From IMG/VR virus record IMGVR_UViG_3300036802_000027, positions 918 through 64,917 of that record: 64,000 bases of DNA; one strand, given 5' to 3'. The notes beneath the pieces are model-generated. The model had not been told where the DNA came from and searched no databases. It saw only the letters and a program-made list of their open reading frames with translations. Below are positions 1 through 64,000 of the stretch, one piece after another. This stretch comes from a virus (taxonomy: Duplodnaviria; Caudoviricetes). The position numbers were made by a program, and so were the translations under genes. Position 1 is the stretch's first letter, and each line of letters opens with the position of its first letter.

Positions 1-259
1 CATATATAGCAGTAAGAACACGCTCACGTACCATCTGCGTAGTTATTTTACTAGCAGACTCAAATGCGACGGTTTGCGCTATTTCCCGCGTCAGTTGCGC
101 TTCGGACTCTGTTAACACTTCGAATGTTACTGTCAATGGGAAATCGAGACTAACGCGCGAAGTGGCGTCAGTTAGCGATTCAAAAGTAACGGAGAAGAAC
201 GTCTCCACCGAGTACGTGCGATTGTAGGCGAGACGGTTAAACGGCGCACGATTGAACAT
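1..259 (-). CDS. tail-associated structural protein, partial (runs off window start)
   Basis: AAGGAGG then ATG at 259; MFNRAPFNRLAYNRTYSVETFF, open to base 1; not in ORF track. Confidence 0.65.
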   Translation of the reverse strand, partial: MFNRAPFNRLAYNRTYSVETFFSVTFESLTDATSRVSLDFPLTVTFEVLTESEAQLTREIAQTVAFESASKITTQMVRERVLTAIY

Positions 260-319
260 TACGCACCTCCTTGAAACTAAAATAACCCCGGATCAGCTCC
301 GTAGGCATAAAAAAACGCC

Positions 320-445
320 TTATTCGGCGCTGTCTAGATCGTTATTAAGCAAAGCTTGCGTGTCAGCTAGCCAATTATTTTTAGTAGGCACATTTTCAAT
401 GGACCACTGTCCTGCCTTAATCAAGTTGTAATATATTTTCGACAT
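320..445 (-). CDS. small 41-aa tail-module protein (CD1375/XkdX-like)
   Basis: MSKIYYNLIKAGQWSIENVP; ATG overlaps stop of upstream gene; typical position after tail-fibre chaperone. Confidence 0.6.
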   Translation of the reverse strand: MSKIYYNLIKAGQWSIENVPTKNNWLADTQALLNNDLDSAE

Positions 446-903
446 TACGCCACGCCTCCCGTTACGATATTTGCCAATTCTGCGATAGCAAGCTGAGTTT
501 CTATTTTGTCGGTTTCATTTACTTTTACTAACTCAGCAACTGCCAGCATTAATTCGGTATTTTGTGCCTTTAATTCCTTTATCTGTTCCGTCAATGGGGT
601 TTGATGCACAGGATCGGGTAGCGCTGGTTCGTTCGGGTCCAAATAGAAGATTATAATTTTCTTTGTTATGGGATCGAACTTATAACCGGATGCTCGTTTA
701 AAGTCTTCTGCGTATTGACCATATTCAAAAGTAGTCATTTCTATTTTGTCTGGATCAAGACCTTTTAATTCTGTATATGTTTCAAAATCTTGCTCTTTGG
801 TCGTTTCAAATACAGGGCCATTCATCTCTTTTCGCTCAAGAATAATATTACCTGTATCCACACGCCAAAACATTCTACGACCTAGTTGATAAACAATTTC
901 CAC
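445..903 (-). CDS. tail fibre-associated protein (XkdW-like)
   Basis: AAGGAGG RBS; follows tail fibre; C-terminal 'IETQLAIAELA' coiled coil typical of this slot. Confidence 0.6.
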   Translation of the reverse strand: MEIVYQLGRRMFWRVDTGNIILERKEMNGPVFETTKEQDFETYTELKGLDPDKIEMTTFEYGQYAEDFKRASGYKFDPITKKIIIFYLDPNEPALPDPVHQTPLTEQIKELKAQNTELMLAVAELVKVNETDKIETQLAIAELANIVTGGVA

Positions 904-917
904 CGTAACCCCTCCTT

Positions 918-1925
918 TTAAGTGCCAAAAATGTAGTATTTCCGCGGAGCTCCAGTACTCGTGTTGACGCCTATGGTTAAAGTATAATTTATTGAATTTA
1001 TCCCAAAGACCACAGAGCTGAATTGCATAATTCCCGATAAGCCCCCTTCTGCGAGTAAATAATCAGGTGCAATGAAAGAAGTGTCATTTTTATAAGCAAT
1101 AACACTACCGCGTGCTAAGGCAGTCCCGCTACTATGGGACTTAGAAGTCACATCGCCAAATAAGACTATAGCAAATGGCTTGATTGCTAAGTTGGAGATT
1201 GTTGCTGATAAATTGGTGGTTGTAGTACCTGTCACGACTTGTATTCCACTACTTAACTGTCCAAGTTTAGCGACCAACGTACTCCAATCATCACTTGTGG
1301 ATGCGGAACCTCCCTTGGCGTTAATGACATCCACGACATCATTTTTCACATTAGCGCCAGATTGAAAAGCCGCATCTGCCCGATCCATTGCGGTTTTAAC
1401 TGCTTTTGGGGTAGCTGCTTCTACCTCGCTTGCGCTAGTAACACTTGAAGATAGCTGAGTATGTCCCTTTGTAGTTAACGTCGCAGTTTCCACCAAATGC
1501 ATAATAAGAGCATCGTCTAATTGCTTGACTGTTTTTGTATTTCCTAATCCTGCAAGAGTGTCTACTTTTGTCTGTGCGCCTGCTGGAGTTTCCGCCGCAC
1601 TTGCCAACGCGTAGACATCCTCGATATTCGTACGAAACGTATTATGGTCGTAAGCCGCAAAGTATCTCGCAGCCTTCGCACCTACCGCCCAAGCCTTCGC
1701 CGTCCCTTCGAATCCGCGCGTACATCCCGTTAAGTCATTTCCGCTAATTCCTTCATATCGCACTGTTTCCGCAGTGTCGTCCGAGCCAATCGTAAGTAAC
1801 CCTGGAGCCGCTGCCAGCTTTGACGTGTCTAGTACGCTAATTGTCGTTATTACTGCGTTGATTTCCGCGGATAACTCCGTCTCGGGCGAGTTAACTACCG
1901 CGCTGTACATTGGTAATTGCGCCAA
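918..1925 (-). CDS. tail fibre / receptor-binding protein
   Basis: tail-fibre repeat 'ATLTTKGHTQLSSSVTSASEVEAATPKAVK'; AT-rich divergent C-terminus. Confidence 0.75.
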   Translation of the reverse strand: MAQLPMYSAVVNSPETELSAEINAVITTISVLDTSKLAAAPGLLTIGSDDTAETVRYEGISGNDLTGCTRGFEGTAKAWAVGAKAARYFAAYDHNTFRTNIEDVYALASAAETPAGAQTKVDTLAGLGNTKTVKQLDDALIMHLVETATLTTKGHTQLSSSVTSASEVEAATPKAVKTAMDRADAAFQSGANVKNDVVDVINAKGGSASTSDDWSTLVAKLGQLSSGIQVVTGTTTTNLSATISNLAIKPFAIVLFGDVTSKSHSSGTALARGSVIAYKNDTSFIAPDYLLAEGGLSGIMQFSSVVFGINSINYTLTIGVNTSTGAPRKYYIFGT

Positions 1926-1938
1926 TTATTCCGCCTCC

Positions 1939-2346
1939 TTATTGTATAAAACTGACTTGAACGCTACTTGCGAGAAACTTCGGTTTGTCTCCGCTTTGGA
2001 TCGTACGTGCGCCACTCGTCGGTGTCGTTGTCCACATTAAATTTCCGCCAGTGAGCGCCGTCCGTATCCCGACGTGTGTTACAAGTCCCCAATCTGCGGT
2101 AGCAATCGGAAATTCAACGTCGGCCATACTCACGACTGTCTGCTTACCGCCCGCCACCGCCGGCGCTCCGAAGGTTACTGCCTTTCTTGCGTAACTACCT
2201 CCGCTAACTTCTGTTCCTGTATCCGCGGCAGTCGGGTCCGACGTATAAAGTGCAAGGAAAACTGTAGTAGGCGGAGTAAACGCCATATTACGTAAAGCCG
2301 CGTTAAGTAACTGCGCAGATAGCCAATTCGATATTTGTAGCGCCAT
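1939..2346 (-). CDS. virion tail/baseplate protein
   Basis: 'ALYTSDPTAADTGTEVSGGSYARKAVTF' motif common in phage tail genes; RBS. Confidence 0.7.
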   Translation of the reverse strand: MALQISNWLSAQLLNAALRNMAFTPPTTVFLALYTSDPTAADTGTEVSGGSYARKAVTFGAPAVAGGKQTVVSMADVEFPIATADWGLVTHVGIRTALTGGNLMWTTTPTSGARTIQSGDKPKFLASSVQVSFIQ

Positions 2347-2409
2347 TCGTATTCCTCCTTAAATTTGCGCACGAAAAAGCCCGCCAGTTAAGGCGAGCCA
2401 TGTGCGTAT

Positions 2410-2958
2410 TTATTCGATAATGTACTCGTTTGTAATCGTAAACCCGTTGATAACGTTAGCCCCTGTATTAGTCAGAACAATAATCGGTTTAGCCGGTACA
2501 TCCGCATCCGACGCAATCTCAATAGTTTGTGGCGATGCTGTTATCGTGACTTCGGTTACCTGTTCTTTACCGCTAGGCCACGGATCGTTCATACGCAACG
2601 TGACGTCATATAGTCGGCTTCCTGTCGACCCATTTAATGCGAGCGTACCTGCATATGTGGCGCGATAATACTTACCGGGCATGTCCGAGAACTCTAACGT
2701 TATGTCGCCGCGTTTAGCGTTGAATATACGGGCGACTTTCGCTAGAGTTGCGTGATATTGTTCGGGTCTCGTATTAATCTCAAGCGTTAGCCCGATCATG
2801 CGTGTTGTGTACGTGCTGCCGAAATCAACAACGCCGTCTGAGCCTGCAATCTTAACCGTATGTTCCTCAGCTTCCGGCAACACGGGAAGGCGCCGTTCAA
2901 ACAGCGATACGCCTAACGTTGTGATCGATACTCCATTTACCGTTACGTCGTAGATCAT
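2410..2958 (-). CDS. distal tail protein (Dit)
   Basis: immediately after tape measure; Sipho-tail-like sequence (PVLPEAEEHTVKIAGSDG). Confidence 0.8.
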   Translation of the reverse strand: MIYDVTVNGVSITTLGVSLFERRLPVLPEAEEHTVKIAGSDGVVDFGSTYTTRMIGLTLEINTRPEQYHATLAKVARIFNAKRGDITLEFSDMPGKYYRATYAGTLALNGSTGSRLYDVTLRMNDPWPSGKEQVTEVTITASPQTIEIASDADVPAKPIIVLTNTGANVINGFTITNEYIIE

Positions 2959-5900
2959 AACCCCTTCACTCCCAACGTCTGCGCTCGTGTGGCTACGCGT
3001 GCACGCTCGTCATATAGCGTTGTGATATCTGCTTTATCCGTCAGCTCAACGTCATTAACGCTCATGTCGATGTGATTCGTAATAGACGTTGTATTACTTA
3101 CACCACTGACTGACGGAGTTGCTAACGCATTACCGTTGAGCAATCCGAATAACGTCGCCTGTTGCGCGCTGTTTAGAATCATTTCACCAGCATGCGCAAT
3201 TACTGGAACAGCCGATCCGCTCGGCCCTTCGACTACGCCGCCTACTTTAAACGCCTGCAATTTACCGGTATCCTTCGTAATTCCGTACTGCTTACGAAGC
3301 TCCTCGTTACGAGCTGCTAATCGCGCCGCCTCCGACGTGTTTCCGCTAGCCTTCGCCGCTGTCCACGCGTCCTTGTTTGCGTTATACTCCGCAAGGTCAG
3401 AATCGCCTTGTGCCGCTGCTTTCACGGTGGTCAGCGTTGCCATTTTCGCATTGTATTCGGACACAAATGAGTCAAGCTGCGTAAGGATAGTCGCGTTAGC
3501 TGTAGCGCTTTGGTCAACGCGAAATGCGGAAACTGCTGCCTCTATCGTTTTAATGTCGCCACTATACTCGTCAAAGGCGGATTTCAACGCGTCATACTGC
3601 TTAGTTGTCGCATCCTTCTCCGCGTCGAACGCGTGAGTCTGCGTATCCTTCTCTTCTTGCAGCGCCGTCTTCTGCGCAGTCAACTCCGCTTTACGTAACT
3701 CGCGTTCGTGGTCAAGAATCATTTTATCGCGGTCTATAATCGCCTGTTCTCGTTCAGCAATACCGCCCGGTCCGACTGCGGATGCGAGTTCGTCGATGCG
3801 GGCGTTCTTCTCGCGTAGTTGCGTCTCGTAATCGATCTCCGAGTTCTGCTCCGCTTCTTTAGCGATGAGGTCGTCGATTGCCTTAATCTTCGCATCCTGT
3901 GCGGACACAAACGCGACTTTACGTTCTTCAATCGCGGCAAGGTCGGCTTTCTTCGCGTCGTCAATTGCGGCTTTCTGTTTCTTAACGAGCGCTTCCGCTA
4001 GTTTCTCCGTTTTCTCAACGAGTCCTTTTCGCGCTTGGTAAATCTCTTCGTCTGCCTTCTCGTAGTACTCCGAATCCATCTTGTATTTATCACGCAGCTT
4101 CGTCCAGGCTTCGAGTTTATACTTTGCAACTTCCGCTTCGGTAGCGCCGCTATCTTCGAGTCTACGCACTTCTTTAGCTATTAACTTTGTACGCTCACCG
4201 TAAAGCTCACGCTCCTGCGTCGCCGTTTCCTGCGCAACCTTTTTACGTGATTGGCGCACTTGGTCATCGGCAGATTTATACTCATCTGAATCCTTTTTAT
4301 AACGGTCACGTATGCGAGTCCATGCGGTTAATTTCGTCTGCGCAATCTGTAGCTCTGTCTTACCACTGTCCTCCATACGCTTCTCCTCTGCATCAATCCA
4401 TGTAGCTGAAAAGTCATAGCGTGCCTTAACGGTGTCTTCGTTCAACCGCTTAAGCTGTAGATTCAACGTTCGCGCGTCGTCTACGGATTCCTTCAAGAAT
4501 ACGGCGTGCTTCTTCTGCAGCGCCTCGTATTTCTTCATCTGATCCTCTGCAGATAGGTCGTAGATGTCTGATTGATAGCGAGTGGTTGCAAGGTCCGCGT
4601 CGTATGCTTTTTTACGTAGGTCGGCGGCTATCTCCGCAGGAGATTTCTCTTTCTTTGCCTTTTTTTCCTTCGCTGGCTTTTTACCCTTCGAAGTTTTAGC
4701 CTTTTTTTCCTTCGCTGGCTTCGAAAAGTCAACGCCGGAACCTGACGTTATTTTCCCCGTCGGAATTTCTCCGTTGCTTAACTTCGCGAGCGAGTCGTCC
4801 ATTTTACGCTGAGTAGCAGCGTATTCCTCCAAGCTTTTAGAAGCTTCCGATATTTTAGCGTCATTCTCGGCTTGCATCCGTTTGACACCTAAATCATAGA
4901 CACCTTGCGCGGGATTGTATATTCCAGTAGTCTGCGTCTTAACTGGACCTTCTGGGCCTATCTTTTTCGTGCCTCCGAGTGCAGCTTGCATGGCGCTAGA
5001 TAGTGCCTTGTAGTTCTTAATCTGTGCTTCAACCGAAGCACGCTGCGCTTCCGTCGTCACCTTTAAGTTGTTTATATATGTTTTAGACGAGCTAACATTT
5101 TGTGTTATAAAGTCGCGGTCTGCCTGTATCTGAGACGCCACCACATCAAGGTTGTCAATTCGAATACGGTTGTTATCATCCATAGTCGCGTTCAACTGCG
5201 GATACTCACCACGTAGTGCCTTAGTCAGCGCAATTAACTCTTGCTTCTGAGCTTCGTCAAGGCTCTGCGCGGACTGTAATTCGTTATAACGCTTGAGTGT
5301 TGTCTCCATCGCAGTGATCTTCTGATTCTTCGCTGCTAAGTCTGCTAACTCCGCTTCCTTTTCAGCAAACAACGCAGGTACGGAATTCTCAATAGCTGCG
5401 TTCATCTCATTGAGCTTTGCAGTCGCATCCTCTACGCCGTCATAGCCCATCCCACGTAGATTATCATCCATTTCTTCGAGTTGATCGTTGATATCCACCA
5501 TCTCGGCTATAAGTTGTGGAGTACCTTCGCCTATTTCCCCCAACGCTTCAATCTCGTTAATACGTTCCTGTAGTGCTGCGCGTTCGTCGAGCGCAGCCGA
5601 TAACTCTTCCGTCTTAACTCGTAACTCCTCTAATTCCGAAACAGTACGTGATGTAGGCGATTGATTCAGCGTTTCGTTAAGCGACTTCTGTGCTTCGTCA
5701 TGTTTCTTTACTGCATCGGATGCGGCGCTAGAGCTTGATACAAGTGCCGTAATACCCGCAACAACTAGCCCAACTGCCACAGAGACTGCGATCAAGACGG
5801 GAAAGGATATCTCAAGCGCCTTAATTGCAATTGTCACAGCACCTATTGTTGCGGCTAGTCCTAAAATTAATGGTACCGCCGCAGCAAACGCGATAATGGC

Positions 5901-7547
5901 GCTTTGTAGTATCGGATTTAGATTCGTAAATCCCGACAACATTCCGGTAATCATCTCAGTGACTCCGCGTATAGCCGGCGCAAATTTATCACCCACTACG
6001 ATTCCGACGCCTTCTAGTGCCGACTTCATCTCGGTGATAGCGCCCTTCAACGTGTCCATTTGCGTACCAGCTACGCGTTCAGCCGTTCCCCCTGCGTTCT
6101 CAAGCGATGCAGTATAGTTATCAAACGTAGACTGCCCGTTACTAATCAGTGTCAGTAGTCCAGCGGTGGCTTCGCGTCCGACTAGCGTTGCAGCTACATC
6201 TGCCTGTTGCACCTCTGTTAGTCGAGCAAATGCTCCCTGTAAATCGCCGATGATACTGGATAGTGGCTTAATATTACCAGCAGTGTCTGAGATACTTATG
6301 CCGAGCGTATCCATATACCCTGCGGCTTCTTTCGATGGTGACGCTAATGCAAGTAAGATCGCGCGCATTTGAGTTCCGGCCATCTCGCCCTTGATACCGG
6401 CGTTACTTAACTCACCTACGGCTGCGGTAGCCTCTTCTATACTGACGCCCATAGACGCAGCCACTGGCGCTAAATACTTCATAGCGAATCCTAAGTCCGT
6501 TACATCTGCGTTTGTATCGATACTAGACTTTGCTAATACGTCAACCAGTCGCCCCGTCTCTTCGGCAGCTAGTCCAAATCCGTTCAATACGGACGCGGTA
6601 ATATCCGCAGTCGTGGCGAGGTCGATCTGTCCAGCCGCCGCGAGCGAGAGAACGCCAGGCATTGCGGCGAGTATCTGATTGGTCTTCATTCCAGCTTGTG
6701 CTAGTAGAGCCTGCGCGTCCGCACTTTCAGCCGCGGTAAACTTCGTTGTCGCACCAAGCTTAAGCGCCTGATTACGTAAGCTTTCAAATTCGGCACCAGT
6801 AGCTTGCGAGATTGCTTTGACGTTAGCCATCGATTGCTCAAACTCCGCAGCAGCCGCTACCGACTTTGAGATAACCGCAGTCGTGGCGACAGCCAGTCCG
6901 ATATACGCAACGCCTAGCGCTTTTAGCTCTTTTTGTGCGGATGAGGCGCCGGTCGCACTACGCTCAATCGATTTTGTTACTTTATCGATATCTGCGTCAG
7001 TAGCGCCGAGCTCCTTCATTTCTGCGGTAACTTCCGCAATCTGACTCCGCAGTAATTCAGGATTAGCCTTTTTTAGCGACTTCTCTAGTGCGTCGATATC
7101 TGACGTGCGCACTCCGAGTTCCCTCAGATTGTCGCTGACACTTTTGAAACTAACCGCAGCTTTTCCGGCTCCATCTTCTAACGCCCATATCTTTTTTGCG
7201 GTGGAATCTGATGTTTGGGTCAGCCGCATCAAGGATGCTTCGGTGCTAGTAATCTGCTCCTGTAGTTTAGATTTCTGCGTGTCATTAAAGGTATTGTTGT
7301 AGGATTCTTTTAACTTTCCTAACTTCTGACGCTGCTGTTCTATCTTGATATTAGTGATTTCCAGCGTAGCTGCTAGAGGCGCAATCTTCTCCTTAACCGC
7401 ACCTAATCGCGCAAAGTCCGCCGCTGCCTGTTTCCCCTGCACACCTAACTCTTTAGCTTTCGCTTTCGCCTTATCGATACCTTCGTTAAACCCCGACACA
7501 TCAGCCGTAATTCGTGCAGATATCACGCCAACACTTGTAGATTCCAT
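2955..7547 (-). CDS. tail tape measure protein (TP901 family)
   Basis: ~1530 aa helical protein, TP901 core 'FEQSMANVKAIS...ALKLGATTKFTA'; start moved to ATG 7547 after GAGGTGAGG. Confidence 0.95.
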   Translation of the reverse strand: MESTSVGVISARITADVSGFNEGIDKAKAKAKELGVQGKQAAADFARLGAVKEKIAPLAATLEITNIKIEQQRQKLGKLKESYNNTFNDTQKSKLQEQITSTEASLMRLTQTSDSTAKKIWALEDGAGKAAVSFKSVSDNLRELGVRTSDIDALEKSLKKANPELLRSQIAEVTAEMKELGATDADIDKVTKSIERSATGASSAQKELKALGVAYIGLAVATTAVISKSVAAAAEFEQSMANVKAISQATGAEFESLRNQALKLGATTKFTAAESADAQALLAQAGMKTNQILAAMPGVLSLAAAGQIDLATTADITASVLNGFGLAAEETGRLVDVLAKSSIDTNADVTDLGFAMKYLAPVAASMGVSIEEATAAVGELSNAGIKGEMAGTQMRAILLALASPSKEAAGYMDTLGISISDTAGNIKPLSSIIGDLQGAFARLTEVQQADVAATLVGREATAGLLTLISNGQSTFDNYTASLENAGGTAERVAGTQMDTLKGAITEMKSALEGVGIVVGDKFAPAIRGVTEMITGMLSGFTNLNPILQSAIIAFAAAVPLILGLAATIGAVTIAIKALEISFPVLIAVSVAVGLVVAGITALVSSSSAASDAVKKHDEAQKSLNETLNQSPTSRTVSELEELRVKTEELSAALDERAALQERINEIEALGEIGEGTPQLIAEMVDINDQLEEMDDNLRGMGYDGVEDATAKLNEMNAAIENSVPALFAEKEAELADLAAKNQKITAMETTLKRYNELQSAQSLDEAQKQELIALTKALRGEYPQLNATMDDNNRIRIDNLDVVASQIQADRDFITQNVSSSKTYINNLKVTTEAQRASVEAQIKNYKALSSAMQAALGGTKKIGPEGPVKTQTTGIYNPAQGVYDLGVKRMQAENDAKISEASKSLEEYAATQRKMDDSLAKLSNGEIPTGKITSGSGVDFSKPAKEKKAKTSKGKKPAKEKKAKKEKSPAEIAADLRKKAYDADLATTRYQSDIYDLSAEDQMKKYEALQKKHAVFLKESVDDARTLNLQLKRLNEDTVKARYDFSATWIDAEEKRMEDSGKTELQIAQTKLTAWTRIRDRYKKDSDEYKSADDQVRQSRKKVAQETATQERELYGERTKLIAKEVRRLEDSGATEAEVAKYKLEAWTKLRDKYKMDSEYYEKADEEIYQARKGLVEKTEKLAEALVKKQKAAIDDAKKADLAAIEERKVAFVSAQDAKIKAIDDLIAKEAEQNSEIDYETQLREKNARIDELASAVGPGGIAEREQAIIDRDKMILDHERELRKAELTAQKTALQEEKDTQTHAFDAEKDATTKQYDALKSAFDEYSGDIKTIEAAVSAFRVDQSATANATILTQLDSFVSEYNAKMATLTTVKAAAQGDSDLAEYNANKDAWTAAKASGNTSEAARLAARNEELRKQYGITKDTGKLQAFKVGGVVEGPSGSAVPVIAHAGEMILNSAQQATLFGLLNGNALATPSVSGVSNTTSITNHIDMSVNDVELTDKADITTLYDERARVATRAQTLGVKGL

Positions 7548-7596
7548 AATTTTCCTCACCTCTTTCGTAGCAAAATAAAAACGCCCGATTAGGGCG

Positions 7597-7968
7597 TTAG
7601 ATTCCGGATTGCAATCGCATCCGCATATGTTCAAATCCTGACTCGTCAAACTCCGGCTTGTCCGCGACAGTTGCGCCAGCTATCCGTTGCAGTCCGTTGG
7701 TATATTTCGTAAATGCGTCGACATCCGTTGTATGTGACATGACGAGCGTTGTTAGTGTCTCAAGCGTTTGCTCTGCGTTGAATTTGCGGCTGGATTCGAG
7801 TACGTCAAATAAGTCCATAACGTAGTATCCATGTTCAAACTCAACCTGCGTTTTACCAAGCCGCGTTGCACAATCTATAAAGAACTGTGTAAACGTTAGT
7901 CTGCGTTCTGTTCCTCCACTGCTTTCGGCTGAATCCCTGATAGGTTCAGAACGCCTTGCACGTTTTTT
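7597..7968 (-). CDS. tail assembly chaperone C-terminal extension (G-T), reached by -1 frameshift
   Basis: -1 frame open from slippery A AAA AAC (7968-7962) to stop at 7597; lies between chaperone and tape measure. Confidence 0.65.
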   Translation of the reverse strand, partial: KKRARRSEPIRDSAESSGGTERRLTFTQFFIDCATRLGKTQVEFEHGYYVMDLFDVLESSRKFNAEQTLETLTTLVMSHTTDVDAFTKYTNGLQRIAGATVADKPEFDESGFEHMRMRLQSGI

Positions 7969-8318
7969 ATAAGTTCACCAAAGTTGTTTATCTTCGCGGT
8001 TTCTACGAAGAAGGTAAAAAGTTCATCGGCAGACGCGTTTTGCTTAATCCACTCCACGTCTAGTTCCGTGAGTAATGCGACGACTTGCGTAATGTCTTCA
8101 ACTGATTCACTTAAGGCTACGATTAAGTACCCTGCGCGTTCGGAAGGTGGCGCAGTAACTACGCTCATAAGCATCTGCGGCAGCGAATTTATAACGCCGA
8201 ATAGCTCTTGCCATTGTGAAATCGTAATCTTACGAATTGCTACAGACTTGGGGTTATCACGGCCTTCTCCGAATGATACTGATCCTATTGTGCTTTTATT
8301 TGAACGCATAAATCGCAT
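7896..8318 (-). CDS. tail assembly chaperone (G)
   Basis: between tail tube and tape measure; RBS AAGGAG. Confidence 0.75.
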   Translation of the reverse strand: MRFMRSNKSTIGSVSFGEGRDNPKSVAIRKITISQWQELFGVINSLPQMLMSVVTAPPSERAGYLIVALSESVEDITQVVALLTELDVEWIKQNASADELFTFFVETAKINNFGELIKNVQGVLNLSGIQPKAVEEQNAD

Positions 8319-8379
8319 TATATTCGCTCCTTATAAAGAAAATAGGCGACCCTAGTAGAGCCGCCTTATTGCGTAAAGT

Positions 8380-8910
8380 TTAAGGGGTTTGTGTAATTTT
8401 TTCATCGCCCAAGATGGCAATAATGTCGTCCTCATCCGGAGTCGAACGCAATACAATACTCGTGATTCTTTCATTTTCGTTGTTGTAATTGTACTGTAAG
8501 TCTGTTTCTGGATACGCGAGAGGCATCGTTACCCAATAATTAGGATCGTTGAGTTTCGCAACTGGCTTGATTATTACGGTTTTTGCGAGGTCAACAAGAT
8601 TTAATCCTACTCCCGTTTTGATGTTAACCTTTGAATCAGTCCCGGAAGTGACGATTTCCGTTCCGCCCATAATCTTCGGGATAATGGAAAGTTGATACTC
8701 GGCAAACGGCACCTCAACGCTAGCATTACGACCTGTGATCCGCTTTGATACAATAGTTTCGCCTTTTTGGTCAATCTTCTGCTCGCGATACGTCGTCTCA
8801 ACTGTGAAGTTAACTCCACCAATTGTTGTCTCAAATGACACCTTGTCTACGCCCGTACCATACTCTACGATTGCAGGACCTAACTCTATCTTGTTGACGT
8901 TAGAAGCCAT
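8380..8910 (-). CDS. major tail (tube) protein
   Basis: position, 176 aa beta-rich, 'IELGPAIVEYG...TIGGVNF'. Confidence 0.8.
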   Translation of the reverse strand: MASNVNKIELGPAIVEYGTGVDKVSFETTIGGVNFTVETTYREQKIDQKGETIVSKRITGRNASVEVPFAEYQLSIIPKIMGGTEIVTSGTDSKVNIKTGVGLNLVDLAKTVIIKPVAKLNDPNYWVTMPLAYPETDLQYNYNNENERITSIVLRSTPDEDDIIAILGDEKITQTP

Positions 8911-8956
8911 GTATTAATTCCCCCTTAGAAGATAAAAAGACGCCCAATTTGGACGC

Positions 8957-9325
8957 CTAGATTGTTGTTAATGTGAAGTTGAGTGAGTATTCTGTCCGGT
9001 TACTGCTGTCCTTACCGAGCCACCACGGAGCAGATTGATTCGCCGTGCATTTAACCACGCGTGTTGAACCGAAGTTAAACTCCACCTTGCCGTGTAAGTA
9101 CGTAAATAATGCGTTAGCTGTTGTCTCACTTACCGCCGGTAACTTCGAACGTACAACTATTTGGAACCCCGGATTCGCCTTCGACGTCCACTCGCTTGGT
9201 GCATACCCTCCGCTGATCCTCACGAGTGCGCAATCATCTGGACTAGTCGTTGTGAACTCGTTACCGACGTAGGTGTATGCGACTGCTGATCGCAAATGAG
9301 CGTTTATTTCCGCAACTGTTAACAC
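8957..9325 (-). CDS. tail terminator / minor capsid-type neck protein
   Basis: position; 'PGFQIVVRS' motif. Confidence 0.65.
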   Translation of the reverse strand: MLTVAEINAHLRSAVAYTYVGNEFTTTSPDDCALVRISGGYAPSEWTSKANPGFQIVVRSKLPAVSETTANALFTYLHGKVEFNFGSTRVVKCTANQSAPWWLGKDSSNRTEYSLNFTLTTI

Positions 9326-9732
9326 TACGATAGCCCCTCTCTGACTGCGTCCGTAATCATACGATGGTACCGCGTAGCGTTTAGCTTCAATGGACGCTCA
9401 AGGAATTTCGGACGCGTTCCAGGAGTGGTTGGGTCCTTGTATCTCCCCATCTCGTGCATGATTAACGCGTAGTTGTACCGACCCTTCCCATCTTCCTCCG
9501 TTGCTGAATAGACAACCTCGCCTGTGAGTGTACTACCATCGAAGCTAACGTTAGTAAACGCGGTGGTGCGTAGTGTCCCTTTATCTAACGGAGCTTCTTC
9601 GCGTGACACCGCAAGTAAATGGTCCATTGCGTCATGCACTCCGATAACAGCACTCGCCTTTACCTCTGCCTTTGTGTGGTCTGCAAACTTGAAGAAGCTT
9701 TCGAAATTAACCTCGAATGTATCGCCACTCAT
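9325..9732 (-). CDS. HK97 gp10-like tail completion protein
   Basis: 'APLDKGTLR...YALIMHE...KFLERP' motif. Confidence 0.75.
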   Translation of the reverse strand: MSGDTFEVNFESFFKFADHTKAEVKASAVIGVHDAMDHLLAVSREEAPLDKGTLRTTAFTNVSFDGSTLTGEVVYSATEEDGKGRYNYALIMHEMGRYKDPTTPGTRPKFLERPLKLNATRYHRMITDAVREGLS

Positions 9733-10064
9733 ACATGAACCTCCGTTAACAGAGGCTTACCGCCGATATCCCTGCGGACGCTAATGGATAACAGGCTGTA
9801 AGTTGTCTCCGCGCCTAGTTCGTTAGTGTGCGTGAGTAAATCGTTAATTGATATCGCTGCTAATCGATCGAAAAAGAATATCCCAATGCTTACTACCTCA
9901 TTGCCGTGTTGGTTGCGGACGAGTTTTACGGACTCCTGGAATCGGCACTTAACATCGTAGTTTTCACCGTACGCTGGAGTACCGTAGTCCTCATCTACTC
10001 CCGTAAAGGGTGAGATTGTGACGTTTTGTTTCATCGGAATTATCGCCATTACATCGTCACCCAC
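9729..10064 (-). CDS. head closure / neck protein
   Basis: position between adaptor and gp10-like gene. Confidence 0.6.
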   Translation of the reverse strand: MGDDVMAIIPMKQNVTISPFTGVDEDYGTPAYGENYDVKCRFQESVKLVRNQHGNEVVSIGIFFFDRLAAISINDLLTHTNELGAETTYSLLSISVRRDIGGKPLLTEVHV

Positions 10065-10435
10065 TTAGTTACTTTTTTACCTATCCGCACACCGTTCGCG
10101 TCGCCAATGATGTCGAGAGTTACTTCCGGTATCAACGCCTCTAGCCCCGTTTTCGCCCAATCCTTAAACGTAAAAGAAGCAACACCGGTAACGCCAAATG
10201 ACGCTATCCCTTGTTGCTGTAATTTGTTTGTATCATTGAATGCGATTGCCAATTCGTTAGCATACTCGTATACTGCTGCATCTGGTATCGTGTACTGAGC
10301 ATATTTGTGCGTAAGCGTACGTCCTGCGACCGTTACTATTCGTAGTTTTTTCGCGTCGTCTGCTTCCATCCAATCCTCGACACTTATACAATTTGCGTTA
10401 ATATACGATGATGCTTTCTCTACCGTTAGCGCCAT
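10049..10435 (-). CDS. head-tail adaptor
   Basis: position after capsid; helical, 'ASSYINANCISVEDW'. Confidence 0.6.
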   Translation of the reverse strand: MALTVEKASSYINANCISVEDWMEADDAKKLRIVTVAGRTLTHKYAQYTIPDAAVYEYANELAIAFNDTNKLQQQGIASFGVTGVASFTFKDWAKTGLEALIPEVTLDIIGDANGVRIGKKVTKWVTM

Positions 10436-10449
10436 GCAAACACCTCCGT

Positions 10450-10653
10450 TTATTTAGCGGAGGTAGATGCGCTAGGCTTGCGCGGTTTAGGCGCTACTTG
10501 CGACTCCTCCGATTTGTCTGTGCGCTTAAGCCATTTGGGGGCTAATGCATCCAATATCGTGATTTCTTCGGGTATATCCGTTTCATAAACGCCGAACGTA
10601 TCAAACGTTATATGACGGACTACATAACTAGGGCTAGCCTCGTACTTAGCCAA
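10450..10653 (-). CDS. small head-module protein
   Basis: GGAGG RBS; 67 aa after major capsid. Confidence 0.55.
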   Translation of the reverse strand: MAKYEASPSYVVRHITFDTFGVYETDIPEEITILDALAPKWLKRTDKSEESQVAPKPRKPSASTSAK

Positions 10654-10705
10654 TATTCGTTCACCTCCGCTATATTAAAAGAGGAGCCGAAGCTCCCCAC
10701 GTCAC

Positions 10706-11827
10706 TTAGCTTACTGATGTTTTGATGTTCTCCAAGATTGCGATCTTTTCAGCCGCATTCTTGATTGTAACTCCGTACTCACCGCGAATCTGACGAGCTA
10801 CGAAATCGGCACCCGGAACGGAAGCATCGACGTCATACAAGCTACGTCCACTCAACGCGTTGATAGACAGAATATCACGGTCAAACAGCGCGATCTTGTT
10901 CTTAGGGAAGTTCGGGTCGACGATGACTGTCGCAACAGAACCGCCTACGATATCAGAAACGAACGTTTGGATTTTGTGGCCTGTTGCCGTGTCTGTGCGC
11001 TCTGTGCGAATCGTATCCGAAGCAAACTTTGTAATTTGACGCGCGCCAGCGGTGTTTGTCAAGATCGTGTTGACGGAACCTCCACGTAGGTATACTTTTT
11101 CCGCCAAGTCATTCAGTAACTTCGGTGTGATTTCTCCAGCTTCGGCGTTAAGCTTTGCAGATCCTTTCTTATCTGCAAAGTACAAAAGACCGCCAGTTGT
11201 ACGCGGTGTACCTGGAGTGCCTTCGATACGACGGCCATAGATTAACCAGTCGTTTTGCTCGCGCGCTAATTCCTTCAAACGAAGTTGGACTTGGTAGTCT
11301 AGCTCATTAGACACGTTATACGTACGAACATTTTGCTGAGTACCGGAAACGGCTGCATAACGCTCGATGATCTGGGTAACGTTGTAATCTACGTAACGGT
11401 CGTGTCCCTCATCGATTCCAGGCATAGCGCCTTCTAATTGCGGACGCGCAACGATTCGAATGTCGTCCCCACCTGCGATTTCTGCAGCGGTAGTCCCATC
11501 AAATCCGCGTACGACAGTAATTACATCGTCTGCAACTGCTGTAACTTTTAAATACTCTTCACCTACAACTACCACTGCGTTGATGCGAAATTTAAGTCCG
11601 TCACCTGCAGCTACGGTAATAGAAGTTGCGTCCACAACTGCCGGCTTTGCTGCTGTTGCGCGGTTAGAATTAAGGTTGTCAGACATCCACTCGAATTTAG
11701 ACTGATATAATGATTCCCCACCCAAACCAATCAAACCGAGTAACGTTGGGGAATCGTTGATGATAAGGGAAATACCGTCTTGTAATTGTCTTACTTGATC
11801 CTGAAAATCATAAGTTTTTAATGCCAT
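10706..11827 (-). CDS. major capsid protein (SU10/DUF5309-like)
   Basis: 373 aa after scaffold; 'NVTQIIERYAAVSGT', 'GEYGVTIKN' motifs. Confidence 0.85.
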   Translation of the reverse strand: MALKTYDFQDQVRQLQDGISLIINDSPTLLGLIGLGGESLYQSKFEWMSDNLNSNRATAAKPAVVDATSITVAAGDGLKFRINAVVVVGEEYLKVTAVADDVITVVRGFDGTTAAEIAGGDDIRIVARPQLEGAMPGIDEGHDRYVDYNVTQIIERYAAVSGTQQNVRTYNVSNELDYQVQLRLKELAREQNDWLIYGRRIEGTPGTPRTTGGLLYFADKKGSAKLNAEAGEITPKLLNDLAEKVYLRGGSVNTILTNTAGARQITKFASDTIRTERTDTATGHKIQTFVSDIVGGSVATVIVDPNFPKNKIALFDRDILSINALSGRSLYDVDASVPGADFVARQIRGEYGVTIKNAAEKIAILENIKTSVS

Positions 11828-11888
11828 TGTTTATTTCCTCCTCTATTTTGGAAAACAAAAAAAGCTTCGGAGATTCCGAAACTCTTGG

Positions 11889-12572
11889 TTACTTGCGTGG
11901 ATTTAGTTTGTTTGACAGTTCAATGACCTTCGAAAAGTTCTTTGCCTTCTTTGCCTCTTCGAGCTGTTGCTCAAGTGTTCTTCGTTCTTCATCGCCAGGG
12001 TTCGGTTTAGTATCGCCGATCGTTCTTGGCTGTGTCTTCGCAGGCTCAATAAGATATGGCTTATTTGTTAACAAGGCTTCCACGACGTCTTTTACGCCGC
12101 TCACATTGCCTTCGTCATCTACGTCGATTGTCGTCAAGTTAGCAAGTGCAAGCGCATCATCTAACGCATCCGCACGTACGTTCAACTCTCGCGCAATCGC
12201 TCGAAACTCTGCCTTGACTAGCCGCTGGTTTGCGGCAGATATCCGCGCATTACCACGTTCTTCCGATTCCTGTGCCTTCTTTACTGCTTCCGCCTTCTCC
12301 GCCTCTAGTCGCTCTGTTGCAGTCATTTCTGCAGTCTGTCGTTCTGTCTCCGCTTGTTCTAACGTAGCCAATTTCGTTTTAAGATCGTCGTAATCTGCGA
12401 ACTTCTCTGCCTTCTTGCGTTCCCTCGCGATTCTTTCCGCTACTACCCGATCAAGTTCCTCTTGCGTAAATGTCTTCTCCGGTGCTGGCTCGGGGTTAAA
12501 TTCCGGTTCCGGTTCAGGCTCTGCGAACATTTGTAAATTAAGCGGATACTTGCGGGTTTCTCTATTTTTCAT
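11889..12572 (-). CDS. capsid scaffold protein with N-terminal Prp-type cleavage motif
   Basis: 'YPLNLQMFAE' then 'FTQEELDRVVAERIARE'; start ATG 12572 after GGAGG. Confidence 0.85.
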   Translation of the reverse strand: MKNRETRKYPLNLQMFAEPEPEPEFNPEPAPEKTFTQEELDRVVAERIARERKKAEKFADYDDLKTKLATLEQAETERQTAEMTATERLEAEKAEAVKKAQESEERGNARISAANQRLVKAEFRAIARELNVRADALDDALALANLTTIDVDDEGNVSGVKDVVEALLTNKPYLIEPAKTQPRTIGDTKPNPGDEERRTLEQQLEEAKKAKNFSKVIELSNKLNPRK

Positions 12573-12653
12573 ATTTATATCCTCCGGATTTAAGCGCTCC
12601 GTGCGCATAGTATCCGTAAAGTTTATAACGTCGTTCACGTCTGGACGCGCAGT

Positions 12654-13493
12654 CTATTCCGCTAGTAATTCCGGTGTTCTTGCTGGTGATATTGAATGTC
12701 GACAATTCGGGTGGAATATTTCACGCCGCGGAAGATCCCCGATGAACGGACAGTCTCCGGGAGCATCACGTATCAACTTGACTATCCGACCTTCCCACTT
12801 TGCACATGCATCTGATGCGCCATGACGAGATATTCTCCCGTAATAAGCCTTACGTCCGATAGCTTCGTTAATGGTCGCGTCCATATGTGTTCGTGACATC
12901 TTCGTACGTGATACCATTTCAACGTAGTTCTCTGGCTTCCAGCGACGTCCAGCCGCATCAATAATGCCGGTATCGACTGCGCTTCCTAACGTTGTTCTCA
13001 TCTGCACAAGGATCTCGCGACTTAACGTCTTTTGACCGTTAACTCCACGTGTCATATTCGCGCGAAACGAATCTGCCGTAGCCTGGCGAACTGCTTGTTT
13101 AACCCGGCGATCAACGTTTTGAGTTACAGCTAGTAAATCCGCATGAGTGTCTGCGACTGCTGCTGCTACGAATTCGTGATTGATTCGGCTGAACTTCGCA
13201 ATCTTACGCGCTTCTTCTATTGTGGGCACAACGCCGAGATCGACGATTGCGCGGATAACTCCATCTGTGGCCGCCTTCGTAACGTGTACTTCGACCCATT
13301 GCGCAGAGTCAGCGTTTAAACTTCGGAGTATCTTCGCCACCTCTGCGAGTGCGGCGTTAGCATTAGCGCGTGACATATCTGATAAATCCAAGCGTTGCAA
13401 CTCAGCAGATATCGCGATAATAGCAGATTTATACGCGTTGACGAAAAGTGATATGTCGCGGTTATAGCTCGGGTCGGTTAACGCTACTACCAT
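12654..13493 (-). CDS. minor capsid / head morphogenesis protein
   Basis: 'DAAGRRWKPENYVEMVSRT', 'IFHPNCRH' motifs; between portal and scaffold. Confidence 0.85.
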   Translation of the reverse strand: MVVALTDPSYNRDISLFVNAYKSAIIAISAELQRLDLSDMSRANANAALAEVAKILRSLNADSAQWVEVHVTKAATDGVIRAIVDLGVVPTIEEARKIAKFSRINHEFVAAAVADTHADLLAVTQNVDRRVKQAVRQATADSFRANMTRGVNGQKTLSREILVQMRTTLGSAVDTGIIDAAGRRWKPENYVEMVSRTKMSRTHMDATINEAIGRKAYYGRISRHGASDACAKWEGRIVKLIRDAPGDCPFIGDLPRREIFHPNCRHSISPARTPELLAE

Positions 13494-15052
13494 TACTCAA
13501 TTACCTCGTTAAATACCGTCGAATCCACAGTACCGTTCACGCGCTTCTCGTCAGCATCAATTCGTAAGATTATTTCACTAGCAATTGCGTCATTAACGCC
13601 GTCAAGCGTCTTAATTGCGTCCTGTACGGAAGACGTTGGCTTACCACCGGTTCGTATCTGCGCCACTTCTGCAGCTTCCTTCTCGTCAATCGGAACACCG
13701 TCACGCCAATTAATCCGTGGATAAACGGGATCATATGGAACGAATCCAGCCACACCTTGATTAGCGTAGTTTTCAAGTTGCATTGCCGTCCATATTGCAT
13801 CGCGTAAAGCACGGTCAACATGAGAACGGATTCGATTAACCTTCGCCAGTATCGGCATGAATCGCGCCTTGATTGCGCCGGAATCCGTATGTGATGTACC
13901 AGTACCGCCTTTATCTGATGCAAGCGTTGTACCGAATAACCACTGGGGCGTTTCTGACATTTGATATACAAGGCCGAGGAGTATATCGAGCTCCATAAAC
14001 GCAGAAGTTAACTGCCCTTCCCACGTCATATAGCCGGGGGTGACATCGGTTTTGTCTAGCGGAATGTATTTACCCCCGAACTTAACACTACCTTCGCCTT
14101 CTTCGTCAACGTCCGGACCGAATGCAGTTGGGTCGCTGTGCTTCCAAAGGATATAGTCGATCTGTGCTAACCGCTCGTTAATCGCGCTCAATACGCTCTC
14201 AATCTTTTCAACTCCGTTGATGCCTTCCCACCGATCATCAACGCTTTTATAAGGGATATGGTGAATAAGCAATCGGTCTGTACCCGTTTCGATGACGTCC
14301 TCATCGCGCCCAGTATCTACTTTGTCCCCAATCGTAAACGTCGGAATAGGCACGCCCCAATCAGTATCGACTCCGCGTTCAGCTAACCTATATTTCTCAT
14401 AGACAATGTATCCGGGGATATGGCGTTCAACGACTAGGTACGGCTCATAGTTGACCGTCTCACTAGAGAGCCACCGTATTACTCTTCCGTTAGGCTCCTC
14501 TACCCAGTCAACCCACGCGATACTAATTGCCTTAAACTTCTTACGCGATCCAGTCGATAACTCCGGAAATACTATATTCGCGGGTACTGACTCGATAATT
14601 GGCTCAAATGTCGTCTCGGGGGCTTCTAATCCGAGTGCTAACGTCTCACTAACATCAGCTCGCGCACCATAATACGTCTTAAGAAATGAGTCACCCCGGA
14701 ATCCGCCACCTATAACTGACTCATGCGTCATCTGCGTCAAATCGTTTTCCTCAACAATTGAGTCCAACCGTTCTTGTTCGCGTGAGCCAGCGCCGGTTCC
14801 AGCTTCATACGTCGGTGGTTCTCCTGTAAGTAAATCCGCCGGCTTCGTAAGCAAGATGTCCATTAGGTTAACCGCGATAAACAACGTTTTAAGTTGCTCC
14901 GCATGTGGCGTATTTTTTAGTAGAGACGATGCTCGATCATATATTTCTGGATGGCGCCCGTCAAATATGATTTGTCCGCGTTTGTAGCGTGCTAGGCGCG
15001 GAATATGAGAGGGCGGTGGATAGATGGCGCCTGTTTCGAATAACTTCGTCAA
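13493..15052 (-). CDS. portal protein (SPP1 gp6-like)
   Basis: 519 aa directly after terminase large subunit; TTG start with AAGGAGG. Confidence 0.9.
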   Translation of the reverse strand: MTKLFETGAIYPPPSHIPRLARYKRGQIIFDGRHPEIYDRASSLLKNTPHAEQLKTLFIAVNLMDILLTKPADLLTGEPPTYEAGTGAGSREQERLDSIVEENDLTQMTHESVIGGGFRGDSFLKTYYGARADVSETLALGLEAPETTFEPIIESVPANIVFPELSTGSRKKFKAISIAWVDWVEEPNGRVIRWLSSETVNYEPYLVVERHIPGYIVYEKYRLAERGVDTDWGVPIPTFTIGDKVDTGRDEDVIETGTDRLLIHHIPYKSVDDRWEGINGVEKIESVLSAINERLAQIDYILWKHSDPTAFGPDVDEEGEGSVKFGGKYIPLDKTDVTPGYMTWEGQLTSAFMELDILLGLVYQMSETPQWLFGTTLASDKGGTGTSHTDSGAIKARFMPILAKVNRIRSHVDRALRDAIWTAMQLENYANQGVAGFVPYDPVYPRINWRDGVPIDEKEAAEVAQIRTGGKPTSSVQDAIKTLDGVNDAIASEIILRIDADEKRVNGTVDSTVFNEVIE

Positions 15053-15074
15053 GTTGCGTCCTCCTTTCGTTGTT

Positions 15075-16856
15075 TTACATCCAATTCGGCTTATTGCGGA
15101 GTTGTCTGCGCGATTTCTTCGATATGCTTACTGCCATTTCCAGGGCATCCGGTAAGTCGTCGTGTGCGCCACTCCCGTAAAGTTCAAACTGTTCAAGTAA
15201 TAGCGCGTGTTTACGTGAAAATTGAATAACGCCGCTTTCGGTATCCGGTAGCAGCGCTTCTATCCGCAGGTCTTTACGTGACCGTTGGTGTATTTCCTTA
15301 ACACGAGTCTGTGACGGGTAGCCTGCCGCCCTTAACGCATCTTTTAGTTTCATTACAAAGAACTCCTGAGCCGCTTGCGCCTCTGCCGCGATACCTGCAG
15401 GTTGAAAGCGTAGCGTCTTCTCAACTATGACGCGTAAAAACTCGTCAGGCTTAACGCGTTCCCCATACGCATCGATAACATAGAGTGTTCCGCTTTGTTT
15501 ATGTCGTGCCACCGTAACAACCGCCGAGTAATCTCCGCGTGTCTTACCCATTGCGAAATCAACGCCCATGTATACGTCATACTCGGAAACTGAACGCGGG
15601 TACTGCGAGAATACTTCGCTTAGTTTTGCATCCCAATACGTGAATGTTTCGGGGTTGAATATCATCGACTCTTCATCGACCGGATTGTTCATATACTCCG
15701 TGTTAAAAGCCTTACTTCCGTTATCCCATTTCCATGTCATCAATTTCCATAACGGCTGTACTTCGGGCCATAGTACAACGGAACCGGCATCCATTTCTCC
15801 GCGGTGCAATTCGTAATACTCTTTCGCGTCTGCAGCTCGGTTAGGGTTATCGCGGTCAACGTAGATAAGTCGGCAGGTTTCCCATATGTCCATTCGTGTT
15901 GGCCATTCGATAACTGCGCGGTATACTCGCGTTTTGAAGTCGGAACGCTTCGTTAAAACATTGACGAGAAGCGCTTCGTGATGTACCGTTGTTCCCATAT
16001 ATACGAGTGCGGTACGCTTTCCTTTCGGATCTCCTAGCGGTACAACTGTCTGCGCAAACCAATCGCGCATTTTCTTACGTAACTCCGGAGTCGCTGCGTT
16101 AGACTTAACATCCTCTAAGTCATCGCAAACGAGAATATCCGGACGCACACCGTTCCAGTTACGTCCACGGAGCGCCTGATTAGCGGACGCTGCTTCAAAC
16201 TTAGCTAGTAACCGCTGAGTCCCGTCTTCGTTACGTTCCCACGCGATAAACTCCGACGAATTATCTTTTGGATTCTCTTGCTGTTTTGGTGATAATAACT
16301 GTCCGAAGTCGCGGCGCAGTTTAGCGTTATGCTTTAGTTGTAGCGATATCCAATCGAGGTTACCACTGGATACTGCCGGAGTTTCCGATATAATAATTCC
16401 GTATTTTCGTTTGCGATAAAGTAATTCCCTCAACGGAAAGGCCTTCGATAAATACGTTGACTTTGCGTGCGAACGAGGCGCGGCAACTGCAACCTTGTCG
16501 TTTATATTAACGTTGGACACATCGTCCATTACGTCGCAAATATCACGGTGAAATGTAGGTGCTTCGGATATATGCGCGATATCGAATCCGTCCCAATTAC
16601 CTGCGTTACCTGGATTGCAAGCTTCAGAAAAGTACTCGATGGAAAACTCTAGTAAATCCGTTTCTCCGTCGTGAATGCGTTGGAGGCGTTCAAGCTCCGC
16701 TAATTGTTCGTCAATCTCACACTGATCGTCCAATGATAGGGAAACGATATCCACACCGTCTAATACGTCGATTAACGCTGATATTTCGTTAATGCGTGAT
16801 TCGCGTTCATCACGCCCAATCCACTTTCCGCCATCTCCGTTTATTACCCACGCGAT
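15075..16856 (-). CDS. terL: terminase large subunit (probable ATC start)
   Basis: 'APRSHAKST' Walker A, 'LVCDDLED' Walker B, nuclease 'GVDFA...DYSA', 'HDDLPDAL'; GGGAGG 8 nt before ATC 16856. Confidence 0.95.
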   Translation of the reverse strand: MAWVINGDGGKWIGRDERESRINEISALIDVLDGVDIVSLSLDDQCEIDEQLAELERLQRIHDGETDLLEFSIEYFSEACNPGNAGNWDGFDIAHISEAPTFHRDICDVMDDVSNVNINDKVAVAAPRSHAKSTYLSKAFPLRELLYRKRKYGIIISETPAVSSGNLDWISLQLKHNAKLRRDFGQLLSPKQQENPKDNSSEFIAWERNEDGTQRLLAKFEAASANQALRGRNWNGVRPDILVCDDLEDVKSNAATPELRKKMRDWFAQTVVPLGDPKGKRTALVYMGTTVHHEALLVNVLTKRSDFKTRVYRAVIEWPTRMDIWETCRLIYVDRDNPNRAADAKEYYELHRGEMDAGSVVLWPEVQPLWKLMTWKWDNGSKAFNTEYMNNPVDEESMIFNPETFTYWDAKLSEVFSQYPRSVSEYDVYMGVDFAMGKTRGDYSAVVTVARHKQSGTLYVIDAYGERVKPDEFLRVIVEKTLRFQPAGIAAEAQAAQEFFVMKLKDALRAAGYPSQTRVKEIHQRSRKDLRIEALLPDTESGVIQFSRKHALLLEQFELYGSGAHDDLPDALEMAVSISKKSRRQLRNKPNWM

Positions 16857-16916
16857 AGATACCGCCTCCCTTCTGTAAATTGCCGTGTTTTCAGCGTGCA
16901 CAAGCGATTCTGTGCG

Positions 16917-17216
16917 TTAATTGGTATTAGCGTTAGGTACCGTTGATAAAAGCGCTAGAATGTGGTCAGATTCTACGGTTACTGTTTTAGCGCGGATTGC
17001 GCAAGGTCTTACACATTCGTTGTACCACCGATCGAACGATAACCCCGCCCGGTCTCCTAACGTGTCAATAACTAACGTAGGGCGAAGACCGAGCAATATA
17101 CGCATTTTTTCATAAGCTACTAGGCGGAAATTAGGCGTAGTGGAATTGCGGAACATATCGTTAATCTCACACGCTGTATCCGAATCATCTACGAGAACGA
17201 CTATAAAATCGTACAA
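16917..17216 (-). CDS. hypothetical protein between terS and terL
   Basis: AAGGAGG RBS, TTG start, 99 aa. Confidence 0.55.
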   Translation of the reverse strand: MYDFIVVLVDDSDTACEINDMFRNSTTPNFRLVAYEKMRILLGLRPTLVIDTLGDRAGLSFDRWYNECVRPCAIRAKTVTVESDHILALLSTVPNANTN

Positions 17217-17888
17217 TTACGTAGCCTCCTTCGTTATCCTTGAATCTGGGCGTGATATAGGCGTTTTACTTCGCGACCTTACGATTACCGTCCGAAAGTG
17301 TTAACGCGTTGATATCACGGTGAGATTACGGTAATATACAGGTGATCACGTCGTGGCTCCCGAAAAAGTCAAACGTTAATTTTGATACGCGGATTGTTTC
17401 TGCACCTGATTGCGGCCCATAACAAAGGTGGCTTGGGGTAATGCATCACCGCGTTAAAGTAACTGCCCATTTATACAACTACCATTATATTTCATTTATG
17501 CATCATATATGCAAGACATGTTCACAAAATACGTGTTTTACACACAAGTAGTAGTCCAGAAACCGCGCCACATCAACGTTTGTAGGCACCGTGTAATTGC
17601 GCCATATTCATTGCATATACATTTACCAGTACATTACGTGTATAAACCGCGCCAATACGCCATTCTCACGAAATATAGCTGGTAATTTATACATTGGTGT
17701 ATCTGTCCCTACATATACGAATATGCATCGAGTATGCAACGGGTACTTACGCCAAATTCAACGTACCTTCTCAGTAAATTGAAAAGTTTCGAGAGGGTCA
17801 CGCGTCAGGAGTTGCTTGTAGGTAAATCACAGTTTTACGAAAGAACACGAAGTCTACGCAATCGTATCTCTTCCTATTATACGTGTTA

Positions 17889-18290
17889 TTATTCTACTGT
17901 TTCGGATTCACCGTTCTTGCGTTGCTTAAACGTCTCTATCCGTGCCCTCAACGCACCGACGTCCGTTCCTCCACTATCCTTCGTCTCTACTTCGATCTTA
18001 TCTGTGAGTAGTCCACTGATTTGTAGCGCCAGTTTTGCCATAGCCGCGTTACCATCACGCATAGCAATCGTAGACAGTGAATCAACCAGTTCCGGCAACT
18101 TAGCGCTATTATCCCGTACAATAGCACGCTTAAACTCCGCATCAAACGTAGCGTCTTTCCGCCAGTTTTCAAGCGTTCGAGCAGTTACTCCGCATATCCC
18201 CGCAATCTCTTCGTAAGTCTTTCCGCCTTTGCGTGGCTTCGCTAACCATTCGATAGCAATCGTCTGTTCCGATGTTAATGCCTTTGCCAT
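17889..18290 (-). CDS. terS: terminase small subunit (phBC6A51-like HTH)
   Basis: 'TYEEIAGICGVTARTLENWRK' HTH; upstream of terL. Confidence 0.8.
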   Translation of the reverse strand: MAKALTSEQTIAIEWLAKPRKGGKTYEEIAGICGVTARTLENWRKDATFDAEFKRAIVRDNSAKLPELVDSLSTIAMRDGNAAMAKLALQISGLLTDKIEVETKDSGGTDVGALRARIETFKQRKNGESETVE

Positions 18291-18377
18291 TTAATCATCT
18301 CCTTTACGTTGTATTAGCACTCGGCTACGCTACCCTTACGTTTACATCTCTGCGCAACTAGAACGCCTATATCACGC

Positions 18378-18752
18378 TCAATCTACGTTAATAATCACCG
18401 TTACTGGTCCGTTGTCATTGATAATAACGCCATCGTTACCACAGATATAAACGCTGTCTTCCGGACCATATACGATGGTCCTTACGCCTTCCCTGCGTGA
18501 TAACTCCGCTGATAGTTCTTTCGTAGACACCGTAGTTAAGTCCGGAGTAAACTCGACTCTATCACGTATTAACCGCGCATAAGCTTCGTCATCCGTTTCG
18601 TAGGTAGCTACATAGAATACGAGTTCCTTACGTACAACCGCGGCTTCTTTACCTAACCGCAGTAGAACGTAATACCTACCATAGTTTTCACGTATATTCT
18701 CCGTGTCCGTTCCGAGTATCTGCGCTATAGTTTCCCGTATCCTAACGCTCAT
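18378..18752 (-). CDS. hypothetical protein
   Basis: GGAGG RBS; C-terminal 'STKELSAELSRREGV' motif frequent in phages. Confidence 0.6.
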   Translation of the reverse strand: MSVRIRETIAQILGTDTENIRENYGRYYVLLRLGKEAAVVRKELVFYVATYETDDEAYARLIRDRVEFTPDLTTVSTKELSAELSRREGVRTIVYGPEDSVYICGNDGVIINDNGPVTVIINVD

Positions 18753-18924
18753 TACGTGAGCACCTCCCGTTTATACATGCGCCATACCTATCGAGAAACT
18801 CCGTAACCACCTTTAACTCTTGCGAGGTACGACTGGCGATGCAATCTTCCGCAATAGGTCCGTCTAAGCCCAGCGATACAAGTGTTTCGTATGCGCTTAT
18901 CTCTTCCTCCGTGTAATTTGCCAT
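18742..18924 (-). CDS. hypothetical protein (60 aa)
   Basis: GGAGG RBS, overlaps next gene. Confidence 0.55.
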   Translation of the reverse strand: MANYTEEEISAYETLVSLGLDGPIAEDCIASRTSQELKVVTEFLDRYGACINGRCSRNER

Positions 18925-19307
18925 TAGCGTAATCCCTCCGTTTATATTAGCGTTAACCCTACGCGTTTAATCGTAGTTTATAGGGCTTTGGTTTTGGTGT
19001 TCTACATGAGGTACTTCTTCGAGTATGCTTCATGTACTTACACATAAGGTCTAAAGCCTTCTGCAAAGTTCGCATTCATCTGTGCCGGTTCCCGTCCCAG
19101 GACAGTTTAATTTCTAACGCGTAAATCACTTAAAAAACTTATCGCGGTTCAGATATTAACATGTACACAAGGACGATCTTTGTCCGAAGTGTCGGGCGCT
19201 CTCCCCGATTATCTTTGCCTCGCTTATTACGTAGTATATAAGATAAGAGTTGCTCAGAGCCTAAAACGGCTGTAACCGTTGGTGCTCTAAGGCGGAGGTC
19301 ACTTTTG

Positions 19308-19359
19308 AACTCCGCAGTATATGGAACGAAATCGCTCTAACTCCGCAGTATATGGAACG
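19308..19359 (+). repeat. two 21-bp direct repeats AACTCCGCAGTATATGGAACG (candidate iterons)
   Basis: copies at 19308-19328 and 19339-19359, 31-bp period, 3 bp beyond stop of RepL-like gene. Confidence 0.85.
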
Positions 19360-19362
19360 TTT

Positions 19363-20238
19363 TTAAAACGGAAGCTCATCGTCAGCCCCGTCATAAGCGG
19401 CTGCCATACGTTTATTTTGCGTAAACTCATACCGTACGCTTTGCGTGTATTCATCGTCATCGCGTCTTTTACGATACATTACGTCTGGATTCATCTTTAT
19501 CACGATCGCTCCGTATGCTTCCGATCTCATCACGAAACCGTGGCGGCTTAATTCTTTCATACCGCGAGTCACCGTTTGTTCCTCCGTACCAATACAACGC
19601 GCTAAATCCGCCTGTCTCATGTGATTCAATGCGTCAAGATTGCGCTCATCCGGATTGTGGCACAAGTAAAGACGCTCGTAATGAATGTGCGGAATCATAC
19701 AATGTAAAAGACCAGCCGCTTGAACTGATAGATTTTTAACGTCCGATCTCGTTCTAGTCTGATAAACTTTCGTAAAGCGCCCGTCACGCAACGTTTCACC
19801 AATCGTGTGATATTCCTTATTTATCGCGTAGACCTTGCGTCGTCCGTCCTTACTCTCCGTTAGTACTCCACATGTGACTAGCGTCTTTATAACAGTTTCA
19901 GTCCAACGTTGTGCTTTACCGATTGCCTTTGCTACCTCAACGATTCCCATACGCTTGCCTTCGTAATAAAGGTCACCGTACTTGTCTAACCGCATATATG
20001 GAAGCAACTTCATGACCGCGCCAAGCTCGTTAATCTTAAGTAGCGTATTCAAGCGCTGAACCGGCTCGTGATACGATGTAACATAATGCTTCGTATTCCG
20101 TGATGCCGCGTCTGCACGCTGTGCATAGTCACGCTTGCGCTCGATGTCCTCTTCGGATTCAATACGGTAACCGTCGAGTGGAACCGCCTGCATCCAGCGC
20201 CCATCCTCATCCACAAACGTTCTGATTGCACTAGTCAT
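19363..20238 (-). CDS. RepL-like replication/DNA-binding protein with two winged HTH domains
   Basis: two HTH segments (IVEVAKAIGKAQRWTETVIKTL; QADLARCIGTEEQTVTRGMKEL) and 'MNPDVMYR' RepL-type motif. Confidence 0.6.
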   Translation of the reverse strand: MTSAIRTFVDEDGRWMQAVPLDGYRIESEEDIERKRDYAQRADAASRNTKHYVTSYHEPVQRLNTLLKINELGAVMKLLPYMRLDKYGDLYYEGKRMGIVEVAKAIGKAQRWTETVIKTLVTCGVLTESKDGRRKVYAINKEYHTIGETLRDGRFTKVYQTRTRSDVKNLSVQAAGLLHCMIPHIHYERLYLCHNPDERNLDALNHMRQADLARCIGTEEQTVTRGMKELSRHGFVMRSEAYGAIVIKMNPDVMYRKRRDDDEYTQSVRYEFTQNKRMAAAYDGADDELPF

Positions 20239-20479
20239 TAGCGACCACCTCCAGGTTCAATGCGTGTAGGAATGCCCTCGCAACTAACGGTGTTTCTACT
20301 ATTTCACGGAAGTTAGCGAACCATTCTTTTACCTCTGGTATCACGCAGATAGCGAAGTCAAAACGCTCGCCCTCCGTCATATTACGAAGATCATTGAAGT
20401 TGTAACCAAGCTGCTCCGTGATTACTTGTACAGAATAATTCGTGTCAGGTCCGAGCCTATACGTTTTATTCATACACAC
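20231..20479 (-). CDS. hypothetical protein
   Basis: 82 aa, AAGGTG RBS, overlaps RepL-like start. Confidence 0.5.
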   Translation of the reverse strand: MCMNKTYRLGPDTNYSVQVITEQLGYNFNDLRNMTEGERFDFAICVIPEVKEWFANFREIVETPLVARAFLHALNLEVVAND

Positions 20480-20586
20480 TCACCTTCGCTTGCAACATCT
20501 ATATGTTCGCGCTGTTGTTGCGCCATTTATAACGTCCCCTTTCGTTAGTAAACTTTAAATTGTTGTTAAATCAAGGGTTTACTAGG

Positions 20587-20615
20587 TTTACTCGGTAAAC
20601 TACATGTGTTATAAT
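20587..20615 (+). promoter_or_regulatory. sigma-A promoter of coiled-coil gene
   Basis: TTTACT-17-TATAAT with TG extension; flanked by GTTTAC/GTAAAC repeats. Confidence 0.65.
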
Positions 20616-20648
20616 AACCTAAAGAATCCCAAATAGGAGGCGTAACAA

Positions 20649-21497
20649 GTGAGTGAAAATGAAAAACGACAACCGAAATCTTACAAGATATTCGGACAGC
20701 AACGAGAAAAAGTAGAGGACTTGTTCAAGCAGTCCGGAATCGAGTTTGAGGGTGATTTTCTTGATCATATGGCATCCGTCTACGAAATGAATCAACTAAA
20801 GACAGGTATTGGTGCAGGTTACCAGAAGCAAATCACCACACTTGAATACCACACAAAAAGTATAGTTGACTCTTTTTTGTCAATGGTCCAAACTGAAACT
20901 GCAGACCGCCTTCAAGTATCCGAAGATTATGAAGGAAAGCTCGAAGTTCGCGCTAATGAAGTCTTTGCACAGCAACAGGAAATCCGTTCCTTAATAAATG
21001 AACTGGACGAAAAGGCAACGGAGAGTAGCGATTTAAAGTTAAAAATGAAAGAACAGACGCAACTCATTGAGGCGCTACAGAAATCATCCGCTAAAGACGA
21101 CCTTATCCTCATTGAGAACCGCGACCGAATTGAACGTTTATCAAAAATGCTTACCGATAGTACCGACGCGGTAGACCACGCGAAGTTGTTAGAACAACGG
21201 TTTACCGAGTTGACCAAGATTACCGAGGATCAAGCGAAGCAACTTACCGAAGCACAGACGCAGCGTGAACTACTGGAACGTCAACATGAAGATGTTATCG
21301 AAGCACTTACGTCTAAGCACGCTGACGAGTTAGCACGTGGCGTAGAGCGCGCAGAAATCTCACAAGAGAAAGCCGTTTTAGCTGCTCGACGCGACCTCAT
21401 GGAACAGGTCGAAAAGGAACGCGGGGAGAATAACGCAGATATCCGCCGTCTGTATGAAGAATTGGACAAACTTCGTCAACAATTAAGTGAAAAGTAA
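20649..21497 (+). CDS. long coiled-coil protein (KfrA-like plasmid accessory protein)
   Basis: 282 aa, heptad-rich C-terminal two thirds, own promoter and terminator, opposite strand. Confidence 0.6.
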   Translation: MSENEKRQPKSYKIFGQQREKVEDLFKQSGIEFEGDFLDHMASVYEMNQLKTGIGAGYQKQITTLEYHTKSIVDSFLSMVQTETADRLQVSEDYEGKLEVRANEVFAQQQEIRSLINELDEKATESSDLKLKMKEQTQLIEALQKSSAKDDLILIENRDRIERLSKMLTDSTDAVDHAKLLEQRFTELTKITEDQAKQLTEAQTQRELLERQHEDVIEALTSKHADELARGVERAEISQEKAVLAARRDLMEQVEKERGENNADIRRLYEELDKLRQQLSEK

Positions 21498-21664
21498 TAA
21501 ATAACGTGGAAAAGACGCCATCTCCGTAAAGGGTGGCGTAATGTTGTCATTGTCTATAACGTATAGCCTTGAGAATGCGTAAAATATACGGGTGACGCGT
21601 TATATTTCGGGGAATTAACATAAAAAGAACTCCTTTCGAAGTCCTCTTTGTTGGCTATATTGAC

Positions 21665-21895
21665 TTATACGGAGTGCTTACTCGCTTGTGTTGTAACATA
21701 CTTGTAGCTGTCTTGGTCGAAATCATCCGTGGTTATCTCATACAAATGCACTCGATTCGCGTTTTGCTTGTAGGCTTCTTCGTGGATTTCTTCCTCTGTC
21801 CCTTCAACTAAATCAAAGTGTAAGTCGTCGTCTTCACTAATACTAGATCCCGGAGCGCTTGTATTGTTATTTAAGATTGCGTAGTATTTTGTCAT
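21665..21895 (-). CDS. small acidic protein (76 aa)
   Basis: GGAG RBS before ATG 21895; D/E-rich; followed by hairpin near 21620-21650. Confidence 0.6.
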   Translation of the reverse strand: MTKYYAILNNNTSAPGSSISEDDDLHFDLVEGTEEEIHEEAYKQNANRVHLYEITTDDFDQDSYKYVTTQASKHSV

Positions 21896-22069
21896 TTTAA
21901 TAGTCTCCTTCGCCCTCATCCGATCTATTCGGCTTATTGGTCTTTTGTTACTCTCTCGGTGTCCTTCTTATGTACCAAATATACCATATCTAGTGAAATT
22001 TGACGCAGGATTCCGTCCTTACCCCGTCGAATTACTTTCGTAATCCCTTACGAAAGGACTACGTTTATC

Positions 22070-22258
22070 ATGAAAATTACGCTTGTTACTGATACTCAAT
22101 TATTCGCCGCAGCCTTATCGCAAACACGCGTCACTATTTACGATACTGACGGGCGTATTGCGGACTACGGCGGTGTCATTGAGCGTTACTCTTTGTACTC
22201 TATACGGATCGGTGGCGCTTATTATATGCGGAGTAATTTTGTGTTCTGCGCCGGCTAA
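22070..22258 (+). CDS. hypothetical protein (62 aa)
   Basis: AAAGGA RBS; 'DYGGVIERYS' motif. Confidence 0.55.
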   Translation: MKITLVTDTQLFAAALSQTRVTIYDTDGRIADYGGVIERYSLYSIRIGGAYYMRSNFVFCAG

Positions 22259-22341
22259 GGTCTGTTACGGATTGCGCGATATAGTGCCAAAAGTGATATC
22301 GCAAGCGCGGCTATTGTAATCGTCCACCATAACGTTTCCAT
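22255..22341 (-). CDS. 28-aa membrane micro-peptide METLWWTITIAALAISLLALYRAIRNRP
   Basis: AGGAGG 8 nt before ATG 22341; single hydrophobic helix with basic tail; below ORF-track cutoff. Confidence 0.7.
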   Translation of the reverse strand: METLWWTITIAALAISLLALYRAIRNRP

Positions 22342-22445
22342 TGTACAGCCCTCCTGTTTGTTGAGTGAGGAAGCAAGTTGTGATAAAGTGGTTGGAAAGG
22401 GTCAGGGTCTTTCGACCCCTCGCCTTCGGTACTTAACGCATCCGC

Positions 22446-22571
22446 CTAGCCGCGATTTCGTTTAGTGCCTTTTTTCTTTTTACGGCTCTTTTTACCTTTA
22501 GTAGTTCGCAATACGATGATTGCTACTATTAGGTTTATCGTTGCCGTAGCGATGTCCAACCAATCTACCAT
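22446..22571 (-). CDS. 41-aa membrane micro-peptide MVDWLDIATATINLIVAIIVLRTTKGKKSRKKKKGTKRNRG
   Basis: AGGAGGTGAGG before ATG 22571; hydrophobic helix plus very basic tail. Confidence 0.75.
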   Translation of the reverse strand: MVDWLDIATATINLIVAIIVLRTTKGKKSRKKKKGTKRNRG

Positions 22572-22589
22572 TCCCTCACCTCCTACATA

Positions 22590-22656
22590 TAATATACCAT
22601 GACTCGTTTACCGTGTCAACAATTATTTGACACTCAATCCGTGTCAGTGTATATTT
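22590..22656. promoter_or_regulatory. back-to-back sigma-A promoters with TGACAC-N7-G(T/A)GTCA operators
   Basis: plus TTGACA-17-TATATT and minus TTGACA-17-TATATT; inverted repeats overlap both -35 boxes. Confidence 0.75.
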
Positions 22657-22677
22657 AGTTTATCGGAGGTACTTACG

Positions 22678-22881
22678 ATGACTATACATTCAAACTTACG
22701 AACCCTAACGGACGCTCGCGGCATCTCAATACGTGAGTTAGCGCGTGATATCGACTACCGTTTCGAAAGTGTACGGATGATGTACAATGACGAAATGGAG
22801 CGTTACCCGCGCGACCTTCTCGCTAAACTATGTGTTTATTTCAACGTTACGGCGGCGGAACTTCTCGTTTTACACGATTAA
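22678..22881 (+). CDS. XRE/Cro-C1 family HTH regulator
   Basis: 'SIRELARDIDYRFESVRMMYN...LAKLCVYFNV'; GGAGG before ATG 22678. Confidence 0.85.
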   Translation: MTIHSNLRTLTDARGISIRELARDIDYRFESVRMMYNDEMERYPRDLLAKLCVYFNVTAAELLVLHD

Positions 22882-22901
22882 AAAGAAAAGGATGTGTTGA
22901 G

Positions 22902-23027
22902 ATGAAAGCACGGGAAGAGTGGAAGAAAGCAAGCAGATTAAAACGGATCGATATACTGCTTTACGGATTACTTGCGCTGGGATTATGGGTCCATATTGTG
23001 CTCCTTATTTGTGGAGTTGAGTACTAA
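22902..23027 (+). CDS. 41-aa membrane peptide
   Basis: AAAGGA RBS; MKAREEWKKASRLKRIDILLYGLLALGLWVHIVLLICGVEY. Confidence 0.55.
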   Translation: MKAREEWKKASRLKRIDILLYGLLALGLWVHIVLLICGVEY

Positions 23028-23655
23028 CCCCTCGGCACTGCACGAATGGTTCCGTCAACTCTCCGCCGTTTTCTCGCAGATTATACGTAACAACTTTCCC
23101 AGGCGCTATATCACGTTCATACCGCGCCGCCCTTTCCTCATTACGAATCTTAGCGCCAGCATCTACGCGCCAGTTTTCGTAATTTGTCCGACGTCTGCGC
23201 TTTGGTACGCGGTAGTCACGTCCGTCAGTGCCGACTTCCTCCGCAGCCTTAAGACTCGTTTCACGGTCGCGTCGGAGGTCTAATTGGCGTTGGCTAAAGA
23301 ACGGGTACTCGTTATGCTGTACCTTGTACGGATTTGGATCTGTTATTTCCTCGTCTAATACCGCGTCAGCCAATCGGTCAATCAGCGCCGTATTCAACGT
23401 TAATGATACCGGACGCTCACCAGTGCCACCTCGCTCAACCCACGCATCTATATTGCGTTGATTAACGTCAGCATGCGCCTTTACATAGTCGTCTGATATG
23501 CGTTGGATTAACGCCATACGCTCGGTGCGGTCAGCTATATCGTATTCGATACCGCCGTAACCAAAACGGATATTCGCGTCATTCTTGCGTCGTTTAATCG
23601 TGACTTCTAAATCCGATACCAATACCGCGAATAGTTCCGTATATGTTAACGTCAT
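23005..23655 (-). CDS. conserved phage hypothetical protein
   Basis: GGAGG RBS, translationally coupled to methyltransferase. Confidence 0.7.
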   Translation of the reverse strand: MTLTYTELFAVLVSDLEVTIKRRKNDANIRFGYGGIEYDIADRTERMALIQRISDDYVKAHADVNQRNIDAWVERGGTGERPVSLTLNTALIDRLADAVLDEEITDPNPYKVQHNEYPFFSQRQLDLRRDRETSLKAAEEVGTDGRDYRVPKRRRRTNYENWRVDAGAKIRNEERAARYERDIAPGKVVTYNLRENGGELTEPFVQCRGVSTQLHK

Positions 23656-25193
23656 TAAACCGCCTCCTTTGTGCGTGCAATCGCAATATCAACGTATTCC
23701 TGTTCACGTTCAATCCCAACGTACCCAAATCCCTCACGTTTTGCAGCTACGGGAGTTGTCCCACTGCCTGCAAACGGATCGAGAACAACTCCGCCCGGAG
23801 GCGTTACTAAGCGTATGAGCCACGCCATAAGCGCGATGGGCTTAACTGTTGGGTGATTGTTCTTTTGCGGTATTTGCGCTGGTTCTCCGCGTTCAATGCG
23901 TGCTCGTTCTCCTGCACCCATCGCGTTTCGTGGATTCGTCATGTCGCGCCCGACGCTGTTATGCGTTCCTGATGTCTTTACCTCACCCTCGACCTCGTTT
24001 CCCATCCAATTCGCGTTACGATCCGCCTTACTCGCTTTCTTACAGACTTCGCGCGGCGTTACGTTGAAATACGGGGAGTAAAACGCGTTTTCGTCCAGCG
24101 TGATGCAATTCGCGGGAAACCGTCCGGCTGTTCCGTCATATACCGTATTGGTGTTTTTGTGTTCGTTCCATCCCGACGACTGCCCAAACTCACTAGAAGC
24201 TTTTCGCTCACGAATTACGCCCAGGCCCTCACCAATCCGACATCCGTCAATATTAATCGCGCCTGTACCGAACTTCTCGACCGTTTCGGCTACTGTACCC
24301 CCGAGCGGTTTCCTAGCGACGATAATCGGTTCGTGTGCGGGCTTGAGTGTGGTTCCCCAGCCGTCCCATTTACGGGCGAGTTCGGGGGCTGGAGCTGTTA
24401 AGTCAAATTCTTTTTTATACAGACCACCACTCGCATCTATTCCGTCATTAGCGTAGCCGACTTGACCAAGGCCTGTCGATTTGTGTTCAATAAACTCACG
24501 ATCTGCCCACGAGTCACCCGGCTTTCCTTTGCGTCCGTTCAATCGCCACACTTCCGCATCCATCTCGTCAGATAGCGAAAGTATTTCTTTAAGCTCCGCC
24601 CATTGATCTAATTTAGGTACGCGTGGCTTAACGGCCCCATCCGTCCAGTACGTAGTCCATTGCTGTGCGATATTCTCGGCATTAAAGTGCGCACAAATAT
24701 CCGAACGAGTCTTACCTTCGCGTTCCATAGCATCCACTATAAATCGCGCAACTTTTGCGTTAGCGCCTAAATCCTCTGTCCGTCTGCGGTCAAACGCCTT
24801 CCCGACGTCCATACTCTTCGGAAATCCGCTAAAATAAAGCCACTCGATAACGTCGCGAATCTCGAATCCACCGAGCCGCAGCGCAATCGTCATTAAGTCC
24901 TGCGTACGAGTTCCGGCGAACACTAACGCATGTCCTCCCGGTTTCAGTACGCGGAATACTTCGCGCCATAAATCCGGATGCGGAACGAAAGAATCCCACG
25001 CCTTCCCCATAAATCCGCCGTGACCGTGGTCATATGTTTCTCCGGCGACCCATTTCGTTAATACTTCCGCTATATTCGGCTCCTTCGATAACCCGTAAGG
25101 CGGGTCGCAAACCACACTATCGAAAAACGCGTCCGGATACCCTCGTAATACTTCCGCACTATCGCCGCACAACACTACGTTAATTTCACCCAC
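23655..25193 (-). CDS. orphan N4-cytosine/N6-adenine DNA methyltransferase (beta class)
   Basis: catalytic DPPY near N-terminus, 'HPTVKP' and SAM motif 'DPFAGSGTT' at C-terminus; no cognate restriction enzyme seen. Confidence 0.92.
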   Translation of the reverse strand: MGEINVVLCGDSAEVLRGYPDAFFDSVVCDPPYGLSKEPNIAEVLTKWVAGETYDHGHGGFMGKAWDSFVPHPDLWREVFRVLKPGGHALVFAGTRTQDLMTIALRLGGFEIRDVIEWLYFSGFPKSMDVGKAFDRRRTEDLGANAKVARFIVDAMEREGKTRSDICAHFNAENIAQQWTTYWTDGAVKPRVPKLDQWAELKEILSLSDEMDAEVWRLNGRKGKPGDSWADREFIEHKSTGLGQVGYANDGIDASGGLYKKEFDLTAPAPELARKWDGWGTTLKPAHEPIIVARKPLGGTVAETVEKFGTGAINIDGCRIGEGLGVIRERKASSEFGQSSGWNEHKNTNTVYDGTAGRFPANCITLDENAFYSPYFNVTPREVCKKASKADRNANWMGNEVEGEVKTSGTHNSVGRDMTNPRNAMGAGERARIERGEPAQIPQKNNHPTVKPIALMAWLIRLVTPPGGVVLDPFAGSGTTPVAAKREGFGYVGIEREQEYVDIAIARTKEAV

Positions 25194-25594
25194 GCAAACG
25201 CCTCCTCTTCGTTGTCTTCCGCTAACATCTCCACACTAACCTCTCCGTAATCCCACGCCTGATATACCGCTGCGATCCGTTGTACCGCGATATCTACGTA
25301 TTCACTAACGTTCTTTTGCGATATCTTCATCAACTTTGCCGCCTCTGATTGCGTAATATCAGCGCCATATACCCACGCGATTGCTTCCGCCTGCCGCGGC
25401 GTCAGATTCGCGGTATTCATAGCGGTGTGTAGATCGATGAGCAAGCACGATGCGTCCATGTCTCCGCCAAATCTCCGTGATGCGATGCGGTGGCGGTCGC
25501 GCAGTAGTGCTTTAACCCCTTCTGCGTCATTTAGCGCATATTTAACGCTGTATTGGCGTTCCATTTTCTCCGTATCTATTTTGACTGCGCCCAA
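25175..25594 (-). CDS. sigma-70 region 4-like transcription factor
   Basis: 'LTPRQAEAIAWVYGADITQSEAAKLMKISQKNVSEY' HTH. Confidence 0.75.
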   Translation of the reverse strand: MGAVKIDTEKMERQYSVKYALNDAEGVKALLRDRHRIASRRFGGDMDASCLLIDLHTAMNTANLTPRQAEAIAWVYGADITQSEAAKLMKISQKNVSEYVDIAVQRIAAVYQAWDYGEVSVEMLAEDNEEEAFAWVKLT

Positions 25595-25725
25595 TTATAC
25601 CGCCTCCAATTCGCTGGAACTCATGCTTGTCTGTTGCACAAGTTCCGCGTTTATATTACGTTTACTTTCCGCACATTTAGCGTATAATAAGCGTATAACC
25701 TATTATTGAACGGAGGATTCCGCCC

Positions 25726-26094
25726 ATGACGACTGAACAACCCGAAGCCAAGCGCTTCAAAATCGAAGAAGTACCGCTAGTCAACCTCTTTCTCGCAACA
25801 GATAAACACCGCCGTATACGCTTCTCAGCGGATATTATCGAGCTGTATCATCTACGCGACGATAGGAACGGAGTAACTCCGCGCGTCTCATTTGGCTACG
25901 ATCATGTAGCGAAAGCAATTGCGATTAAACTTGCGGCATCGTCTACGGACCCAACCGCCGCCAACATTGATAAACGCGGTTACACGTCTGCAGCGCATTT
26001 CTACCGTAAGACTCAACTTGCGGAGGTTTCGCGCCGTTTTGTGTTCGCCGCTGAACAAGACGGATGGCTCATATTTATTGCGGCGGAGGAATAA
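25726..26094 (+). CDS. hypothetical protein, possibly AbrB/MraZ-like swapped hairpin
   Basis: GGAGG RBS, own TATAAT promoter; 'TDKHRRIRFSA...VSFGYD'. Confidence 0.55.
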   Translation: MTTEQPEAKRFKIEEVPLVNLFLATDKHRRIRFSADIIELYHLRDDRNGVTPRVSFGYDHVAKAIAIKLAASSTDPTAANIDKRGYTSAAHFYRKTQLAEVSRRFVFAAEQDGWLIFIAAEE

Positions 26095-26241
26095 CGCCCG
26101 TTTCTTTCGCGACCTCTACGCTATCCTCGTCAGCAACGCGTTTGCCCGGCGTACGGCTATCGGGAACATTACCGCGAACACCGTCGATGAATCCGTACAT
26201 GTAGCCGGTTTCGTACGCTTTGCGATAATCGTCATAGGCGC

Positions 26242-26787
26242 TCATTCTGCTAACTCTCGCATGATGGCGTCAACTTTCGCATACAACTCCGCTAGCGTCC
26301 CGTCATTCACTATTTCGTAATCCACCGTGAATGAATCAACGTGCGACTCCGTATCGTGCGTTAAGTCACGCAGATTAAACGTATCAGCGGATTGGATGGC
26401 GCGGCCAATGCGGAGTGTTTCCGGTGCTTTGATACGGATAATAACGTAGGATTCCGCGCGGCAGCGGTCGTATTCGTTCGGCTGGCGTAGGTCCGTGATT
26501 ACAGCGCGGAATGGGATATGAGCGTAGTAAACTCGCTTTATCTCTGCAAAACACTTCCATACCCATATGTCCTCATCAATTAATCTGCGCATAAGTTGAC
26601 CGTGCGTTTGATAACCTATGCGCGGTTTAGGATCGCGTGGAATCTCCGGATAGCGGCGGTGAAAATCGTTCTTCAATTCGTCGCCGAACGCGAATTGCGT
26701 GTATCCGTAGTTTTGCGAAATGTAATCGCCGACCGTATCCTTACCGCTGCGAAGACCACCGCATATGCCGATATTGGGTAACGTCAT
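26242..26787 (-). CDS. deoxynucleoside monophosphate kinase
   Basis: P-loop 'GGLRSGKDTV', 'VITDLRQPNE', 'HDTESHVD'. Confidence 0.85.
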   Translation of the reverse strand: MTLPNIGICGGLRSGKDTVGDYISQNYGYTQFAFGDELKNDFHRRYPEIPRDPKPRIGYQTHGQLMRRLIDEDIWVWKCFAEIKRVYYAHIPFRAVITDLRQPNEYDRCRAESYVIIRIKAPETLRIGRAIQSADTFNLRDLTHDTESHVDSFTVDYEIVNDGTLAELYAKVDAIMRELAE

Positions 26788-28223
26788 TATGCGGACACCT
26801 CCTCGCGGGAATCATCGACAATGCGTACTTCATCGATATAAGCCCATCCGCCTCCAACGAATGTGAGCCCTCTATCTGCTTCGAAATAATCGCTTGGTTT
26901 AACGGCTTCGACTACGCGGTGCTTACGCTTATATCTGTATTCCTCATTAACGATATCCCCTACGCGAACCTCCGTAGGACTCGGCACGCTCACATACTCC
27001 GCAGGCACATCGAGTTCTAGCGCACGGAACAACGCAATCACCTTTCCGATATGAACGTTGAAGACTTCGCCAGGCGTGGCTTTAGCGCGTCCAACTACGG
27101 CTACCTCGTCGGTAATGTGTTTATAGCGACAAATTGCGGTTACCTTTCGTTTATCACGATTAACTACGAAATCAATCACTAAAGGTCCGTGTTCGGTATG
27201 CGCTGGAATACCGATTTTACCGTAAGCACCCGTTTTTACCTTATCTACCAACCACATAACGTCAGCCTTCGCACGCTCAACGATCTCATCGCGGATTTGT
27301 TGCGGAGACTTAGCTTCCATAACCTTCGATATACTGCGCATCTGCTCATCAAACGACATCAGAGTAGTTGTAGACTCCAACGTTGCCACGCGCTTTTCTA
27401 ACTCCGCAACTTTCAGCGTCAACGCTACGATGTTCGCTACCGATTGTTCCTGCGCGGGGCGCTCAGATAGTGGTGCGGATACTTTAGCGGTTGATAGCGG
27501 TTCGAGTACGCGGTATTCTACGCGTTCCGTATTAAGAAATCCGGTATCATCGTGCGTTAGCGTCGTGTCTATCGCTCCCTCGGCGAGGAAATCGCATAAC
27601 TCCGTACATACTCCGATCTGTCCAACGGCAAGCGTTTCGGTCTCGCGGTATTTTTCGCGAATAGCGGTAACAATAACGCGCTCGCCCACCGCTGCCTTCC
27701 GATCGACCATGTGGAATCGTTCGTTGTTGATGCGGATAATATTGGATGGTTCGAGGACTACGTAAGTAGCACGTTCTACATCGATAAAACCATCTTCATC
27801 GTGTGTGAGTGTTGTATCAATCGAACCATCATGAAATTGTCTGGTTCGAGTACATACGCCTATGCTGCCAATAATCGCCTCGCCATCACTAAGTGACGCG
27901 GTAACTTTAATCCGTTCCCCTACGCGCGCCTTACGGTTAACCTCGATATACTCATGTTCGATTACGCCGAGTGATTCGTCCTTCAATACCATGATATTTT
28001 CGATACTGTCCGCCTCCTCGATTTTTAATTCGTCAAATTCTAACGTGAACCAGTCGCGGTAACTTTCGCCTTCATGGTCAATTTCGATAGGCCACCATGA
28101 TTTATCCCCAACGTCGTCTACGATCACATAATCCCTAGCATACGTAGCTACAACCTTATACCGTTTACCTACCGTGATATCGCGTCCTTCATCGTTCTTA
28201 AAACAACGTAAGTACTTCGTCAT
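26787..28223 (-). CDS. multi-domain protein with tandem SH3/KOW-like repeats
   Basis: duplicated ~65-aa unit 'RKA(R/A)VGER...IDTTLTHD..GF...ER..Y.VLEP'. Confidence 0.7.
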   Translation of the reverse strand: MTKYLRCFKNDEGRDITVGKRYKVVATYARDYVIVDDVGDKSWWPIEIDHEGESYRDWFTLEFDELKIEEADSIENIMVLKDESLGVIEHEYIEVNRKARVGERIKVTASLSDGEAIIGSIGVCTRTRQFHDGSIDTTLTHDEDGFIDVERATYVVLEPSNIIRINNERFHMVDRKAAVGERVIVTAIREKYRETETLAVGQIGVCTELCDFLAEGAIDTTLTHDDTGFLNTERVEYRVLEPLSTAKVSAPLSERPAQEQSVANIVALTLKVAELEKRVATLESTTTLMSFDEQMRSISKVMEAKSPQQIRDEIVERAKADVMWLVDKVKTGAYGKIGIPAHTEHGPLVIDFVVNRDKRKVTAICRYKHITDEVAVVGRAKATPGEVFNVHIGKVIALFRALELDVPAEYVSVPSPTEVRVGDIVNEEYRYKRKHRVVEAVKPSDYFEADRGLTFVGGGWAYIDEVRIVDDSREEVSA

Positions 28224-28711
28224 CTAATCGTCTCCTCATTGTCAATTAGTTGCACCTTTACTCCCTGCCTTCCGAAATCCCACGCATCCTTTTCACGCGC
28301 CACCAACACGTCAATCTTACGCCCCTTAATCAATCCACCAGTATCGACGGCAATCGCCTTAAACATTGTGCCGTCAGCCAAGCGAATTTCCAGCGTTGAC
28401 CATAACGGGATTACTTTCGGATCAACCGCCACGACGCGGAGTTCACGGTGATATATCGTGTGCCTAACGTCAATCTCCGTTTTGGTAAAACCGGTACACC
28501 CCGTGTCGCACATCGCAACGTACGCCGAAGCGTCGAATGTTCGCCAAGTTTCTGAAGCTACAGGAGTTGTCTCCGTCGGATAATTGCCTGAGTTATCCGT
28601 CGTTGACTCCGTGATATTAGAAGTTAGCACTTCTAAATTCGGAGGGACACCGTTTATTCCGAACACTACCGTAATGACTACGATTGCTATTTCGATGATA
28701 CTTCGCGAGAT
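28220..28711 (-). CDS. 3D-domain cell-wall protein with N-terminal membrane anchor (probable ATC start)
   Basis: 'VVAVDPKVIPL', 'AVDTGGLIKGRKIDVLV' 3D motif; TAAGGAGG 7 nt before ATC 28711. Confidence 0.85.
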   Translation of the reverse strand: MSRSIIEIAIVVITVVFGINGVPPNLEVLTSNITESTTDNSGNYPTETTPVASETWRTFDASAYVAMCDTGCTGFTKTEIDVRHTIYHRELRVVAVDPKVIPLWSTLEIRLADGTMFKAIAVDTGGLIKGRKIDVLVAREKDAWDFGRQGVKVQLIDNEETIR

Positions 28712-28723
28712 TCGTCCGCCTCC

Positions 28724-28873
28724 TTATTTGCGCTTTACGTCTATGGCGATAAGCATTCCGATAATAAACCCACCAGTATATGCAATAAACCCCTCCGCAG
28801 GTGTTGCACCGCGTAATTCAACCGCGAGCATCTGCCACGCTAAACCTACGGTAAGCCCGAGTAGTGCCGCCAT
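28724..28873 (-). CDS. 49-aa membrane protein
   Basis: GAGG RBS; two hydrophobic segments; not in ORF track. Confidence 0.55.
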   Translation of the reverse strand: MAALLGLTVGLAWQMLAVELRGATPAEGFIAYTGGFIIGMLIAIDVKRK

Positions 28874-29399
28874 TTACTTCGCCTCTCTTTCGCTAAAATA
28901 CGGAGTTAACCACGCGTCAACTTTAACAATTTCATCGCGGATGCTTAACGCTAGTTCGGATATCTCCGCCTGCGCACCGTTACCTGGACGTCTCTTCGCG
29001 TAGAAATCGAGCAGCGTCCGTAGGTTACCGGTCATAACGAGGTTACACGTAGCTGCGTTCGGGAGGACCATGCGTGCGTCTTCCGCAGGGACTCCGGCTT
29101 TACGGAGATCGTCATAGGTACGCTGAGCGGATTCCATTGCGTAAGTGAATATTTCCTCCTTCGCCATCTGACGCGACATTACCGAAGTACTTTGCGCCTT
29201 CCTTTTCGACGATTTCCGTCGGCTTGAGCGGAGAGTAACACGTTCGGATTGCGGTAAGGGCGACTGCTGCGCGGTGGTTGAGTCCGTCGACTACGTAAGG
29301 ATTACGCATTTGACGAGTGACTCCGACGTCCTTTTCGTAATCAAACTGCGAGATAAATTCGTTCGCTAACGCTGAGTGTGCAATTAATTTAACGTTCAA
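28874..29399 (-). pseudogene. thyX: flavin-dependent thymidylate synthase with internal deletion and frameshift
   Basis: N-terminus 'AVALTAIRTCYS' and C-terminus 'GVPAEDARMVLPNA...GNLRTLLDF...AQAEI' in different frames joined at ~29155; RHRx7SxR motif absent. Confidence 0.85.
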
Positions 29400-29412
29400 T
29401 TTTCGTCCTCCT

Positions 29413-30066
29413 TTATGCGGATAATTTGTTAGGCTGTATGAGGTGACTAGATGCAAGTTTATATTTCATGCACTCTACTTGACTAACGACCGGCTGTATT
29501 AACTTTTCTATGTTCCAAGTGTCGTATCTTCTAAAGTAGAGAGCCCATGCGTTTGACCTTTTAATATACTGTAGTCGTGGGGTTAGACCGAACTTCGTTT
29601 TTAGGTACTCAGATATCATCTCATTCTCTTCTAAGCTAAAAGCGTTAGTAGATAAGCTATATGACAAAGAGTCTGGGTGTTTATCGTAGTAGCCGTCGTC
29701 CATAAACCATACAGCTAATGTTATTTCGTCGACTTGATGTAAAAACTCCTCCGATATCTTTTTTCGCTTATCCCTATAAATTAAACTGTGAATATCCGAG
29801 AGTGTGGGGGAACTTATTGACTGGAAATATACATAATCGTTTGGAGACTTTTTGTAAACTCCACCATCGATCAAATTAAAGTTACGCACCTCAACTAGCT
29901 TTTTAATGTGTTTATACTTCCAGAAGAGATACTCCGCCTTATTTATTGAGTGTCCCACACGTATGTTAGCCTGTTGATTTATGCTCCTCCTTCGAATTGT
30001 TGCGTCTGCTATAGCGGTTCCGAGAAGAACTTTTTTAGCGTATGCTTGTGCTTCCAAATCCCCCAC
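29413..30066 (-). mobile_element. free-standing LAGLIDADG homing endonuclease gene
   Basis: two LAGLIDADG-type motifs (VLLGTAIADAT; LAVWFMDDG); AT-rich relative to flanks; overlaps dut 3' end. Confidence 0.85.
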
Positions 30067-30622
30067 TTCCTCTCTCAGTCTCCGTCAACTCTTCGACAAC
30101 TTCAAATGTGGCGCGGATGATTGGCGTGATAATACCTTGTGCGATGCGGTCACCTTTGCGGATGATGTACGTTCCCACCGGAACCTCTCGCGGATACATA
30201 TCATAGTGGTTATCATCTGCGTAGGCATTACGATAATGGCGGGTGTCTTCCGTAACAACGCTACCGCCGTCCAGCGTCTTGTAATTACGGCATGTATCGA
30301 CGCGTACACTAATGGTCCCAGAATAACGTAACTGCGCAATGTTATCGATAATAACTTTAACTTCTCCGCGGAAATCCGCATCACATGTTCCAGGTGCGTT
30401 GCCGACTCGCAGCTTCGTATTCTTCGTGATACCCGATCGCGGACGAATCTGCATTTCGTGTCCTTCCGGAATTTCGAACGCGAGTCCCGTCGGGATTAAC
30501 GCGGTTTCACCTGGCGCGATGATAACGTCCTCGGTGGCGACTAAATCGAAGCCGGCGGATAATTGCGTCGCGTATTCCGGTACCGCGGCGTATTCGTGTA
30601 ACTTGCGTATTTTCACGTTCAT
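30035..30622 (-). CDS. dut: trimeric dUTPase
   Basis: motifs 'SAGFDL', 'QIRPRSG', 'GTCDADFRGE', 'RIAQG', 'RGSGGFGST'. Confidence 0.95.
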   Translation of the reverse strand: MNVKIRKLHEYAAVPEYATQLSAGFDLVATEDVIIAPGETALIPTGLAFEIPEGHEMQIRPRSGITKNTKLRVGNAPGTCDADFRGEVKVIIDNIAQLRYSGTISVRVDTCRNYKTLDGGSVVTEDTRHYRNAYADDNHYDMYPREVPVGTYIIRKGDRIAQGIITPIIRATFEVVEELTETERGSGGFGSTSIR

Positions 30623-30852
30623 ACTGCGTCCTCCTCTGCAAGAATCTTCGCAACGTAGCGCGCGAATATCGACTTTACTATTGCAGTCTCGTTCTCTTCG
30701 TCGCCGATCGCCTCGCTCACGGCGTTGATTATCGGTATTAAGCGGTCTATCTGCGATTCTGTTAATACATCGCTGAAATCTATATCCTCCGCATCTAACG
30801 CAACAATTAATGCGGTGACGACCATTACGTCTTCGATATGCTTCTTTGTCAT
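30619..30852 (-). CDS. hypothetical protein
   Basis: GGAGGTGA RBS; coupled to dut. Confidence 0.6.
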   Translation of the reverse strand: MTKKHIEDVMVVTALIVALDAEDIDFSDVLTESQIDRLIPIINAVSEAIGDEENETAIVKSIFARYVAKILAEEDAV

Positions 30853-30894
30853 ACTTCGATCACCTCCGTTTAGTTAATGGCGCTTCGTTTGCGT

Positions 30895-30996
30895 GTTACA
30901 AGGTATTAACGTTCGCCAATCGCCATTATCGCGATTCTGCGTAATTTTATTTCGTCTTACATATACATCAACGACGTTCAACCAATTTAGGCACAC
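30895..30996 (-). promoter_or_regulatory. two phage-specific promoter-like motifs (class A and class B)
   Basis: minus strand CGCGAT-N16-CGTTAATAC..TGTAA and GTGTGC-N17-CGTT...TGTAAG; same motifs at 43.1 and 54.5-54.7 kb. Confidence 0.6.
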
Positions 30997-31039
30997 CTAG
31001 ACGCAAAAAAGAGACGGAGTATTTCTCCGTCTCTCCGTT

Positions 31040-32071
31040 TTATAAATCGTCAAATCCGTTATCCTCGCCTACCTTACCGTAGTTACGCGATTTCCCTTCG
31101 AAGAAATCTGTCTTAGTCGTATTTAATGCGTCATCCGAGAACGGTTTAATCCACGGCATACAGTTGACGTCTACACCTTCATACGCGTTCTCAAGTCCCA
31201 TCATCCGTAGCCTGCGATTCGCAATGTACCGAATGTAATCGGACAGCTCATGCAAGTCTACGCCGCGAACGTTGGTCAGTGTATACTGCGCCCAGTTAAT
31301 TTCGAGTTCAACTGCGCTGTCGATCGTCGCGTAGGCGTAATCACGGTTAGCTTGCGTATCAAGTTCGGGATAATCCACTAGTAGTTGCTTAAATACTTCC
31401 GCGAAGAAATAACAGTGCTGGTTCTCATCGCGTTGTATATAGCTGACCATCTGCGACGTTCCCATCATCTTTTGGTCGCGTGCTAAGTTGTAGAAGAACG
31501 CGAATGTACTGTAGAAGAAAATACCTTCGAGTATTAAATCGGCGACCAGCGCTTCATAAAACGTTTGCGGCGTCTGCTCCTCACGGAAATTCTGGTAGAT
31601 GTCGGATATAAATTGATTACGCGCCAGCAATACGGGATCATTCTTCCAGTATTCGAATATCTCACGCTGTTCTTGCTCGGAGACTATCGACGATAACACG
31701 TAGGAATACGACTGATTATGGACAACTTCTTGCTGTCCGATGATCGCACATATTGCTTCTAGTGAGCTATCCGTAAAGTAACGCCGCACGTCGCCTACGA
31801 ACATCGTTTGCATCGAGTCCAATACGGCGAGCAATGATATATTCACCTTGAATGTGCGTTGCTCCTCCGGATCGAGACGCGTAAACTGCTGCGCGTCCTT
31901 TGCCATCGGAATTTCATCCGCGATCCAGTGGTTGAGCAATAACACCTTGTACAGCTTGTACATATGCGGCATCCGGATGTCATTCCAGTTGACTATCCCA
32001 GAGCATTCCCCGTTAATAATCCGCGTAGATTTATTCGGTGCTGTCGTGTTGAATATCGTTTGTTGGCGCAA
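31040..32071 (-). CDS. nrdF: class I ribonucleotide reductase beta subunit
   Basis: metal ligands and radical Tyr intact (LDSMQ; EVVHNQSY; LEGIFFY; RDENQH); TTG start 32071. Confidence 0.92.
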   Translation of the reverse strand: MRQQTIFNTTAPNKSTRIINGECSGIVNWNDIRMPHMYKLYKVLLLNHWIADEIPMAKDAQQFTRLDPEEQRTFKVNISLLAVLDSMQTMFVGDVRRYFTDSSLEAICAIIGQQEVVHNQSYSYVLSSIVSEQEQREIFEYWKNDPVLLARNQFISDIYQNFREEQTPQTFYEALVADLILEGIFFYSTFAFFYNLARDQKMMGTSQMVSYIQRDENQHCYFFAEVFKQLLVDYPELDTQANRDYAYATIDSAVELEINWAQYTLTNVRGVDLHELSDYIRYIANRRLRMMGLENAYEGVDVNCMPWIKPFSDDALNTTKTDFFEGKSRNYGKVGEDNGFDDL

Positions 32072-32094
32072 ATAATCGCATCCTTTTCGTTTTA

Positions 32095-34413
32095 TTATGA
32101 CGCACAGCTTTCGCACTCTTCGATCGTCAACGCGCGACTCCTCACATAGTACGTACTCTTAAGTCCCGATTTCCACGCGTCAATATGCAGTGCTAGGAAA
32201 TCCAACGCTTTAATATCCGGAGTCACATAAAGGTTGAATGACTGCGCTTGGTCAACGTGGCGCTGGCGAACGGCTGCGGCTTTAATCGACCAATGTTGGT
32301 CAATCGTAAACGCGGTCTTGTAATACCATATCGTTGCCGGCGATAAGTCCGGCGCAGGGTTAGCAATCTTATACGTTGTCTTCTCTTCGTACGAAAGCAA
32401 ATCGTATAGCGGATCGATACTCGCGGTTGATCCTGCGATAATCGACGTTGACCCGTTCGGAGCTATCGCCATTAGGTAACCGTTGCGGATTCCGTTGATA
32501 CCCACGTCAAACGCTAAATCATTCCATACACCCTCAACATACATTTCATTCGCGTCTACATACCCTCGCTTAACGAAGTACTCGCCCGTTGCCCAATCGC
32601 TACCTGCAAACGCAGGATACGCGCCTTTCTCCTTCGCTAAGTCTGCGCTCGCCTTAATCGTGAGATAGTTAATCTCTTCGTAAAGCGAATCGTTATACGC
32701 TACGGCTTCGTCCGATTCCCAACGTATTCCCTTTAGCGCGAGTAAATGATGAAGTCCGAATGTGCCGAGTCCGATAGCTCGGTATTGCTCGTTTGTATAC
32801 TGCGCCTGCAGAACATCGATGTTGTTGATATCAATTACGTTGTCTAACATGCGGACTTGTATCGGAATCAACCGTTCGAGGACATCGTTCGGGATGGCAC
32901 GCGCTAAATTAATCGATGATAAGTTGCAGACAACGAAATCACCGGGAATCTTCGTAATGATAATGCGCGTCTTTCCGTCTTTTGTAACGAGTTCTTCCGA
33001 TTCCGTAACAGTCGGCGATTGGTTCTGCATAATTTCTGTGCATAAGTTTGAAGAGTATACCATTCCGCGATGACTATTCGGATTAGCACGGTTAACCGTA
33101 TCGCGATAAAACATGTACGGAGTTCCCGTTTCAAGCTGCGATTTCATAATCCGTTTCATAATATCGATGGCCGGTACGGTGATTCGCGGTAACAGCGGAT
33201 GCGCTACGGCTTCGGCGTATTTATCGCGGAATGAACCTACGCCGATTTCCTCATCGTAGAAGTCTTCGAGTCCCCATCCGAATGTTTTACGGACTTCATG
33301 TGGACAGAATAATGTCCAATCTCCGCGTGACTCGACCGCCTCCATAAACAAATCCGGAATACATACGCCGTGGAATATGTCATGCGCCCGCATCCGCTCG
33401 TCACCGTTGTTTAATTTGAGGTCGAGGAACGATAATATGTCTTTATGAAATACGTCGAGGTATACTGCGATGGCGCCTTTACGCGTTCCAAGTTGGTTCA
33501 CGCTGACCGCCGTATTGTTAAGCTGACGAATCCATGGAATCACTCCGCTGCTAGTGTTCTTGTGTCCGCGGATATCGGAACCACGTGCCCTCACTTTTCC
33601 GAGATAAACGCCAACACCACCGCCAGTTTTACTCAATCTCGCCGCATCCGTATTGGAATCGAATATCCCCTCCAGCGAATCGTCAACGGTATCGATGAAG
33701 CATGACGACAACTGTCCGCCAGTTGCTTTTCCTGCGTTGCTTAACGTTGGCGTCGCGGTAGTCATATATAAATTACTCATCGCCCAATACGCTTCCTTAA
33801 CGAGATCAAGACGCTTCTCCGCCGGTTCCTTATGCATCAAGTACATCGCGATTACCATGTAACGTTCTTGCGGTAATTCCATCACACGGGCATCGAAATC
33901 AGTCGCCAAGTAACGCTCCGTCAACGTTAAGAGCCCGATGTAATCGAATAGTAAATCGCGTTTGTAATCGATACATGCCGAGAGCTCGTCGATCTGCGCT
34001 TTCGTATAACACTCCGTTAATTCCGTACGATAGATTCCACGTGTTACCATTTCGCTAATTAACGGATACAGCGCTCCGTATGGCTTATCGCGGTACGACT
34101 TGTATCGGCGGCTATTCGCAGCTTTCTTGTATAGTTGCGTAAGTAAGCTCCGCGCAGCAACGAATTTCCAATCCGGGGATTCCTTTGTTACGAGTTCGAG
34201 CGCTGACATCGTAAACGCGGAGCTAATCTCGTCACCACTTACGGAGTCCTGGCGGTTTAGTTTAGCGTTGACACCACGTAGCAGTTGCGTCTTATCTACG
34301 CCGCCAAGACCGCTAATTACACGGTCGGCATATGCGGAGATTCTCGAAGGATCAAACGTTAATTGTCGATTATTCGGTTTAGTTACGTATTTGATAGCGT
34401 TAATATACGTCAT
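32095..34413 (-). CDS. nrdA: class I ribonucleotide reductase alpha subunit with N-terminal ATP-cone-like region
   Basis: 'ATPTLSNAG', 'LSSCF', 'SNLCTEI', 'VCNLSSINL', 'APNGSTS', C-terminal CESC; start ATG 34413 or ATT 34404. Confidence 0.95.
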   Translation of the reverse strand: MTYINAIKYVTKPNNRQLTFDPSRISAYADRVISGLGGVDKTQLLRGVNAKLNRQDSVSGDEISSAFTMSALELVTKESPDWKFVAARSLLTQLYKKAANSRRYKSYRDKPYGALYPLISEMVTRGIYRTELTECYTKAQIDELSACIDYKRDLLFDYIGLLTLTERYLATDFDARVMELPQERYMVIAMYLMHKEPAEKRLDLVKEAYWAMSNLYMTTATPTLSNAGKATGGQLSSCFIDTVDDSLEGIFDSNTDAARLSKTGGGVGVYLGKVRARGSDIRGHKNTSSGVIPWIRQLNNTAVSVNQLGTRKGAIAVYLDVFHKDILSFLDLKLNNGDERMRAHDIFHGVCIPDLFMEAVESRGDWTLFCPHEVRKTFGWGLEDFYDEEIGVGSFRDKYAEAVAHPLLPRITVPAIDIMKRIMKSQLETGTPYMFYRDTVNRANPNSHRGMVYSSNLCTEIMQNQSPTVTESEELVTKDGKTRIIITKIPGDFVVCNLSSINLARAIPNDVLERLIPIQVRMLDNVIDINNIDVLQAQYTNEQYRAIGLGTFGLHHLLALKGIRWESDEAVAYNDSLYEEINYLTIKASADLAKEKGAYPAFAGSDWATGEYFVKRGYVDANEMYVEGVWNDLAFDVGINGIRNGYLMAIAPNGSTSIIAGSTASIDPLYDLLSYEEKTTYKIANPAPDLSPATIWYYKTAFTIDQHWSIKAAAVRQRHVDQAQSFNLYVTPDIKALDFLALHIDAWKSGLKSTYYVRSRALTIEECESCAS

Positions 34414-34582
34414 CTCCTTCGGCTCTATATTCAAGTGCCTTCGCTAACTCACGGGCATTCTCGGCTTTACGTAACTCTAACCGCGTTATATCTTCGTGAT
34501 TTCGGCGTATTACGTTAGCGATCGTTTCCGCCTCCGATTCTAGCCAGCGTATCCAGCGTTCGTTGTGTTCCGTTAGATTCAC
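34400..34582 (-). CDS. small coiled-coil hypothetical protein
   Basis: GAGGAG RBS; overlaps neighbours. Confidence 0.55.
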   Translation of the reverse strand: MNLTEHNERWIRWLESEAETIANVIRRNHEDITRLELRKAENARELAKALEYRAEGDDVY

Positions 34583-35103
34583 GCGTCAATCAACTCCTCG
34601 CGGATTAAGTATGTCAGTACCACCGTAATTGCGTCCGCCTCGTCGCCGTCCTTATTCAGCGCTAATTCCGGCAATCCGAAGTATATCCGTACAGCTTCCG
34701 ATATCATCGCCTTATCATTACGCTTACCTGGCGAAATCGTAACTCGCCGCGCCCATGCCTTTACCGTTTGGATATTGATATCGTATATTTCGTAATCTGC
34801 GAGGGCGAACTCGGTAACTCCGTGGCTCTTGAATATTTGCTTCGTCGGAATGTTAAACCGGACAATGCCGGCTTCCCTCGGGATCACGCGTTCTATCGTC
34901 GGATATTTGCCTATTATATCCGTGATGCCTGCGTGGATCTGACGCAACCGCTCGCCATCTGACAGTTTAGCGGTGGATTTGATGAGTCCGTAATCTACCA
35001 GCGTTGGCTTGCGATTAGTGACAGATATGATTGCGTAGCCGGATTTCGTGAGTGACGTATCGAGTCCAAGGTGGAGCGTTGTGCGTGCGCTAGTTTTCGG
35101 GAT
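34579..35103 (-). CDS. ruvC: RuvC-like Holliday junction resolvase (probable ATC start)
   Basis: extension upstream of track ORF gives 'LHLGLDTSLTKSGYA' (catalytic Asp) plus 'DEADAI'; GGAGG 9 nt before ATC 35103. Confidence 0.85.
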   Translation of the reverse strand: MPKTSARTTLHLGLDTSLTKSGYAIISVTNRKPTLVDYGLIKSTAKLSDGERLRQIHAGITDIIGKYPTIERVIPREAGIVRFNIPTKQIFKSHGVTEFALADYEIYDINIQTVKAWARRVTISPGKRNDKAMISEAVRIYFGLPELALNKDGDEADAITVVLTYLIREELIDA

Positions 35104-35299
35104 GTTTCGCCACCTCCGTTTCTTTGTGGACGTATCCGGAAATAAGCGAAAGTACCATTAAGATTCCGAATACGGTCCGAGTAGACAGCGAACTATCCGC
35201 ACTAAATACCATTGAGACAAAGAAAAAGAATCCGATAAATAACGCACCTATGACTCCTATATACAGGACACCATTAACTATTTTATTTATCACTTTCAT
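35090..35299 (-). CDS. small two-helix membrane protein
   Basis: two hydrophobic segments; AAGGAGG RBS. Confidence 0.65.
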   Translation of the reverse strand: MKVINKIVNGVLYIGVIGALFIGFFFFVSMVFSADSSLSTRTVFGILMVLSLISGYVHKETEVAKHPEN

Positions 35300-36327
35300 A
35301 CCGCCACCTCCTTCGTACTGTCCGCCCTAATTCGCTCAATCTCCGCTAATGCTTCCGCCGGTCCTTTCTTCTTAAACTCCGGTAAACTAGAACGTTGCAG
35401 CGCGCTGACTTGGCGTTTAATCTCCGCAAGTTCTTCGTCAGATAGTGACAACGAAACTGTCCGCTTAAAGTCCAGGAAAAGCCATTTGTCGATATCTAGT
35501 TTCGGGGGATTGCCTGTTTCCGCCGATTCCACGATGTCCGCAAAATGGTCAAGCACTTCATTGCGCATGTCTTTCGTAATGTGTAAACCGAACGCAGCAA
35601 TATCCGGATTCTTCGCAAACTCTTCCGCAGTCATATTCCACGATTTCTTCGACGCATTAACGTAGAGGATAACGTAATAATCAACGTCGTACATTTTCGA
35701 GTAGCAGACGCATTGTTTAACGTGGTCATCCTTTGGACCGTTACGCGTTGAATAGCTGGACGTCATCGCCGACGTAGTCTGCTTACTTTTGACTTCGAGT
35801 CCAACGCGGAGAATCTCGCCATCTTCCGATACGTAGCGCATAACTCCGTCGCCAGTTCCGAAGAGTGCGAAGGACTTGCCGTTATGTTTAATGACTGCGT
35901 TCATCTTCGCGAAGTCTTCGAACATCGGCTCACCATGCTGATTCCGTTCAAACGTAAACGGTGGCACAACCCCAATTGACTTTTCGTAATGTTTCTCCGC
36001 AAATAGGATATCGCGCTGGATGACGTCACCAATTGCCGTACCGATACGGACCCAACGTCCTTGATGCGGCGGCCGATCTGATGATTCCCGTTTAGCGCCG
36101 CGCATCTTTTCGTAGAGTCCCCGTGAATCGGAATTAGCGGATGATGGCGAGAAGTACGGAATACCTCGCGCCGGCCATACTTTACGTGATTTATCCGTGA
36201 GGATGTCCGAATACCAATGGTGAATTTGCGCGTCGAGTGCGTCGTCGTATACTTCTGGTGCGGAGTGCCACGAATTTAAGAATACCGTAAAGTCCTGTGC
36301 GATTTTGTCTGCGAATTGTTGTGTAAT
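35296..36327 (-). CDS. PD-(D/E)XK exonuclease (probable ATT start)
   Basis: 'GTGDG...GLEVKSK...QCVCY'; frame open to ATT 36327, 8 nt after GGAGG. Confidence 0.8.
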   Translation of the reverse strand: MTQQFADKIAQDFTVFLNSWHSAPEVYDDALDAQIHHWYSDILTDKSRKVWPARGIPYFSPSSANSDSRGLYEKMRGAKRESSDRPPHQGRWVRIGTAIGDVIQRDILFAEKHYEKSIGVVPPFTFERNQHGEPMFEDFAKMNAVIKHNGKSFALFGTGDGVMRYVSEDGEILRVGLEVKSKQTTSAMTSSYSTRNGPKDDHVKQCVCYSKMYDVDYYVILYVNASKKSWNMTAEEFAKNPDIAAFGLHITKDMRNEVLDHFADIVESAETGNPPKLDIDKWLFLDFKRTVSLSLSDEELAEIKRQVSALQRSSLPEFKKKGPAEALAEIERIRADSTKEVAV

Positions 36328-36576
36328 TTATACCGCCTCCGTTTCGTTAATAAATTCGTATTCGTACGTTTCCCCACGCTGCCCAGCTTCGTACGCTAAC
36401 GTTAGTAATCTGTGAATGCTTAGCGCACTATTTAAGTCGCGATGGAACGTATTATCTTCCGGAGAATCTACGTAAGCGCAGAAGTCTACGCTGCCACTAT
36501 CGTCGGATGTCTTAACAGATATATCCATTGAACCATACCCATCTCCATCAATATTACGTCTCTCCGTGATCTTCAT
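36328..36576 (-). CDS. hypothetical acidic protein
   Basis: AAGGAG RBS; 82 aa. Confidence 0.6.
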   Translation of the reverse strand: MKITERRNIDGDGYGSMDISVKTSDDSGSVDFCAYVDSPEDNTFHRDLNSALSIHRLLTLAYEAGQRGETYEYEFINETEAV

Positions 36577-36722
36577 TCTGCATCATCTCCTTCACTGATT
36601 TCGTTACCATCTTCCGGTCCCCATCCGCAATTTGAACACGGTTGATCGCCGTATTCGTCCGCTAAAACTCGAATTGTTTTAAGACAGTTGGGGCAACGGT
36701 AACTTGCGGTGTCGTGCGTCAT
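36573..36722 (-). CDS. 49-aa zinc-ribbon protein
   Basis: CPNC...CSNC; GAGGAGG RBS; coupled to polymerase stop; not in ORF track. Confidence 0.65.
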   Translation of the reverse strand: MTHDTASYRCPNCLKTIRVLADEYGDQPCSNCGWGPEDGNEISEGDDAE

Positions 36723-38902
36723 ATGGCGTCCTCCTCTTCGTCAAACCACGCGTCTACATCAACTTTTTTAAGCCATCTATCCGGATTTATCTCGACGTCG
36801 CATCGTATGGGACATAGTAGTTTAACCGCGTTCTCCATCGTCTGCCTAATGCGATCCAACGCATCATGCGTAATATCTCGCGGACAGTCGATAACAAGCT
36901 CATCATGTACCTGCAAGAGAATATGCGCATCATACTTCGGTAACACGGATTCGAGGTTAACGATAGCTATTTTAAGTATCGTTCCTGCGCCTTCTTGAAT
37001 CGGAAAGTTTCCCGCCATTCTCTGCGCGCTAAATATTTTCCAACGTTCCTTCGCTTTAATCTCCGCATGGAGTCTACGCTTACGTCCGAACATTCCTGTT
37101 ATATACCCGTCACGCATAACCTTCGCTTGCTGCTCGTCCATATAACGTTTGATTCCGGGATATCCACGGAAATAGTTATCGATGATTTCCTGCGCAGCTT
37201 TCTTCGTAATCTCCAACGTATCCGCGAGTTTGCCGGCGCCCATTCCGTATACAATTCCGAAGTTAACAATCTTCGCTTGCTTACGGTACTTGGCGCATTC
37301 ATGTCCTGGTGTATCCTTGAACTGCTCAACGTCCTCATACGTAAATTTACCGTTTGATATGAGTGCCGCTGTTGTCGAGTGGATATCGCGCCCCATTTCG
37401 AATGCCTTGATTAGCACCGTTTCATTTGCCATATGCGCCAATACACGTAGTTCAATCTGCGAATAGTCAATAGATACGAGAATACGGTCGATATCCGTTG
37501 CCATAAATAGATGGCGGATCTCTGGACGTTTCGCTGGTATCTGTTGCGTATTCGGGTTTTTACACGTAAATCTTCCGGTCGCTGCGCCCCATGTGTTGTG
37601 CCACGGATGAATCTTACCGTCCGACTTAACACTCTTCGGAAGCTTCGATGTAAATGCCTGGCGCAATTTATCGACGCCGCGGTATTCGAGGATCATCGGA
37701 ATAACTGGGTGTTCCTTCGCGATTCGTTTAAGCGCTCGCACACCTGTGGAACCCTTATCGTTATCTGTCAACTTCAAATCCGCGTAGAGTTTGCGCGATA
37801 ATTGAACTGGCGAATTAAGATTTATCTCCTCGCCGAGTAGTTCAAATATCTTATGTCGCATCTCCGTTTCCTCTACCGCGAATTTAGCGTCCAAATCCCA
37901 CGACATGTCCGTATCGAATCGAATACCTCGTATATCTGATTTAATGAATGCGCGACATACCGGCATCTCAACATCAAATACGAGACGCTCAATTAAACGT
38001 AAATCTTCGCGTTTCTTATACCATTGCGTAATCCAATCGTATAGCTTAAGCGTCTTCTCTGTATCGCCACCTGCGTAGACTAGCGCAATATCGAGGCTGA
38101 CTTCGAAAAACGGTGTCTTTCCGAATAGTGCGTCGAAGTTGTCACCGGGTAATTTCAGCCAATCCGCACACAAGTCTTTAAGTCGGTGGTTACGGTTCTC
38201 GTCAAAGGCCATCGCAAGAATACGTGTGTCAGCGTGTAATGCGTCGATTAAGTTGATTCCGTATTTAACCGCGAACCATTTACAATCAAACGGTGCGTTA
38301 TGCATGACGTTAGGCTTCGTTTCCAATAAACTGCGTAACACTTCGAATATACGTTCCGTAGTTAACTCCGTCTTCTCAACGTGATTTAACGGAATGTAGA
38401 ACGTTTCCTCTCGCGTTGATACGCTGAATCCCGCCATTTCACCACGCCATGGATCGAGCGCTCCGTCATCTTCTCCGAATGTTTCGCAGTCAATCGCGAT
38501 TAAGTCAGCCGCATTAATGGCAGCGTACGCTTTAGCGAGCGTAGCTTCATTCGTTACTAGCGTATAATGTGACGGAGTATTTTCGACCATTGTACGCAAC
38601 GTCTCCGCCTTATTACTCGCCTGCAAATCCGTATAAATACGCATAGCTTCCGCTTTGCTAAATCGCTTGCCAACGCAGGACGGGTGTCTGCCTGTTGCAC
38701 CCGTCTCCATCGCGTTCTTTACGACAAGTAATCGCTCGCGGTCGATATCGCTATTCTTCATTGCTAGTATACGTACCCACGCTTCCTCCACCGTTTCCGA
38801 CGCGTCCTTCTTTCGCTGAACCGCCGCCTTGACTGCTACCCGCGAAGCTGATCGCGCCGCGTCATCATCATCCGGACGATTGAGCGAAAGTTTTATTTCG
38901 AT
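36719..38902 (-). CDS. polA: family A DNA polymerase with 3'-5' exonuclease (probable ATC start)
   Basis: exo 'AIDCET', motifs 'DYSQIELR', 'KQAKIVNFGIVYG', 'QVHDELV'; AAGGAGG 9 nt before ATC 38902. Confidence 0.95.
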   Translation of the reverse strand: MEIKLSLNRPDDDDAARSASRVAVKAAVQRKKDASETVEEAWVRILAMKNSDIDRERLLVVKNAMETGATGRHPSCVGKRFSKAEAMRIYTDLQASNKAETLRTMVENTPSHYTLVTNEATLAKAYAAINAADLIAIDCETFGEDDGALDPWRGEMAGFSVSTREETFYIPLNHVEKTELTTERIFEVLRSLLETKPNVMHNAPFDCKWFAVKYGINLIDALHADTRILAMAFDENRNHRLKDLCADWLKLPGDNFDALFGKTPFFEVSLDIALVYAGGDTEKTLKLYDWITQWYKKREDLRLIERLVFDVEMPVCRAFIKSDIRGIRFDTDMSWDLDAKFAVEETEMRHKIFELLGEEINLNSPVQLSRKLYADLKLTDNDKGSTGVRALKRIAKEHPVIPMILEYRGVDKLRQAFTSKLPKSVKSDGKIHPWHNTWGAATGRFTCKNPNTQQIPAKRPEIRHLFMATDIDRILVSIDYSQIELRVLAHMANETVLIKAFEMGRDIHSTTAALISNGKFTYEDVEQFKDTPGHECAKYRKQAKIVNFGIVYGMGAGKLADTLEITKKAAQEIIDNYFRGYPGIKRYMDEQQAKVMRDGYITGMFGRKRRLHAEIKAKERWKIFSAQRMAGNFPIQEGAGTILKIAIVNLESVLPKYDAHILLQVHDELVIDCPRDITHDALDRIRQTMENAVKLLCPIRCDVEINPDRWLKKVDVDAWFDEEEDAI

Positions 38903-40074
38903 GGGGATGCGCCTCCTTGCGAAAGGTCGAAACGCTGTTCGACCGGAGTTACGAGTTTAACCCACGAAGTATCCCCGAGATAACTGTCTCCAAAATCAAA
39001 ATCATTACCGTGCAAGTTTCGGATAATTGCGATTGATCCTTTCGGATAATCCAATGCTCCCGTATTTTTCGTAAATTCTACGACGTCACCGTCTTTAAGC
39101 TCGCCGACCTTACGCCCGATTGTAGCCCACTTCGCCTCCTCAGCGGGCACTTTTTCGATATCCTTCGCGTTAATATATCCATAAGTATTTTTACCGACGC
39201 GATCTACTTTGAAATCGAATATAGTACCAATAAGTCCGGTCGAATTATCGGATGTAATCTTGACCACGTCCCCCGTACGGTATTCCATTACGTCGCGAAC
39301 TACCTTAGCGTGATCACCTACGTTAAACTCCGGTTTTGGCTTCGTAGCTTCTTCGTATTCTTCACGTGTAATCTTACGGAGTGCGTCAGCGTTGCAGAAT
39401 CCTCCCGATCCCTTCGCGTCTTTTATAGTTAGCGCGCTTCTGCCTCCGTCAAGTAAGGATTTCGGCGTTACGACTACGTAATCTCCGTTACTAAACCCGT
39501 GCATACAATAAGGATTTTTACGGATAATCACCGCGTAGCCACCATCCGCAAACTCTCCGATAGCTTTCGTACGTTCAACGGACTTCTTAGCAGCGGCTAC
39601 TTCTGCGTCGGTTGCGCGGACTAGGCGTTCTGCCTTAGATACCGATATTTCTCCGTCAGTAACTCTAGTCATCCAGTACGGTGTTTTACTTCCGTCATCA
39701 TCCGTTATCTTGTGAATACTGCCGAGGATTACTGCCCTACAAGGGCTTGACCCATCGATTGGATCCTCGCTGATCACTTTCGCATACTCTCCGACTTTCA
39801 AACGCTCAGGCTGTGGTGCTGGCGATGGTTCCGCCACCTTTTCGTAGACTTTGAAGTCTTCTGGGTATTTTTCGAAAGGTTTGCAGAGGTCATTGACATC
39901 ATCTACAACGCCCGGACCCTCCACCACTGGATAGAACCCGCCATACTGTAGGTCGTAATCACTCGAAATTACTTTAACGATATCGCCCGCCTGTGCCTTA
40001 CGCTCAACTTTACGATACTTGATACCATCTACCTCTACGTCCATTACCGGAGTTACCCCGTTTAATTTTGCCAT
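38893..40074 (-). CDS. protein of ~5 tandem SH3/KOW-like beta-barrel domains
   Basis: repeated '(F/L)xVG(D/E)xAKV' units. Confidence 0.7.
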   Translation of the reverse strand: MAKLNGVTPVMDVEVDGIKYRKVERKAQAGDIVKVISSDYDLQYGGFYPVVEGPGVVDDVNDLCKPFEKYPEDFKVYEKVAEPSPAPQPERLKVGEYAKVISEDPIDGSSPCRAVILGSIHKITDDDGSKTPYWMTRVTDGEISVSKAERLVRATDAEVAAAKKSVERTKAIGEFADGGYAVIIRKNPYCMHGFSNGDYVVVTPKSLLDGGRSALTIKDAKGSGGFCNADALRKITREEYEEATKPKPEFNVGDHAKVVRDVMEYRTGDVVKITSDNSTGLIGTIFDFKVDRVGKNTYGYINAKDIEKVPAEEAKWATIGRKVGELKDGDVVEFTKNTGALDYPKGSIAIIRNLHGNDFDFGDSYLGDTSWVKLVTPVEQRFDLSQGGASPSK

Positions 40075-40107
40075 CTATACATCGCTCCCTATTCGTTTAA
40101 TTTGCGT

Positions 40108-40329
40108 TTAATTAACGTATCGTTCCCGATCAATAACTCCGCTTGCGTCGTACACTCGTTCCTCTGCGTATCTCGTTGCACAGTCACGTTCGAATCCGTT
40201 ATGCACAAATCCGCCTGCGTCGTCAATCCGTTTAACTTCGTCACCTGCGTATATTTCTCCGCCGCAACTCTCGCACTCTGCGACGCATATCGGATCAACC
40301 GGCAATTTAAATCGGTCTAGTCCGCCCAT
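40108..40329 (-). CDS. small zinc-finger protein
   Basis: CESC...HNGFERDC. Confidence 0.6.
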   Translation of the reverse strand: MGGLDRFKLPVDPICVAECESCGGEIYAGDEVKRIDDAGGFVHNGFERDCATRYAEERVYDASGVIDRERYVN

Positions 40330-40757
40330 TACGCCACTTCCGTCGTATATAGTGCTCTATTCAACGCAATAGATAACTCGACCCAACGCTCAGATGCGCG
40401 TTCTTCTGACGCCCAATACTCGGAGAGTAATCGGTTTTCGAACATATAAACGCGTGGTATCTCACCCTCCGCTGCCCATACGCCAACGAAGTAATCAGCG
40501 TCGGATAAATCGTAGTTTGTTCCGTTACCTTTCTTCGCGTAGACAACGAGGTCGCCGCCACGGTCTGTACGCTGGCGAATCGTCTTAACTTGAATCTTCG
40601 CGTGATTACCGGTCATCGGATCGGTTGCGAGAATATCGTATGCTTCCGCCGTGCGGCTTTCGTGGATGCGCCAACCGTTCGCGAGCAACGCAACTTGTGC
40701 GATCAACTCCGAATAGGCGCCTGTAATTTCAGAAACGTGTGCCGTAAGAATCACCAC
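40329..40757 (-). CDS. PD-(D/E)XK endonuclease
   Basis: 'YDILA...KIQVKT' motif. Confidence 0.75.
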   Translation of the reverse strand: MVILTAHVSEITGAYSELIAQVALLANGWRIHESRTAEAYDILATDPMTGNHAKIQVKTIRQRTDRGGDLVVYAKKGNGTNYDLSDADYFVGVWAAEGEIPRVYMFENRLLSEYWASEERASERWVELSIALNRALYTTEVA

Positions 40758-40799
40758 CCCTTTTTCGTAATTTTATCCGTGGAGACGAAACCGCCGCTA

Positions 40800-41603
40800 T
40801 TAAAACGGCAGGTCTGCGTCTGTGATTGTGAATGGCGCGTCATCAACGGGGACAGCTTCGTCTGCAGGTGGCGGAGTTGCTGCGCTCGATCCGATGGATA
40901 AGCCAAGACGTCCAATATCAAAGCCTGCGATAACGAGATTCTTCGTTTGTTCCTCCTCATCCGCCTCAAACAAGAACCCTTCGAAGTTTTCGAAATCAAA
41001 CGGCGTTTCTCCAGTCTTAGCGAAATTCTTGCGTTCAGCTTCCGTCAGGTCTTCGTCCATATCGAGAATCGGAGATAGCGTAACGACCGTATCCGTAGAT
41101 TTACCTGACTTCGTTAGTTCAAACGCGAGTTTTTCAAGCTTCTTCTCGTATTTCGTAATCGTTGCGAAAACTCCCGCAGCTTGTTTCGGAGTTAAATCCA
41201 CAAATCCGTCTTCGCCAGTTTCGATATTTCCAAATCCTACAAGGTAACGCGGCTTTCCTTTTAATAGGTAAGCTTCGTTGCGGATCTTCTCCGCTTTGGC
41301 TTCGTCGCCAGCGTCTTTTGCGACTTTAGCGTCAGCGTACAACGAGTCTGCAGCGCGATCCCATACGGATGGATTCGCCGTAACGTACCCTTTCGCATTT
41401 CTTTCAGTAGATTGACTCGGTACAAACGTATTCACCTTTCCGTATACTCCGTAAGCGTAATACTCCGCGCTGTCGTCCTTCGACTTGATACGGATCTTAA
41501 TCGTCGTACCACTTGGAAACGCCACGTGTGCGCTCACCTTCGTATCTTTTTCCGCCTGTGCTGATTCGACTGCTGCTGCTCCGCGCTTTGTGAAAACTGA
41601 CAT
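40800..41603 (-). CDS. single-stranded DNA binding protein (T4 gp32-like architecture)
   Basis: acidic C-terminal tail ending 'DADLPF'; replication module; ATG 41603 after GAGGAG. Confidence 0.7.
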   Translation of the reverse strand: MSVFTKRGAAAVESAQAEKDTKVSAHVAFPSGTTIKIRIKSKDDSAEYYAYGVYGKVNTFVPSQSTERNAKGYVTANPSVWDRAADSLYADAKVAKDAGDEAKAEKIRNEAYLLKGKPRYLVGFGNIETGEDGFVDLTPKQAAGVFATITKYEKKLEKLAFELTKSGKSTDTVVTLSPILDMDEDLTEAERKNFAKTGETPFDFENFEGFLFEADEEEQTKNLVIAGFDIGRLGLSIGSSAATPPPADEAVPVDDAPFTITDADLPF

Positions 41604-41636
41604 CCGCAACACTCCTCGATTATATTTTCGGACAAC

Positions 41637-41760
41637 TCATACGTCCGTGACGCGGTAGTAACGGTGAGTCGGCGTATCTCACATCTGTGGTAACTACGCT
41701 AATGTCGTAGCCTGGCGGGAACCTTTCCGCCCTCGTTACTACCGCGTAACCGACGTATGA
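41637..41760 (-). ncRNA. candidate structured RNA (four-way junction) in SSB leader
   Basis: 9-bp plus 14-bp perfect closing stems enclosing three hairpins. Confidence 0.6.
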
Positions 41761-41777
41761 TATACGAAGGCTTTTCT

Positions 41778-42146
41778 CTATCCAATAACGTCCTCTGTAG
41801 TAATTGAAGTGTTAAGTCTTGTGCGTAACTCTTCGTATTTATTACCTGCCTTTTCGTAGGCGTCTCGTGTTTTATCAAAATTATTCAAGAACATATGATA
41901 AATTGGTTGGATTAAGGCAAACTCGCCCTTTAGTACGCGGCGTCGTTGAAGCACGGCTTGCAGTTTTTTAGCAAATTTATACCCGCGGACCACATCAAAT
42001 TTTGAGGATTCGATCTCGTGGTACACGACGGATAGCTCGCGGTCAATCTCGGATATCATCAGCCTTAATTGATCGTAAGAACGCGTTACTTCATTCTTAA
42101 GCGAAGTGACCTCGTTAAATATTGCAGTTGGCGCTTGGATACTCAT
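41778..42146 (-). CDS. conserved helical hypothetical protein
   Basis: 'KFDVVRGYKFAKKLQAVLQRRRVLKGE'; ATG 42146. Confidence 0.65.
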   Translation of the reverse strand: MSIQAPTAIFNEVTSLKNEVTRSYDQLRLMISEIDRELSVVYHEIESSKFDVVRGYKFAKKLQAVLQRRRVLKGEFALIQPIYHMFLNNFDKTRDAYEKAGNKYEELRTRLNTSITTEDVIG

Positions 42147-42346
42147 GCGATGCGCACCGCCTTTACTAGCGCATAGGAATCGCGATAAAAGTCTGCGGAA
42201 TCTTCGTATTCTCTGTGACATCCGTTGTAAGTTATGTCTATTTCGTTAACAAGCGTTGAATTCCGTTGTAATTTCGGAACCTTTGCGTTAGACTTGCGTA
42301 TAGTATCGTATGGCATCACGTAATAAACCCCCGTTAGTTAGAATGT

Positions 42347-42450
42347 TTGACAATGGAGAGGTCAGTGGCATATAATGTAAATGGTTAAGATTCCCTTACA
42401 TAAGTTACACCATTGGTATTATTTAGCGCCCTGCCTGAGCGCTAAATTTG
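42347..42450 (+). ncRNA. candidate counter-transcribed small RNA with promoter and terminator
   Basis: TTGACA-18-TATAAT (42347-42376), hairpin ATTTAGCGC/GCGCTAAAT (42421-42447), no ORF. Confidence 0.5.
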
Positions 42451-42485
42451 GTTGAAGTTTAAGAATAAGTGTTATAATGTTAGTG

Positions 42486-43103
42486 TTAGACTGCAATAAT
42501 ATCGCGGATGTCCCCGAAACGGTTAGCGTCGTATCGGCGACTCAAAGCAAGTAACTTTTGTTGTACAGTTGTGGGATGGATTCCAACCTTATCCGCAATT
42601 GATTTTTTAGTAGCGTCGCTCGGCGCATTGAGGTAGGCATTGATGATTGACGTCATCTTTGCATCGGTCTTGACGGACCACTTAAGGTATCCGATCAGTT
42701 GACGCTGGTCGGATTCTTTATTACTAAAGTAATCATCTTCTAAATTGTAATCACTCTGTACTACTTTCGGAGTTGACGCTCCGTAGTCGTCCCAGGTAAT
42801 CATGGCATCTAACGAGCTTAAGCGTGTTCGTTCTCGTTGTTTCTTTCGGAAGAAGTCTATTCGAGCATTATTTAAGCTGCGTTGAAAGAATTTTCCAAAT
42901 TCAACCTCTTTATCTAGTACTCGACTCAGCGTATCATCGAATATTATCAACGCGTCTGAGGTATCTCCTAGTCGTGAAGAGATTACTAATTTTCGGTTAA
43001 TCTCTCTTATATCAGACAGCTCACCATATAGGATATGAAAAGCATCATTTGTCTTATTAGTCCTGTATATGTTTGCTAGTTTATTCAGTTTTTCTAAGTT
43101 CAT
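42486..43103 (-). CDS. ECF/sigma-70-like transcription factor
   Basis: region-2-like 'SLNNARIDFFRKKQR' and C-terminal HTH 'KKSIADKVGIHPTTVQQKL'. Confidence 0.7.
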   Translation of the reverse strand: MNLEKLNKLANIYRTNKTNDAFHILYGELSDIREINRKLVISSRLGDTSDALIIFDDTLSRVLDKEVEFGKFFQRSLNNARIDFFRKKQRERTRLSSLDAMITWDDYGASTPKVVQSDYNLEDDYFSNKESDQRQLIGYLKWSVKTDAKMTSIINAYLNAPSDATKKSIADKVGIHPTTVQQKLLALSRRYDANRFGDIRDIIAV

Positions 43104-43130
43104 CTAACGTCCTCCTTGTCCTCTTTTCGC

Positions 43131-43169
43131 TTTACACAGTATTAACGATGCCCAAACTTCATTATCGCG
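43131..43169 (-). promoter_or_regulatory. class A phage promoter-like motif upstream of sigma-like gene
   Basis: CGCGAT-N16-CGTTAATACTGTGTAA. Confidence 0.6.
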
Positions 43170-43220
43170 TTTTTTCTAAAATATATTTTAAAACTTCATA
43201 CATAGAGGAGTTCACCACCG

Positions 43221-43436
43221 ATGCGCGTTTCCGTCGGTCGGTGCTTAATTCCGAACCTACTCGCATCGCGCGGCTGGACACAGCGGCAGCTCGCAGAACA
43301 CTCCGGTATAGATGAGCGCGTCATATCGTTTTACTCAACTGGTCGACGCAAGAAGATGTCGTTACTTATCGCAGTTGCGTTATCTGACGCGTTAGGCGTT
43401 AGTCCTCGTGACTTGTACGAGTGGGATTTGGACTAA
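43221..43436 (+). CDS. XRE/Cro-C1 HTH regulator
   Basis: 'WTQRQLAEHSGIDERVISFY...LSDALGVSPRDLY'; divergent from sigma-like gene. Confidence 0.85.
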   Translation: MRVSVGRCLIPNLLASRGWTQRQLAEHSGIDERVISFYSTGRRKKMSLLIAVALSDALGVSPRDLYEWDLD

Positions 43437-43514
43437 GCGCTCGGCCGGTCGGAAATTCTACGGATTGTAAGAACCAGTTGGGCATATTTACCGCTGTTCG
43501 CTCATTGTATACCG

Positions 43515-44522
43515 TTACATAAAGCTTACACAACCTATATTAATCGCTATATTTCGACAATTAGTGCTATCTGCATATGCGCTACGTATGTCTTCATATC
43601 CACCTGTACCGCTATGCCACTCGTTCACATCCTTAAACAACGGAGGAACGTTCGCCGTCCGTAAATCGATCTTACGACATAATTCGTCAATTACGATTTC
43701 TTCCCATCTGGCACCCGCCGAATCATTGTCACGAAATAGTGTCAGCTCCTCAATTGGCGACCGTAATATCAAATCTCGCTTAGCTGAATTGAACGCGGTC
43801 CCTCCGGTAGCAATCGCAGGTATTCCAGCAGACATTAATGTCATCGCGTCTATCTCCGCCTCTACGATTGCCACACGCGCTATCCTTCGTTGATAGACTA
43901 CGTTAATCCCGTATATCATTTCGCGGATCGGACGCGCACCCTTTTTGTACCAAAACGCCTTGGAATCAGTCCTGCGGTACTTAACGTTACCAAGCGTCCC
44001 GTCCGGATTAAACCACGGAATTGTTACTGCGCGGTGCTGGCGGTCGTACCCTACGCCCATTAATCGCTGTATGACTTCACTAATTCCGCGCCCTCCGAGA
44101 TACGGCGATCGGAATTTATACCCGGCGAGTATGGCGCTATTTATCGAGGTCACACGCGGCTTGTCCGCTTTTAGTAACTGCGGAATCTTAAGCGTGAACT
44201 CGGCACTCTCCTCGCCAACGTCATTACTGTATACTTGCGCCAGGTAATCGCATGTCTCGTCATATGTCTCATCGCGTAGAAACGATAGTAGTCTAACGAA
44301 GCCGCCACGCTGATACTCCGGATCATCTGCGCCACTATCGCCCCAACATCCGTAAGCTTCGTTGTCTACGTCTAGAATGACGTAGAATGCCGGATTGCGG
44401 TCGTAATAAAACGGCGAGGATGCGATTAACCTTGTATCGGACCACGTCGCGTTAACCCACGGGAAGTCTTCAAGTTCGGCGCGGACATCGATATCTAGCG
44501 GTTCCCCGCGTACTTTAATCAT
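43515..44522 (-). CDS. DNA primase (Toprim)
   Basis: 'IVEAEIDAMTL', 'FRDNDSAG' Toprim motifs. Confidence 0.88.
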   Translation of the reverse strand: MIKVRGEPLDIDVRAELEDFPWVNATWSDTRLIASSPFYYDRNPAFYVILDVDNEAYGCWGDSGADDPEYQRGGFVRLLSFLRDETYDETCDYLAQVYSNDVGEESAEFTLKIPQLLKADKPRVTSINSAILAGYKFRSPYLGGRGISEVIQRLMGVGYDRQHRAVTIPWFNPDGTLGNVKYRRTDSKAFWYKKGARPIREMIYGINVVYQRRIARVAIVEAEIDAMTLMSAGIPAIATGGTAFNSAKRDLILRSPIEELTLFRDNDSAGARWEEIVIDELCRKIDLRTANVPPLFKDVNEWHSGTGGYEDIRSAYADSTNCRNIAINIGCVSFM

Positions 44523-44537
44523 AAGCGCCCACCTCTG

Positions 44538-45905
44538 TTAGAATACTCCGACGAACTGGTCTGCGATGGTTACTACGTCCGGCTCGCGTACGATTCCGTA
44601 GTTCGGTAGGTATACGATTTCGATCCGCGTATCTTCACCACCTCCTCGTCCTTTGGAAATTCCGAGGCAACCACGGCCTTCACTCGCCAATGTATCTACC
44701 CCGATAAGCCCTGCGCAATCCTCTAGTAATGCACTAGTCTTCTTTACCTTCGAACGCTCCGGTAGTCTTATTTCGCGGACACCTGCGTCATCTACTGTAG
44801 GCGTCTCTACATCTGCCTGTGTAATCGCGATTGTCATTACGCCGAGACTACCAGTCATTAGTCGTAACTTCTTCGAGGTAGCTGCCGCGTCACCACCAGT
44901 GGTTTTCGAAGTATTCTTTTCGTAGTCAAGGTAGTAGAACGGGTCCACAATAACTACGTCGGCTTTCGTTGCTAGGATATCCGCTTTCAGTCCACTAAGA
45001 CTTCGGTCGGTGAACTCTTCGTCATCTGTCGCGCGTAAGATAATTCGTCCTGGTAGTGTATCGTTTAGCTCTGCGATGAACTTACGGAATGCTGTTTCAT
45101 ATTCATCCGACAACTTAGCAGACTGTAATGCGCGATTATCGAATCCTCCAGCGTAATCAATGCCATCTATCTTAACGTTTACAACGCCATTTCTTCCACT
45201 AATGGACGTAAAGATCCGCGCCATATACTCAAACCAACCCATCTCCAAACTCCACACAAGAACAGTTGCTCCTTGAGATGCGAACTCAATCGCCTCTTCT
45301 AGCGTGATTATTGATTTACCGCGTCCAGGCTCCGCAAATACTACATACATATTGGATGCGTAATATCCTCCTATTGCCGCGTTTACTGACGGGAACTTTG
45401 ATAACCAAATACGGTTAGATAAACCCTCTGCTCGCGACTCAAACTCTTTCAGGAACTTTTCACCACTCCCAGTGATGTCAATCCCTGTAGATGTGCGAAC
45501 TGATGTTCCCATTGTAATAGTTTCCAGTCGGTTTGTATATAGCGAAATCACGTCGTCGAGAGAGGTTCCTTTGCCAATATCGTTATACATAGACGTAACT
45601 TTACCGTCTCTGTCACTCAACAATTCGCCTAACATCCGCTTACCATATGTTTCCTTAAGGTTACGCGTCATGTACTCGTAACTATCGGAAATTTCCGGCA
45701 TATAAGTGAAATCTGGACAATTTGTGACCATAGTTACATAGCTCGGCGCATTACCTTTGTTCTCCTGCGCGTACCTCCGCAAGTAGTCGTAGAATCCGCG
45801 TTCCGAATCCGTCAAAAGGAGTTCACGCGTAACGCCGTGTATGTCGAGCGCATCTACGTTGTTGTCATCGATCACCTTCGATAGTAACTGTTCAACTACG
45901 GACAT
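44538..45905 (-). CDS. dnaB: DnaB-like replicative helicase
   Basis: 'AEPGRGKS' Walker A, 'WSLEM', 'VIVDPFY'; ATG 45905. Confidence 0.9.
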   Translation of the reverse strand: MSVVEQLLSKVIDDNNVDALDIHGVTRELLLTDSERGFYDYLRRYAQENKGNAPSYVTMVTNCPDFTYMPEISDSYEYMTRNLKETYGKRMLGELLSDRDGKVTSMYNDIGKGTSLDDVISLYTNRLETITMGTSVRTSTGIDITGSGEKFLKEFESRAEGLSNRIWLSKFPSVNAAIGGYYASNMYVVFAEPGRGKSIITLEEAIEFASQGATVLVWSLEMGWFEYMARIFTSISGRNGVVNVKIDGIDYAGGFDNRALQSAKLSDEYETAFRKFIAELNDTLPGRIILRATDDEEFTDRSLSGLKADILATKADVVIVDPFYYLDYEKNTSKTTGGDAAATSKKLRLMTGSLGVMTIAITQADVETPTVDDAGVREIRLPERSKVKKTSALLEDCAGLIGVDTLASEGRGCLGISKGRGGGEDTRIEIVYLPNYGIVREPDVVTIADQFVGVF

Positions 45906-46659
45906 TACGTTTCCCCCTTTTTGATTCCCCACGGAACTCCAACAACGCGCATTGATCGCGTACCCTATCCGCCAACCTACGGTCAAATAACTTATCTAAC
46001 GCGGCCATCTCGATATTAGACGTGTACACCGTCGGCAACTCTGCACTCACCCGCGTATTGATAATCGTATGCAGATCATCCCGGAATGGTTGCGTAGCGT
46101 CACGCGTACCAATGTCGTCCATTACGAGAAACGGCGCTCGTATCGCCGCGTGTTGTGCGTTGTAATACCGTACTGACGCAGGGCCTGCGATTTCCTCCGG
46201 TACTCTCGACCGGTTAAACGCGTTGTATTCGCCTTGCCACGCGTTAATATCAAGAAAATACGCTGGCCGTTCCTGCGGCTGTATTCCGCGCTTAACCGAC
46301 CCAATATAATGCGCAGTTATCCACTCTGCGACTAATGCGGCAGCCGTCGTAGTCTTACCGGTTCCTGGTTCCGCGGAGTAAAGATACAGCGATTTAATCC
46401 GCGTATCTCCGTCAAACTGATGCGTAAACGTCTTAACGTAGTGTTCAAGTAAATCGTATATATCCGCTTGTCCTTCGCGTGCTGGCGACGTTGCGAGCGT
46501 TAGCAACCTATAAGCGTCTGGCACGTTAGCCGCCGTGACTCTTCCGCCATTGCCAGCCATTCCGTGAAGGGCGATATAGGATGCGCAGAGCTTCGTACAC
46601 GACGCGCCGTCAGCGAGGTTACACGGTTCGCGGAGTATACACTTGTTAGCGTGAGACAT
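45892..46659 (-). CDS. DnaC/IstB-like helicase loader ATPase
   Basis: 'PGTGKTT', 'LVMDDIG', 'TVYTSN'. Confidence 0.88.
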   Translation of the reverse strand: MSHANKCILREPCNLADGASCTKLCASYIALHGMAGNGGRVTAANVPDAYRLLTLATSPAREGQADIYDLLEHYVKTFTHQFDGDTRIKSLYLYSAEPGTGKTTTAAALVAEWITAHYIGSVKRGIQPQERPAYFLDINAWQGEYNAFNRSRVPEEIAGPASVRYYNAQHAAIRAPFLVMDDIGTRDATQPFRDDLHTIINTRVSAELPTVYTSNIEMAALDKLFDRRLADRVRDQCALLEFRGESKRGKRNVRS

Positions 46660-46740
46660 GCGCGTTACCTCCTTTCTTGATATATCCTTCGGTCTATTGT
46701 GTCATATCTTCGAACTGTGCAAAAAGGCATTGAAGATTTA

Positions 46741-47058
46741 CTACCAACTTCCAAGTCTGACGGTAAATACATATTGAGTCCCTCTATCCCATTCTTCGCT
46801 GTCTCGAACTCGTTTGAACTCACGTAGTGAATCTAACGCCTTATTTAAGTTTTCCCTGTAGTCTTCTTTTTCCCAATCTTCTTTCGCTATGGATAGTTGG
46901 AATAAACAGAATAATGCGGAATGTGTTAGGTGAGTTTGTTCCATAAGATCATATCGCTGACTCGAAGCAGCCCCTGCATCCATTTGATTCTTTATTCCCG
47001 GCACAATGTTAGAGTGCTGCTGTATTTCCCAGAGTATCTCTCGTTCAGCCTTATTGAT
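46741..47058 (-). CDS. hypothetical protein (probable ATC start)
   Basis: GGGGAG 6 nt before in-frame ATC 47058. Confidence 0.55.
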   Translation of the reverse strand: MNKAEREILWEIQQHSNIVPGIKNQMDAGAASSQRYDLMEQTHLTHSALFCLFQLSIAKEDWEKEDYRENLNKALDSLREFKRVRDSEEWDRGTQYVFTVRLGSW

Positions 47059-47339
47059 AAGAATCTCCCCTTCCCTATTTTCAAATTACGTGCCTACTGC
47101 AATTTTAGAGTTTAAACCATCTTCTGACCACTTCTGTACCTCTTCGGCGATGCTCCTTAAGATTACCTCCGTTCGTTAGCGTAGATTGTGCGTTCATAGT
47201 TCCGTAGCCAGATACGTTCAAGCGTCGGATTGCCCACAGATAGCTCTCGTAATTGAAGAAACATGCGCGGCTTATCATTAGCGTAGTCTTTTACATGTAA
47301 TTGCGTTGACATTTCGTCACTCCTTCATTAATATTTGTA

Positions 47340-47927
47340 CTAGACTGCACGTATACTTAACTGACGTAGTTTACGGTTAACGCACGTAACAAGTAAATGC
47401 CCTTTATTGTCTGTAATTAACGTATTCAACAGAGACGGTTGATAAATACCAAGTGCACGAAGAGTAGTTCTCGCTGAAGGTGCATACCCTGACTCTTTAA
47501 ATATCTCACTATAAAAGTCGGTATAACTACTGCTATATAGCTTTTTATCTCTCCTTCCAGATATTTGAAATACGTACTCCATTACTAGCTCCCTTATCTG
47601 TAGAAGTTCGTCGTACCATTTTCTTTCCATCGCAGACATTCTATTATACTTTTTTTCTTCTGCCTTCTTCTTAGCCTTTAGTACGTCTACTTCCTCTTCC
47701 TTACGTGGACGTCCTCTTTTCTTTGTACGTGCTTCTGTCGTTTCACTACGTTGATTCGATGGTTCTAGTAGTACAGGCTTGAATAGTCCATTTGGTAGCT
47801 CCGCACCCACAGATAGCGAGAAAAGGTATTCCATTACAGGCCGCGTTATGTCCATCGCTTCTGGTGTTTTTGAGAAAGTTACCTGCATACGCCCGTCTGT
47901 CGTCTTTCCAATAGTGAATAAGTTCAT
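47340..47927 (-). CDS. hypothetical DNA-binding protein (AT-hook-like KKRGRPRK)
   Basis: ATG 47927 after AAGGGG; ORF6C-like C-terminus. Confidence 0.6.
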   Translation of the reverse strand: MNLFTIGKTTDGRMQVTFSKTPEAMDITRPVMEYLFSLSVGAELPNGLFKPVLLEPSNQRSETTEARTKKRGRPRKEEEVDVLKAKKKAEEKKYNRMSAMERKWYDELLQIRELVMEYVFQISGRRDKKLYSSSYTDFYSEIFKESGYAPSARTTLRALGIYQPSLLNTLITDNKGHLLVTCVNRKLRQLSIRAV

Positions 47928-47946
47928 TATCTCCATCCCCTTTAGT

Positions 47947-48807
47947 TTAGTTTGCGCGATACTCCGTAATATCGATAACTTCTGCTTTCCCTTTAGGAGT
48001 TCCGTCCATGACTCGTTGCATTCCGTTAACAAACTCTTTTAGCGCGTCTAGGCTAGTTTTATATTCGTCATAAGCCCCGTCTGACACTCCCATAAATGAC
48101 GATTTAAACGTCGTGAGGTGCGCGTAATCCATGAGTAACGTTTGTATATCATCCGCAAACTGTGCCGCGGCCCCGTCGACTTCCGTATGATTCGAGATGC
48201 GTTCCGTTACTACCCCGTCGATATCGCCAAACTGCGACTCGTAACGCTTAAGCCTAGCACTCATCATCGGATCGGGGGCATATTCCGTCTGTATTTCGAC
48301 TTTTGGTGGAGTAGACGCAAGTGCTTCGACTGTACCGCGTAACACCTCATTCTCGCCCGTCACTTGGTCCGCTAACTTCTCCGCGGCTTCTAACTTGGCA
48401 ACAACTTCGCGGTACTCCTTTAGCGTCTTAACTTCTCCATCGAGTACGGCAGCTTTAGCTTGGCGTTTAGGTTCGGTGGATTCGGCGGATGGTGCCGCAA
48501 TTGCGTACGATAGAGATACGGGAAGGTCTTCGAGTAGCTCTCGTTCACCGAAATTTTCGGTAATCAATTTATGTCGGTGAATCAGCTTCTCCGCTTTATC
48601 CTCACTAAACCCCATTGACCTAACCCACTCTTGAAAGCATCCATAACCAGTTTTAGCAAGTTCGTCTTGCGCTTCTTTTAGTTCGCGCCCTAACTCCGTA
48701 TAAGCCTTTCCAACGATTTCCCGCATGTTACGCTCTTTCGTACGTAGAAATTCCGCTATTGGTGCGTCTATTTGTCCGTAATCAAACGTTGTAATTTCTG
48801 TTGTCAT
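47947..48807 (-). CDS. DUF3102-like phage protein
   Basis: 'GRELKEAQDELAKTGYGCFQEWV' motif. Confidence 0.7.
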   Translation of the reverse strand: MTTEITTFDYGQIDAPIAEFLRTKERNMREIVGKAYTELGRELKEAQDELAKTGYGCFQEWVRSMGFSEDKAEKLIHRHKLITENFGERELLEDLPVSLSYAIAAPSAESTEPKRQAKAAVLDGEVKTLKEYREVVAKLEAAEKLADQVTGENEVLRGTVEALASTPPKVEIQTEYAPDPMMSARLKRYESQFGDIDGVVTERISNHTEVDGAAAQFADDIQTLLMDYAHLTTFKSSFMGVSDGAYDEYKTSLDALKEFVNGMQRVMDGTPKGKAEVIDITEYRAN

Positions 48808-49194
48808 ACCACTTCCTCCTTATAGTTAACGTAATCTAACACAAGATAACCTTGCGCTGCTTGCCGAAGGGTTCGGCGTAGCTGTATTCGGATAGTCGCA
48901 TGAGGTACGACTGTATTCCGTAACATTTTAAGCGGAGGTTTTCTTGCGCGGTGCTTTGGACGTTGGTTTCGACGGGCACCTATACCAGTGTTCGCGGTAT
49001 GTATTACGAGGTGGGTCGAGTGTTTCGAGGTATATCGGGTGTTGCGTGTATGTGTTCGTTTAACCTTATGACCCTATATTATATCCATATGCTTACAATG
49101 TCAATCATTAGGTTCAAATATATAATCAATTAGTATACTTTATAGGTTAAAGTGATATAATATTTAGGCAGACATTAATGAAGGAAGTGATATT

Positions 49195-49407
49195 GTGCCA
49201 CTTAGACCAAGTTACAAACGCCTTAGACATATTTTAGTTGAGCGTGATATAAAGCCCGTTGACCTTCGTAGAGCAACTGATTTAGGGCGCAATACCATGA
49301 CTAGTATAAATGCGGACAGGTCTGTGTCCCTCGAAACGTTAGCCGTCATATGCGAGTTCTTAAACTGCCGCATCGAAGACGTAGTTGAATTTATCCCTGA
49401 AGACTAG
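49195..49407 (+). CDS. XRE/Cro-C1 HTH regulator
   Basis: 'SYKRLRHILVERDI...VSLETLAVICEFLNCRIEDVVEF'. Confidence 0.88.
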   Translation: MPLRPSYKRLRHILVERDIKPVDLRRATDLGRNTMTSINADRSVSLETLAVICEFLNCRIEDVVEFIPED

Positions 49408-49449
49408 CGCGCCATCAAACGGTTGCCTGTTCCGTTCGATCCGTTGCCA

Positions 49450-49872
49450 CTACAGCCACGCCTTCATTGCGTCGTAATCCGTACTCCCCATCTCCACACG
49501 CTCTTTCTCCGCCACCAACCGCTGCGCCTCCGCCTGTTCCGCCTCCGCCTGTTCCGCCTTAAGCTTTGGTATGATTCCGTTAACGCGGTAACTTAAGCAG
49601 AATCCCGCGGTCAGTATCGGATAATCACGCGTCGGCGTATATGTCCGGAAGCACTCGTCGAATGCTGCGTGGAGGATTTCCGCACCGTGGTCCGCTAATG
49701 CACGTTTAATGGCGCCTTGTTCGAACCCCCAGTTACGCATCGGAAAGTACTCTGCAGCTCCGAATAGGTCGTTATTAGTATCCGCAAAGTATGCGTGGGT
49801 TGTAGCAGTATTCCAATCATCATACGGGAGATTCCGCCAGTCCTTCCGTTGCGCTGCGGTTAGTTTAGCCAT
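49450..49872 (-). CDS. conserved phage protein (putative replication-initiation partner)
   Basis: GGAGG before ATG 49872; 'DWRNLPYDDWN' motif. Confidence 0.6.
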   Translation of the reverse strand: MAKLTAAQRKDWRNLPYDDWNTATTHAYFADTNNDLFGAAEYFPMRNWGFEQGAIKRALADHGAEILHAAFDECFRTYTPTRDYPILTAGFCLSYRVNGIIPKLKAEQAEAEQAEAQRLVAEKERVEMGSTDYDAMKAWL

Positions 49873-50101
49873 TCGTGGACACCTCCGGTCTGATATTGTT
49901 CCACGTGGACTCACCGCGGTTATATGCATATATTGGACCTACCGCCCCGCCTTCGTTAACTTCCGCAACCGCGACAGCATCCGTGCTAAAGTGATTATTA
50001 CGTACAGCTAGTTTCGCGCGGCCGATCGTATTAAACGGTAACATCCAGATAAGTCGTCCATTTTCCGGAGAAACGATTCCGTACTTCTTCTCGCTACTCA
50101 T
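49865..50101 (-). CDS. hypothetical protein
   Basis: AGGAGG before ATG 50101. Confidence 0.55.
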   Translation of the reverse strand: MSSEKKYGIVSPENGRLIWMLPFNTIGRAKLAVRNNHFSTDAVAVAEVNEGGAVGPIYAYNRGESTWNNIRPEVSTNG

Positions 50102-50486
50102 GAACGAGCACCTCCTGTAATCCGTCATCGATAGTTTGACTCGCTGGGATCACCGCATCACGCTCAACGTAGTATTTAGCACGCTCAAGCACGTTACCTA
50201 ATCGTCTCGTTAGCGTTTCTAGCTCGTCCTTTCTTTCGCGTAACCGTCCAACCTCCGCCTCTGCCGCTAATGCCCGACGGATCGCGTGCGGCCATCCCTC
50301 GCGTGCCTCGATAATGAACTCCGTATCAGATTTTGTTATCTGCTCGCCTTCCTCCGTCAATACCGCAGTTTCAGCGTACATTCCATGCGGACCTTCAAAG
50401 GCGCTGGTACTTATATAGAACCCACCACTTGCCGCAGCACACAGCGCCATGTCTGCAAGTAAATCACGCTTAGTTTCCGTTGTCAT
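50094..50486 (-). CDS. hypothetical protein ('FIIEAREGWPHAI' ead/Ea22-like motif)
   Basis: RBS and overlap coupling. Confidence 0.6.
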   Translation of the reverse strand: MTTETKRDLLADMALCAAASGGFYISTSAFEGPHGMYAETAVLTEEGEQITKSDTEFIIEAREGWPHAIRRALAAEAEVGRLRERKDELETLTRRLGNVLERAKYYVERDAVIPASQTIDDGLQEVLVHE

Positions 50487-50794
50487 TTGCGTACCCCTTT
50501 CCTCGCATCAATCGTTTTTGTGGCTTCGCTTCCGTATACGGCGGTACCGTCCGGGAACTGCACGTATGCGTCACACTCTTGTCCGTGACCGCAACACGCG
50601 TTCATTACGTCTGCAAGCTCGCCTAAGCATCCGTCATGACCTTCCGAAGTCTGTGGGATAGCGCAATGTCCGCACGTTCTTTCCGCATATACTCCGTTAA
50701 CGACTGTTGGCTCTTTTGTGTCGCTATATACCCACACATTTCTTAACCTTTCTATCTCATGTCCGCGTAGATACGATTTAGTTTCCGCTGTCAT
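50483..50794 (-). CDS. Cys/His-rich hypothetical protein
   Basis: 'CGHC...GHDGCLGEL..VMNACCGHG'. Confidence 0.7.
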   Translation of the reverse strand: MTAETKSYLRGHEIERLRNVWVYSDTKEPTVVNGVYAERTCGHCAIPQTSEGHDGCLGELADVMNACCGHGQECDAYVQFPDGTAVYGSEATKTIDARKGVRK

Positions 50795-51074
50795 TCGCCT
50801 GTCCTCCTTTGCTTGATTCCGATTGTATATTGATTGGCGTAGATTGGTAAAACGTCATATTCGGCGATTATCTTAAAAACGAGCACATTCGCGTACGACC
50901 GCCTAAGTTTGTAACGAGCAGCATCTTTTTGTATTTTTTTCTCTTTTCGTTCATCTGTATTCGTATACGACCATAATCACTTGTATTCTTTAGCGGTATC
51001 CATAGACGATAAAACCCGACGATCTCGCTCATTCTCCGATAATCTCCGTTATTCTTAGATTTACATTTTCAAAG

Positions 51075-51272
51075 TTATGGGGATGGATGCCACCCCATTC
51101 CTACTATTAGTGCGATGCACACTATAAGTATGACGACCGCCGTAATGAGGACGCTCATCCACACCTTGACTGCGCGAGTATCCATGAGTACGCAAACTGC
51201 GATAAGTCCCGTAATACAAGACACAACCATTAGCGCCCACACAACCGCCGCGAAGAATAATTCCCAATTCAT
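51075..51272 (-). CDS. small two-helix membrane protein
   Basis: two hydrophobic segments, GAGGGAG RBS. Confidence 0.6.
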   Translation of the reverse strand: MNWELFFAAVVWALMVVSCITGLIAVCVLMDTRAVKVWMSVLITAVVILIVCIALIVGMGWHPSP

Positions 51273-51361
51273 TCCGCATCTCCCTCTTCGTCTTGTTTTC
51301 GGTAATGCTCGATAATATCGTTGACTGTTTCGATTTTCATATTGCGTAATTCCCTCCGTTA

Positions 51362-51817
51362 TTAGTTATATGGATGCCCTGCACCGAACTGCGCGGCGTC
51401 ATCGTAGTTTATTTCTGCCAGTTCCTCAAACGCACGCTTCTGCATGTACGTTCGGTACGCCTTTTGAGCGCTACTCACTTTAGATATAGACGCACCTACT
51501 CGTAAGCACTCCGCAATAAACTCATCGTCTGTGTCCAATGAAGGAACGCCTTGTTCGCGTAAACGCCAATGCACGAGTTCATGTAAAAGCGTCATCTCGA
51601 CTTCCTCCGGTGTCCTCTCCGCATTCCTGTACGTGTCCATCCGGATTTCTCGCAAGTCCTTCGCTTTGTTGAAAACGTACATTCCGTTATATTGCCGCCA
51701 TCTCCGATTACCTAGCGCAAATGTCCCCGTATAGTCAACGCCCCAATGCTTGCGCGACAATTCGTTAGCAAGCGCCAGAAGTCGCGACTGTTCCGCAAGT
51801 AATTCCGCTTTTTTCAT
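51362..51817 (-). CDS. SprT-like zinc metalloprotease
   Basis: 'TLLHELVHW' HExxH motif. Confidence 0.8.
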   Translation of the reverse strand: MKKAELLAEQSRLLALANELSRKHWGVDYTGTFALGNRRWRQYNGMYVFNKAKDLREIRMDTYRNAERTPEEVEMTLLHELVHWRLREQGVPSLDTDDEFIAECLRVGASISKVSSAQKAYRTYMQKRAFEELAEINYDDAAQFGAGHPYN

Positions 51818-52173
51818 TCAGCGTTCACCTCCGCCACCTTTCCGTCCCATGCCGCGAATTGTTCCAGCGCTTGGGCTCTGCGGAGTTCTTTCTCCGCTTG
51901 CTTACGCTGATACTGCGCTGACCATTCAATATCCGCGTAATAATCGTGAATGGCGCGGTTGACTATCGCAATAAAGTCCGGATTATTCTTATTGTACACG
52001 TTATCTTTACTACCACTTTCATACCACTCGTGGCTTACCTTACGAAATCCGAATCGCTTACGTTTAACGTACAGACTAACAACCGCGCTCGTTTCGCATA
52101 ACCCTTCGCGTTCCTTAATTCTAACGCGATACTCCGTTCCATCCGGAGCCGTTACCGGAAACTTCGTTAACAT
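51814..52173 (-). CDS. hypothetical protein
   Basis: GGAGG RBS; 119 aa. Confidence 0.6.
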   Translation of the reverse strand: MLTKFPVTAPDGTEYRVRIKEREGLCETSAVVSLYVKRKRFGFRKVSHEWYESGSKDNVYNKNNPDFIAIVNRAIHDYYADIEWSAQYQRKQAEKELRRAQALEQFAAWDGKVAEVNAE

Positions 52174-52246
52174 TTGTCCACCTCCGTTAATTTAGCGTCA
52201 TTTCAGCGCTTTCCCTCCGCACCCTACCGTTAACACTCCCGTCAGC

Positions 52247-52603
52247 CTACGACGCCACGACCACGCTCACACTCGGTAATTTCACGCCACTATTAATCGC
52301 GTCAACGATGTGCTCCGTCTCCGCCTGGATTAGCGCCACCAATTCACCTAAATCCGTTACACCTGACGATGCGACAGTGCGGATTCGGACGTAGTCGAGA
52401 GCTGACGTGAGGCCTGCGCTGGTCAACGAATAGTATGCGATAGTCTTCCAGACTTCGCGCAGCTCCGTTGATCCACCTTTTGTCGCGTCATATCCGGGCG
52501 CTTTCGTAGGGTCAACGACTGTGCGCGCCAGGATTACGAAGTTATTTGAGTCGGCGGATAGAGCGTAGTCGGGCGTGAGTTTAACGTTGATTTGTGTTGT
52601 CAT
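52247..52603 (-). CDS. hypothetical protein
   Basis: GGAGG RBS; 'YALSADSNNFVI' motif. Confidence 0.6.
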   Translation of the reverse strand: MTTQINVKLTPDYALSADSNNFVILARTVVDPTKAPGYDATKGGSTELREVWKTIAYYSLTSAGLTSALDYVRIRTVASSGVTDLGELVALIQAETEHIVDAINSGVKLPSVSVVVAS

Positions 52604-53145
52604 TATGCGTTCACCTCCGTGATTTTGATGCCGAGTGTGTTGATAGCAAATAGGATTCCATTACCGTAAGCACCGACGCCTTCCCTTTGCGTAAATTGAT
52701 CACGAATCTTATCGTGCGCCAGTTCCTTCGCGGATCTCTCGATGACATAGCCGTTGACTAATACGGAAAGTAGCGTGTCGAACGGGATTGATCGGAGGAT
52801 CTCGTAATATGCCCTAACTCCGCCATCTTGCGTTGCACATCGAATGATTTCGTCGGATGTGTACTCCGCCGTGCGCATACTTCCAATCAACTCTGCAACC
52901 TCCTTCGGAATTGTGACTAACGTGATTGTACGTTGATTAAGCGTAGCTGATTCGTTCATATTAACGTCGCCTCCTTCGATTATTAGCGTTCCTGTGTAAT
53001 TACGTGCAAATCCGGTTACGTATTCGCGAGTGTACGTATGTCCGACAGTTGCGTGAATATTCGGATACCCCTTCGTGTAGCGGTAAGTACCGTCGGGCTG
53101 GCGTTCAAATACGTGACTCGCGGATTCTTTGGTCAATTCGTGCAT
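52603..53145 (-). CDS. hypothetical protein (DUF1642-like C-terminal part)
   Basis: 'VTIPKEVAELI...VLVNGYVIE'. Confidence 0.6.
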   Translation of the reverse strand: MHELTKESASHVFERQPDGTYRYTKGYPNIHATVGHTYTREYVTGFARNYTGTLIIEGGDVNMNESATLNQRTITLVTIPKEVAELIGSMRTAEYTSDEIIRCATQDGGVRAYYEILRSIPFDTLLSVLVNGYVIERSAKELAHDKIRDQFTQREGVGAYGNGILFAINTLGIKITEVNA

Positions 53146-53776
53146 ATTGCGTCCTCCTTTGAGTAATGAAATATGTAATATAGTGCAAACGATTTGGCGT
53201 AATTATAACGGATGAGTCTACGCGATAAAATTAATAGTTGACACTTTCGGTATCGTGTGTTATTTTATTAAATCTTTAAAGAACTATAAGATCTTAAGTA
53301 CTTAAGTTCTAAGAACTAATATATTAATCACTATCGTTCTTAATATATTCCGCATCGGATACAGTACAATCCGCTACGGGACTAGTAATACATATAGGAA
53401 TACGCGTAGAACTTAAGATAAAAGGCAAAAGATAAGCCCGACCCGCCGCGTTTCGTCCGCCCTCACCATCGACTTGCCCCGCATCCCTGTATTTCTTCCG
53501 TAAATCACCGTTGATTTAGCCGTTTTGATAGCGAAGGGGTATAAATGTTACCCTCCGATATCAAAACGTCCGTAGCACGCTGAGATTACGGAAGGATTAC
53601 ATATGTTACGTTTACGTAAACACTGACGATGATGATTTCGTATACGGAAACGTAAACGAATACAAATGTATTAAAAATCTCATCCGCTATACTTCAGTAA
53701 GTGTAAAATAGTGCAAACGATTAGTAGGCGTAGTTAGGCCGCATCCATTACGTTAGCGCCAACTAAATGGTCCTAA

Positions 53777-54493
53777 CTATGACACTAGCTTACGCTGCAG
53801 GTACGCAATTCCTTTCGGAGTCACTCTCATTACTGGAATCGCGGTCATCTTGCCGAGTACACGTCTCATTGCTTCGACGACTTCAAAGTAGCCACCATCG
53901 AGATAGCGCTGATATGGAAGGTTCTCCTGCGTTAGCATTTTTTCTTCGCGTAGTCGCTTGTACAGCGTGTTGCGTCCGATGCCAAGTGCCTTTGATGCTT
54001 CCGCCATAGATTGCGTACCGTCTGCAGCAATGAACGTATCGTATGCTGCTACCTTCGGGGCCTGAACGGTTAACTGCGCTTCTGCTGCGAGCCTGGCGTT
54101 ACGTTCGTCACGAAGGCGCGTTACCGTTTTGATTAGGAAGTCTGGATCGTCGAGCAACGTATCAGTGGCGTACATCCCGTTTTGGCGGATTGACGGAATA
54201 ACATCATGCGTAATCCAACGTTTAAATGCGCGGGCTTCCGGTTTACGACTACCGAGGATTAACTGGTATAGACCGGATTCGTTTACTAACGTTGTATTTG
54301 GGTTACGGCTTAAAGTGTCCGTTAAGCGGATAGTTTGTTTCTCGTCCTCATCAAGACGTGCTACTGCGTTTCCTTGGTTCGTGATACTTAGCGCGTCACA
54401 AACATCCTTCGCTACAAACCACGGCTCGCCACCGACCGTTACCGTTCTAACTTGCGCATTTCCATACTCGAATACCTTCGTTAACTGTTCCAT
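53777..54493 (-). CDS. ant: phage antirepressor (BRO-N plus KilAC/ANT C-terminal domain)
   Basis: 'GEPWFVAKDVCDAL', 'VNESGLYQLILGSRKPEARAFKRWI', 'APKVAAYD'. Confidence 0.92.
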   Translation of the reverse strand: MEQLTKVFEYGNAQVRTVTVGGEPWFVAKDVCDALSITNQGNAVARLDEDEKQTIRLTDTLSRNPNTTLVNESGLYQLILGSRKPEARAFKRWITHDVIPSIRQNGMYATDTLLDDPDFLIKTVTRLRDERNARLAAEAQLTVQAPKVAAYDTFIAADGTQSMAEASKALGIGRNTLYKRLREEKMLTQENLPYQRYLDGGYFEVVEAMRRVLGKMTAIPVMRVTPKGIAYLQRKLVS

Positions 54494-54523
54494 TTCGCCC
54501 CGCTCCGTTTCTTCGATTATTTT

Positions 54524-54744
54524 GCTTACAGTGTATTATTCGGATTCAACGACCTACTCTGCACACTTCCGCGAAAATAATTTCGCTTACATATTAGTAA
54601 CGAACGCCGATTCCGTTTCGCACACCTCCGTGTTATTTCGCCTTACATGGTAATAACGTTGGCCGACTGTATTAATCGCGTTTTGGCGAATAATTATTTT
54701 CAGCTTATACTAATACCAACGACGCTCGCGTGGGATCGGCACAC
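54524..54744 (-). promoter_or_regulatory. tandem array of four ~60-bp promoter-like units upstream of ant
   Basis: CTTA(C/T)A at 54525, 54586, 54642, 54704 on plus; three units with GCACAC (class B), one with ATCGCG (class A). Confidence 0.65.
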
Positions 54745-54904
54745 TTTTCCCTAAAATAAACGAAAAAAAATAACGCCACCTCCGAAGAGATGACGCTGTA
54801 ATATCATTATTAATAGGAAACGATGCGTATTTGACGAGAAATAAAATGTAATACGTTTACGTAATCATCAACATATTTGTATACGTAATTGTCTGCGTGG
54901 ATGA

Positions 54905-55168
54905 TTACGTTTCTTTAAAATACTCGTCGAGCAACTCGTTTATGATAACGGTCATCGCGCCACGTTCTGCGCTGATTTCTTCGTCAATCTTAAGCATCAA
55001 GTCCTTACGTATCCAGAACGTACGGCGTCCGTGTGTTTCCTCAAACTTCGGCTTTGGCGTGCGTTTGCGCTTGGGCGATGGCTCTGCGTTGATAAGCTGC
55101 GTGTGCACTGCGGACTTTGGACCGTTTTTTATTTTATTCTTAAGCTCATCCATTTTATTTTGAGACAC
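54905..55168 (-). CDS. small centromere-binding partner of ParA (ribbon-helix-helix type)
   Basis: 87 aa coupled to parA; 'RRTFWIRKDLMLKID...IINELLDEYF'. Confidence 0.75.
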   Translation of the reverse strand: MSQNKMDELKNKIKNGPKSAVHTQLINAEPSPKRKRTPKPKFEETHGRRTFWIRKDLMLKIDEEISAERGAMTVIINELLDEYFKET

Positions 55169-55922
55169 GTTCGATCAACTCCTTAACAAATTCTCGATAT
55201 TGTGTAACCGCGCTGTTTAATTCGGGGTTATCAATAAATCCGTTTATACTGATTCGTCCGGCGGAAGCTGTACGTGTTAGAACAGTATTAAAGCACAGGT
55301 CTCCGTACTCATCGCCAACTAGCTGCAGCAATACCTTATTATCCGTACGTCTTGCGTCAATCATTCCGCGTAGTATCCCAGCGACTTCCATTTTTACGCC
55401 GTCTACCTCTTGTACGTGAATACACGTCTCCAAGAATCGCGATAACGCCGTATAACAGAATTTACTCGCTTCGAACATAGCGATAACATAGTCGGATGCA
55501 GCTAACGCGTTTATCGTCTGCTCTCCGAGCGCTGGCGGCGTATCAATAATGATATAATCGTAATCGTCCCGAATTGGTTTAAGTGTATCTGCTAATACTA
55601 ACGACATGTTTCCACGATAAGGCTCGCTGTAGAGCCATCGCGAAAAACTAGCAAGGATGTCGTTTGCGGTTAGGATGTGCAGAGAGTCTGAAATCCTATG
55701 TATATAATTCCGCGCATCCTGGGCCTTTAACGCCTCGAAAATAGTGTTATCCTGGAAATCATATATATCCTGTTGCGTTAACAATTCAGTAAGATTCCCC
55801 TGTGAATCCATATCTACTGCTAAAACCTTGTATTTCTCGCTCAATAGGTATGCTACTACACCGGATGTTGTTGTCTTTGAGCTACCACCCTTCTGTATCC
55901 CAAACGTTATAATTTTAGCCAA
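55155..55922 (-). CDS. parA: ParA/Soj family partition ATPase (type Ib)
   Basis: deviant Walker A 'QKGGSSKTTT', 'VDMDSQGN', 'IIDTPP'. Confidence 0.95.
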   Translation of the reverse strand: MAKIITFGIQKGGSSKTTTSGVVAYLLSEKYKVLAVDMDSQGNLTELLTQQDIYDFQDNTIFEALKAQDARNYIHRISDSLHILTANDILASFSRWLYSEPYRGNMSLVLADTLKPIRDDYDYIIIDTPPALGEQTINALAASDYVIAMFEASKFCYTALSRFLETCIHVQEVDGVKMEVAGILRGMIDARRTDNKVLLQLVGDEYGDLCFNTVLTRTASAGRISINGFIDNPELNSAVTQYREFVKELIERVSK

Positions 55923-55974
55923 CCTAACTCCCCCTTATAGTAGAAGCGTTTAATCTAGTAACTAGTATATAATA

Positions 55975-56030
55975 CGTTTATGTACATGTAAACATTTCCG
56001 TAGACGTAAACGTAGTTGTTTACGTTTCTT
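55975..56030. promoter_or_regulatory. parA promoter with parS-like GTTTACGT repeats
   Basis: minus TTTACA-17-TATACT; ACGTAAAC 56004-56011 and GTTTACGT 56018-56025. Confidence 0.6.
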
Positions 56031-56109
56031 CGATTTCTGAGACATGTCGCGATAAGATATATGAGTTAACTATATTATTGTGAATTATTCAAACGGTGTA
56101 AATTTCACA

Positions 56110-56860
56110 ATAATCACTGCTGTATTGTATCTAGTTACTCCTTGTTGCTCGCTCCTATCTCCTGTACCTTGTCCTGTTTCACCACGGTTTAAAGATGCCG
56201 GCCTTTGTCCGGTTCCTCATCGTTCACGTCACGGAATGGATAACGAAATTCACGTTAACCACACCGTTCGGTTCACGCTGCGGCTGCTCTTACTACCTAC
56301 TACACATCGCCTTCAACGTTTTTAGGTTGTGGAATTTTTCTGTTGACTTTAAGGGTTTAATCGGCACGCTGGAATGGCTTGGCTTAGGAAACGGCTACAG
56401 ATAACCAACCCGCGCCTACACGAGTAAAAAGTATAGGCGCAAAGGTCGGGATATCGTACGTGACTCGCCGTATAAGGCAGGATGAGTGTTCCGTGTACCC
56501 ATGCTCGATATACGGTCACTACGACCGTTAGCGTCTTTTTACTCGTAAAGCTGATCCTACGAGCTGTGTTGCTTGTTATGACGCTACCTCCTCGCTTACG
56601 CGACTCAGACTACCACCAGACCGTTTATGGGCGTCCTCCCCTAGTCGTACTCGGCGTGAGCATGGTTACGCCTTGGTGAGTACACGCTGTCCGTCATGTT
56701 TCAACGATTTATGGCATCGGCTACAGCTAAACCTTTAGCATTTTTAACGTGTTCTCGCTGCTCTCCACGTTGGCGCGTCCTACTTTAGACAATAGGAAAC
56801 TAGACCCTCGGTACCTCGTTTTTTCGCGAGATCCGGAGTGGCGCCGTTTATTTAGTTTTA
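56110..56860 (-). ncRNA. candidate large (~750 nt) structured non-coding RNA
   Basis: no credible ORF; many helices, GNRA loop and G-U pairs consistent with minus-strand RNA; two long-range loop complementarities (12 bp and 8 bp); ends approximate. Confidence 0.6.
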
Positions 56861-56876
56861 GGTATGTAATTAAACG

Positions 56877-56925
56877 AAAAGGAGCCCCAATCCCATCCGC
56901 ATATTAACGAAGGAATCGAGGCTCC
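56877..56925 (-). terminator. intrinsic terminator
   Basis: 14-bp stem with three G-U pairs on minus strand followed by UUUUCGUUU. Confidence 0.75.
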
Positions 56926-57110
56926 ACATATATCATGACAATTCCCCATATAGCCTTGCCCTCTTGTGGCAAAAATGGTATGATGGGTACATCAAAGTCA
57001 TTGTTTAAGTGTCGCCTGTTTCTGTCCGTTCGTGCGGATAGTAAGCAGCATCGGGTTGGTAGCCCGAGTCGCCTTGAAACAGTGACTATTTTGTTTTCCA
57101 TTTAATTCTA
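56926..57110 (-). ncRNA. candidate ~240-nt structured RNA ending at the 56877 terminator
   Basis: multibranch CUGUUUC/GAAACAG helix enclosing two hairpins; sigma-A promoter TTGACG-18-TATATT at 57222-57193. Confidence 0.45.
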
Positions 57111-57332
57111 TGAATCTAGCATAACACAATCTACTGGTTCGTGGAAGTACGACATTTAACAACGTAATTCAAGGACGATTCCTTCCGATATTAATATACA
57201 TCAACGTATACGTGTACGTCAATACAATCGTAAATGTTTACGTAAATATCTACGCAGGAAAACCATTAATATTGTAGTATTCTTCGTAATTAGACGTAGC
57301 ATCTGACGGTTAATTTGTTTATAACTAAACGC

Positions 57333-57385
57333 AAAAAAGGCGCAGACTCAAACGGAATCACTTTCCGCGAGAACTGCGCTTTTTA
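57333..57385. terminator. bidirectional terminator
   Basis: GCGCAG...CTGCGC stem with A- and T-tracts on both sides. Confidence 0.7.
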
Positions 57386-57405
57386 TTTCATTATTTTTCA
57401 CTTGT

Positions 57406-58074
57406 CTACAGATTATTCTCCATTGGGATAGACGGTTCTGGTAATCTTTCATAGATATCGCGAGGTATGTAATATTTACGCGCCAAAGCGTAAGGGATTG
57501 TATAATCTCCAAACATATTGTCTAACGCCTTATCGTAGTCTATTCCTTCTGTTTGTTCCCTCCTCCAAGAAATATATACGCCATCATTCTCGCCCCCACC
57601 AACGTTATCCATTTTAGTACTAATACTCACCTCATAAACTTCTGGATTTTCAAACAGTATTTTTGAGTATGCTAAAAGGGAACCGCCCGACTTCCTAACA
57701 AAATCTTTTACATCTCCAAACATCCCTGGATTGACAGTTATATCAATGTACTTTCCTTTATCGTCCTCACTATATACGAATTTCCTAAAAGTAGTATCTG
57801 TTAACATAATTGACACTGCCGCATGTCCCGTGTCTTTTAGTGCTTCTCTAACGTTTTTCTCGTTAACCTCAGCTTTACTCCAATCAAATACAGGAGCATC
57901 TTCTTCTTTTGTCTCTTTTAGTCTTACAACACTCTCGACTACCGGTACAGTTACCTCCTCCTTAGTTATCTCTGGTTGGTCCTTGTTTACACTGTTAGAC
58001 GTTATAGTAGCCGCTTCCCCGCATCCCGAAGCCAGAACTGCGATTAGTATTAGTACAAAGCCTAATTTCCGCAT
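57406..58074 (-). CDS. lipoprotein (moron)
   Basis: lipobox 'LASGC' after signal peptide; own terminator. Confidence 0.8.
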   Translation of the reverse strand: MRKLGFVLILIAVLASGCGEAATITSNSVNKDQPEITKEEVTVPVVESVVRLKETKEEDAPVFDWSKAEVNEKNVREALKDTGHAAVSIMLTDTTFRKFVYSEDDKGKYIDITVNPGMFGDVKDFVRKSGGSLLAYSKILFENPEVYEVSISTKMDNVGGGENDGVYISWRREQTEGIDYDKALDNMFGDYTIPYALARKYYIPRDIYERLPEPSIPMENNL

Positions 58075-58244
58075 ATATGCATCCCCTATCGTTTTCCCTA
58101 AATTTTATCACTCTACTATATTACGCGTCTAGACGAAGAAAAGCGCCCGCTGACGAATCCCCACGTTTTATATACGTAGAAACTCGCCAACGGGCGCAGT
58201 TTTATTTCCGAATATCGTCTTTTAAACCTCACATAACATAATAC

Positions 58245-58273
58245 TTGCGTATTATATAATACCGCGGTATACT
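58245..58273 (+). promoter_or_regulatory. strong sigma-A promoter with two 12-bp palindromes
   Basis: TTGCGT-17-TATACT; TATTATATAATA (58250-58261) and ATACCGCGGTAT (58259-58270) between and over the boxes. Confidence 0.8.
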
Positions 58274-58317
58274 AAGTTTAGTTAAGAAATACCAACCAAA
58301 ACGAGGAGGAACAAACA

Positions 58318-58887
58318 ATGACAAACGTTATGAAAAGTGCTTGGGAAATCGCCTATGAAGGAGTTAAAAAATTCGGTGGGCAAGTTAAAGAGTACTTCGC
58401 AGATGCGTTGAGAATTGCTTGGTCCCTCTTCAAGAAAGGAGGAAAAGCATTGGAAACTAAAAAAGAAATTTTTGCAGCTAAAGTAAACCAGTACGTATCT
58501 GCCGCAAAGGGAATAAAGAAATACAAAAATGACACAAAGGAAGTTAATGCCGCTAATCTAATCGCGATGTTTAACGAAGAAAAAGCGGATGGATTAATAA
58601 AATTGATGAGCAAAAAAGCAGACGAGTTAGAATTGCGTGTGAAGCAACTACAAGCAACGGTCATTCGCACAAAACGCTTCGAAAAAATGTATCACCTCAT
58701 CACGCTTAAAAAAGATCAAAAAGTTGAAAGTCTAGTTAAAAAAGATGCAGAAGGATATCACGTAATATTCGGTTCTGGATTCTACCGCGTTATCGAAAAT
58801 GGAGTAGAGAAGTACATCCAAACAGTTCCAGGCAACACATCAATGAGAGAATTGGATAAAGAAACAGTTATTCGTTTCAAAAGATAA
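58318..58887 (+). CDS. hypothetical protein, candidate anti-defence protein
   Basis: GAGGAGG RBS; N-terminal 'VMKSAWEIAYEGVKKFGG..KEYFADALRIAW' helical module; AT-rich. Confidence 0.75.
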   Translation: MTNVMKSAWEIAYEGVKKFGGQVKEYFADALRIAWSLFKKGGKALETKKEIFAAKVNQYVSAAKGIKKYKNDTKEVNAANLIAMFNEEKADGLIKLMSKKADELELRVKQLQATVIRTKRFEKMYHLITLKKDQKVESLVKKDAEGYHVIFGSGFYRVIENGVEKYIQTVPGNTSMRELDKETVIRFKR

Positions 58888-58939
58888 TTAAACTTCCCGG
58901 GAGGGTTCGCCCTCCTATCATTTAAAGGATGTGAACAGT

Positions 58940-59470
58940 ATGAATAATGCCTTTGAACAAATGCGAGAAGGTGTGCAATGGGTACTGGACAATTGCACAT
59001 CCTATCAGGTTGCAAAAGATTTAAGGATCAACAACAGAACTATAAATCGTTATCAAAACGGAACAACCGAAACGTCAAAAATGGCGTTAGAAACCGCTGA
59101 GAAGTTGTATAGCTATTACTTAGAGGAGCTGAATAAGATGGATCGAGAAGAACTCTTTAGTAGGGCGTTAGCCGCCCTAAATAAAATAAGTGTAAGGCAT
59201 TTTGAAAAAGGAAAACCGAGTATAGAGGTAAAGTATATGAAGGACTTTAGCTTAAAGCCGATGACAATCTACGCTAGAGCGATCAAGGATGTCAGTCTTT
59301 ATGCCGATAAATTTGATGGTTATGATTTAACTTTGTGGGACCGCGCAACTAATTACATTGGATCTATGGACACTACTACTTTCAACGACGATCCACTAAG
59401 TCCTAAGTGTCTGATTTATTTCAGTAAAGAGATGACTTCTCTAAATACGTTTAAGGAGGATAACAAATGA
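58940..59470 (+). CDS. HTH (Aca-like) fused to Cas11c/Cas8c-C-terminus-like domain
   Basis: HTH 'SYQVAKDLRINNRTINRYQNG...LETAEKLY'; C-terminal 'LFSRALAALNK..SIEVKYMKDFSLKP'; internal GAGGAG-9nt-ATG at 59138. Confidence 0.6.
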   Translation: MNNAFEQMREGVQWVLDNCTSYQVAKDLRINNRTINRYQNGTTETSKMALETAEKLYSYYLEELNKMDREELFSRALAALNKISVRHFEKGKPSIEVKYMKDFSLKPMTIYARAIKDVSLYADKFDGYDLTLWDRATNYIGSMDTTTFNDDPLSPKCLIYFSKEMTSLNTFKEDNK

Positions 59471-59513
59471 ATAAAGGAACACCGTCAGCGTAAAGCTGAC
59501 GGTGTTCCTTTAT
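59471..59513. terminator. bidirectional terminator, perfect 19-bp inverted repeat
   Basis: ATAAAGGAACACCGTCAGC / GCTGACGGTGTTCCTTTAT with 5-nt loop. Confidence 0.9.
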
Positions 59514-59533
59514 CTATAAGAGACTTTAAGTTT

Positions 59534-59565
59534 ATTGTAATCCGCGCTGGAGCATGTCCAGCGAA
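59534..59565 (-). CRISPR. solitary type I-C-like CRISPR repeat unit (not an array)
   Basis: 32 nt TTCGCTGGACATGCTCCAGCGCGGATTACAAT: 2 nt + 7-bp CGC..GCG stem + 5-nt loop + 11-nt tail, same layout as I-C repeats (GTCGC...GCGTGGATTGAAAT). Confidence 0.6.
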
Positions 59566-59588
59566 TTGCGATACTAGCCAGCATAATT

Positions 59589-59617
59589 AATATACACTTT
59601 TAAGGTAAGATTGTAAA
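59589..59617 (-). promoter_or_regulatory. sigma-A promoter driving the repeat-containing small RNA
   Basis: TTTACA-17-TATATT; start expected near 59582. Confidence 0.7.
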
Positions 59618-59637
59618 TACAACAAGCGAACTCAGTT

Positions 59638-59871
59638 TTATTTCTTCGCTCCAACCGCCGATTTCCCGACGTCATACAATTTACACGCGGCTAGTCCCGT
59701 TATAATCCCCGTCATGATTCCGTCGGCCACTGTCGTATGCGGAATATATAGTAGCCCTGCAGCGAGCCCGATTACCATTGATATTAGCGGAAGATACTTC
59801 GCGGGCACGTATAACTTGAAGAACTCACCTAACGCGATAATCACCGCAACCACTACGCCTATTTCGTACAT
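59638..59871 (-). CDS. holin
   Basis: 77 aa, three hydrophobic segments, 'GIITGLAACKLYD', after endolysin. Confidence 0.8.
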   Translation of the reverse strand: MYEIGVVVAVIIALGEFFKLYVPAKYLPLISMVIGLAAGLLYIPHTTVADGIMTGIITGLAACKLYDVGKSAVGAKK

Positions 59872-59872
59872 A

Positions 59873-60571
59873 TTACTTCGCCCCCGTTTCGATATTTACC
59901 GTTTTAGTCTTCGCGTCCCACGTTACTTTCGCGCCGAGTGCTTCCGCCACTGCTCGCGCCGGTGTATACGTAGTCCCTGCGTCCAGCACTCCGTCCGCTA
60001 TCTTTTTACCATTAACGACTATGCATACTTTTACGTCTTTGTTCACGTCATTGACCGCCTTCTCCGCGTTATTTAACTTTGCTTGGACGGACGCCTTAAA
60101 CGCGATCCATCCCGTCCATTTACCGCCGTCATACATTAGTCGCGGACATATTTTACCGGACCAGTCGAAGTGTCTGCGCAGTCTATCCACGCCCCATCCG
60201 CGTTCCTTCAGCATTGATGCAACGAGAGTGGCCGCGTTATCCAGCGTCTTTGCGTAATTCCCACTTTCGCAGATTTCAATGCCAATTGACGTACGGTTAC
60301 CTGATTTCGCGGAGCTACCGTCGCCAGCGTGCCACGCGTTCTCATTCAGCGGAATACATTCGACTGCTTCGCGTTCATCTACTGCGATGTGGAACGATGC
60401 CTGGCGTAAGTTAGTCGGATTAGTTAACCACGTGCGTTCGTTAGCCGCGGTAGAGCTCGGATTTCCCGTATTGTGTATCGTAATTGTAGTCGCGGTCATC
60501 GCGTTAGCAGATCGTCTATTGCACGCTGTATTTCGTGGAATATAATCTTTACGGTAATTCATTCGCGCCAC
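59873..60571 (-). CDS. endolysin, N-acetylmuramoyl-L-alanine amidase (Amidase_2) with C-terminal copper-amine-oxidase-N-like domain
   Basis: 'ITIHNTGN', 'ASFHIAVD', 'AWHAGDG', 'SIGIEICE', 'HFDWSGKICP'. Confidence 0.95.
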   Translation of the reverse strand: MARMNYRKDYIPRNTACNRRSANAMTATTITIHNTGNPSSTAANERTWLTNPTNLRQASFHIAVDEREAVECIPLNENAWHAGDGSSAKSGNRTSIGIEICESGNYAKTLDNAATLVASMLKERGWGVDRLRRHFDWSGKICPRLMYDGGKWTGWIAFKASVQAKLNNAEKAVNDVNKDVKVCIVVNGKKIADGVLDAGTTYTPARAVAEALGAKVTWDAKTKTVNIETGAK

Positions 60572-60576
60572 CTCCG

Positions 60577-60882
60577 TTAGTTTCGTGTAACCTTCGTTTT
60601 AATTTCGTGTACATCAAGCGATAACAACTCGTACTGACCCGCCAACATCTCGAAGCGCCCCGTTAAGTCTTCTGCAAGCGACATCAAGCGGTCTTCCCGC
60701 GCATTAGCTTCGGCGTGCATCCGGTCGCGCTCCGTCTTAGCTTCGGAGCTAATGCGCTCCTCACGCGCACGCGCTTCGTCCGACATCCTCCGCATTTCTT
60801 TCCACAATATATACGCGACGGTCACCGCGAGGATGGCGAATATACCGTTCTTGGCCGCCGTTTCCCATAGCGTCTGCTCCAT
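60577..60882 (-). CDS. BhlA/UviB-like holin-associated membrane protein
   Basis: N-terminal TM 'NGIFAILAVTVAYILW' plus coiled coil. Confidence 0.65.
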   Translation of the reverse strand: MEQTLWETAAKNGIFAILAVTVAYILWKEMRRMSDEARAREERISSEAKTERDRMHAEANAREDRLMSLAEDLTGRFEMLAGQYELLSLDVHEIKTKVTRN

Positions 60883-61082
60883 TATGACGCGACCTCCTCC
60901 GGTTTTTCTGCGTCATCTAACGCGAGTAACGCCGCTACGATTTCGTCATCGAGTCGGCGGAGTATTTCTGCGCGTTGCTCAACGTTAGGGACTGCGGAAA
61001 GGACTGTGCTTATTACTGCGGACAGCTCCGGTAACGGCTGCGCGATGTCGATTGTACATTCGAACAATTGGCGTAGTTTCAT
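60882..61082 (-). CDS. small hypothetical protein
   Basis: GAAGGGGG RBS; coupled to next gene. Confidence 0.55.
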   Translation of the reverse strand: MKLRQLFECTIDIAQPLPELSAVISTVLSAVPNVEQRAEILRRLDDEIVAALLALDDAEKPEEVAS

Positions 61083-61183
61083 TTAGTGACCCCCCTTCAT
61101 TCTGTAATTGCGACAACTATCGACTATTATTAACATTTCCCATATACTGGGGTAGACAAATAATACATACAGGAGTGAACCTT

Positions 61184-61735
61184 TTGAAGAAAATCGTAAT
61201 ATCCGTTCTTTTACTTTTCGCGATAACCGCATGTTCGAACGCTAAGCTCGTTGAGCAGGCAGAAACACATTTTAACAACGCTGAGTATAACGCCGCGCTT
61301 GATGCTTACGCGAAAGCACTCGATAAGAAAGAAGATGCTGCGACTCGAAATGCTTATACAGCGCTTAAAACGGAGGTTGACCGTATCCATGTTGTGAATA
61401 AATTACGTAAAGACCTTAAGCTTGCAGTTAGTAGTTACGAATCCACGCTGAGCCCACGTGACCTATTAGATATGTGCGACAGAGTAACCGAAGTGACTGC
61501 GCAAATTGATGCGTTTGATACGACTGTTAAAGACAGTGTTTCTACTTACGTAAATAAACTACGCGAATCCTTCGGCTATACAATGAGTAGTGCGCGTATT
61601 GGGCTTATTCGAGTTAACTTAGCTATTGGGTCAACCGATGTCCCGTGGGTTACTGATGCGACCAAATTGAATGAGTACGCTGACTCTGCACTCACTGACC
61701 CGCCGCTACCTTACGGATACGCAGATGTTAATTAG
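61184..61735 (+). CDS. TPR-containing lipoprotein (moron)
   Basis: TTG 61184 after AGGAG; lipobox 'ITAC'; TPR-like 'AETHFNNAEYNAALDAYAKAL'. Confidence 0.75.
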   Translation: MKKIVISVLLLFAITACSNAKLVEQAETHFNNAEYNAALDAYAKALDKKEDAATRNAYTALKTEVDRIHVVNKLRKDLKLAVSSYESTLSPRDLLDMCDRVTEVTAQIDAFDTTVKDSVSTYVNKLRESFGYTMSSARIGLIRVNLAIGSTDVPWVTDATKLNEYADSALTDPPLPYGYADVN

Positions 61736-61802
61736 TTCCCCTTTCAACTGCATACGAATAAACCTCACCAATACTGGTGAGGTTTATTTTCGTTTGTTTA
61801 TG

Positions 61803-62357
61803 CTATTTAAGCTGTGATTCTAGTTGCGCAATCTCCGCGTTAGCTGCGATAATTTTCGCCTGTAGCTCTGCTACATAAGCGTGTTCCCCAGCTAGTTTAC
61901 CCTCTAATATTTTAACGCTACCCTCATGTATTGCTACATCCGTTGTAAAAGCCTTTTGTTCTGCGATTTTCTTTTCTAATTCCATTATTGATGTACTTTT
62001 TGTAATGTGGATGTTCTCAGCGGTACTCTCAATCTCATTTTTCAAGAATTGAATACGTTGCAATGCGGCTGCATTTATCGTCGGGTCATGTTGCATTGTC
62101 GCTACCTCGCTTGTCATCGAGACTTTTCCCCCTTTAATAGACAGCTTATATCCAGATACATCCGCCAGGCTACGGACCGGCGCATATGTAACGCCATCTA
62201 CGACGATAGCATCTTTAATCGTCTTACCATTCAGTTCGACTGACATTGTACTTTGAACTTTCTTTCCTACTAAGCTAGTTGTTGCGGCTGTTGCAATTGC
62301 TGCCAAAGACAAGAGGAATACAAGTGCGATTAGTGAGGAATAGATAGTTTTCTTCAT
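61803..62357 (-). CDS. secreted protein with copper-amine-oxidase-N-like domain and coiled coil
   Basis: signal peptide; 'DGVTYAPVRSLAD' motif; ATG 62357 after AGGAGG. Confidence 0.75.
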   Translation of the reverse strand: MKKTIYSSLIALVFLLSLAAIATAATTSLVGKKVQSTMSVELNGKTIKDAIVVDGVTYAPVRSLADVSGYKLSIKGGKVSMTSEVATMQHDPTINAAALQRIQFLKNEIESTAENIHITKSTSIMELEKKIAEQKAFTTDVAIHEGSVKILEGKLAGEHAYVAELQAKIIAANAEIAQLESQLK

Positions 62358-62407
62358 AATTTTACCTCCTACGTGGTTTGACAACATTATACACCAACCG
62401 CGACAAT

Positions 62408-64000
62408 TTACTTAGGAATATTAACCATTGCCAATGTACCACCACTTACACTAAAAAGTTTAAGATTCCGTGTATTAGAATCGAAAGACATATTTGTAGC
62501 CGTTTGGCTCGAACTCGGCTTAGTATTAATGGATGAGTCGATTGAGTTTAACTTTATCTGTAACCCTTCTACAGCATTAATATTGATTCCGGAAACCTGA
62601 CTTTGGGAAAAATCAACATTACCTTGAGTGTAAATCGTCCCCATAGCTGCTAGAAACATGTTGCCAAGTGACTGAATATGGAATAACGAGTCCCCACCGT
62701 TAATAGAACCACCTCCGCCACTAGCCCCATTAAAGCTAATTGCGTTCATTCCCGCGGAGTCTGATTGGTTTATCGAAATCCGCTGGCGGTTGCTCCCGTC
62801 ATATGTTCGCCATCCATTCGAATCTATTTCAACTCTCGCACCACTTGCCGAAGTCCGTAGCAACGCGCCTGTTATCGTTCCCCCATTAACATACGATGAG
62901 TTCATCGTCGTGCCGTTAATCGTCCCCGCATTAATCACCGACGACTCCATAACAGACTGCTCGATACGTCCCGTCAGCGTAATAGACCGCGCAATAACAT
63001 CTCCGTTCATCATTACGCGAAACGGCGCACTACTAAAATTCGCATGTCCTGCCGCAATCCCGTTCGTATTAATCTGCGTGACGTTATTTCCGCTCCCAAT
63101 AAGCAGCGACACGAAACTACCGAGCTGTCCTGTAATAGCCGGCGCTGCTATCCCGTTAGCATTAATCGCAGTCATTGCGGTAGCTCCGCCGTCTTTCGTA
63201 AATATGATGCCGTCGGCGGTCATGATGACCTGATTACTCGAGATTGCTTTACTCTGCAGGATGATACCGCGAATGTCGTATTTAACTTCCGTCTTGGACG
63301 CATTAACGTCGATAACCGCAAGCCGTGCGAACTCTTCGAATGCCTCCGCACGAACACGACCACCACTAAATACGTTCTCAACAGCGCGTCTACTCACCTC
63401 TAATCCGGCGATGATCTGCGTATAGTCTCTCGTCATTACGTTAGCAACAGTAAGCTGCGTTTGGTTGTCTGCAGAGTACGGATACTCCGTTAGCTCCGTG
63501 ATTCTAGCGCTAATATCCGCTAACCCGAGTTCGGGGTCAACGCAGACTACGGAGTCGCCGAGTCCTGGCTTCGGTTCATCGCCATCTACTTTGTACAGAT
63601 CCGCAGTCGATACGGTTACCTCTAGCGCAGGCACCTCACGTTCGCGGAGTCGTTTACGTGTGGCTACGAGTAACTTCGTTACATCAGTCACGCTTTGTTC
63701 GCGGACGATATCGTCAAAGTACGGCACGCTGTCGCTACTCCAATACGCAGCATACGGAGATACGAGGTAGTTAACCGCGAGGTTCCCGTTGACAATCGCA
63801 CCTGGTATTTGCGCCAATAATGCACGCTCATCTGCCGTCAGTATTGACGCAGGCTGCCCGATCCATGTCCGCGAATCTTTCATCTCTGCATACATACGAG
63901 TACACAGCGATGCGCCATCGTCTTTGAATGACGCAGTAATAAGGTTCTTTCCGACTTGAACGCGATAATCTGACGTAGCGTTCCCGATCTTTTTCCGCAA
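62408..64000 (-). CDS. tail spike / prophage endopeptidase-type tail protein, partial (5' end beyond window)
   Basis: 'LCTRMYA', 'PGLGDSVVCVDPELG..ARITELTEYPY' motifs; frame open to window end. Confidence 0.8.
   Translation of the reverse strand: MRKKIGNATSDYRVQVGKNLITASFKDDGASLCTRMYAEMKDSRTWIGQPASILTADERALLAQIPGAIVNGNLAVNYLVSPYAAYWSSDSVPYFDDIVREQSVTDVTKLLVATRKRLREREVPALEVTVSTADLYKVDGDEPKPGLGDSVVCVDPELGLADISARITELTEYPYSADNQTQLTVANVMTRDYTQIIAGLEVSRRAVENVFSGGRVRAEAFEEFARLAVIDVNASKTEVKYDIRGIILQSKAISSNQVIMTADGIIFTKDGGATAMTAINANGIAAPAITGQLGSFVSLLIGSGNNVTQINTNGIAAGHANFSSAPFRVMMNGDVIARSITLTGRIEQSVMESSVINAGTINGTTMNSSYVNGGTITGALLRTSASGARVEIDSNGWRTYDGSNRQRISINQSDSAGMNAISFNGASGGGGSINGGDSLFHIQSLGNMFLAAMGTIYTQGNVDFSQSQVSGININAVEGLQIKLNSIDSSINTKPSSSQTATNMSFDSNTRNLKLFSVSGGTLAMVNIPK

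Follow-up and report, generated by a model that had tools for sequence, protein, structure and literature searches.

A conserved pseudoknotted RNA behind a rep-type control leader: a candidate RNA-based replicon of a phage and small Paenibacillus plasmids

Introduction

What occupies a gap of 1,483 nt upstream of parA in a Paenibacillus-type phage that encodes no integrase? The gap lies at 55923-57405 of the window, by which we mean the whole analysed stretch of 64,000 nucleotides, and is flanked by ParA (55155-55922, minus strand) on one side and a 222-aa ORF on the other. It is free of genes, its longest ORF being no more than 81 aa, which agrees with the absence of a credible ORF reported in a first-pass annotation made from the letters alone. 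That annotation read 56110-56860, on the minus strand, as a large non-coding RNA with pseudoknots, preferred a class resembling ROOL or GOLLD, and offered a replication-control or primer RNA of the plasmid state as an alternative. Few RNA-only or Rep-less replication modules have been described: the ColE1 relatives in Gammaproteobacteria, those of a number of mycobacteriophage prophages, which belong here by function, and the Rep-less pLS20.

Extent, strand and setting of the element

Conservation in nhmmer searches delimits a non-coding element of ~1,000 bases, which in the window covers 57170-56178 on the minus strand (~990 nt). It consists of a ~230-nt leader followed by a structured RNA of ~670 nt, here called RNA-2. 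The span given in the first-pass annotation therefore overlaps a real conserved element, with both ends misplaced: conservation reaches ~310 nt further 5', so that the 5' third with its leader, antisense promoter and attenuator had been missed, and the last ~70 nt (56110-56178) are not conserved. A partition module is located directly downstream of the element:

55155-55922, minus strand: parA, 255 aa, Pfam AAA_31 (E 7e-35)/CbiA
54905-55168: gene of 87 aa after parA
56102-56074 and 55992-55964: promoter-like sites of parA, from a promoter scan

The minus strand is the RNA strand, as had been proposed. Both the promoter and the terminator point in this direction, and many of the covarying helices contain G-U pairs, which on the plus strand would be A-C. 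Single-sequence folding was weakly better than that of shuffled sequences, with a z score of -1.64 on the minus strand versus -0.05 on the plus strand.

In the phage record, which is complete, neither a tyrosine nor a serine recombinase is encoded (PF00589 and PF00239 absent). The lack of an integrase, the partition system and the non-coding region beside parA are features that the phage shares with the non-RepA mycobacteriophage type, and the phage is likely a phage-plasmid. It encodes PolA, a primase and a DnaB-type helicase; because it has replication genes of its own, a separate prophage replicon is plausible, not proven necessary. In sister phages whose ParA is 82% and 74% identical, the element is missing and the same slot holds a gene for a winged-helix HTH_36 protein; the element was absent from the related-ParA phages L003-L020. 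Searching 50,697 phage records (INPHARED, blastn with word size 11) gave no match for phage relatives of the gap. The 222-aa protein upstream of the element had no Pfam, PHROG or NCBIfam match, and a kinship with the MerR-like protein found on four plasmids (see below) was rejected at an hhalign probability of 0.1%. Elsewhere in the window, Rfam cmscan at gathering thresholds detected a skipping-rope RNA.

A control leader shared with rep genes

The leader contains the parts of an antisense-controlled transcription unit:

57118-57146, minus strand: sense promoter, with -35 TTCCAC (57146-57141), a 17-nt spacer and extended -10 TGTTATGCT (57126-57118)
56876-57110, minus strand: leader 'RNA-1', ~230 nt
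56956-56984, plus strand: convergent antisense promoter from the promoter scan, TTGCCC, 17 nt, TG-n-TATGAT
56991-57098, plus strand: predicted antisense RNA, ~105 nt, complementary to the leader 5' fold
56876-56925, minus strand: attenuator T1, hairpin GGAGCCUCGAUUCC...GGGAUUGGGGCUCC followed by UUUUC

Sense transcription is predicted to start near 57110. The extended -10 (TGnTAnnnT) aligns at the position of 57126-57118 in all homologues; the site obtained with a consensus promoter scan (57222-57193) is a different one, off the conserved position. An A-rich run and a hairpin at the sense 5' end are kept in all homologues. The 5' part of the leader adopts a three-way fold, in which GCC...GGC closes a GCGRC/GCUGC helix, a GGG...CCC hairpin and a CCG...CGG hairpin, and this fold is followed by the invariant GAAACAGGC, the antisense-promoter region and the attenuator. 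When 10 leaders were compared with RNAalifold, 18 of 29 pairs showed double changes.

The countertranscript is predicted to start near 56991 and to end with a stem (57067-57087) followed by AUUUUGUUUU, with a folding energy of -41.8 kcal/mol. Read by eye in the alignments, the equivalent of the antisense promoter is TTGATA-17-TATAAT in both P. antarcticus and G068 and TTGCCC-17-TATTAT in RUD330. The attenuator hairpin is present with its U tail in all 10 leaders (-19 to -33 kcal/mol), and its pairs covary. A duplex of the 5' region with the 5' arm of the terminator reaches -21.9 kcal/mol in RUD330, -15.5 in the window and -6 to -16 elsewhere, with no clear common register, and a candidate antiterminator pairing is obvious in some members only. 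The leader contains a convergent antisense promoter, and an intrinsic terminator precedes the regulated unit, which is the anatomy of the Inc18/pT181 type. The antisense RNA of ~100 nt complementary to the sense 5' end, a trait of ColE1-type control, is present as a prediction.

The leader alone (nhmmer positions ~49-403) also occurs upstream of rep genes in three loci, G158, G227 and G245. The ORFs directly behind these homologous leaders, as in G158 and G227, encode ~484-500 aa, match PF03090 (Replicase); NCBI calls the product a 'replication initiation protein', and it has no solved relative by sequence and no NCBIfam match. In the element family, RNA-2 stands in place of the rep ORF, and no ORF follows the leader in the seven RNA-type elements. 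With nhmmer, RNA-2 had no match in the rep loci, and five genomes with RNA-type elements contained neither a homologue of the leader-linked Rep nor a PF03090 match, in searches for which the positive control worked.

Structure and covariation of RNA-2

RNA-2 is built from the following parts, all on the minus strand:

56198-56869: RNA-2, ~670 nt, its first part in order the conserved UUACAUA; pair counts are on seven sequences
56838-56805: hairpin 2, followed by UUUCCUAUUGUC
56771-56746: hairpin with an invariant 16-nt loop
56683-56647: two-step hairpin, the loop of which pairs with 56506-56499
56499-56665: long-range pseudoknot, loop CCAUGCUC (56665-56658) with GAGCAUGG (56506-56499)
56603-56592: GNRA hairpin
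56585-56530 and 56528-56512: helices
56440-56412: hairpin
56231-56267: 3' hairpin, arms resembling inverted DnaA boxes, TTAACCACA on one strand and TTATCCATT on the other
56216-56209: GGAACCGG
56212-56198: small terminal hairpin

Covariation in the seven homologues bears out the proposal of a large pseudoknotted RNA on this strand. The proposed pairs were formed in 91.0% of cells, versus 36-44% in slid controls, and double compensatory changes were found in 42 of 84 pairs versus 6-15 in the controls. The covariation score was 0.52, with ~0.1 for slid alignments, and none of 500 shuffles reached the observed values. The 8-bp pairing between the loop of the two-step hairpin and its distant partner (56665-56658 with 56506-56499) was formed in 56 of 56 cells, with four covarying positions (A-U to C-G, G-C to A-U, C-G to U-A and U-A to C-G).

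The inverted and direct repeats listed in the first-pass annotation were all located in the window at the positions given there, and comparison across the homologues separates them. The hairpin 56440-56412, the inner GGCGU/ACGCC helix, the GNRA hairpin and the CUCGUA/UACGAG helix are supported, the last with 42 of 42 cells paired and up to four pair types. GUACUC/GAGUAC is supported as well, by eye in single-sequence folds only, because MAFFT columns pair in just 19 of 42 cells. For two helices the outcome was mixed. The outer AGCGUC/GACGCU helix can be read only in the unaligned sequences, and 12 of 42 cells pair in MAFFT columns. The ACGGUC/GACCGU hairpin (56528-56512) pairs in 14 of 42 cells in the register first given, while RNAalifold shifts the register slightly, to a 5-bp hairpin that covaries and pairs in 77% of cells. 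The 12-bp pairing of 56420-56431 with 56535-56546, proposed as a second pseudoknot, is perfect in the window but forms in 41 of 77 cells across homologues, and is probably due to chance. The CUGUAGCCG repeat and the third copy of CAGCGUG are present in the window and not conserved.

A further pairing, between the leader fold (57072-57057) and RNA-2 (56615-56600), forms 16 of 16 pairs if two G-U pairs are counted; it beats shuffles in three of seven sequences and has no common register. Covariation of the 3' hairpin also holds when the copies in G256 are included. Extra copies of this hairpin are present in G256, where they are inverted, and in L028.

Carriers of the element

Full-length homologues were found by nhmmer with E values of 1e-198 to 1e-251. 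One is on the 8,285-bp plasmid of Paenibacillus sp. RUD330, which is complete and circular. Others are on plasmid-sized contigs of 6,752, 8,631 and 12,906 nt, on a metagenome contig of 13 kb and on a unit of 8,374 nt that was assembled three times over, as a concatemer. Genus-level covariance-model searches around RUD330 and G135 added one further variant, G256. Matches to exact patterns (an 18-/20-mer of the invariant loop and two other motifs) in L021-L024, L026, L027, L029 and L059-L063 were mostly chance and were rejected by BLAST/nhmmer.

Most carriers are very small replicons, and the element is the sole feature common to all of them. Comparison of the carriers by BLAST and Pfam revealed no protein common to all, and no canonical Rep Pfam families except for a small HTH_36 protein of 155 aa in G068. 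A MerR-like HTH/coiled-coil protein is encoded by four of the seven full-length carriers (BLAST), and a fifth, G068, has a MerR_1 protein of 209 aa (Pfam). On the G175 plasmid the order is RNA, ParA (45% identical) and an RHH omega-like protein. The flanks are unrelated among the carrier replicons, and the element is conserved with covariation. In every carrier a same-strand gene is located 3' of the element, which differs between replicons (ParA, a 283-aa protein or the MerR-like protein). In L028, a strong terminator follows the element.

Function of the element

A large folded RNA is conserved behind a control region that otherwise precedes plasmid replication genes, and an RNA-based origin of the plasmid state is therefore the most likely function. 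We consider it probable that the element is an RNA-based replicon of the phage-plasmid and of small Paenibacillus plasmids, which works under antisense attenuation control and uses no Rep protein. Of the readings offered by the first-pass annotation, the alternative of a replication-control or primer RNA thus fits the context best, given sharing with small Rep-less plasmids, a rep-type leader and no integrase. Such a replicon would be of a kind not yet described for this bacterial group.

Production of the RNAs, attenuation upon binding of the antisense RNA and initiation of replication by RNA-2 are what we infer on this reading of the sequences. The promoter near 57120 would start a minus-strand transcript, the first ~230 nt of which would fold into the target of the ~105-nt antisense RNA made from the convergent promoter inside the leader. 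With abundant antisense RNA, i.e., at high copy number, the nascent transcript would stop at the attenuator hairpin (56925-56881), and transcripts that escape would continue into the ~670-nt pseudoknotted RNA. RNA-2, ending at the 3' hairpin region with its DnaA-box-like arms, would act in cis as an initiator or pre-primer for DNA synthesis by host enzymes. A more far-reaching proposal is a new class of protein-free replicon in Bacillota, in which an ancestral Rep-dependent replicon kept its copy-control leader and swapped rep for a ~670-nt pseudoknotted RNA that initiates or primes replication by means of host enzymes, and which now drives small Paenibacillus plasmids and a phage-plasmid. We put this forward tentatively, at somewhat short of an even chance. 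The hypothetical proteins of the small plasmids, like the MerR-like protein and the HTH_36 protein of G068, could be unrecognised Reps, which counts against an RNA-based replicon.

The same control leader stands before a rep gene in some elements and before a large folded RNA in others; if the RNA-based replicon is real, this comparison would let the replacement of a protein by an RNA be seen directly. Such a replicon would also explain how 'orphan' Paenibacillus plasmids, which in plasmid typing have no Rep gene, replicate, and would contribute a large structured RNA whose function can be tested. Moreover, vectors for Paenibacillus, for which genetic tools are few, might gain a compact origin from the element.

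Large ornate RNAs occur in Bacillota phages, and the phage itself carries the skipping-rope RNA. The element may be compared with ROOL and GOLLD, which are likewise large, multi-helix, pseudoknotted non-coding RNAs of such phages. Yet cmscan, the check suggested at the outset, gave no Rfam match in the element, either at gathering thresholds or at E <= 10, and none at E <= 0.1 in five plasmid homologues, so that the class preferred in the first-pass annotation is not borne out: the element fails a covariance-model match at every threshold tried. Furthermore, ROOL and GOLLD belong to tRNA-rich phage regions, whereas the element occupies a plasmid replicon slot. A non-replicative structured RNA, serving anti-defence or host manipulation or resembling these ornate RNAs, might still sit behind a borrowed copy-control leader, since structure and conservation leave function unspecified and the phage has its own replication genes. 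We regard this as unlikely. The sole feature shared by carriers that are mostly very small and without recognisable Rep is the element, its leader, a homologue of rep leaders, is of the type by which a rate-limiting replication factor is metered, and its slot beside parA is taken by the winged-helix gene in sister phages.

Could the element instead act as DNA? Its hairpins and DnaA-box-like arms would then be double- or single-stranded sites for host proteins, a role that has been proposed at pLS20, and transcription would serve just to open or activate the origin, with no role for the RNA product. Inverted DnaA-box-like 9-mers are found in the 3' hairpin of six of eight homologues, the hairpin has the extra copies in G256 and L028, and the Rep-less 1.1-kb origin of pLS20 has DnaA boxes (PMC8557374). 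However, the 9-mers are not enriched overall, and G256 has lost them while keeping the hairpin. Compensatory changes also occur in helices with halves 150-350 nt apart and in the loop-to-distant pseudoknot, and G-U pairs, valid on one strand only, are frequent. Together these indicate a folded single strand, most simply an RNA from the conserved promoter, and an origin acting at the DNA level is quite unlikely.

That RNA-2 is a decayed rep remnant, or the element a long 5' untranslated leader of downstream genes, is very improbable: although the leader is homologous to rep leaders, RNA-2 lies at the rep position and a same-strand gene always follows, a rep pseudogene was rejected by blastx of seven elements against 49 Rep homologues (best E 0.046, on the wrong strand), RNA-2 has no counterpart in rep loci and no conserved ORF, the element is conserved with covariation between unrelated flanks, the downstream genes differ, L028 has its terminator after the element and parA its own promoter-like sites.

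Comparison with known replicons

ColE1 RNA II and the origins of non-RepA mycobacteriophages would be analogues of the proposed RNA-based replicon, without relationship in sequence. In RedRock, Alma, LadyBird and other cluster A mycobacteriophages of the non-RepA type, plasmid-like replication depends on an ncRNA region close to parABS, which also suffices for it (Wetzel et al., 2020; PMC7157519). These are likewise temperate phages without an integration cassette, with a partition system and a transcribed non-coding region beside parA (transcription being predicted here), and without a Rep gene, related phages having a Rep-type gene instead, here the winged-helix gene of the sister phages. 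Their hosts are Actinobacteria rather than Bacillota, and no sequence similarity is detectable. The mycobacteriophage regions, defined by deletions of 400-500 bp, are transcribed away from parA, whereas the element is ~1 kb and co-directional with parA; the antisense/attenuator leader and the covariation-supported fold of the element are not described in PMC7157519. Replication function is demonstrated there and inferred here.

ColE1 uses the pre-primer RNA II and the antisense RNA I (PMC8683028). Its Rep-independent replication is primed by the processed RNA, with an R-loop, RNase H and Pol I involved. Common to both systems are small carriers of the multicopy type, the lack of a Rep encoded by the plasmid and a sense RNA that is long and folded. 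In both, an antisense RNA of ~100 nt (predicted here) arises from a convergent promoter and is complementary to the sense 5' end. ColE1 replicons are known only from Gammaproteobacteria, RNA II is ~550 nt, and control is by RNA II refolding, whereas the element has an intrinsic terminator. No homology of the element to RNA I or RNA II was found, and Rfam, which includes RNAI, gave no match.

In pIP501, RNAIII attenuates transcription in the 329-nt repR leader (PMC4981023). The Inc18 plasmids, which also include pAMbeta1, and pT181 share with the element a sense promoter, a leader several hundred nucleotides long at most and a convergent antisense promoter inside it; the antisense RNA of ~100-140 nt (predicted here) and the intrinsic terminator before the regulated replication function correspond as well. 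Relatives of the element's leader precede rep genes, and G175, like Inc18, has ParA with an RHH omega-like partner. In contrast to Inc18, the regulated unit is a ~670-nt structured RNA and not a rep ORF, and no CopR-like repressor was identified for the element; the likeness is one of architecture, and no sequence similarity is claimed.

The origin of pLS20 from Bacillus subtilis is a ~1.1-kb Rep-less region with DnaA boxes beside alp7AR (PMC8557374). Like the element, it is a module of this size on a Bacillota plasmid without a typical rep gene, adjoins partition genes and has DnaA-box-like sites. No RNA is implicated in the account given of this origin (PMC8557374), and origins of this type are reported only in Bacillus. 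Searches of the pLS20 region (NC_015148, 60000-65774) showed no homology: the best hit of covariance model R1 had E 0.11 and lay outside the ori, and nhmmer gave E 0.007 over 32 nt.

GC skew was compared in five replicons. The RNA-sense strand is G-rich all round in three small replicons, and the skew is uninformative in RUD330 and G175. A G-rich RNA-sense strand is weakly suggestive of leading-strand synthesis in the direction of the RNA.

Extent of the element and its carriers

In our reading, the non-coding element beside parA is probably an RNA-based plasmid or prophage replicon, and it represents a new RNA family. A blastn search of plasmids returned a single partial match, in the circular plasmid (8,285 bp) of Paenibacillus sp. 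RUD330, which relaxed alignment lengthened to nearly 1 kb. With a 20-mer from an invariant block, a 6,752-nt P. antarcticus contig and a 13-kb metagenome contig were located. Paenibacillaceae genomes (G handles) searched with BLAST and a covariance model of the element, R1, added an 8,374-nt unit in G068, an 8,631-nt contig in G135, a 12,906-nt contig in G175 and a variant of the element in G256. The G068 unit occurs as three tandem copies in the assembly (contig L056); the simplest explanation is that a small plasmid was assembled into a concatemer. A chromosomal partial copy in G005 (loci L033/L055, G005:C1 about 2,509,800-2,510,130), spanning the attenuator through the first ~280 nt of the structured RNA, is probably the remnant of an integrated element.

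Built from the seven full-length copies, the profile maps the window element to minus-strand positions 57170-56178, as a leader followed by RNA-2, ~670 nt after the attenuator (56869-56198). The first-pass annotation, which had proposed a pseudoknotted RNA at 56110-56860, located it correctly beside parA and misplaced both limits: the element starts ~310 nt upstream and ends ~70 nt earlier.

Features of the window element and its gap (coordinates, strand, description)
57333-57400, minus: terminator-like hairpin closing the upstream gene; weak generic match in a permissive Rfam scan of the gap
57146-57118, minus: sense promoter, TTCCAC, 17 nt, TGTTATGCT; extended -10 promoter in all copies
56956-56984, plus: predicted antisense promoter just downstream of the 5' fold, TTGCCC-17-TG-n-TATGAT (promoter scan)
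56925-56876, minus: attenuator hairpin with U tail, -19 to -33 kcal/mol in 10/10 leaders; pairs covary
56771-56746, minus: hairpin with invariant 16-nt loop, AACGU-GGAGAGCAGCGAGAAC-ACGUU, the most conserved block
56267-56231, minus: long 3' hairpin, then GGAACCGG and a small hairpin

The window is nearly the whole of a 64,917-bp IMG/VR record with direct terminal repeats that is rated complete. The phage encodes its own replication genes (family A DNA polymerase, Toprim primase, DnaB-type helicase with loader, ribonucleotide reductase), structural genes, an amidase endolysin and an antirepressor, and the complete record contains no tyrosine or serine recombinase. The element occupies a gap of 1,483 nt (55923-57405) in which no ORF exceeds 81 aa. 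The gap is bordered by a 222-aa ORF that matches no family and by parA (255 aa; Pfam AAA_31, E 7e-35); an 87-aa gene comes after parA.

Leaving aside the phage and the metagenome contig, the carriers are very small replicons; they encode Xer- or resolvase-type recombinases, MerR-like HTH/coiled-coil proteins, components of toxin-antitoxin systems and hypotheticals. The carriers have no protein that all of them share, and none has a canonical Rep family, the sole hint being a 155-aa HTH_36 protein of G068. A MerR-like HTH and coiled-coil protein (PHROG 3470) lies near the element in four carriers (loci L002 3908-4585, L050 3189-4109, L025 5754-6359 and L028 5333-5878), and G068 also has a 209-aa MerR_1 protein (L056 2614-3243). 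This protein, which could be a regulator or partition-related, is absent from the window; the 222-aa neighbour proved unrelated on comparison. The G175 contig has the gene order of the phage: RNA element, ParA (45% identical) and a small RHH omega-like protein. At L028 8460-8539 (plus strand), a direct partial copy of the element's 3' end lies beyond the par genes and looks like a duplication bracketing the par cassette.

Covariation in RNA-2

All arms and repeats listed in the first-pass annotation are present in the window. Single-sequence folding had only a mild edge over shuffles on the minus strand (z -1.64) and none on the plus strand (z -0.05), so the case rests on the homologues. RNAalifold, run first with five and later with seven sequences, recovered long-range helices rich in compensatory changes. 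The seven-sequence alignment was then used to score a curated structure (84 pairs, 17 helices, the 8-bp pseudoknot of the first-pass annotation among them), with partners slid by 1-3 columns and 500 shuffles as controls. Standard pairs filled 91.0% of cells (slid, 36-44%), 42/84 pairs changed on both sides (slid, 6-15) and the covariation score was 0.52 (slid, about 0.1), none of the shuffles reaching any of these values; the contrast is somewhat inflated because the structure was drawn partly from the consensus of the same sequences, and the margin is still large.

The CUCGUA/UACGAG helix, which shows as many as four pair types, is paired in 42/42 cells, and the GGCGU/ACGCC stem in 34/35. The 8-bp pseudoknot joins loop CCAUGCUC to the distant GAGCAUGG and is paired in 56/56 cells, four of its positions having changed. 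The GUACUC/GAGUAC stem, misaligned in the MAFFT columns, was read from single-sequence folds; other members have CGAGC/GCUCG, ACACUC/GAGUGU, CGAUC/GAUCG and CUACUCC/GGAGUAG. Both the hairpin at 56440-56412 and the GNRA hairpin are retained in homologues. The ACGGUC/GACCGU hairpin fails in the register first proposed (14/42 cells); RNAalifold puts a hairpin of 5 bp close to that register, and this one covaries (77% of cells). The 12-bp complementarity of 56420-56431 with 56535-56546 is not retained in homologues (41/77 cells). The frequent G-U pairs fix the minus strand as the RNA strand. We are highly confident that a structured RNA exists here and that its strand and most of its helices were seen correctly at the outset.

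One spot holds an extra small hairpin, GGCAC-GAAA-GUGCC in RUD330 and GCAC-GUAG-UGC in G005, an insertion typical of RNA evolution. The arms of the 3' hairpin are inverted DnaA-box-like 9-mers in 6/8 members (TTAACCACA/TTATCCATT in the window, TTACCCACA/TTATCCACT in P. antarcticus). Such 9-mers show no overall enrichment, and G256 retains the hairpin though the DnaA-box resemblance is gone. In G256 the 3' hairpin is also repeated in full and in inverted orientation upstream of the leader, with compensatory changes (L058 1076-1131, minus strand).

A predicted attenuation leader shared with rep genes

In all copies, the leader 5' end consists of an A-rich start and a three-way fold, with the invariant GAAACAGGC at its end. 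The leader hairpins covary, a CCGN...NCGG stem showing four pair types. Every copy has the predicted antisense promoter, whose position reads TTGATA-17-TATAAT in P. antarcticus and G068. The predicted antisense RNA of ~105 nt would run across the 5' fold to a terminal stem (57067-57087) and a U-rich run. This layout is that of antisense-RNA transcriptional attenuation as in pIP501, the model for this leader, in which the 136-nt RNAIII halts the repR transcript inside a 329-nt leader (PMC4981023). An antiterminator duplex of the 5' fold with the terminator 5' arm is not uniform across the family; at -21.9 kcal/mol the pairing is clear in RUD330, and at -15.5 kcal/mol it is plausible in the window.

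On the minus strand, positions 57072-57057 of the leader's 5' fold (GCGACUCGGGCUACCA) are complementary to RNA-2 positions 56615-56600 (UGGUAGUCUGAGUCGC) over 16 nt, two of the pairs being G-U. Because the GNRA hairpin is overlapped, this pairing would be an alternative fold. Some homologues have similar complementarity in other registers, better than shuffles in only 3/7 sequences; a refolding switch like that of ColE1 is one possible explanation, chance another.

Three further Paenibacillaceae loci (G158, G227 and G245) match the first 400 profile positions, a part that comprises the leader, hairpin 2 and the UUUCCUAUUGCC stretch; in these loci a Shine-Dalgarno site and a long ORF follow. 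Two of these ORFs (about 484-500 aa) match Pfam PF03090 Replicase (E 1e-5), and their NCBI clusters are named 'replication initiation protein' (Cohnella sp. CFH 77786, P. luteus, P. prosopidis, Paenibacillus sp. GCM10012307). Because the leader is found before rep ORFs and before RNA-2, one control region fronts either. The five genomes with RNA-type elements yielded no homologue of the leader-linked Rep and no PF03090 match, the Rep query recovering its targets in G158 and G227 as positive control; a trans helper Rep of that family is thus not seen.

In G175 (L051 3498-3728, minus strand), a ~250-nt insertion just after hairpin 2, at the exact rep start position of the Rep-bearing relatives, carries AAGGAG and then a 76-aa ORF that matches no family and does not resemble Rep. 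In G245 (L054, about 6900-7200), the leader precedes a 574-aa ORF of no known family, and TTTACATA, elsewhere conserved as one copy between the attenuator and hairpin 2, has grown into about seven iterons T(T/A)ACATTTGGA, which hints that the motif may be a protein-binding site.

Two sister phages, with ParA 82% and 74% identical, are without the element, and both have a winged-helix (HTH_36) gene directly upstream of parA. The HTH_36 domain is common in replication initiators.

Proposed mechanism and comparison with known systems

A decayed rep gene is rejected: blastx against 49 Rep homologues gave no support, and the RNA-2 profile has no match in rep loci. Scans at permissive thresholds linked neither the window element nor five plasmid homologues to any Rfam family; the element is therefore not OLE, a group I/II intron or RNAI, nor a member of the ROOL/GOLLD class to which it had provisionally been linked.

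We propose that the sense promoter fires and that the antisense RNA would meet the 5' fold in proportion to copy number. Bound transcripts would stop at the attenuator and unbound ones run on into RNA-2. These steps are predicted from conserved signals and rep-leader homology. RNA-2 would then adopt the fold shown by covariation, long-range pseudoknot included, and may in cis start DNA synthesis near the 3' hairpin, either as a pre-primer that host nucleases process and a host polymerase extends, in the manner of ColE1, or by opening the DnaA-box-like hairpin region; such initiation is inferred from context and precedent. Some role in replication, at the RNA or the DNA level, is likely; a replicon under antisense attenuation control is the reading we lean towards, with less assurance. 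In G068, P. antarcticus and G135, the G-rich strand around the whole circle is the RNA-sense strand, consistent with leading-strand synthesis that proceeds from the RNA in one direction; the bias could equally stem from gene orientation.

The closest functional precedent is found in non-RepA cluster A mycobacteriophages: about one-fifth of cluster A phages have parABS in place of the integration cassette, most of these without repA (PMC7157519). ColE1 RNA II/RNA I, confined to Gammaproteobacteria, offers a mechanistic model (PMC8683028), and a 1.1-kb Rep-less module of pLS20 adjoining partition genes can replicate in Bacillus (PMC8557374). Comparisons with phage records, Rfam and pLS20 gave no sequence relatedness to mycobacteriophage origins, ColE1 or pLS20. 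The literature searched on Paenibacillus plasmid RNAs and large plasmid-borne RNAs in Bacillota held nothing matching the element, and we did not find described there the combination of an Inc18-style attenuation leader, a large structured RNA replacing rep, and sharing between small plasmids and a phage.

Sequences flanking the element

Inverted-repeat clusters of the ACGTAAAC/GTTTACGT type flank the element on both sides (55972-56025 and 57194-57254), a placement that suggests insertion of the RNA module into a region of this kind. One pair overlaps a parA promoter-like site (55992-55964), and the repeats could be operator or centromere sites for ParA's small partner. An 18-nt palindrome (ATTATTGTGAATTATTCA / TGTAAATTTCACAATAAT, 56074-56114) overlaps a minus-strand promoter-like site (56102-56074), a putative operator-like layout in the stretch that separates the RNA element from parA. 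Elsewhere in the window, between phage genes, lies a skipping-rope RNA, a known small RNA motif (41656-41741, minus strand; Rfam RF02924, 58.9 bits, E 1.5e-11).

Follow-up and report, generated by a model that had tools for sequence, protein, structure and literature searches.

A Cas11c-like protein encoded in a phage operon as a candidate inhibitor of type I-C CRISPR-Cas

Introduction

Can a phage block a CRISPR-Cas system with a copy of one of that system's own subunits? The question is raised by a small group of genes in a complete phage genome of 64.9 kb with terminal repeats, from which the window, the 64,000-nucleotide stretch of DNA analysed here, was drawn. Type I-C is a compact CRISPR-Cas system that is used for large-deletion genome editing. 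The small subunit of its Cascade complex, Cas11c, is produced in the host by internal translation of cas8c. A preliminary description of the locus had proposed that a Cas11c-like protein and a repeat-like RNA stand here side by side and act as one module against the type I-C Cascade of the host. The two parts are treated separately below, as the evidence for them is very different.

Layout of the cassette and its surroundings

The cassette is located directly after the phage lysis genes. The GC content at 58200-59600 is 0.36-0.39, compared with ~0.50-0.55 in the adjoining lysis genes, and the drop starts already near 57000. The AT-rich island of the preliminary description is therefore real, and so are its two plus-strand genes (58318-58887 and 58940-59470, called here gene 1 and gene 2) and the shared terminator with its 19 perfect pairs at 59471-59513. 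The features of the locus are collected in Table 1. The G/C hairpin between the two genes has a comparable counterpart upstream of the gene 2 homologue in two related loci, L127 and L007.

A megablast search of phage records with the whole window gave no match. The complete phage contains no further cas gene, no cas operon and no Cas_Csd1 match above the cut-off.

Table 1. Positions of the features of the cassette and of the adjoining minus-strand region, numbered from the first nucleotide of the window.
Feature	Position	Strand	Remarks
Putative operators	58240-58253 and 58258-58271		Two tandem 14-bp inverted repeats; overlap the cassette promoter
Predicted cassette promoter	58245-58273	+	-35 at 58245-58250, -10 at 58268-58273; by sequence reading
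Gene 1	58318-58887	+	189 aa; Phage_Gp111 domain (residues 3-68) and ~120-aa C-terminal part
Intergenic G/C hairpin	58896-58918	+	By sequence reading
Gene 2	58940-59470	+	HTH fused to Cas11c-like domain
Gene 2, N-terminal HTH	58940-59137	+	Residues 1-66; Aca11 / AcrIIA15-NTD type
Gene 2, Cas11c-like domain	59138-59470	+	Residues 67-176; 110 residues
Bidirectional terminator hairpin	59471-59513		19 perfect pairs; common to the cassette and minus-strand transcripts
Spacer-like stretch	59514-59533	minus	Between handle-like tail and terminator; by position
Degenerate I-C repeat-like unit	59534-59565	minus	32 nt
Parts of the repeat-like unit	59563-59557 with 59551-59545; 59544-59534	minus	7-bp stem with 5-nt loop; 11-nt handle-like tail
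Promoter-like site of the small RNA	59589-59617	minus	TTTACA, 17 nt, TATATT; 10/12 positions
Holin gene	59638-59871	minus

The C-terminal domain of gene 2 is a homolog of Cas11c

The closest relatives of gene 2 are few, two full-length proteins and one 1-kb contig (L127), the latter being the sole full-length relative recovered in the viral and metagenome scans. On its own, the gene 2 protein gives a weak match to the C-terminus of Cas8c (E 0.025; BLASTP 1e-4). The wider family of orphan Cas11c-like proteins gives the following matches. Pfam Cas_Csd1 (PF09709) is matched by 18 of the 27 family members, with a best value of 3.8e-15. The family HMM matches a Paenibacillus Cas8c with an E value of 3.4e-19, and hhalign places the domain of gene 2 on residues 512-621 of the same protein, which is 631 residues long (98.4%, E 7e-15). 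When the orphan family is compared profile to profile with host Cas11c, the match reaches 99.5% with an E value of 6e-23.

The AF2 model of the Cas11c-like domain has a pLDDT of 95; a model of the whole gene 2 protein, made from three sequences, had a pLDDT of 47 and was set aside. The domain model contains the five-helix fold of the small subunit. VIA-align superimposes it on the solved I-C Cas11c and Cas8c C-terminal domain structures (8dex_J, 7kha_K, 9jhb_B and residues 496-608 of 8dfo_I) with Z scores of 11.4-13.8 and an rmsd of 1.7-3.2 Å over 97-108 of the 110 residues, whereas the next unrelated match has a Z score of 4.3. The start of the domain is also equivalent. It falls on a conserved Met inside the gene, preceded by a Shine-Dalgarno-like GAGGAG motif, and in Paenibacillus cas8c the equivalent internal start, Met506, follows AAGGAGG. 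The domain thus shares with Cas11c (7kha, 8dex, 8g9s; C-terminus of PF09709) its fold, homology over its whole length and the position of its start. Comparison of 59138-59470 with Cas8c and Cas11c, by profile and by structure, agrees with the earlier suggestion of a Cas11c-like domain, and strongly confirms that the C-terminal 110 residues of gene 2 are a true homolog of the C-terminus of Cas8c, i.e. of Cas11c.

The phage domain differs from its host counterpart in lying outside a cas operon, in being less basic and in belonging to a separate clade of phage and prophage proteins. Among the 49 columns that are invariant in 21 host Cas11c sequences, 13 are retained in the phage protein and 12 are kept by no member (0%) of the orphan family, which has conserved residues of its own. 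The pI is 6.6 for the phage domain and 9.35 for host Cas11c, a modest gap, and within the family the pI ranges from 4.7 to 9.5. Because the phage has no other cas gene, and because of the lost invariants, the family's own conserved residues and the pI, the domain is, by these features, not a working cas gene.

The HTH domain and its putative operators

In a profile search of solved structures, the HTH domain of gene 2 matches the N-terminal domain of AcrIIA15 (8jfr_B, E 3.1e-5) and Aca11 (9lx2_A, E 8.4e-4); it also matches phrog_1529 (E 2e-13). The fusion of an Aca-type HTH to a cas-derived domain, which had been proposed for this protein, is therefore borne out in both of its halves. AcrIIA15 uses two inverted repeats to repress its own promoter, and it brings promoter DNA and Cas9 together in a single complex (PMC10901769). 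Gene 2, a putative autorepressor, shares with AcrIIA15 (also AcrIIA13/14) and Aca11, the HTH autorepressors of acr operons, a homologous N-terminal HTH, the combination of an HTH with a variable inhibitor domain, and two inverted repeats at the promoter (PMC10901769; PMC12282945). The C-terminal domain of AcrIIA15, in contrast, is a DNA mimic directed against Cas9 and is unrelated to that of gene 2, and its operator sequence is also different.

The plus-strand promoter that had been assigned to the cassette is found by reading as a sigma-70-like site at 58245-58273, and the promoter scan ranks a site at 58233-58260, which overlaps it, higher. In this region, promoter-like sites show no enrichment (7 versus 5.0 expected in shuffles). 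The two 12-bp palindromes of the preliminary description are present at the promoter and are better described as tandem 14-bp operators with the pattern AATAC-N4-GTAT(T/A). This pattern has five matches in the window, compared with 0.44 expected from shuffles, and two of its three sites in the window fall at the cassette promoter. We infer that the segment 58240-58273 functions as a promoter with its operators.

Does gene 2 then code for a transcription factor only, in which the Cas11c bundle has been reused for oligomerisation or sensing and has no action on CRISPR? The same HTH domain is seen with many different, unrelated C-terminal domains, and most of the Cas11c-invariant residues have been lost, both of which would agree with such a role. 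A helical small-subunit domain may indeed have been put to another use here, for example the dimerisation of a repressor. On the other side, the Cas11c-like domain also exists alone, as a protein of ~105-120 aa, or joined at either end to unrelated HTH domains. These forms argue for the Cas11c bundle as the cargo, to which the HTH has been added. In addition, the loci resemble those of acr genes, and type I-C systems are present in the hosts. We regard a purely regulatory role as unlikely.

Gene 1 and the character of the locus

Residues 3-68 of the gene 1 product match Pfam PF07410 with an E value of 2.5e-15 and 57.5 bits (curated cut-off 27.1). In the relatives of gene 1 the similarity is confined to the first 21-32% of the protein. 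The C-terminal ~120 aa have no detectable relatives, and an atlas search gave no usable match for them; an NCBIfam search of gene 1 and gene 2 returned nothing. In phage D1811 a Gp111-family gene immediately precedes AcrIIA6, and in phage D4276 one immediately precedes AcrIIA5; such a gene is also the first in the Cas11c-like operons of the related loci L014, L051 and L052. Gene 1 carries this Gp111 N-terminal domain, a mark of the leading gene in known acr operons, and it is probably a second cargo gene of the cassette. The Gp111 domain and an orphan Cas11c could together serve as a marker pair for new anti-defence loci in Bacillota phages. The C-terminal domain of gene 1 and a 102-aa partner gene found in the related loci are candidates for further inhibitors.

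The position after the lysis genes, the Gp111-type leader gene and the operators on the promoter give the cassette the character of an acr locus, as had been thought. It (58240-59513) is most likely an acr-type anti-defence operon of a phage whose host is Paenibacillus or one of its close relatives. As a cas homolog, gene 2 is an orphan: it is carried by a mobile element, away from any CRISPR-Cas locus and within an anti-defence-like locus.

The likely host and its type I-C system

Paenibacillus sp. DS2015 contains a decayed copy of gene 2 together with a full I-C system of 115 repeats. At least eight spacers of its I-C array match the phage over their full length at 78-84%, compared with a maximum of 71% for shuffled sequences, and the TTC motif is found at six of the eight top matches. 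As these matches are imperfect, they point to targeting of the phage's relatives and not of this genome. Cas8c is present in 35 of the 116 genomes of the genus Paenibacillus. The type I-C system that the preliminary description had expected in the host is therefore found in what is likely the host genus, and it has been directed at this phage lineage.

A possible mode of action of gene 2

Together, these observations make it possible to suggest how gene 2 might act. We consider it probable, at roughly 0.6, that its product is a self-regulating "faulty subunit" protein directed against type I-C. The phage copy of Cas11c would take the place of the small subunit in the host I-C Cascade. Target DNA would then be neither held nor opened by the Cascade that contains the faulty subunit. 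The HTH domains, forming a dimer, would bind the two operators on the gene's own promoter and switch expression off after the first burst, as do AcrIIA15 and the Aca proteins. Binding to Cascade, its inhibition and autorepression are the inferred parts of this scheme.

Two cas-derived "faulty subunit" Acrs, AcrIB3 and AcrIB4, have been published (bioRxiv 10.1101/2023.06.24.545427). AcrIB4, found in mobile elements of Listeria seeligeri, is homologous to the C-terminal 90 residues of Cas8b, and a role as a faulty subunit is proposed for it. It blocks type I-B upstream of DNA binding: Cascade assembles, and DNA is not engaged (Katz et al., bioRxiv 10.1101/2023.06.24.545427). Compared by description only, AcrIB4 and gene 2 are both orphan homologs of the small-subunit-like C-terminus of the large subunit, and both are borne by mobile elements. 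AcrIB4, however, is derived from Cas8b of type I-B, with 38% identity, whereas gene 2 is derived from Cas8c/Cas11c of type I-C, with about 24% identity, and is fused to an Aca-type HTH.

Gene 2 is thus a strong candidate for an inhibitor of host CRISPR defence, while far more doubt attaches to the adjacent repeat RNA. The Cas11c-like family appears to be a clear case of a phage turning a part of the host defence into a weapon. "Faulty subunit" inhibitors derived from cas genes have, to our knowledge, been demonstrated for type I-B only, and a Cas11c-derived family of inhibitors, if true, would extend this principle to type I-C. The family would then also provide a natural off-switch of type I-C, whose mechanism could be guessed from the solved structures of Cascade.

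The repeat-like unit on the minus strand

The second part of the proposed module is an RNA of the opposite strand. Its repeat-like unit has the geometry of an I-C repeat and is identical to the I-C repeat of Paenibacillus sp. DS2015 at 20 of 32 positions, and three compensatory changes preserve all 7 of the 7 pairs. The unit lies less than 70 nt from the Cas11c-like gene. A promoter of its own had been claimed for this RNA. A site that agrees at 10 of 12 positions is present at 59617-59589, but such sites are about as frequent here as in shuffles (see the counts above). The stretch would be transcribed in any case by late read-through, since it also forms the 3' UTR of the holin gene.

It is somewhat probable that the repeat-like hairpin is a chance resemblance in the 3' UTR of the lysis operon, for instance a stabilising or pausing hairpin in front of the terminator. 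It is possible, though doubtful, that the whole island is a two-part anti-I-C module, with the RNA acting either as a Racr decoy that is cut or bound by Cas5c or as a Cracr regulator that loads into the host Cascade and acts together with the Cas11c mimic. The identity, the compensatory changes, the closeness to the Cas11c-like gene and the two routes of transcription speak for the module. So does the agreement in the stem base, the length and letters of the loop and the tail taken together (0.011 expected per window), although this statistic was chosen after the unit had been seen. The rarity of this joint match, and the position of the unit next to the only gene of the genome that is derived from cas, also count against chance.

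Other results favour chance and weigh against the module. With a less strict descriptor (7 pairs, handle at least 8/11), 0.55 matches per window would arise by chance. R1, a covariance model of 21 I-C repeats from Paenibacillus, gives the unit 2.6 bits locally; a scan of the window with this model, at E values of up to 10, did not report the unit, which is not among the best matches. The handle-like tail deviates at 3 of 11 positions, all of them invariant in the 21 host repeats. In favour of the unit, its hairpin is present in the centroid fold. When the terminator is left out, the remaining 71-nt stretch has no better fold than shuffled sequences (z 0.11). Rfam detected nothing relevant in the region, a result that is uninformative, since no Rfam model recognises even the true host repeat. 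What stands of the I-C-like repeat in the preliminary description is its geometry, its identity and the rare joint match; a repeat that the host model recognises it is not.

Arrays with the variant handle were sought in 116 genomes of the genus Paenibacillus, which contained only single chance matches inside genes, and in 401 sampled Bacillota genomes, where there were never more than two matches per genome. This also argues against the module. In the 11 readable related loci (L007-L014, L051, L052 and L127), the gene is never accompanied by an I-C-like repeat, and no Cas11c-like gene is found near the I-C-like repeats of 33 viral loci. A repeat-like match in L007 and L008 was considered as a conserved unit and rejected, because it falls inside a downstream ORF. 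The view that protein and RNA form one module, for which co-occurrence in relatives had been named as a check, is therefore not upheld. The repeat-like RNA may, with uncertainty, be regarded as a separate element, outside any proven two-part module.

The spacer-like stretch 59514-59533 has no TTC-flanked match of at least 11/14 in 21 Paenibacillus I-C loci, which may not be those of the host, and nothing convincing was found for it in the I-C locus of DS2015, 28 cas8c loci, 20 cas3-cas5c intergenic regions and the window. These results, and the absence of the unit from related loci, bear on the module and also on a further idea, that the HTH-Cas11c protein hijacks the host Cascade, tethering or re-purposing it, possibly when loaded with phage RNA, and so silences genes of the host or of rival phages. 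The bridging of promoter DNA and Cas9 by AcrIIA15 (PMC10901769) and the use of crRNA-like RNAs for regulation by host I-C loci lend it some plausibility, and the internal start signal of gene 2 could give both tethered and free forms. With no target found and an RNA that is not conserved, such a hijack is speculative and very unlikely. Quite unlikely, too, is a counterfeit Cascade, in which the phage RNA would be loaded by host Cas5c and Cas7c, the phage small subunit would replace Cas11c, and the HTH might tether the dead or re-targeted complex to DNA. If true, it would be a protein-plus-RNA effector with all its parts derived from type I-C.

The combination of an anti-I-C protein with a repeat-like RNA had been taken to be undescribed. 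This is not the case, as a type I-C acr-racr operon that consists of AcrIC5 and RacrIC1 has been published (PMC10651486). In both this Bifidobacterium prophage and the present phage, an I-C protein inhibitor, here a putative one, adjoins a repeat-like RNA. In the prophage, however, one transcript carries both parts, with RacrIC1 lying 11 nt downstream; the RNA is a close mimic of the repeat, and both parts are active (PMC10651486). The putative RNA of the present phage is convergent, strongly diverged and not conserved, and the protein is cas-derived.

With CreR/CreA and the viral Cracr RNAs, among which I-C ones have been reported, the unit shares a promoter, a degenerate repeat, a short spacer-like stretch and a terminator (bioRxiv 10.1101/2024.10.29.618823). 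It differs from them in that no TTC-flanked target was found for its spacer-like stretch in the loci searched, and its handle is more degenerate than in four host examples. The I-C loci of Paenibacillus contain crRNA-like RNA genes between cas3 and cas5c. Their layout is the same as that of the phage unit, namely a promoter, a degenerate repeat with its handle, ~20 nt and a terminator hairpin, which again speaks for the two-part module. In one of these host genes the handle starts with a C, as it does in the phage unit.

Gene 2 and its Cas11c-like domain

The preliminary description of the cassette had read gene 2 as an HTH fused to a Cas11c-like domain, and profile, Foldseek and structure-alignment evidence supports this reading. 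Alone, the C-terminal domain matches the end of the Pfam family Cas_Csd1 weakly (E 0.025). An exhaustive phmmer search over 1.8 billion representatives produced a family of 26 proteins sharing the ~105-residue Cas11c-like domain, which occurs by itself, behind an N-terminal HTH or ahead of a C-terminal HTH of a different type (HTH_17 or HTH_59). Cas_Csd1 is matched by 18 of 27 family members (best 3.8e-15). The family profile aligns with 98.4% probability to Cas8c from Paenibacillus sp. DS2015 (631 residues) over positions 512-621 and, at 99.5% (E 6e-23), to a profile made from 21 Cas11c regions of Paenibacillus. With the family alignment, the AlphaFold model of the gene 2 domain reaches a pLDDT of 95. 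The Foldseek comparison suggested earlier returned type I-C Cas11c or Cas8c C-terminal domains as all 12 best matches, and VIA-align gives Z 11.4-13.8 to these domains over 97-108 of 110 residues, whereas the next unrelated protein has Z 4.3. The orphan family is homologous to Cas11c.

The domain starts in gene 2 at a conserved Met after a GAGGAG motif; the internal start of host cas8c, Met506 after AAGGAGG, occupies the equivalent place. Judged from its sequence, the phage domain is not a working copy of Cas11c, because it retains 13 of the 49 columns invariant in host Cas11c, a dozen host-invariant columns are wholly replaced in the orphan family, and it is less basic (pI 6.6 versus 9.35).

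When a profile of gene 2 plus both full-length relatives was compared with solved structures, it matched the HTH domains of AcrIIA15 (E 3.1e-5) and Aca11 (E 8.4e-4). Across the protein universe this ~65-residue HTH is found fused to a wide variety of unrelated C-terminal domains. AcrIIA15 represents the very same fusion type as gene 2: as a dimer, its HTH binds a pair of inverted repeats ahead of the AcrIIA15 operon and represses that operon, and its C-terminal domain blocks Cas9 (PMC10901769).

Among proven cases, AcrIB4 comes nearest to the gene 2 domain. It is homologous to the final 90 residues of Cas8b and blocks type I-B at a step before DNA binding; Cascade assembly still takes place (bioRxiv 10.1101/2023.06.24.545427). 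On the same principle, the phage domain would sit at a small-subunit site on Cas7c/Cas8c and disable the I-C complex; once early expression is over, the operon would be turned off by the HTH. We infer both steps, with a probability of roughly 0.6.

The combination of protein and RNA had been taken as undescribed, but protein-plus-RNA anti-I-C loci have been published (AcrIC5 with RacrIC1; PMC10651486). So have cas-derived Acrs together with hundreds of orphan viral cas genes (bioRxiv 10.1101/2023.06.24.545427), and HTH-Acr fusions (PMC10901769). What remains new against the searchable literature is the Cas11c-derived family, by analogy probably directed at type I-C, along with its joining to Aca-type domains and the association with Gp111-led operons.

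Putative control of the operon

The plus-strand operon of two genes proposed earlier lies downstream of a sigma-70-like promoter and ends, also as proposed, at a perfect terminator hairpin of 19 pairs shared with the opposite strand. The promoter palindromes are real and resolve into two tandem 14-bp putative operators, one lying over the -35 element, its neighbour spanning the promoter spacer together with the -10 element. Their pattern has 5 matches at three sites across the window against 0.44 expected. The third site, a perfect copy (AATAC-N4-GTATT), lies inside an ORF-free stretch of ~560 nt that also bears repeated ACGTAAAC motifs, and may serve the gene 2 HTH as a second site. In three loci, the ribosome-binding site of the Cas11c-like gene is immediately preceded by a G/C-rich hairpin (GGGAGGG ... 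CCCTCC), which could act in attenuation, processing or stability.

Coordinates of features (window positions unless a locus is named)
Feature	Coordinates	Strand	Remark
Lipoprotein gene	57406-58074	-	flanks cassette
Promoter, sigma-70-like	-35 58245-58250, -10 58268-58273	+	upstream of genes 1 and 2
Putative operators, AATAC-N4-GTAT(T/A)	58240-58253, 58258-58271		overlap cassette promoter
Third operator-pattern copy	53659-53672
Gene 1	58318-58887	+
Conserved start of gene 1	58306-58424		ribosome-binding site and first 35 codons
Gene 2	58940-59470	+
Terminator hairpin	59471-59513
RNA unit	59565-59534	-
Minus-strand promoter site	59617-59589	-
Holin gene	59638-59871	-	lysis gene flanking cassette on other side
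Amidase gene	59873-60571	-	lysis gene adjoining holin
Protospacer-like sites, DS2015 I-C spacers	41034-41065, 12940-12974, 48854-48890, 40534-40568, 23396-23429, 23506-23538, 59788-59820, 29217-29252		mostly 5' TTC
G/C-rich hairpin	58896-58918; L127:303-323; L007:1712-1736		L127, L007: loci related to gene 2
Gene 2 remnant	L004:8001-8270		DS2015
Host crRNA-like genes	L006:6430-6560; L106 near 546; L112 near 75; L117 near 222		L006: DS2015; others: host I-C loci
Site matched by DS2015 crRNA-like gene	L006:6536-6554
Solitary I-C repeats	L017, L021, L024, L027, L029, L031, L034, L035, L038, L041, L047, L049		IMG/VR contigs
~102-aa protein	L014:529-837; L012:3694-4005		loci related to gene 2
NWRCDS-motif protein	L051:1830-1997; L052:1827-2066		Paenibacillus prophage regions
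Gap with promoter	L014:1400-1535	+	viral contig

The repeat-like RNA

The RNA unit has the 7-bp stem, 5-nt loop and 11-nt tail of I-C repeats and shares 20 of its 32 positions with the DS2015 repeat; three stem pairs are compensatory. Geometry and identity together, expected 0.011 times per window by a statistic chosen after the element was seen, speak for the I-C-like repeat proposed earlier. Against it, a looser descriptor gives 0.55, and a covariance model from the repeats of 21 Paenibacillus arrays, found independently via Cas8c, scores the unit at 2.6 bits. The handle (the 11-nt tail) is nearly invariant among those repeats, and no array with the variant handle of the RNA unit was found in any sampled genome. 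The proposed minus-strand promoter matches 10 of 12 positions. The region has no excess of such sites, and the RNA-unit stretch forms the 3' end of the holin transcript anyway. Co-occurrence of the parts was found in neither direction: such a unit accompanies gene 2 relatives in 0 of 11 readable related loci, and a Cas11c-like gene lies near viral I-C-like repeats in 0 of 33 loci.

In Paenibacillus I-C loci, a crRNA-like gene lies between cas3 and cas5c on the strand opposite the cas genes. Its layout of promoter (-10 box), degenerate repeat with handle, ~18 nt and terminator hairpin is shared with the phage RNA, a point in favour of the RNA unit; in the host genes the repeat is shortened and the 11-nt handle intact. 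In DS2015 the 18-nt spacer-like part matches 15 of 18 positions of a TTC-flanked site ~80 nt upstream of cas5c, and by sequence the arrangement resembles autoregulation of the CreR type. Such a regulator may have been copied into the phage as its RNA unit, as described for Cracr RNAs (bioRxiv 10.1101/2024.10.29.618823); for the phage RNA, no target for its spacer-like stretch (59514-59533) was found in the window or in Paenibacillus I-C loci. A CRISPR-related role for the phage RNA is doubtful, and a true two-part device of protein and RNA is quite improbable.

Many IMG/VR contigs bear single near-canonical type I-C repeats. A diverged unit is common to loci L019, L036 and L048, and its tail resembles that of the RNA unit.

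Likely host and type I-C pressure

The search for genomic relatives of gene 2 yielded one decayed fragment only, from Paenibacillus sp. DS2015. This homolog, frameshifted and truncated, is 83% identical over residues 5-91 and adjoins other decayed mobile-element genes. The earlier advice was to check the host genome for I-C; in the likely host genus, the DS2015 genome encodes a full I-C operon along with an array of 115 repeats. Of the spacers in this array, at least 8 match the phage along their whole length with 78-84% identity; for shuffled spacers the maximum is 71%. The mismatches tend toward third codon positions, TTC, the I-C motif, precedes 6 of the 8 top protospacers, and one protospacer lies inside the holin gene beside the island. 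These matches are sequence evidence that relatives of this phage were captured by the DS2015 array. Full-length Cas8c occurs in 35 of 116 Paenibacillus-genus genomes. From the spacer matches and this frequency it follows that phages of this lineage meet type I-C immunity.

Gene 1 and the setting of the cassette

The first 68 residues of gene 1 form a Phage_Gp111 domain (E 2.5e-15); for the remainder, no relatives were detectable. Gp111-domain genes lie directly upstream of the proven Acrs AcrIIA6 (phage D1811) and AcrIIA5 (phage D4276), there also just after the lysin. The DNA at the start of gene 1 is 72-81% identical to the counterpart genes of the Streptococcus thermophilus phages Sfi21, TP-J34 and D1811, a conservation across host genera that is striking.

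The pairing of a Gp111-type gene with a Cas11c-like gene recurs in independent loci. The 65.8-kb viral contig L014 has a Gp111-type gene, a 102-aa gene and an HTH-Cas11c-like gene, followed by convergent amidase and holin; in the two Paenibacillus prophage regions L051 and L052, the operon is led by a Gp111-type gene and its last gene is Cas11c-like-HTH. This is how acr operons typically appear, with changing cargo genes set between a conserved leader gene and a gene that bears an HTH.

The ~102-aa proteins directly upstream of the Cas11c-like gene in L014 and L012, two otherwise different phages, are 47% identical mutually and have no family match; they are candidates for a partner or a further anti-defence gene. 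In both prophage regions, a small acidic protein (55-79 aa) with a shared motif ending NWRCDS directly precedes the Cas11c-like-HTH gene and overlaps its start. In the syntenic phage contig L014, a plus-strand TTGACA-17-TAAAAT promoter lies between the HTH-Cas11c-like gene and the convergent amidase, followed by a short transcript with its own terminator and without an I-C-like repeat.

The source record is a complete 64.9-kb phage with direct terminal repeats, almost all of it covered by the window; comparison of the whole window found no close relative among deposited phage genomes. The cassette sits between the lipoprotein gene and the lysis genes, and its GC content is 0.36-0.39 over 58200-59600, against 0.50-0.55 in the lysis genes.

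What the first reader, a model, noticed from the sequence alone, without database searches (positions are those of the whole stretch)
58940..59470. HTH-Cas11c-like fusion with an internal ribosome binding site at the domain boundary
Seen: after the HTH, residues 'MDREELFSRALAALNKISVRHFEKGKPSIEVKYMKDFSLKPMTIYARAIKDVSLYADKF' begin at an in-frame ATG (59138) preceded by GAGGAG at 9 nt. From memory, the Cas8c C-terminal domain pattern is 'YLLGRLFAVLEK...TIxDRY...AS..P...F..L', which aligns in spacing and chemistry. Known: Cas11c is made from an internal start in cas8c and is required for Cascade activity. Inference: the phage makes both an Aca-like repressor fusion and a free Cas11 mimic that could poison Cascade.
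Basis: partly seen in the sequence, partly recalled or inferred. Interest (0 to 1): 0.85.

Follow-up and report, generated by a model that had tools for sequence, protein, structure and literature searches.

The report
Phage HTH fused to Cas11c copy
A soil phage carries a gene that joins an anti-CRISPR-type DNA-binding switch to a diverged copy of Cas11c, the small subunit of the type I-C CRISPR complex, so it is a well-supported but untested candidate for a decoy subunit that disables that defence.

Summary
ORF 58940-59470 (+) encodes 176 aa, and an in-frame ATG at 59138 (M67) follows GAGGAG by 9 nt.

- **N-terminal domain (residues 1-66):** it matches the AcrIIA15 N-terminal domain and Aca11 in sequence (E 4e-5) and in fold (Z 10).
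- **C-terminal domain (residues 67-176):** it is a diverged Cas11c, the C-terminal domain of Cas8c. Profile-profile comparison with Bacillales Cas8c gives 92%, E 5.5e-7. The family profile hits Cas8c C-termini at up to E 1e-25. The AF2 model gives Z 9.5-9.7 to Cas8c/Cas11c chains, against 6.2 or less for unrelated chains.
- **Family:** about 37 solo proteins form their own clade (support 99/98). They stand alone or are fused to varied HTH domains. Members occur in IMG/VR phages and in Bacillus phage Mgbh1 (gp36), which type I-C spacers target.
- **Operon:** the operator pair and promoter are conserved across related loci in front of variable cargo.
- **Internal start:** the ribosome site plus start codon at the domain boundary recurs in 14 of 18 related loci, in both fused and split forms. 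It is weak in the window's closest DNA-available relative.

Anti-CRISPR activity, Cascade binding and the short product are all inferred. The closest precedent is AcrIB4 (type I-B). This scan earlier found a related solo Cas11c-like gene in another genome (e1-3939506).

The parts
58240..58273 (+). Promoter with two operator-like inverted repeats. IR1 is AATACTTGCGTATT (58240-58253) and IR2 is AATACCGCGGTATA (58258-58271), centres 18 bp apart. They overlap a -35-like TTGCGT (58245-58250) and a -10-like TATACT (58268-58273).
   Evidence: Sequence. The same IR1 (identical) and IR2 (AATACYGYGGTATW), at the same 18-bp spacing, lie upstream of the HTH operons in L001/L019, L007, L008 and L012, and in diverged form in L005. 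Promoter-like hexamers were scanned. The two-repeat layout resembles the AcrIIA15 promoter (PMC10901769).
58318..58887 (+). First gene of the operon, 189 aa. The N-terminal 68 aa match Pfam Phage_Gp111. Function is unknown; it is a candidate anti-defence cargo.
   Evidence: PF07410 at 2.5e-15; strong SD AGGAGG 8 nt before the ATG. The first gene differs between related loci, but gene 1 of L008 shares this N-terminal module. No PDB relative was found.
58940..59137 (+). N-terminal HTH domain (residues 1-66) of the fusion, of the AcrIIA15-NTD / Aca11 type. Presumed autorepressor.
   Evidence: PDB hmmsearch with profile A2: AcrIIA15 NTD 4.4e-5, Aca11 2.6e-4. VIA-align: Z 10.3 (rmsd 1.3 over 60) and Z 10.2. 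The domain is highly conserved in homologs whose C-terminal parts differ.
59123..59140 (+). Internal Shine-Dalgarno-like GAGGAG (59123-59128), a 9-nt spacer, and the in-frame ATG 59138-59140 (M67) at the domain boundary.
   Evidence: The family-wide recurrence in fused and split forms is shown; the background rate is 5.5%.
59138..59470 (+). C-terminal domain (residues 67-176, 110 aa, plus stop): a diverged homolog of Cas11c, the C-terminal domain of Cas8c/Csd1.
   Evidence: Pfam Cas_Csd1 is the top hit but below threshold. Of 36 family members, 26 hit Cas_Csd1, the best at 3.8e-15. The family profile hits D. vulgaris Cas11c at 8e-4 and Bacillales Cas8c C-termini at 1e-14 to 1e-25, end to end. 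hhalign of A2 against Cas8c gives 92.3%, E 5.5e-7, residues 63-171 against 520-630. VIA-align gives Z 9.7, 9.5 and 9.3 to Cas8c/Cas11c, and Foldseek's top hit is 8dex_J.
59470..59514 (.). Strong hairpin (20 bp) with an A-run before it and a T-run after it. It probably acts as a bidirectional terminator that ends the operon and the convergent small RNA.
59534..59617 (-). Neighbouring element, a separate finding. It runs: a promoter (TTTACA-17-TATATT, 59617-59589); a solitary repeat-like unit at 59566-59534 (ATT, 7-bp stem CGCTGGA/TCCAGCG, 5-nt loop, tail CGGATTACAAT); about 20 nt; then the terminator.
   Evidence: The unit has the same 3+7+5+7+11 geometry as the type I-C repeats of Planococcaceae (GTC-TCTCTCT-GTATA-GAGAGAG-TGGATTGAAAT), and 8 of 11 tail bases match. 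A strict scan finds 1 site in the window, against 3 of 300 random windows holding one. The hairpin folds as predicted. L001, L017 and L018 carry an analogous unit.

Best explanation
The gene is the last gene of a small, self-repressed anti-defence operon of a soil Bacillota phage. Its N-terminal HTH domain (AcrIIA15-NTD / Aca11 type) most likely binds as a dimer to the two conserved inverted repeats in the operon's promoter and limits transcription. Its C-terminal 110 residues are a diverged paralog of Cas11c, the small subunit of type I-C Cascade, which in real systems is translated from an internal start inside cas8c. I infer that this domain takes a Cas11c place in the Cas8c-Cas11c-Cas11c 'belly' of the host's Cascade and gives a complex that fails in R-loop formation or Cas3 recruitment. 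That makes it a Cas-derived anti-CRISPR against type I-C, as AcrIB4 is against type I-B. The domain may be made both as the 176-aa fusion and, from the internal SD and ATG at M67, as a free 110-aa protein equal in extent to the stand-alone family members. Shown here: the identity of both domains, the operon and operator architecture, the viral distribution, and the conservation of the internal start signal. Inferred: DNA binding, Cascade binding, inhibition, and use of the internal start. The stated confidence is for the anti-type I-C function. The domain identities alone I hold at about 0.95, and use of the internal start at about 0.5.
For: Domain identities rest. The C-terminal domain belongs to a family of about 37 small proteins that forms one group apart from genuine Cas8c C-termini (UFBoot/SH-aLRT 99/98). 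The family keeps only 12 of the 34 columns that are at least 90% conserved in Bacillales Cas8c C-termini, with systematic replacements, as expected of a neofunctionalised paralog. Family members stand alone, starting at the residue that aligns with M67, or carry different HTH domains at either end: HTH_17/HTH_59 at the C-terminus, AcrIIA15-like at the N-terminus. Repeated fusion to regulators is typical of Acr-Aca fusions. The stand-alone forms show that the domain has a role without an HTH. The phage has no Cas5, Cas7 or Cas8c of its own. Relatives lie in nine IMG/VR viral contigs. One lies in Bacillus phage Mgbh1 as gp36, at the same spot beside the lysis genes. That phage is matched by three perfect and six imperfect type I-C spacers of B. 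halodurans C-125 (PMC5135824). The family profile scores 45-82 bits on Bacillales-type Cas8c but 13 bits or less on 30 other Bacillota Cas8c. Type I-C is common in candidate host groups: 30 of 151 genomes and 83 of 301. A conserved operator pair and promoter precede variable first genes. An I-C repeat-like small RNA gene lies next to the operon. For precedent, AcrIB4 is a Cas8b C-terminal homolog that blocks type I-B and has been proposed to replace Cas11 (10.1101/2023.06.24.545427; 10.1101/2025.06.06.658234).
Against: There is no experimental or modelling evidence of binding or inhibition. The host is unknown: the source is a soil metagenome, and 502 I-C spacers from 16 Planococcaceae arrays give no match to the phage. 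The window's own domain is very diverged; it scores 13.7 bits against Pfam (cut-off 27) and 18-20 bits against single Cas8c sequences. The usable structure model is one of five (pLDDT 79.7; the others are about 52), and the domain modelled alone was poor (pLDDT 45). L004, which has the same C-terminal domain, lacks a good internal SD. Net charge differs only slightly from that of host Cas11c, so no obvious loss-of-function signature was identified.
Confidence: 0.6

Rival explanations
1. It is an anti-CRISPR, but only as the full-length fusion. The internal SD and ATG are an evolutionary scar of a former two-gene arrangement (an HTH gene followed by a translationally coupled downstream gene) and are not used.
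For: Split forms exist in which the HTH gene stops exactly at the boundary: an ATGA overlap in L010 and TAA-N2-ATG in L020. L009 (fused) and L010 (split) carry homologous downstream modules and differ by a frame change. L004 and L003 are fused and lack a good SD. AcrIIA15 works as a full-length dimer that binds DNA and Cas9 at once (PMC10901769).
Against: The SD and start persist in 14 of 18 loci across at least six unrelated downstream domains, with constant 7-9-nt spacing even where the linker length changes. A mere scar should decay. A second subfamily of HTH-Cas11c-like fusions (L120) has AAGGGGG-N5-GTG at its boundary.
Confidence: 0.3
2. It is a transcription factor only. The Cas11c-derived helical bundle has been recruited as a dimerisation or sensing domain of a phage repressor and does not inhibit Cascade.
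For: Every context includes an HTH or a promoter with operators. A follow-up in this scan read a bacterial solo Cas11c-like gene as a self-regulating DNA-binding protein (e1-3939506). Many residues invariant in Cas8c are replaced.
Against: Several family members are stand-alone proteins of 103-119 aa with no DNA-binding domain. The HTH partners are unrelated to one another and sit at either end, so the constant part is the Cas11c-like module rather than the regulator. The AcrIIA15-type N-terminal domain dimerises by itself (PMC10901769).
Confidence: 0.12
3. It is a hijacking device rather than an inhibitor. Together with the adjacent repeat-like RNA, the phage Cas11c paralog remodels host Cascade into a phage-directed complex, for example to silence or target competitors or host genes.
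For: A promoter, single I-C-like repeat, roughly 35-45-nt stretch and terminator lie convergent to the operon here and in L001/L017. In those two loci the stretch after the repeat differs while its flanks are conserved.
Against: Nine other viral loci with family members show no repeat-like hairpin, and neither does Mgbh1. The repeat tail has 3 of 11 mismatches to the host consensus. No target for the 'spacer' was sought or found. Known solitary repeats act as inhibitors (the RacrIC1-Cascade structures 9jhb and 9jhc appeared).
Confidence: 0.08
4. It is a decaying remnant of a captured cas8c 3' end with no present function.
For: It is highly diverged from Cas8c.
Against: The frame is intact. Four homologs at 59-64% identity conserve the whole domain. 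The wider family has its own conserved motifs and a well-supported clade. The operon has an intact promoter, ribosome sites and terminator.
Confidence: 0.04

Closest known systems
AcrIB4 of Listeria (Katz et al., 'Diverse viral cas genes antagonize CRISPR immunity', 10.1101/2023.06.24.545427; Cas11-replacement model in 10.1101/2025.06.06.658234)
   Same: It is a small protein of a mobile element, homologous to the C-terminal (Cas11-equivalent) part of the large Cascade subunit. It is encoded outside any cas locus and forms a clade apart from genuine Cas8. The proposed action is as a faulty subunit.
   Different: AcrIB4 derives from Cas8b (type I-B), is 38% identical to it and is experimentally validated. 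The window's domain derives from Cas8c (type I-C), is far more diverged (27% in a profile alignment), is fused to an HTH and is untested. I did not compare the sequence with AcrIB4 itself because no sequence was at hand.
Cas11c, the small subunit of type I-C Cascade (C-terminal domain of Cas8c/Csd1; PDB 7kha_K, 8dex_J, 8g9s_H; PMC7684278)
   Same: The fold and the sequence motifs are shared: R..LFGRLLA, ..KY....P and LxxYxxQ. The length is similar at about 110-125 aa. In both cases the domain follows an in-frame internal SD and start codon.
   Different: It is not in a cas operon. It keeps only 11 of the 34 residues conserved in Bacillales Cas8c C-termini. It starts 9 residues later than host Cas11c. 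It sits in its own clade.
AcrIIA13-AcrIIA15 of Staphylococcus (PMC7104187; PMC10901769)
   Same: A shared N-terminal HTH of the same fold and family is fused to variable C-terminal inhibitor domains. The promoter holds two inverted repeats and is bound by the N-terminal domain for autorepression.
   Different: Those C-terminal domains block Cas9 and are not Cas homologs. No internal start is described for them in the text I searched (one search found no occurrence of 'internal'). The operator sequence here belongs to its own family.
Aca11 (PDB 9lx2)
   Same: It is a stand-alone HTH of the same fold (Z 10.2; E 2.6e-4), like the stand-alone forms L002, L010 and L020 of this family.
   Different: Sequence identity is only about 19-23%. 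Whether both belong to one Aca family by the field's criteria was not tested.
Bacillus phage Mgbh1 gp36 (KU665491.1, AMQ66695.1; GenBank note 'cas_Csd_1 and HTH_17 domains')
   Same: It belongs to the same Cas11c-like family (110 bits to the family profile). It sits in the same place beside the lysis genes on the opposite strand. Its host group carries type I-C.
   Different: Its HTH is a different domain (HTH_17) and is at the C-terminus. The paper describing the phage does not discuss the gene.

Membership tests
Cas11c / Cas8c C-terminal domain (Pfam PF09709 C-terminal region) | Sequence homology to the C-terminal ~120 residues of Cas8c | tested here: met
   hhalign of A2 against the Cas8c profile: 92.3%, E 5.5e-7, residues 63-171 against 520-630. 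The family profile hits Bacillales Cas8c C-termini at 1e-14 to 1e-25, and 26 of 36 family members hit PF09709. The window protein alone is below Pfam's cut-off (13.7 against 27 bits).
Cas11c / Cas8c C-terminal domain (Pfam PF09709 C-terminal region) | Helical-bundle fold of the type I-C small subunit | tested here: met
   VIA-align Z 9.7 (rmsd 2.5 over 103), 9.5 and 9.3 to 8dej_I 496-608, 8g9s_H and 8g9u_H; the next unrelated match to this domain is Z 6.0. Foldseek's top hit is 8dex_J. Caveat: only one of the five AF2 models was confident.
Cas11c / Cas8c C-terminal domain (Pfam PF09709 C-terminal region) | Encoded inside cas8c of a type I-C cas operon | tested here: not met
   It is the second gene of a phage operon. 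The 64.9-kb phage record holds no Cas8c, Cas7 or Cas5. It is a separate clade from Cas8c C-termini. So it is a homolog of Cas11c, not a Cas11c.
Cas11c / Cas8c C-terminal domain (Pfam PF09709 C-terminal region) | Assembles into Cascade and supports interference | not testable with these tools
Cas-derived anti-CRISPRs of the AcrIB4 kind | Cas homolog on a mobile element, outside cas loci, in a clade of its own | tested here: met
Cas-derived anti-CRISPRs of the AcrIB4 kind | Inhibits the cognate CRISPR-Cas subtype | not testable with these tools
   It needs a targeting assay with a type I-C system.
AcrIIA13-15-type HTH-Acr fusions / Aca-like autorepressors | N-terminal HTH homologous to the AcrIIA15 N-terminal domain | tested here: met
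   E 4.4e-5 with profile A2; Z 10.3, rmsd 1.3 over 60 residues.
AcrIIA13-15-type HTH-Acr fusions / Aca-like autorepressors | Conserved HTH joined to interchangeable C-terminal domains | tested here: met
   Alignment A1 and the loci L001-L021 show at least six unrelated C-terminal families behind one N-terminal domain.
AcrIIA13-15-type HTH-Acr fusions / Aca-like autorepressors | Inverted repeats in the operon's own promoter | tested here: met
   IR1 and IR2 are present and conserved across six locus types. Binding itself was not tested.
AcrIIA13-15-type HTH-Acr fusions / Aca-like autorepressors | Represses its own promoter | not testable with these tools
   It needs an EMSA or a reporter assay.

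The most novel reading that the evidence does not exclude
The cassette is a two-part, self-tuning device against type I-C, not a plain inhibitor. One gene yields a DNA-tethered fusion and a free Cas11c decoy from a conserved internal start. Binding of Cascade by the fusion relieves repression of the operon, making it a Cascade sensor. The adjacent repeat-like RNA loads the remodelled complex and so reprograms host Cascade for the phage's benefit. A broader version is that the whole AcrIIA15-type HTH family uses internal initiation as a general way to make regulator-inhibitor pairs from one reading frame.
Probability: 0.1. Interest if true: 0.85.

Novelty: new variant of a known kind. Interest (0 to 1): 0.62.

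Why it matters
Type I-C is among the commonest CRISPR subtypes and is used for large-deletion genome editing. In the literature I could search, its known protein inhibitors are not Cas-derived. A Cas11c decoy would be a second, independent case, after AcrIB4, of a phage turning the internally translated small subunit into a weapon, and that would suggest a general route of anti-CRISPR evolution. The family (stand-alone forms, N-terminal HTH fusions, C-terminal HTH fusions) gives a ready set of candidates with a cultured example, Mgbh1 and its B. halodurans-like host. The conserved ribosome site at the regulator-inhibitor boundary, seen in both fused and split forms, raises a testable question: do Acr-Aca fusions make two proteins from one frame? 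The conserved operator and promoter can also be used as a search handle for new anti-defence cargo.

Tried and rejected
- **Structure of the domain alone:** the AF2 model built from a 2-sequence alignment was poor (pLDDT 45) and was not used.
- **PDB search with the 4-sequence profile A2:** it found no Cas chain. The 36-sequence family profile was needed.
- **GenBank phage searches:** tblastn of the window's C-terminal domain and megablast of 24 kb of the window found nothing.
- **Viral scan with A4:** it failed for lack of a conserved stretch. It was repeated with A6 and A7.
- **Rfam:** the search gave no CRISPR repeat family for the repeat-like unit, only sub-threshold noise.
- **Host assignment:** 502 spacers from 16 Planococcaceae type I-C arrays do not match the window. 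The only run holding the DNA is a soil metagenome that may be its source, and no RNA holder is listed.
- **Solo copies in Planococcaceae:** none were found in the 151 genomes searched, apart from genuine Cas8c and one probable fragment.
- **Repeat-like hairpins:** none were found beside the nine other viral family loci or Mgbh1.
- **RNA fold around the internal SD:** no signal (z -0.57).
- **Net charge:** the family averages -2 against +1.2 for host Cas11c, too small a shift to argue mechanism.
- **Operon gene 1:** it has no PDB relative.
- **L007-type C-terminal domain:** it has no PDB relative.
Full report
**What is in the sequence.** The window is nearly the whole of a 64.9-kb IMG/VR phage record with terminal repeats, and the DNA is held by a soil metagenome run. 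Two genes lie on the plus strand between a minus-strand lipoprotein gene (57406-58074) and the minus-strand holin and amidase genes (59638-60571). The first runs 58318-58887 (189 aa). The second runs 58940-59470 (176 aa). In front of the first gene are two 14-bp inverted repeats, AATACTTGCGTATT (58240-58253) and AATACCGCGGTATA (58258-58271), which overlap promoter-like hexamers. After the second gene comes a 20-bp hairpin flanked by A and T runs (59470-59514). The in-frame ATG at 59138 is residue M67. GAGGAG (59123-59128) precedes it by 9 nt.

**The N-terminal domain.** A single-sequence search of the PDB gives AcrIIA15 and Aca11 as the best matches. With a profile of the four full-length homologs (A2), the AcrIIA15 N-terminal domain scores E 4.4e-5 and Aca11 scores 2.6e-4. 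The AF2 model of the full protein has pLDDT 79.7 for the best of five models; the other four are about 52. It superposes on the AcrIIA15 N-terminal domain at Z 10.3 (rmsd 1.3 over 60 residues) and on Aca11 at Z 10.2. In AcrIIA15 this domain dimerises and represses its own promoter through two inverted repeats (PMC10901769).

**The C-terminal domain.** Pfam's best hit to the protein is Cas_Csd1 (Cas8c), profile positions 439-511 of 559. It is far below threshold, at 13.7 bits against a cut-off of 27. Several independent tests raise this to firm homology.
- An exhaustive profile search with the domain found 34 relatives. None has Cas8c length, and most are 103-190 aa.
- Of 36 family members, 26 hit Cas_Csd1, the best at 3.8e-15.
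- The family profile aligns end to end with D. vulgaris Cas11c (7kha_K) at E 8e-4.
- It also aligns with the last ~110 residues of 19 genuine Cas8c proteins of Planococcaceae at E 1e-14 to 1e-25.
- The window's own domain gives 18-20 bits against the same proteins.
- A profile-profile comparison of the window's 4-member subfamily with a 15-sequence Cas8c alignment gives 92.3% probability, E 5.5e-7, residues 63-171 against 520-630 of 643.
- The model's best Foldseek hit among 350,542 chains is the 117-residue chain J of type I-C Cascade entry 8dex.
- A Foldseek-independent search gives Z 9.7, 9.5 and 9.3 to Cas8c 496-608 and to Cas11c of two species, with the next unrelated match to this domain at Z 6.0.

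The AF2 weights predate these structures as far as I know, and no templates were used.

**It is a paralog, not a Cas11c.** The phage has no Cas8c, Cas7 or Cas5. In a maximum-likelihood tree of 37 solo proteins, 19 Planococcaceae Cas8c C-termini and 12 other Bacillota Cas8c C-termini, the solo proteins form one group with support 99/98. They do so in 99% of bootstrap trees (quick tree). The alignment has only 113 columns and the bootstrap had not fully settled. Of 34 columns that are at least 90% conserved in the Planococcaceae C-termini, the solo family keeps 12 and the window keeps 11. Replacements are systematic, for example E544 to S/G, R545 to E/D, N557 to I/V and P582 to Q/E. The family profile scores 45-82 bits on the Bacillales-type Cas8c but 13 bits or less on 30 other Bacillota Cas8c. 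The family is therefore nearest to the Bacillales branch of type I-C.

**Architectures and distribution.** Family members occur in three forms.
- Stand-alone proteins that begin at the residue aligned with M67.
- Fusions to a C-terminal HTH_17 or HTH_59 domain.
- Fusions to N-terminal AcrIIA15-like HTH domains of two subfamilies.

One stand-alone member is already labelled 'type I-C CRISPR-associated protein Cas8c/Csd1' by NCBI (WP_216483027.1, Virgibacillus proomii, 104 aa). Nine IMG/VR viral contigs carry members. A cultured phage, Bacillus phage Mgbh1, carries one as gp36, with the GenBank note 'cas_Csd_1 and HTH_17 domains'. It lies between the lysis genes and the integrase on the opposite strand, the same position as here. 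The Mgbh1 paper reports three perfect and six imperfect spacers against Mgbh1 in type I-C arrays of B. halodurans C-125. It does not discuss gp36 (PMC5135824). Type I-C is frequent in candidate host groups: 30 of 151 genomes of the family of a Sporosarcina MAG that carries a prophage with this HTH, and 83 of 301 genomes of the phylum.

**The operon is an acr-type cassette.** The HTH family has 20 protein homologs and 21 fetched loci. It shows a nearly invariant N-terminal domain followed by at least six unrelated C-terminal domains. Upstream of the operons in six locus types lies the same promoter block: IR1 identical, IR2 as AATACYGYGGTATW, and 18 bp between centres. The first gene varies. 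It is absent in L005, is 67 aa, 133 aa or 146 aa in other loci, and is 189 aa here. L008's first gene shares the Phage_Gp111-like N-terminal module with the window's. A conserved regulator and operator with changing cargo is the hallmark of anti-CRISPR loci.

**The internal ribosome site.** On its own the site is unremarkable, because 5.5% of internal in-frame ATGs in this phage have an equally good SD. Comparison changes that.
- In 14 of 18 non-duplicate loci, an SD of 5-8 nt (AAGGAG, AAGGAGG, AGGAGG) lies 7-9 nt before an ATG or GTG at the domain boundary. Its position shifts together with linker indels.
- Three loci have the HTH as a separate ~64-aa gene that ends there. L010 has an ATGA overlap, L020 has TAA-N2-ATG, and L002 is followed by a terminator.
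- L009 (fused) and L010 (split) carry homologous downstream modules.
- A second subfamily of HTH-Cas11c-like fusion (L120) has AAGGGGG-N5-GTG at its boundary.
- Genuine cas8c genes of Planococcaceae show the known Cas11c start as AAGGAGG followed by GTG or ATG, ten codons before the conserved RDYLFGR motif. This agrees with 10.1101/2020.04.18.045682 and PMC7684278. The phage's M67 lies one residue before the homologous arginine.

Against use of the site: L004, the only relative with the same C-terminal domain whose DNA I could read, keeps the ATG but has a poor SD, and L003 has neither. I put the odds that a free 110-aa product is made at about even.

**Mechanism.** In type I-C Cascade the Cas8c C-terminal domain and two Cas11c copies form the 'belly'. 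A positively charged channel on Cas11c is thought to hold the non-target strand (PMC7684278). AcrIB4 of Listeria is a homolog of the last 90 residues of Cas8b. It blocks target binding by type I-B Cascade without preventing assembly (10.1101/2023.06.24.545427), and it has been proposed to replace Cas11 (10.1101/2025.06.06.658234). By analogy I propose that the window's C-terminal domain occupies a Cas11c site and yields a defective complex, while the HTH keeps the operon in check. This is inference.

**Neighbouring RNA (a separate finding, partly checked).** On the minus strand, a promoter (TTTACA-17-TATATT) drives a transcript. It holds a unit with the exact geometry of Planococcaceae type I-C repeats: 3 nt, a 7-bp stem, a 5-nt loop and an 11-nt tail. 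The tail, CGGATTACAAT, matches TGGATTGAAAT at 8 of 11 positions. The shared terminator follows. A strict scan finds one such site in the window, against 3 of 300 random windows holding one. A permissive scan is not significant. L001, L017 and L018 carry the same HTH with a different C-terminal domain. They have an analogous convergent unit about 1 kb downstream, with tail TGGATTGTGAT, and the ~40 nt after the repeat differ between loci while the flanks are conserved. This supports type I-C as the target of these cassettes. Other loci of the Cas11c-like family lack such a unit.

**Novelty.** Cas-derived anti-CRISPRs and HTH-Acr fusions are both known. Some family members are already tagged with a Cas8c/Csd1 domain in databases. 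An earlier follow-up in this scan described a related solo Cas11c-like gene in Ktedonobacteria and noted phage relatives (e1-3939506). I found no paper in the searchable library that reports a Cas11c-derived inhibitor of type I-C. Nor did I find one describing an internal start in AcrIIA15-type fusions. The library is incomplete. Table S3 of Katz et al., which lists 358 orphan viral cas genes, was not read. I class this as a new variant of a known kind.

Noticed in passing
window 59534-59617 (-): A promoter plus a solitary type I-C repeat-like hairpin (ATT, CGCTGGA, CATGC, TCCAGCG, CGGATTACAAT) lies convergent to the operon and shares its terminator. The geometry is identical to Planococcaceae I-C repeats. 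A strict scan finds 1 in the window, against 3 of 300 random windows holding one.
   Followed up: partly
L001:5384-5684 (-), L017:5454-5754 (-), L018: These related HTH-fusion loci carry an analogous convergent unit: TTGACA-17-TATCCT promoter, short leader, TCGCCCG-ACGGT-CGCGGGCG hairpin, tail TGGATTGTGAT, about 40 nt that differ between L001 and L017, then a conserved terminator. The layout looks guide-like.
   Followed up: partly
window 58318-58887 (+): The first gene of the operon (189 aa) has a Phage_Gp111-like N-terminal module (PF07410, 2.5e-15). The first gene of L008's operon shares this module, while the C-terminal halves differ. No PDB relative was found. It is a candidate anti-defence protein of unknown target.
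   Followed up: partly
L001-L021 and window 58240-58273: The operator and promoter block ATAATACTTGCGTATTATATAATACYGYGGTAT is nearly identical across loci with different cargo genes. It could serve as a DNA search handle for new anti-defence genes.
   Followed up: partly
L007:1014-1505, L001, L008, L012, L015, L019: The commonest C-terminal domain behind this HTH (motif WESLDQAIEDFNSW...) has no PDB sequence relative. It co-occurs with an I-C repeat-like RNA in L001/L017, so it is another candidate inhibitor.
   Followed up: no
window 58900-58915 (+): A short G+C-rich hairpin (GGAGGG-TTCG-CCCTCC) lies between the two genes of the operon, without a clear T-run. It may be a processing, stability or attenuation element.
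   Followed up: no
window 57406-58074 (-): A 222-aa protein has a lipoprotein signal (lipobox LASGC) directly beside the operon. It gives a faint PHROG hit to Cor-like superinfection exclusion (E 0.13), so the region looks like an accessory 'moron' island.
   Followed up: no
L022-L043 (Planococcaceae cas8c genes): All 19 cas8c genes show a strong in-frame AAGGAGG followed by GTG or ATG ten codons before the RDYLFGR motif. The Cas11c internal start is therefore conserved in this bacterial family, mostly with GTG.
   Followed up: yes
G082:C63:4436-4843 (-) and G035:C32:51694-51972 (+): Two odd matches turned up in Planococcaceae genomes: a 165-aa open frame equal to a Cas8c C-terminus (a possible fragment or a solo copy), and a 658-aa frame with a weak match to the family profile. 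Neither was inspected.
   Followed up: no
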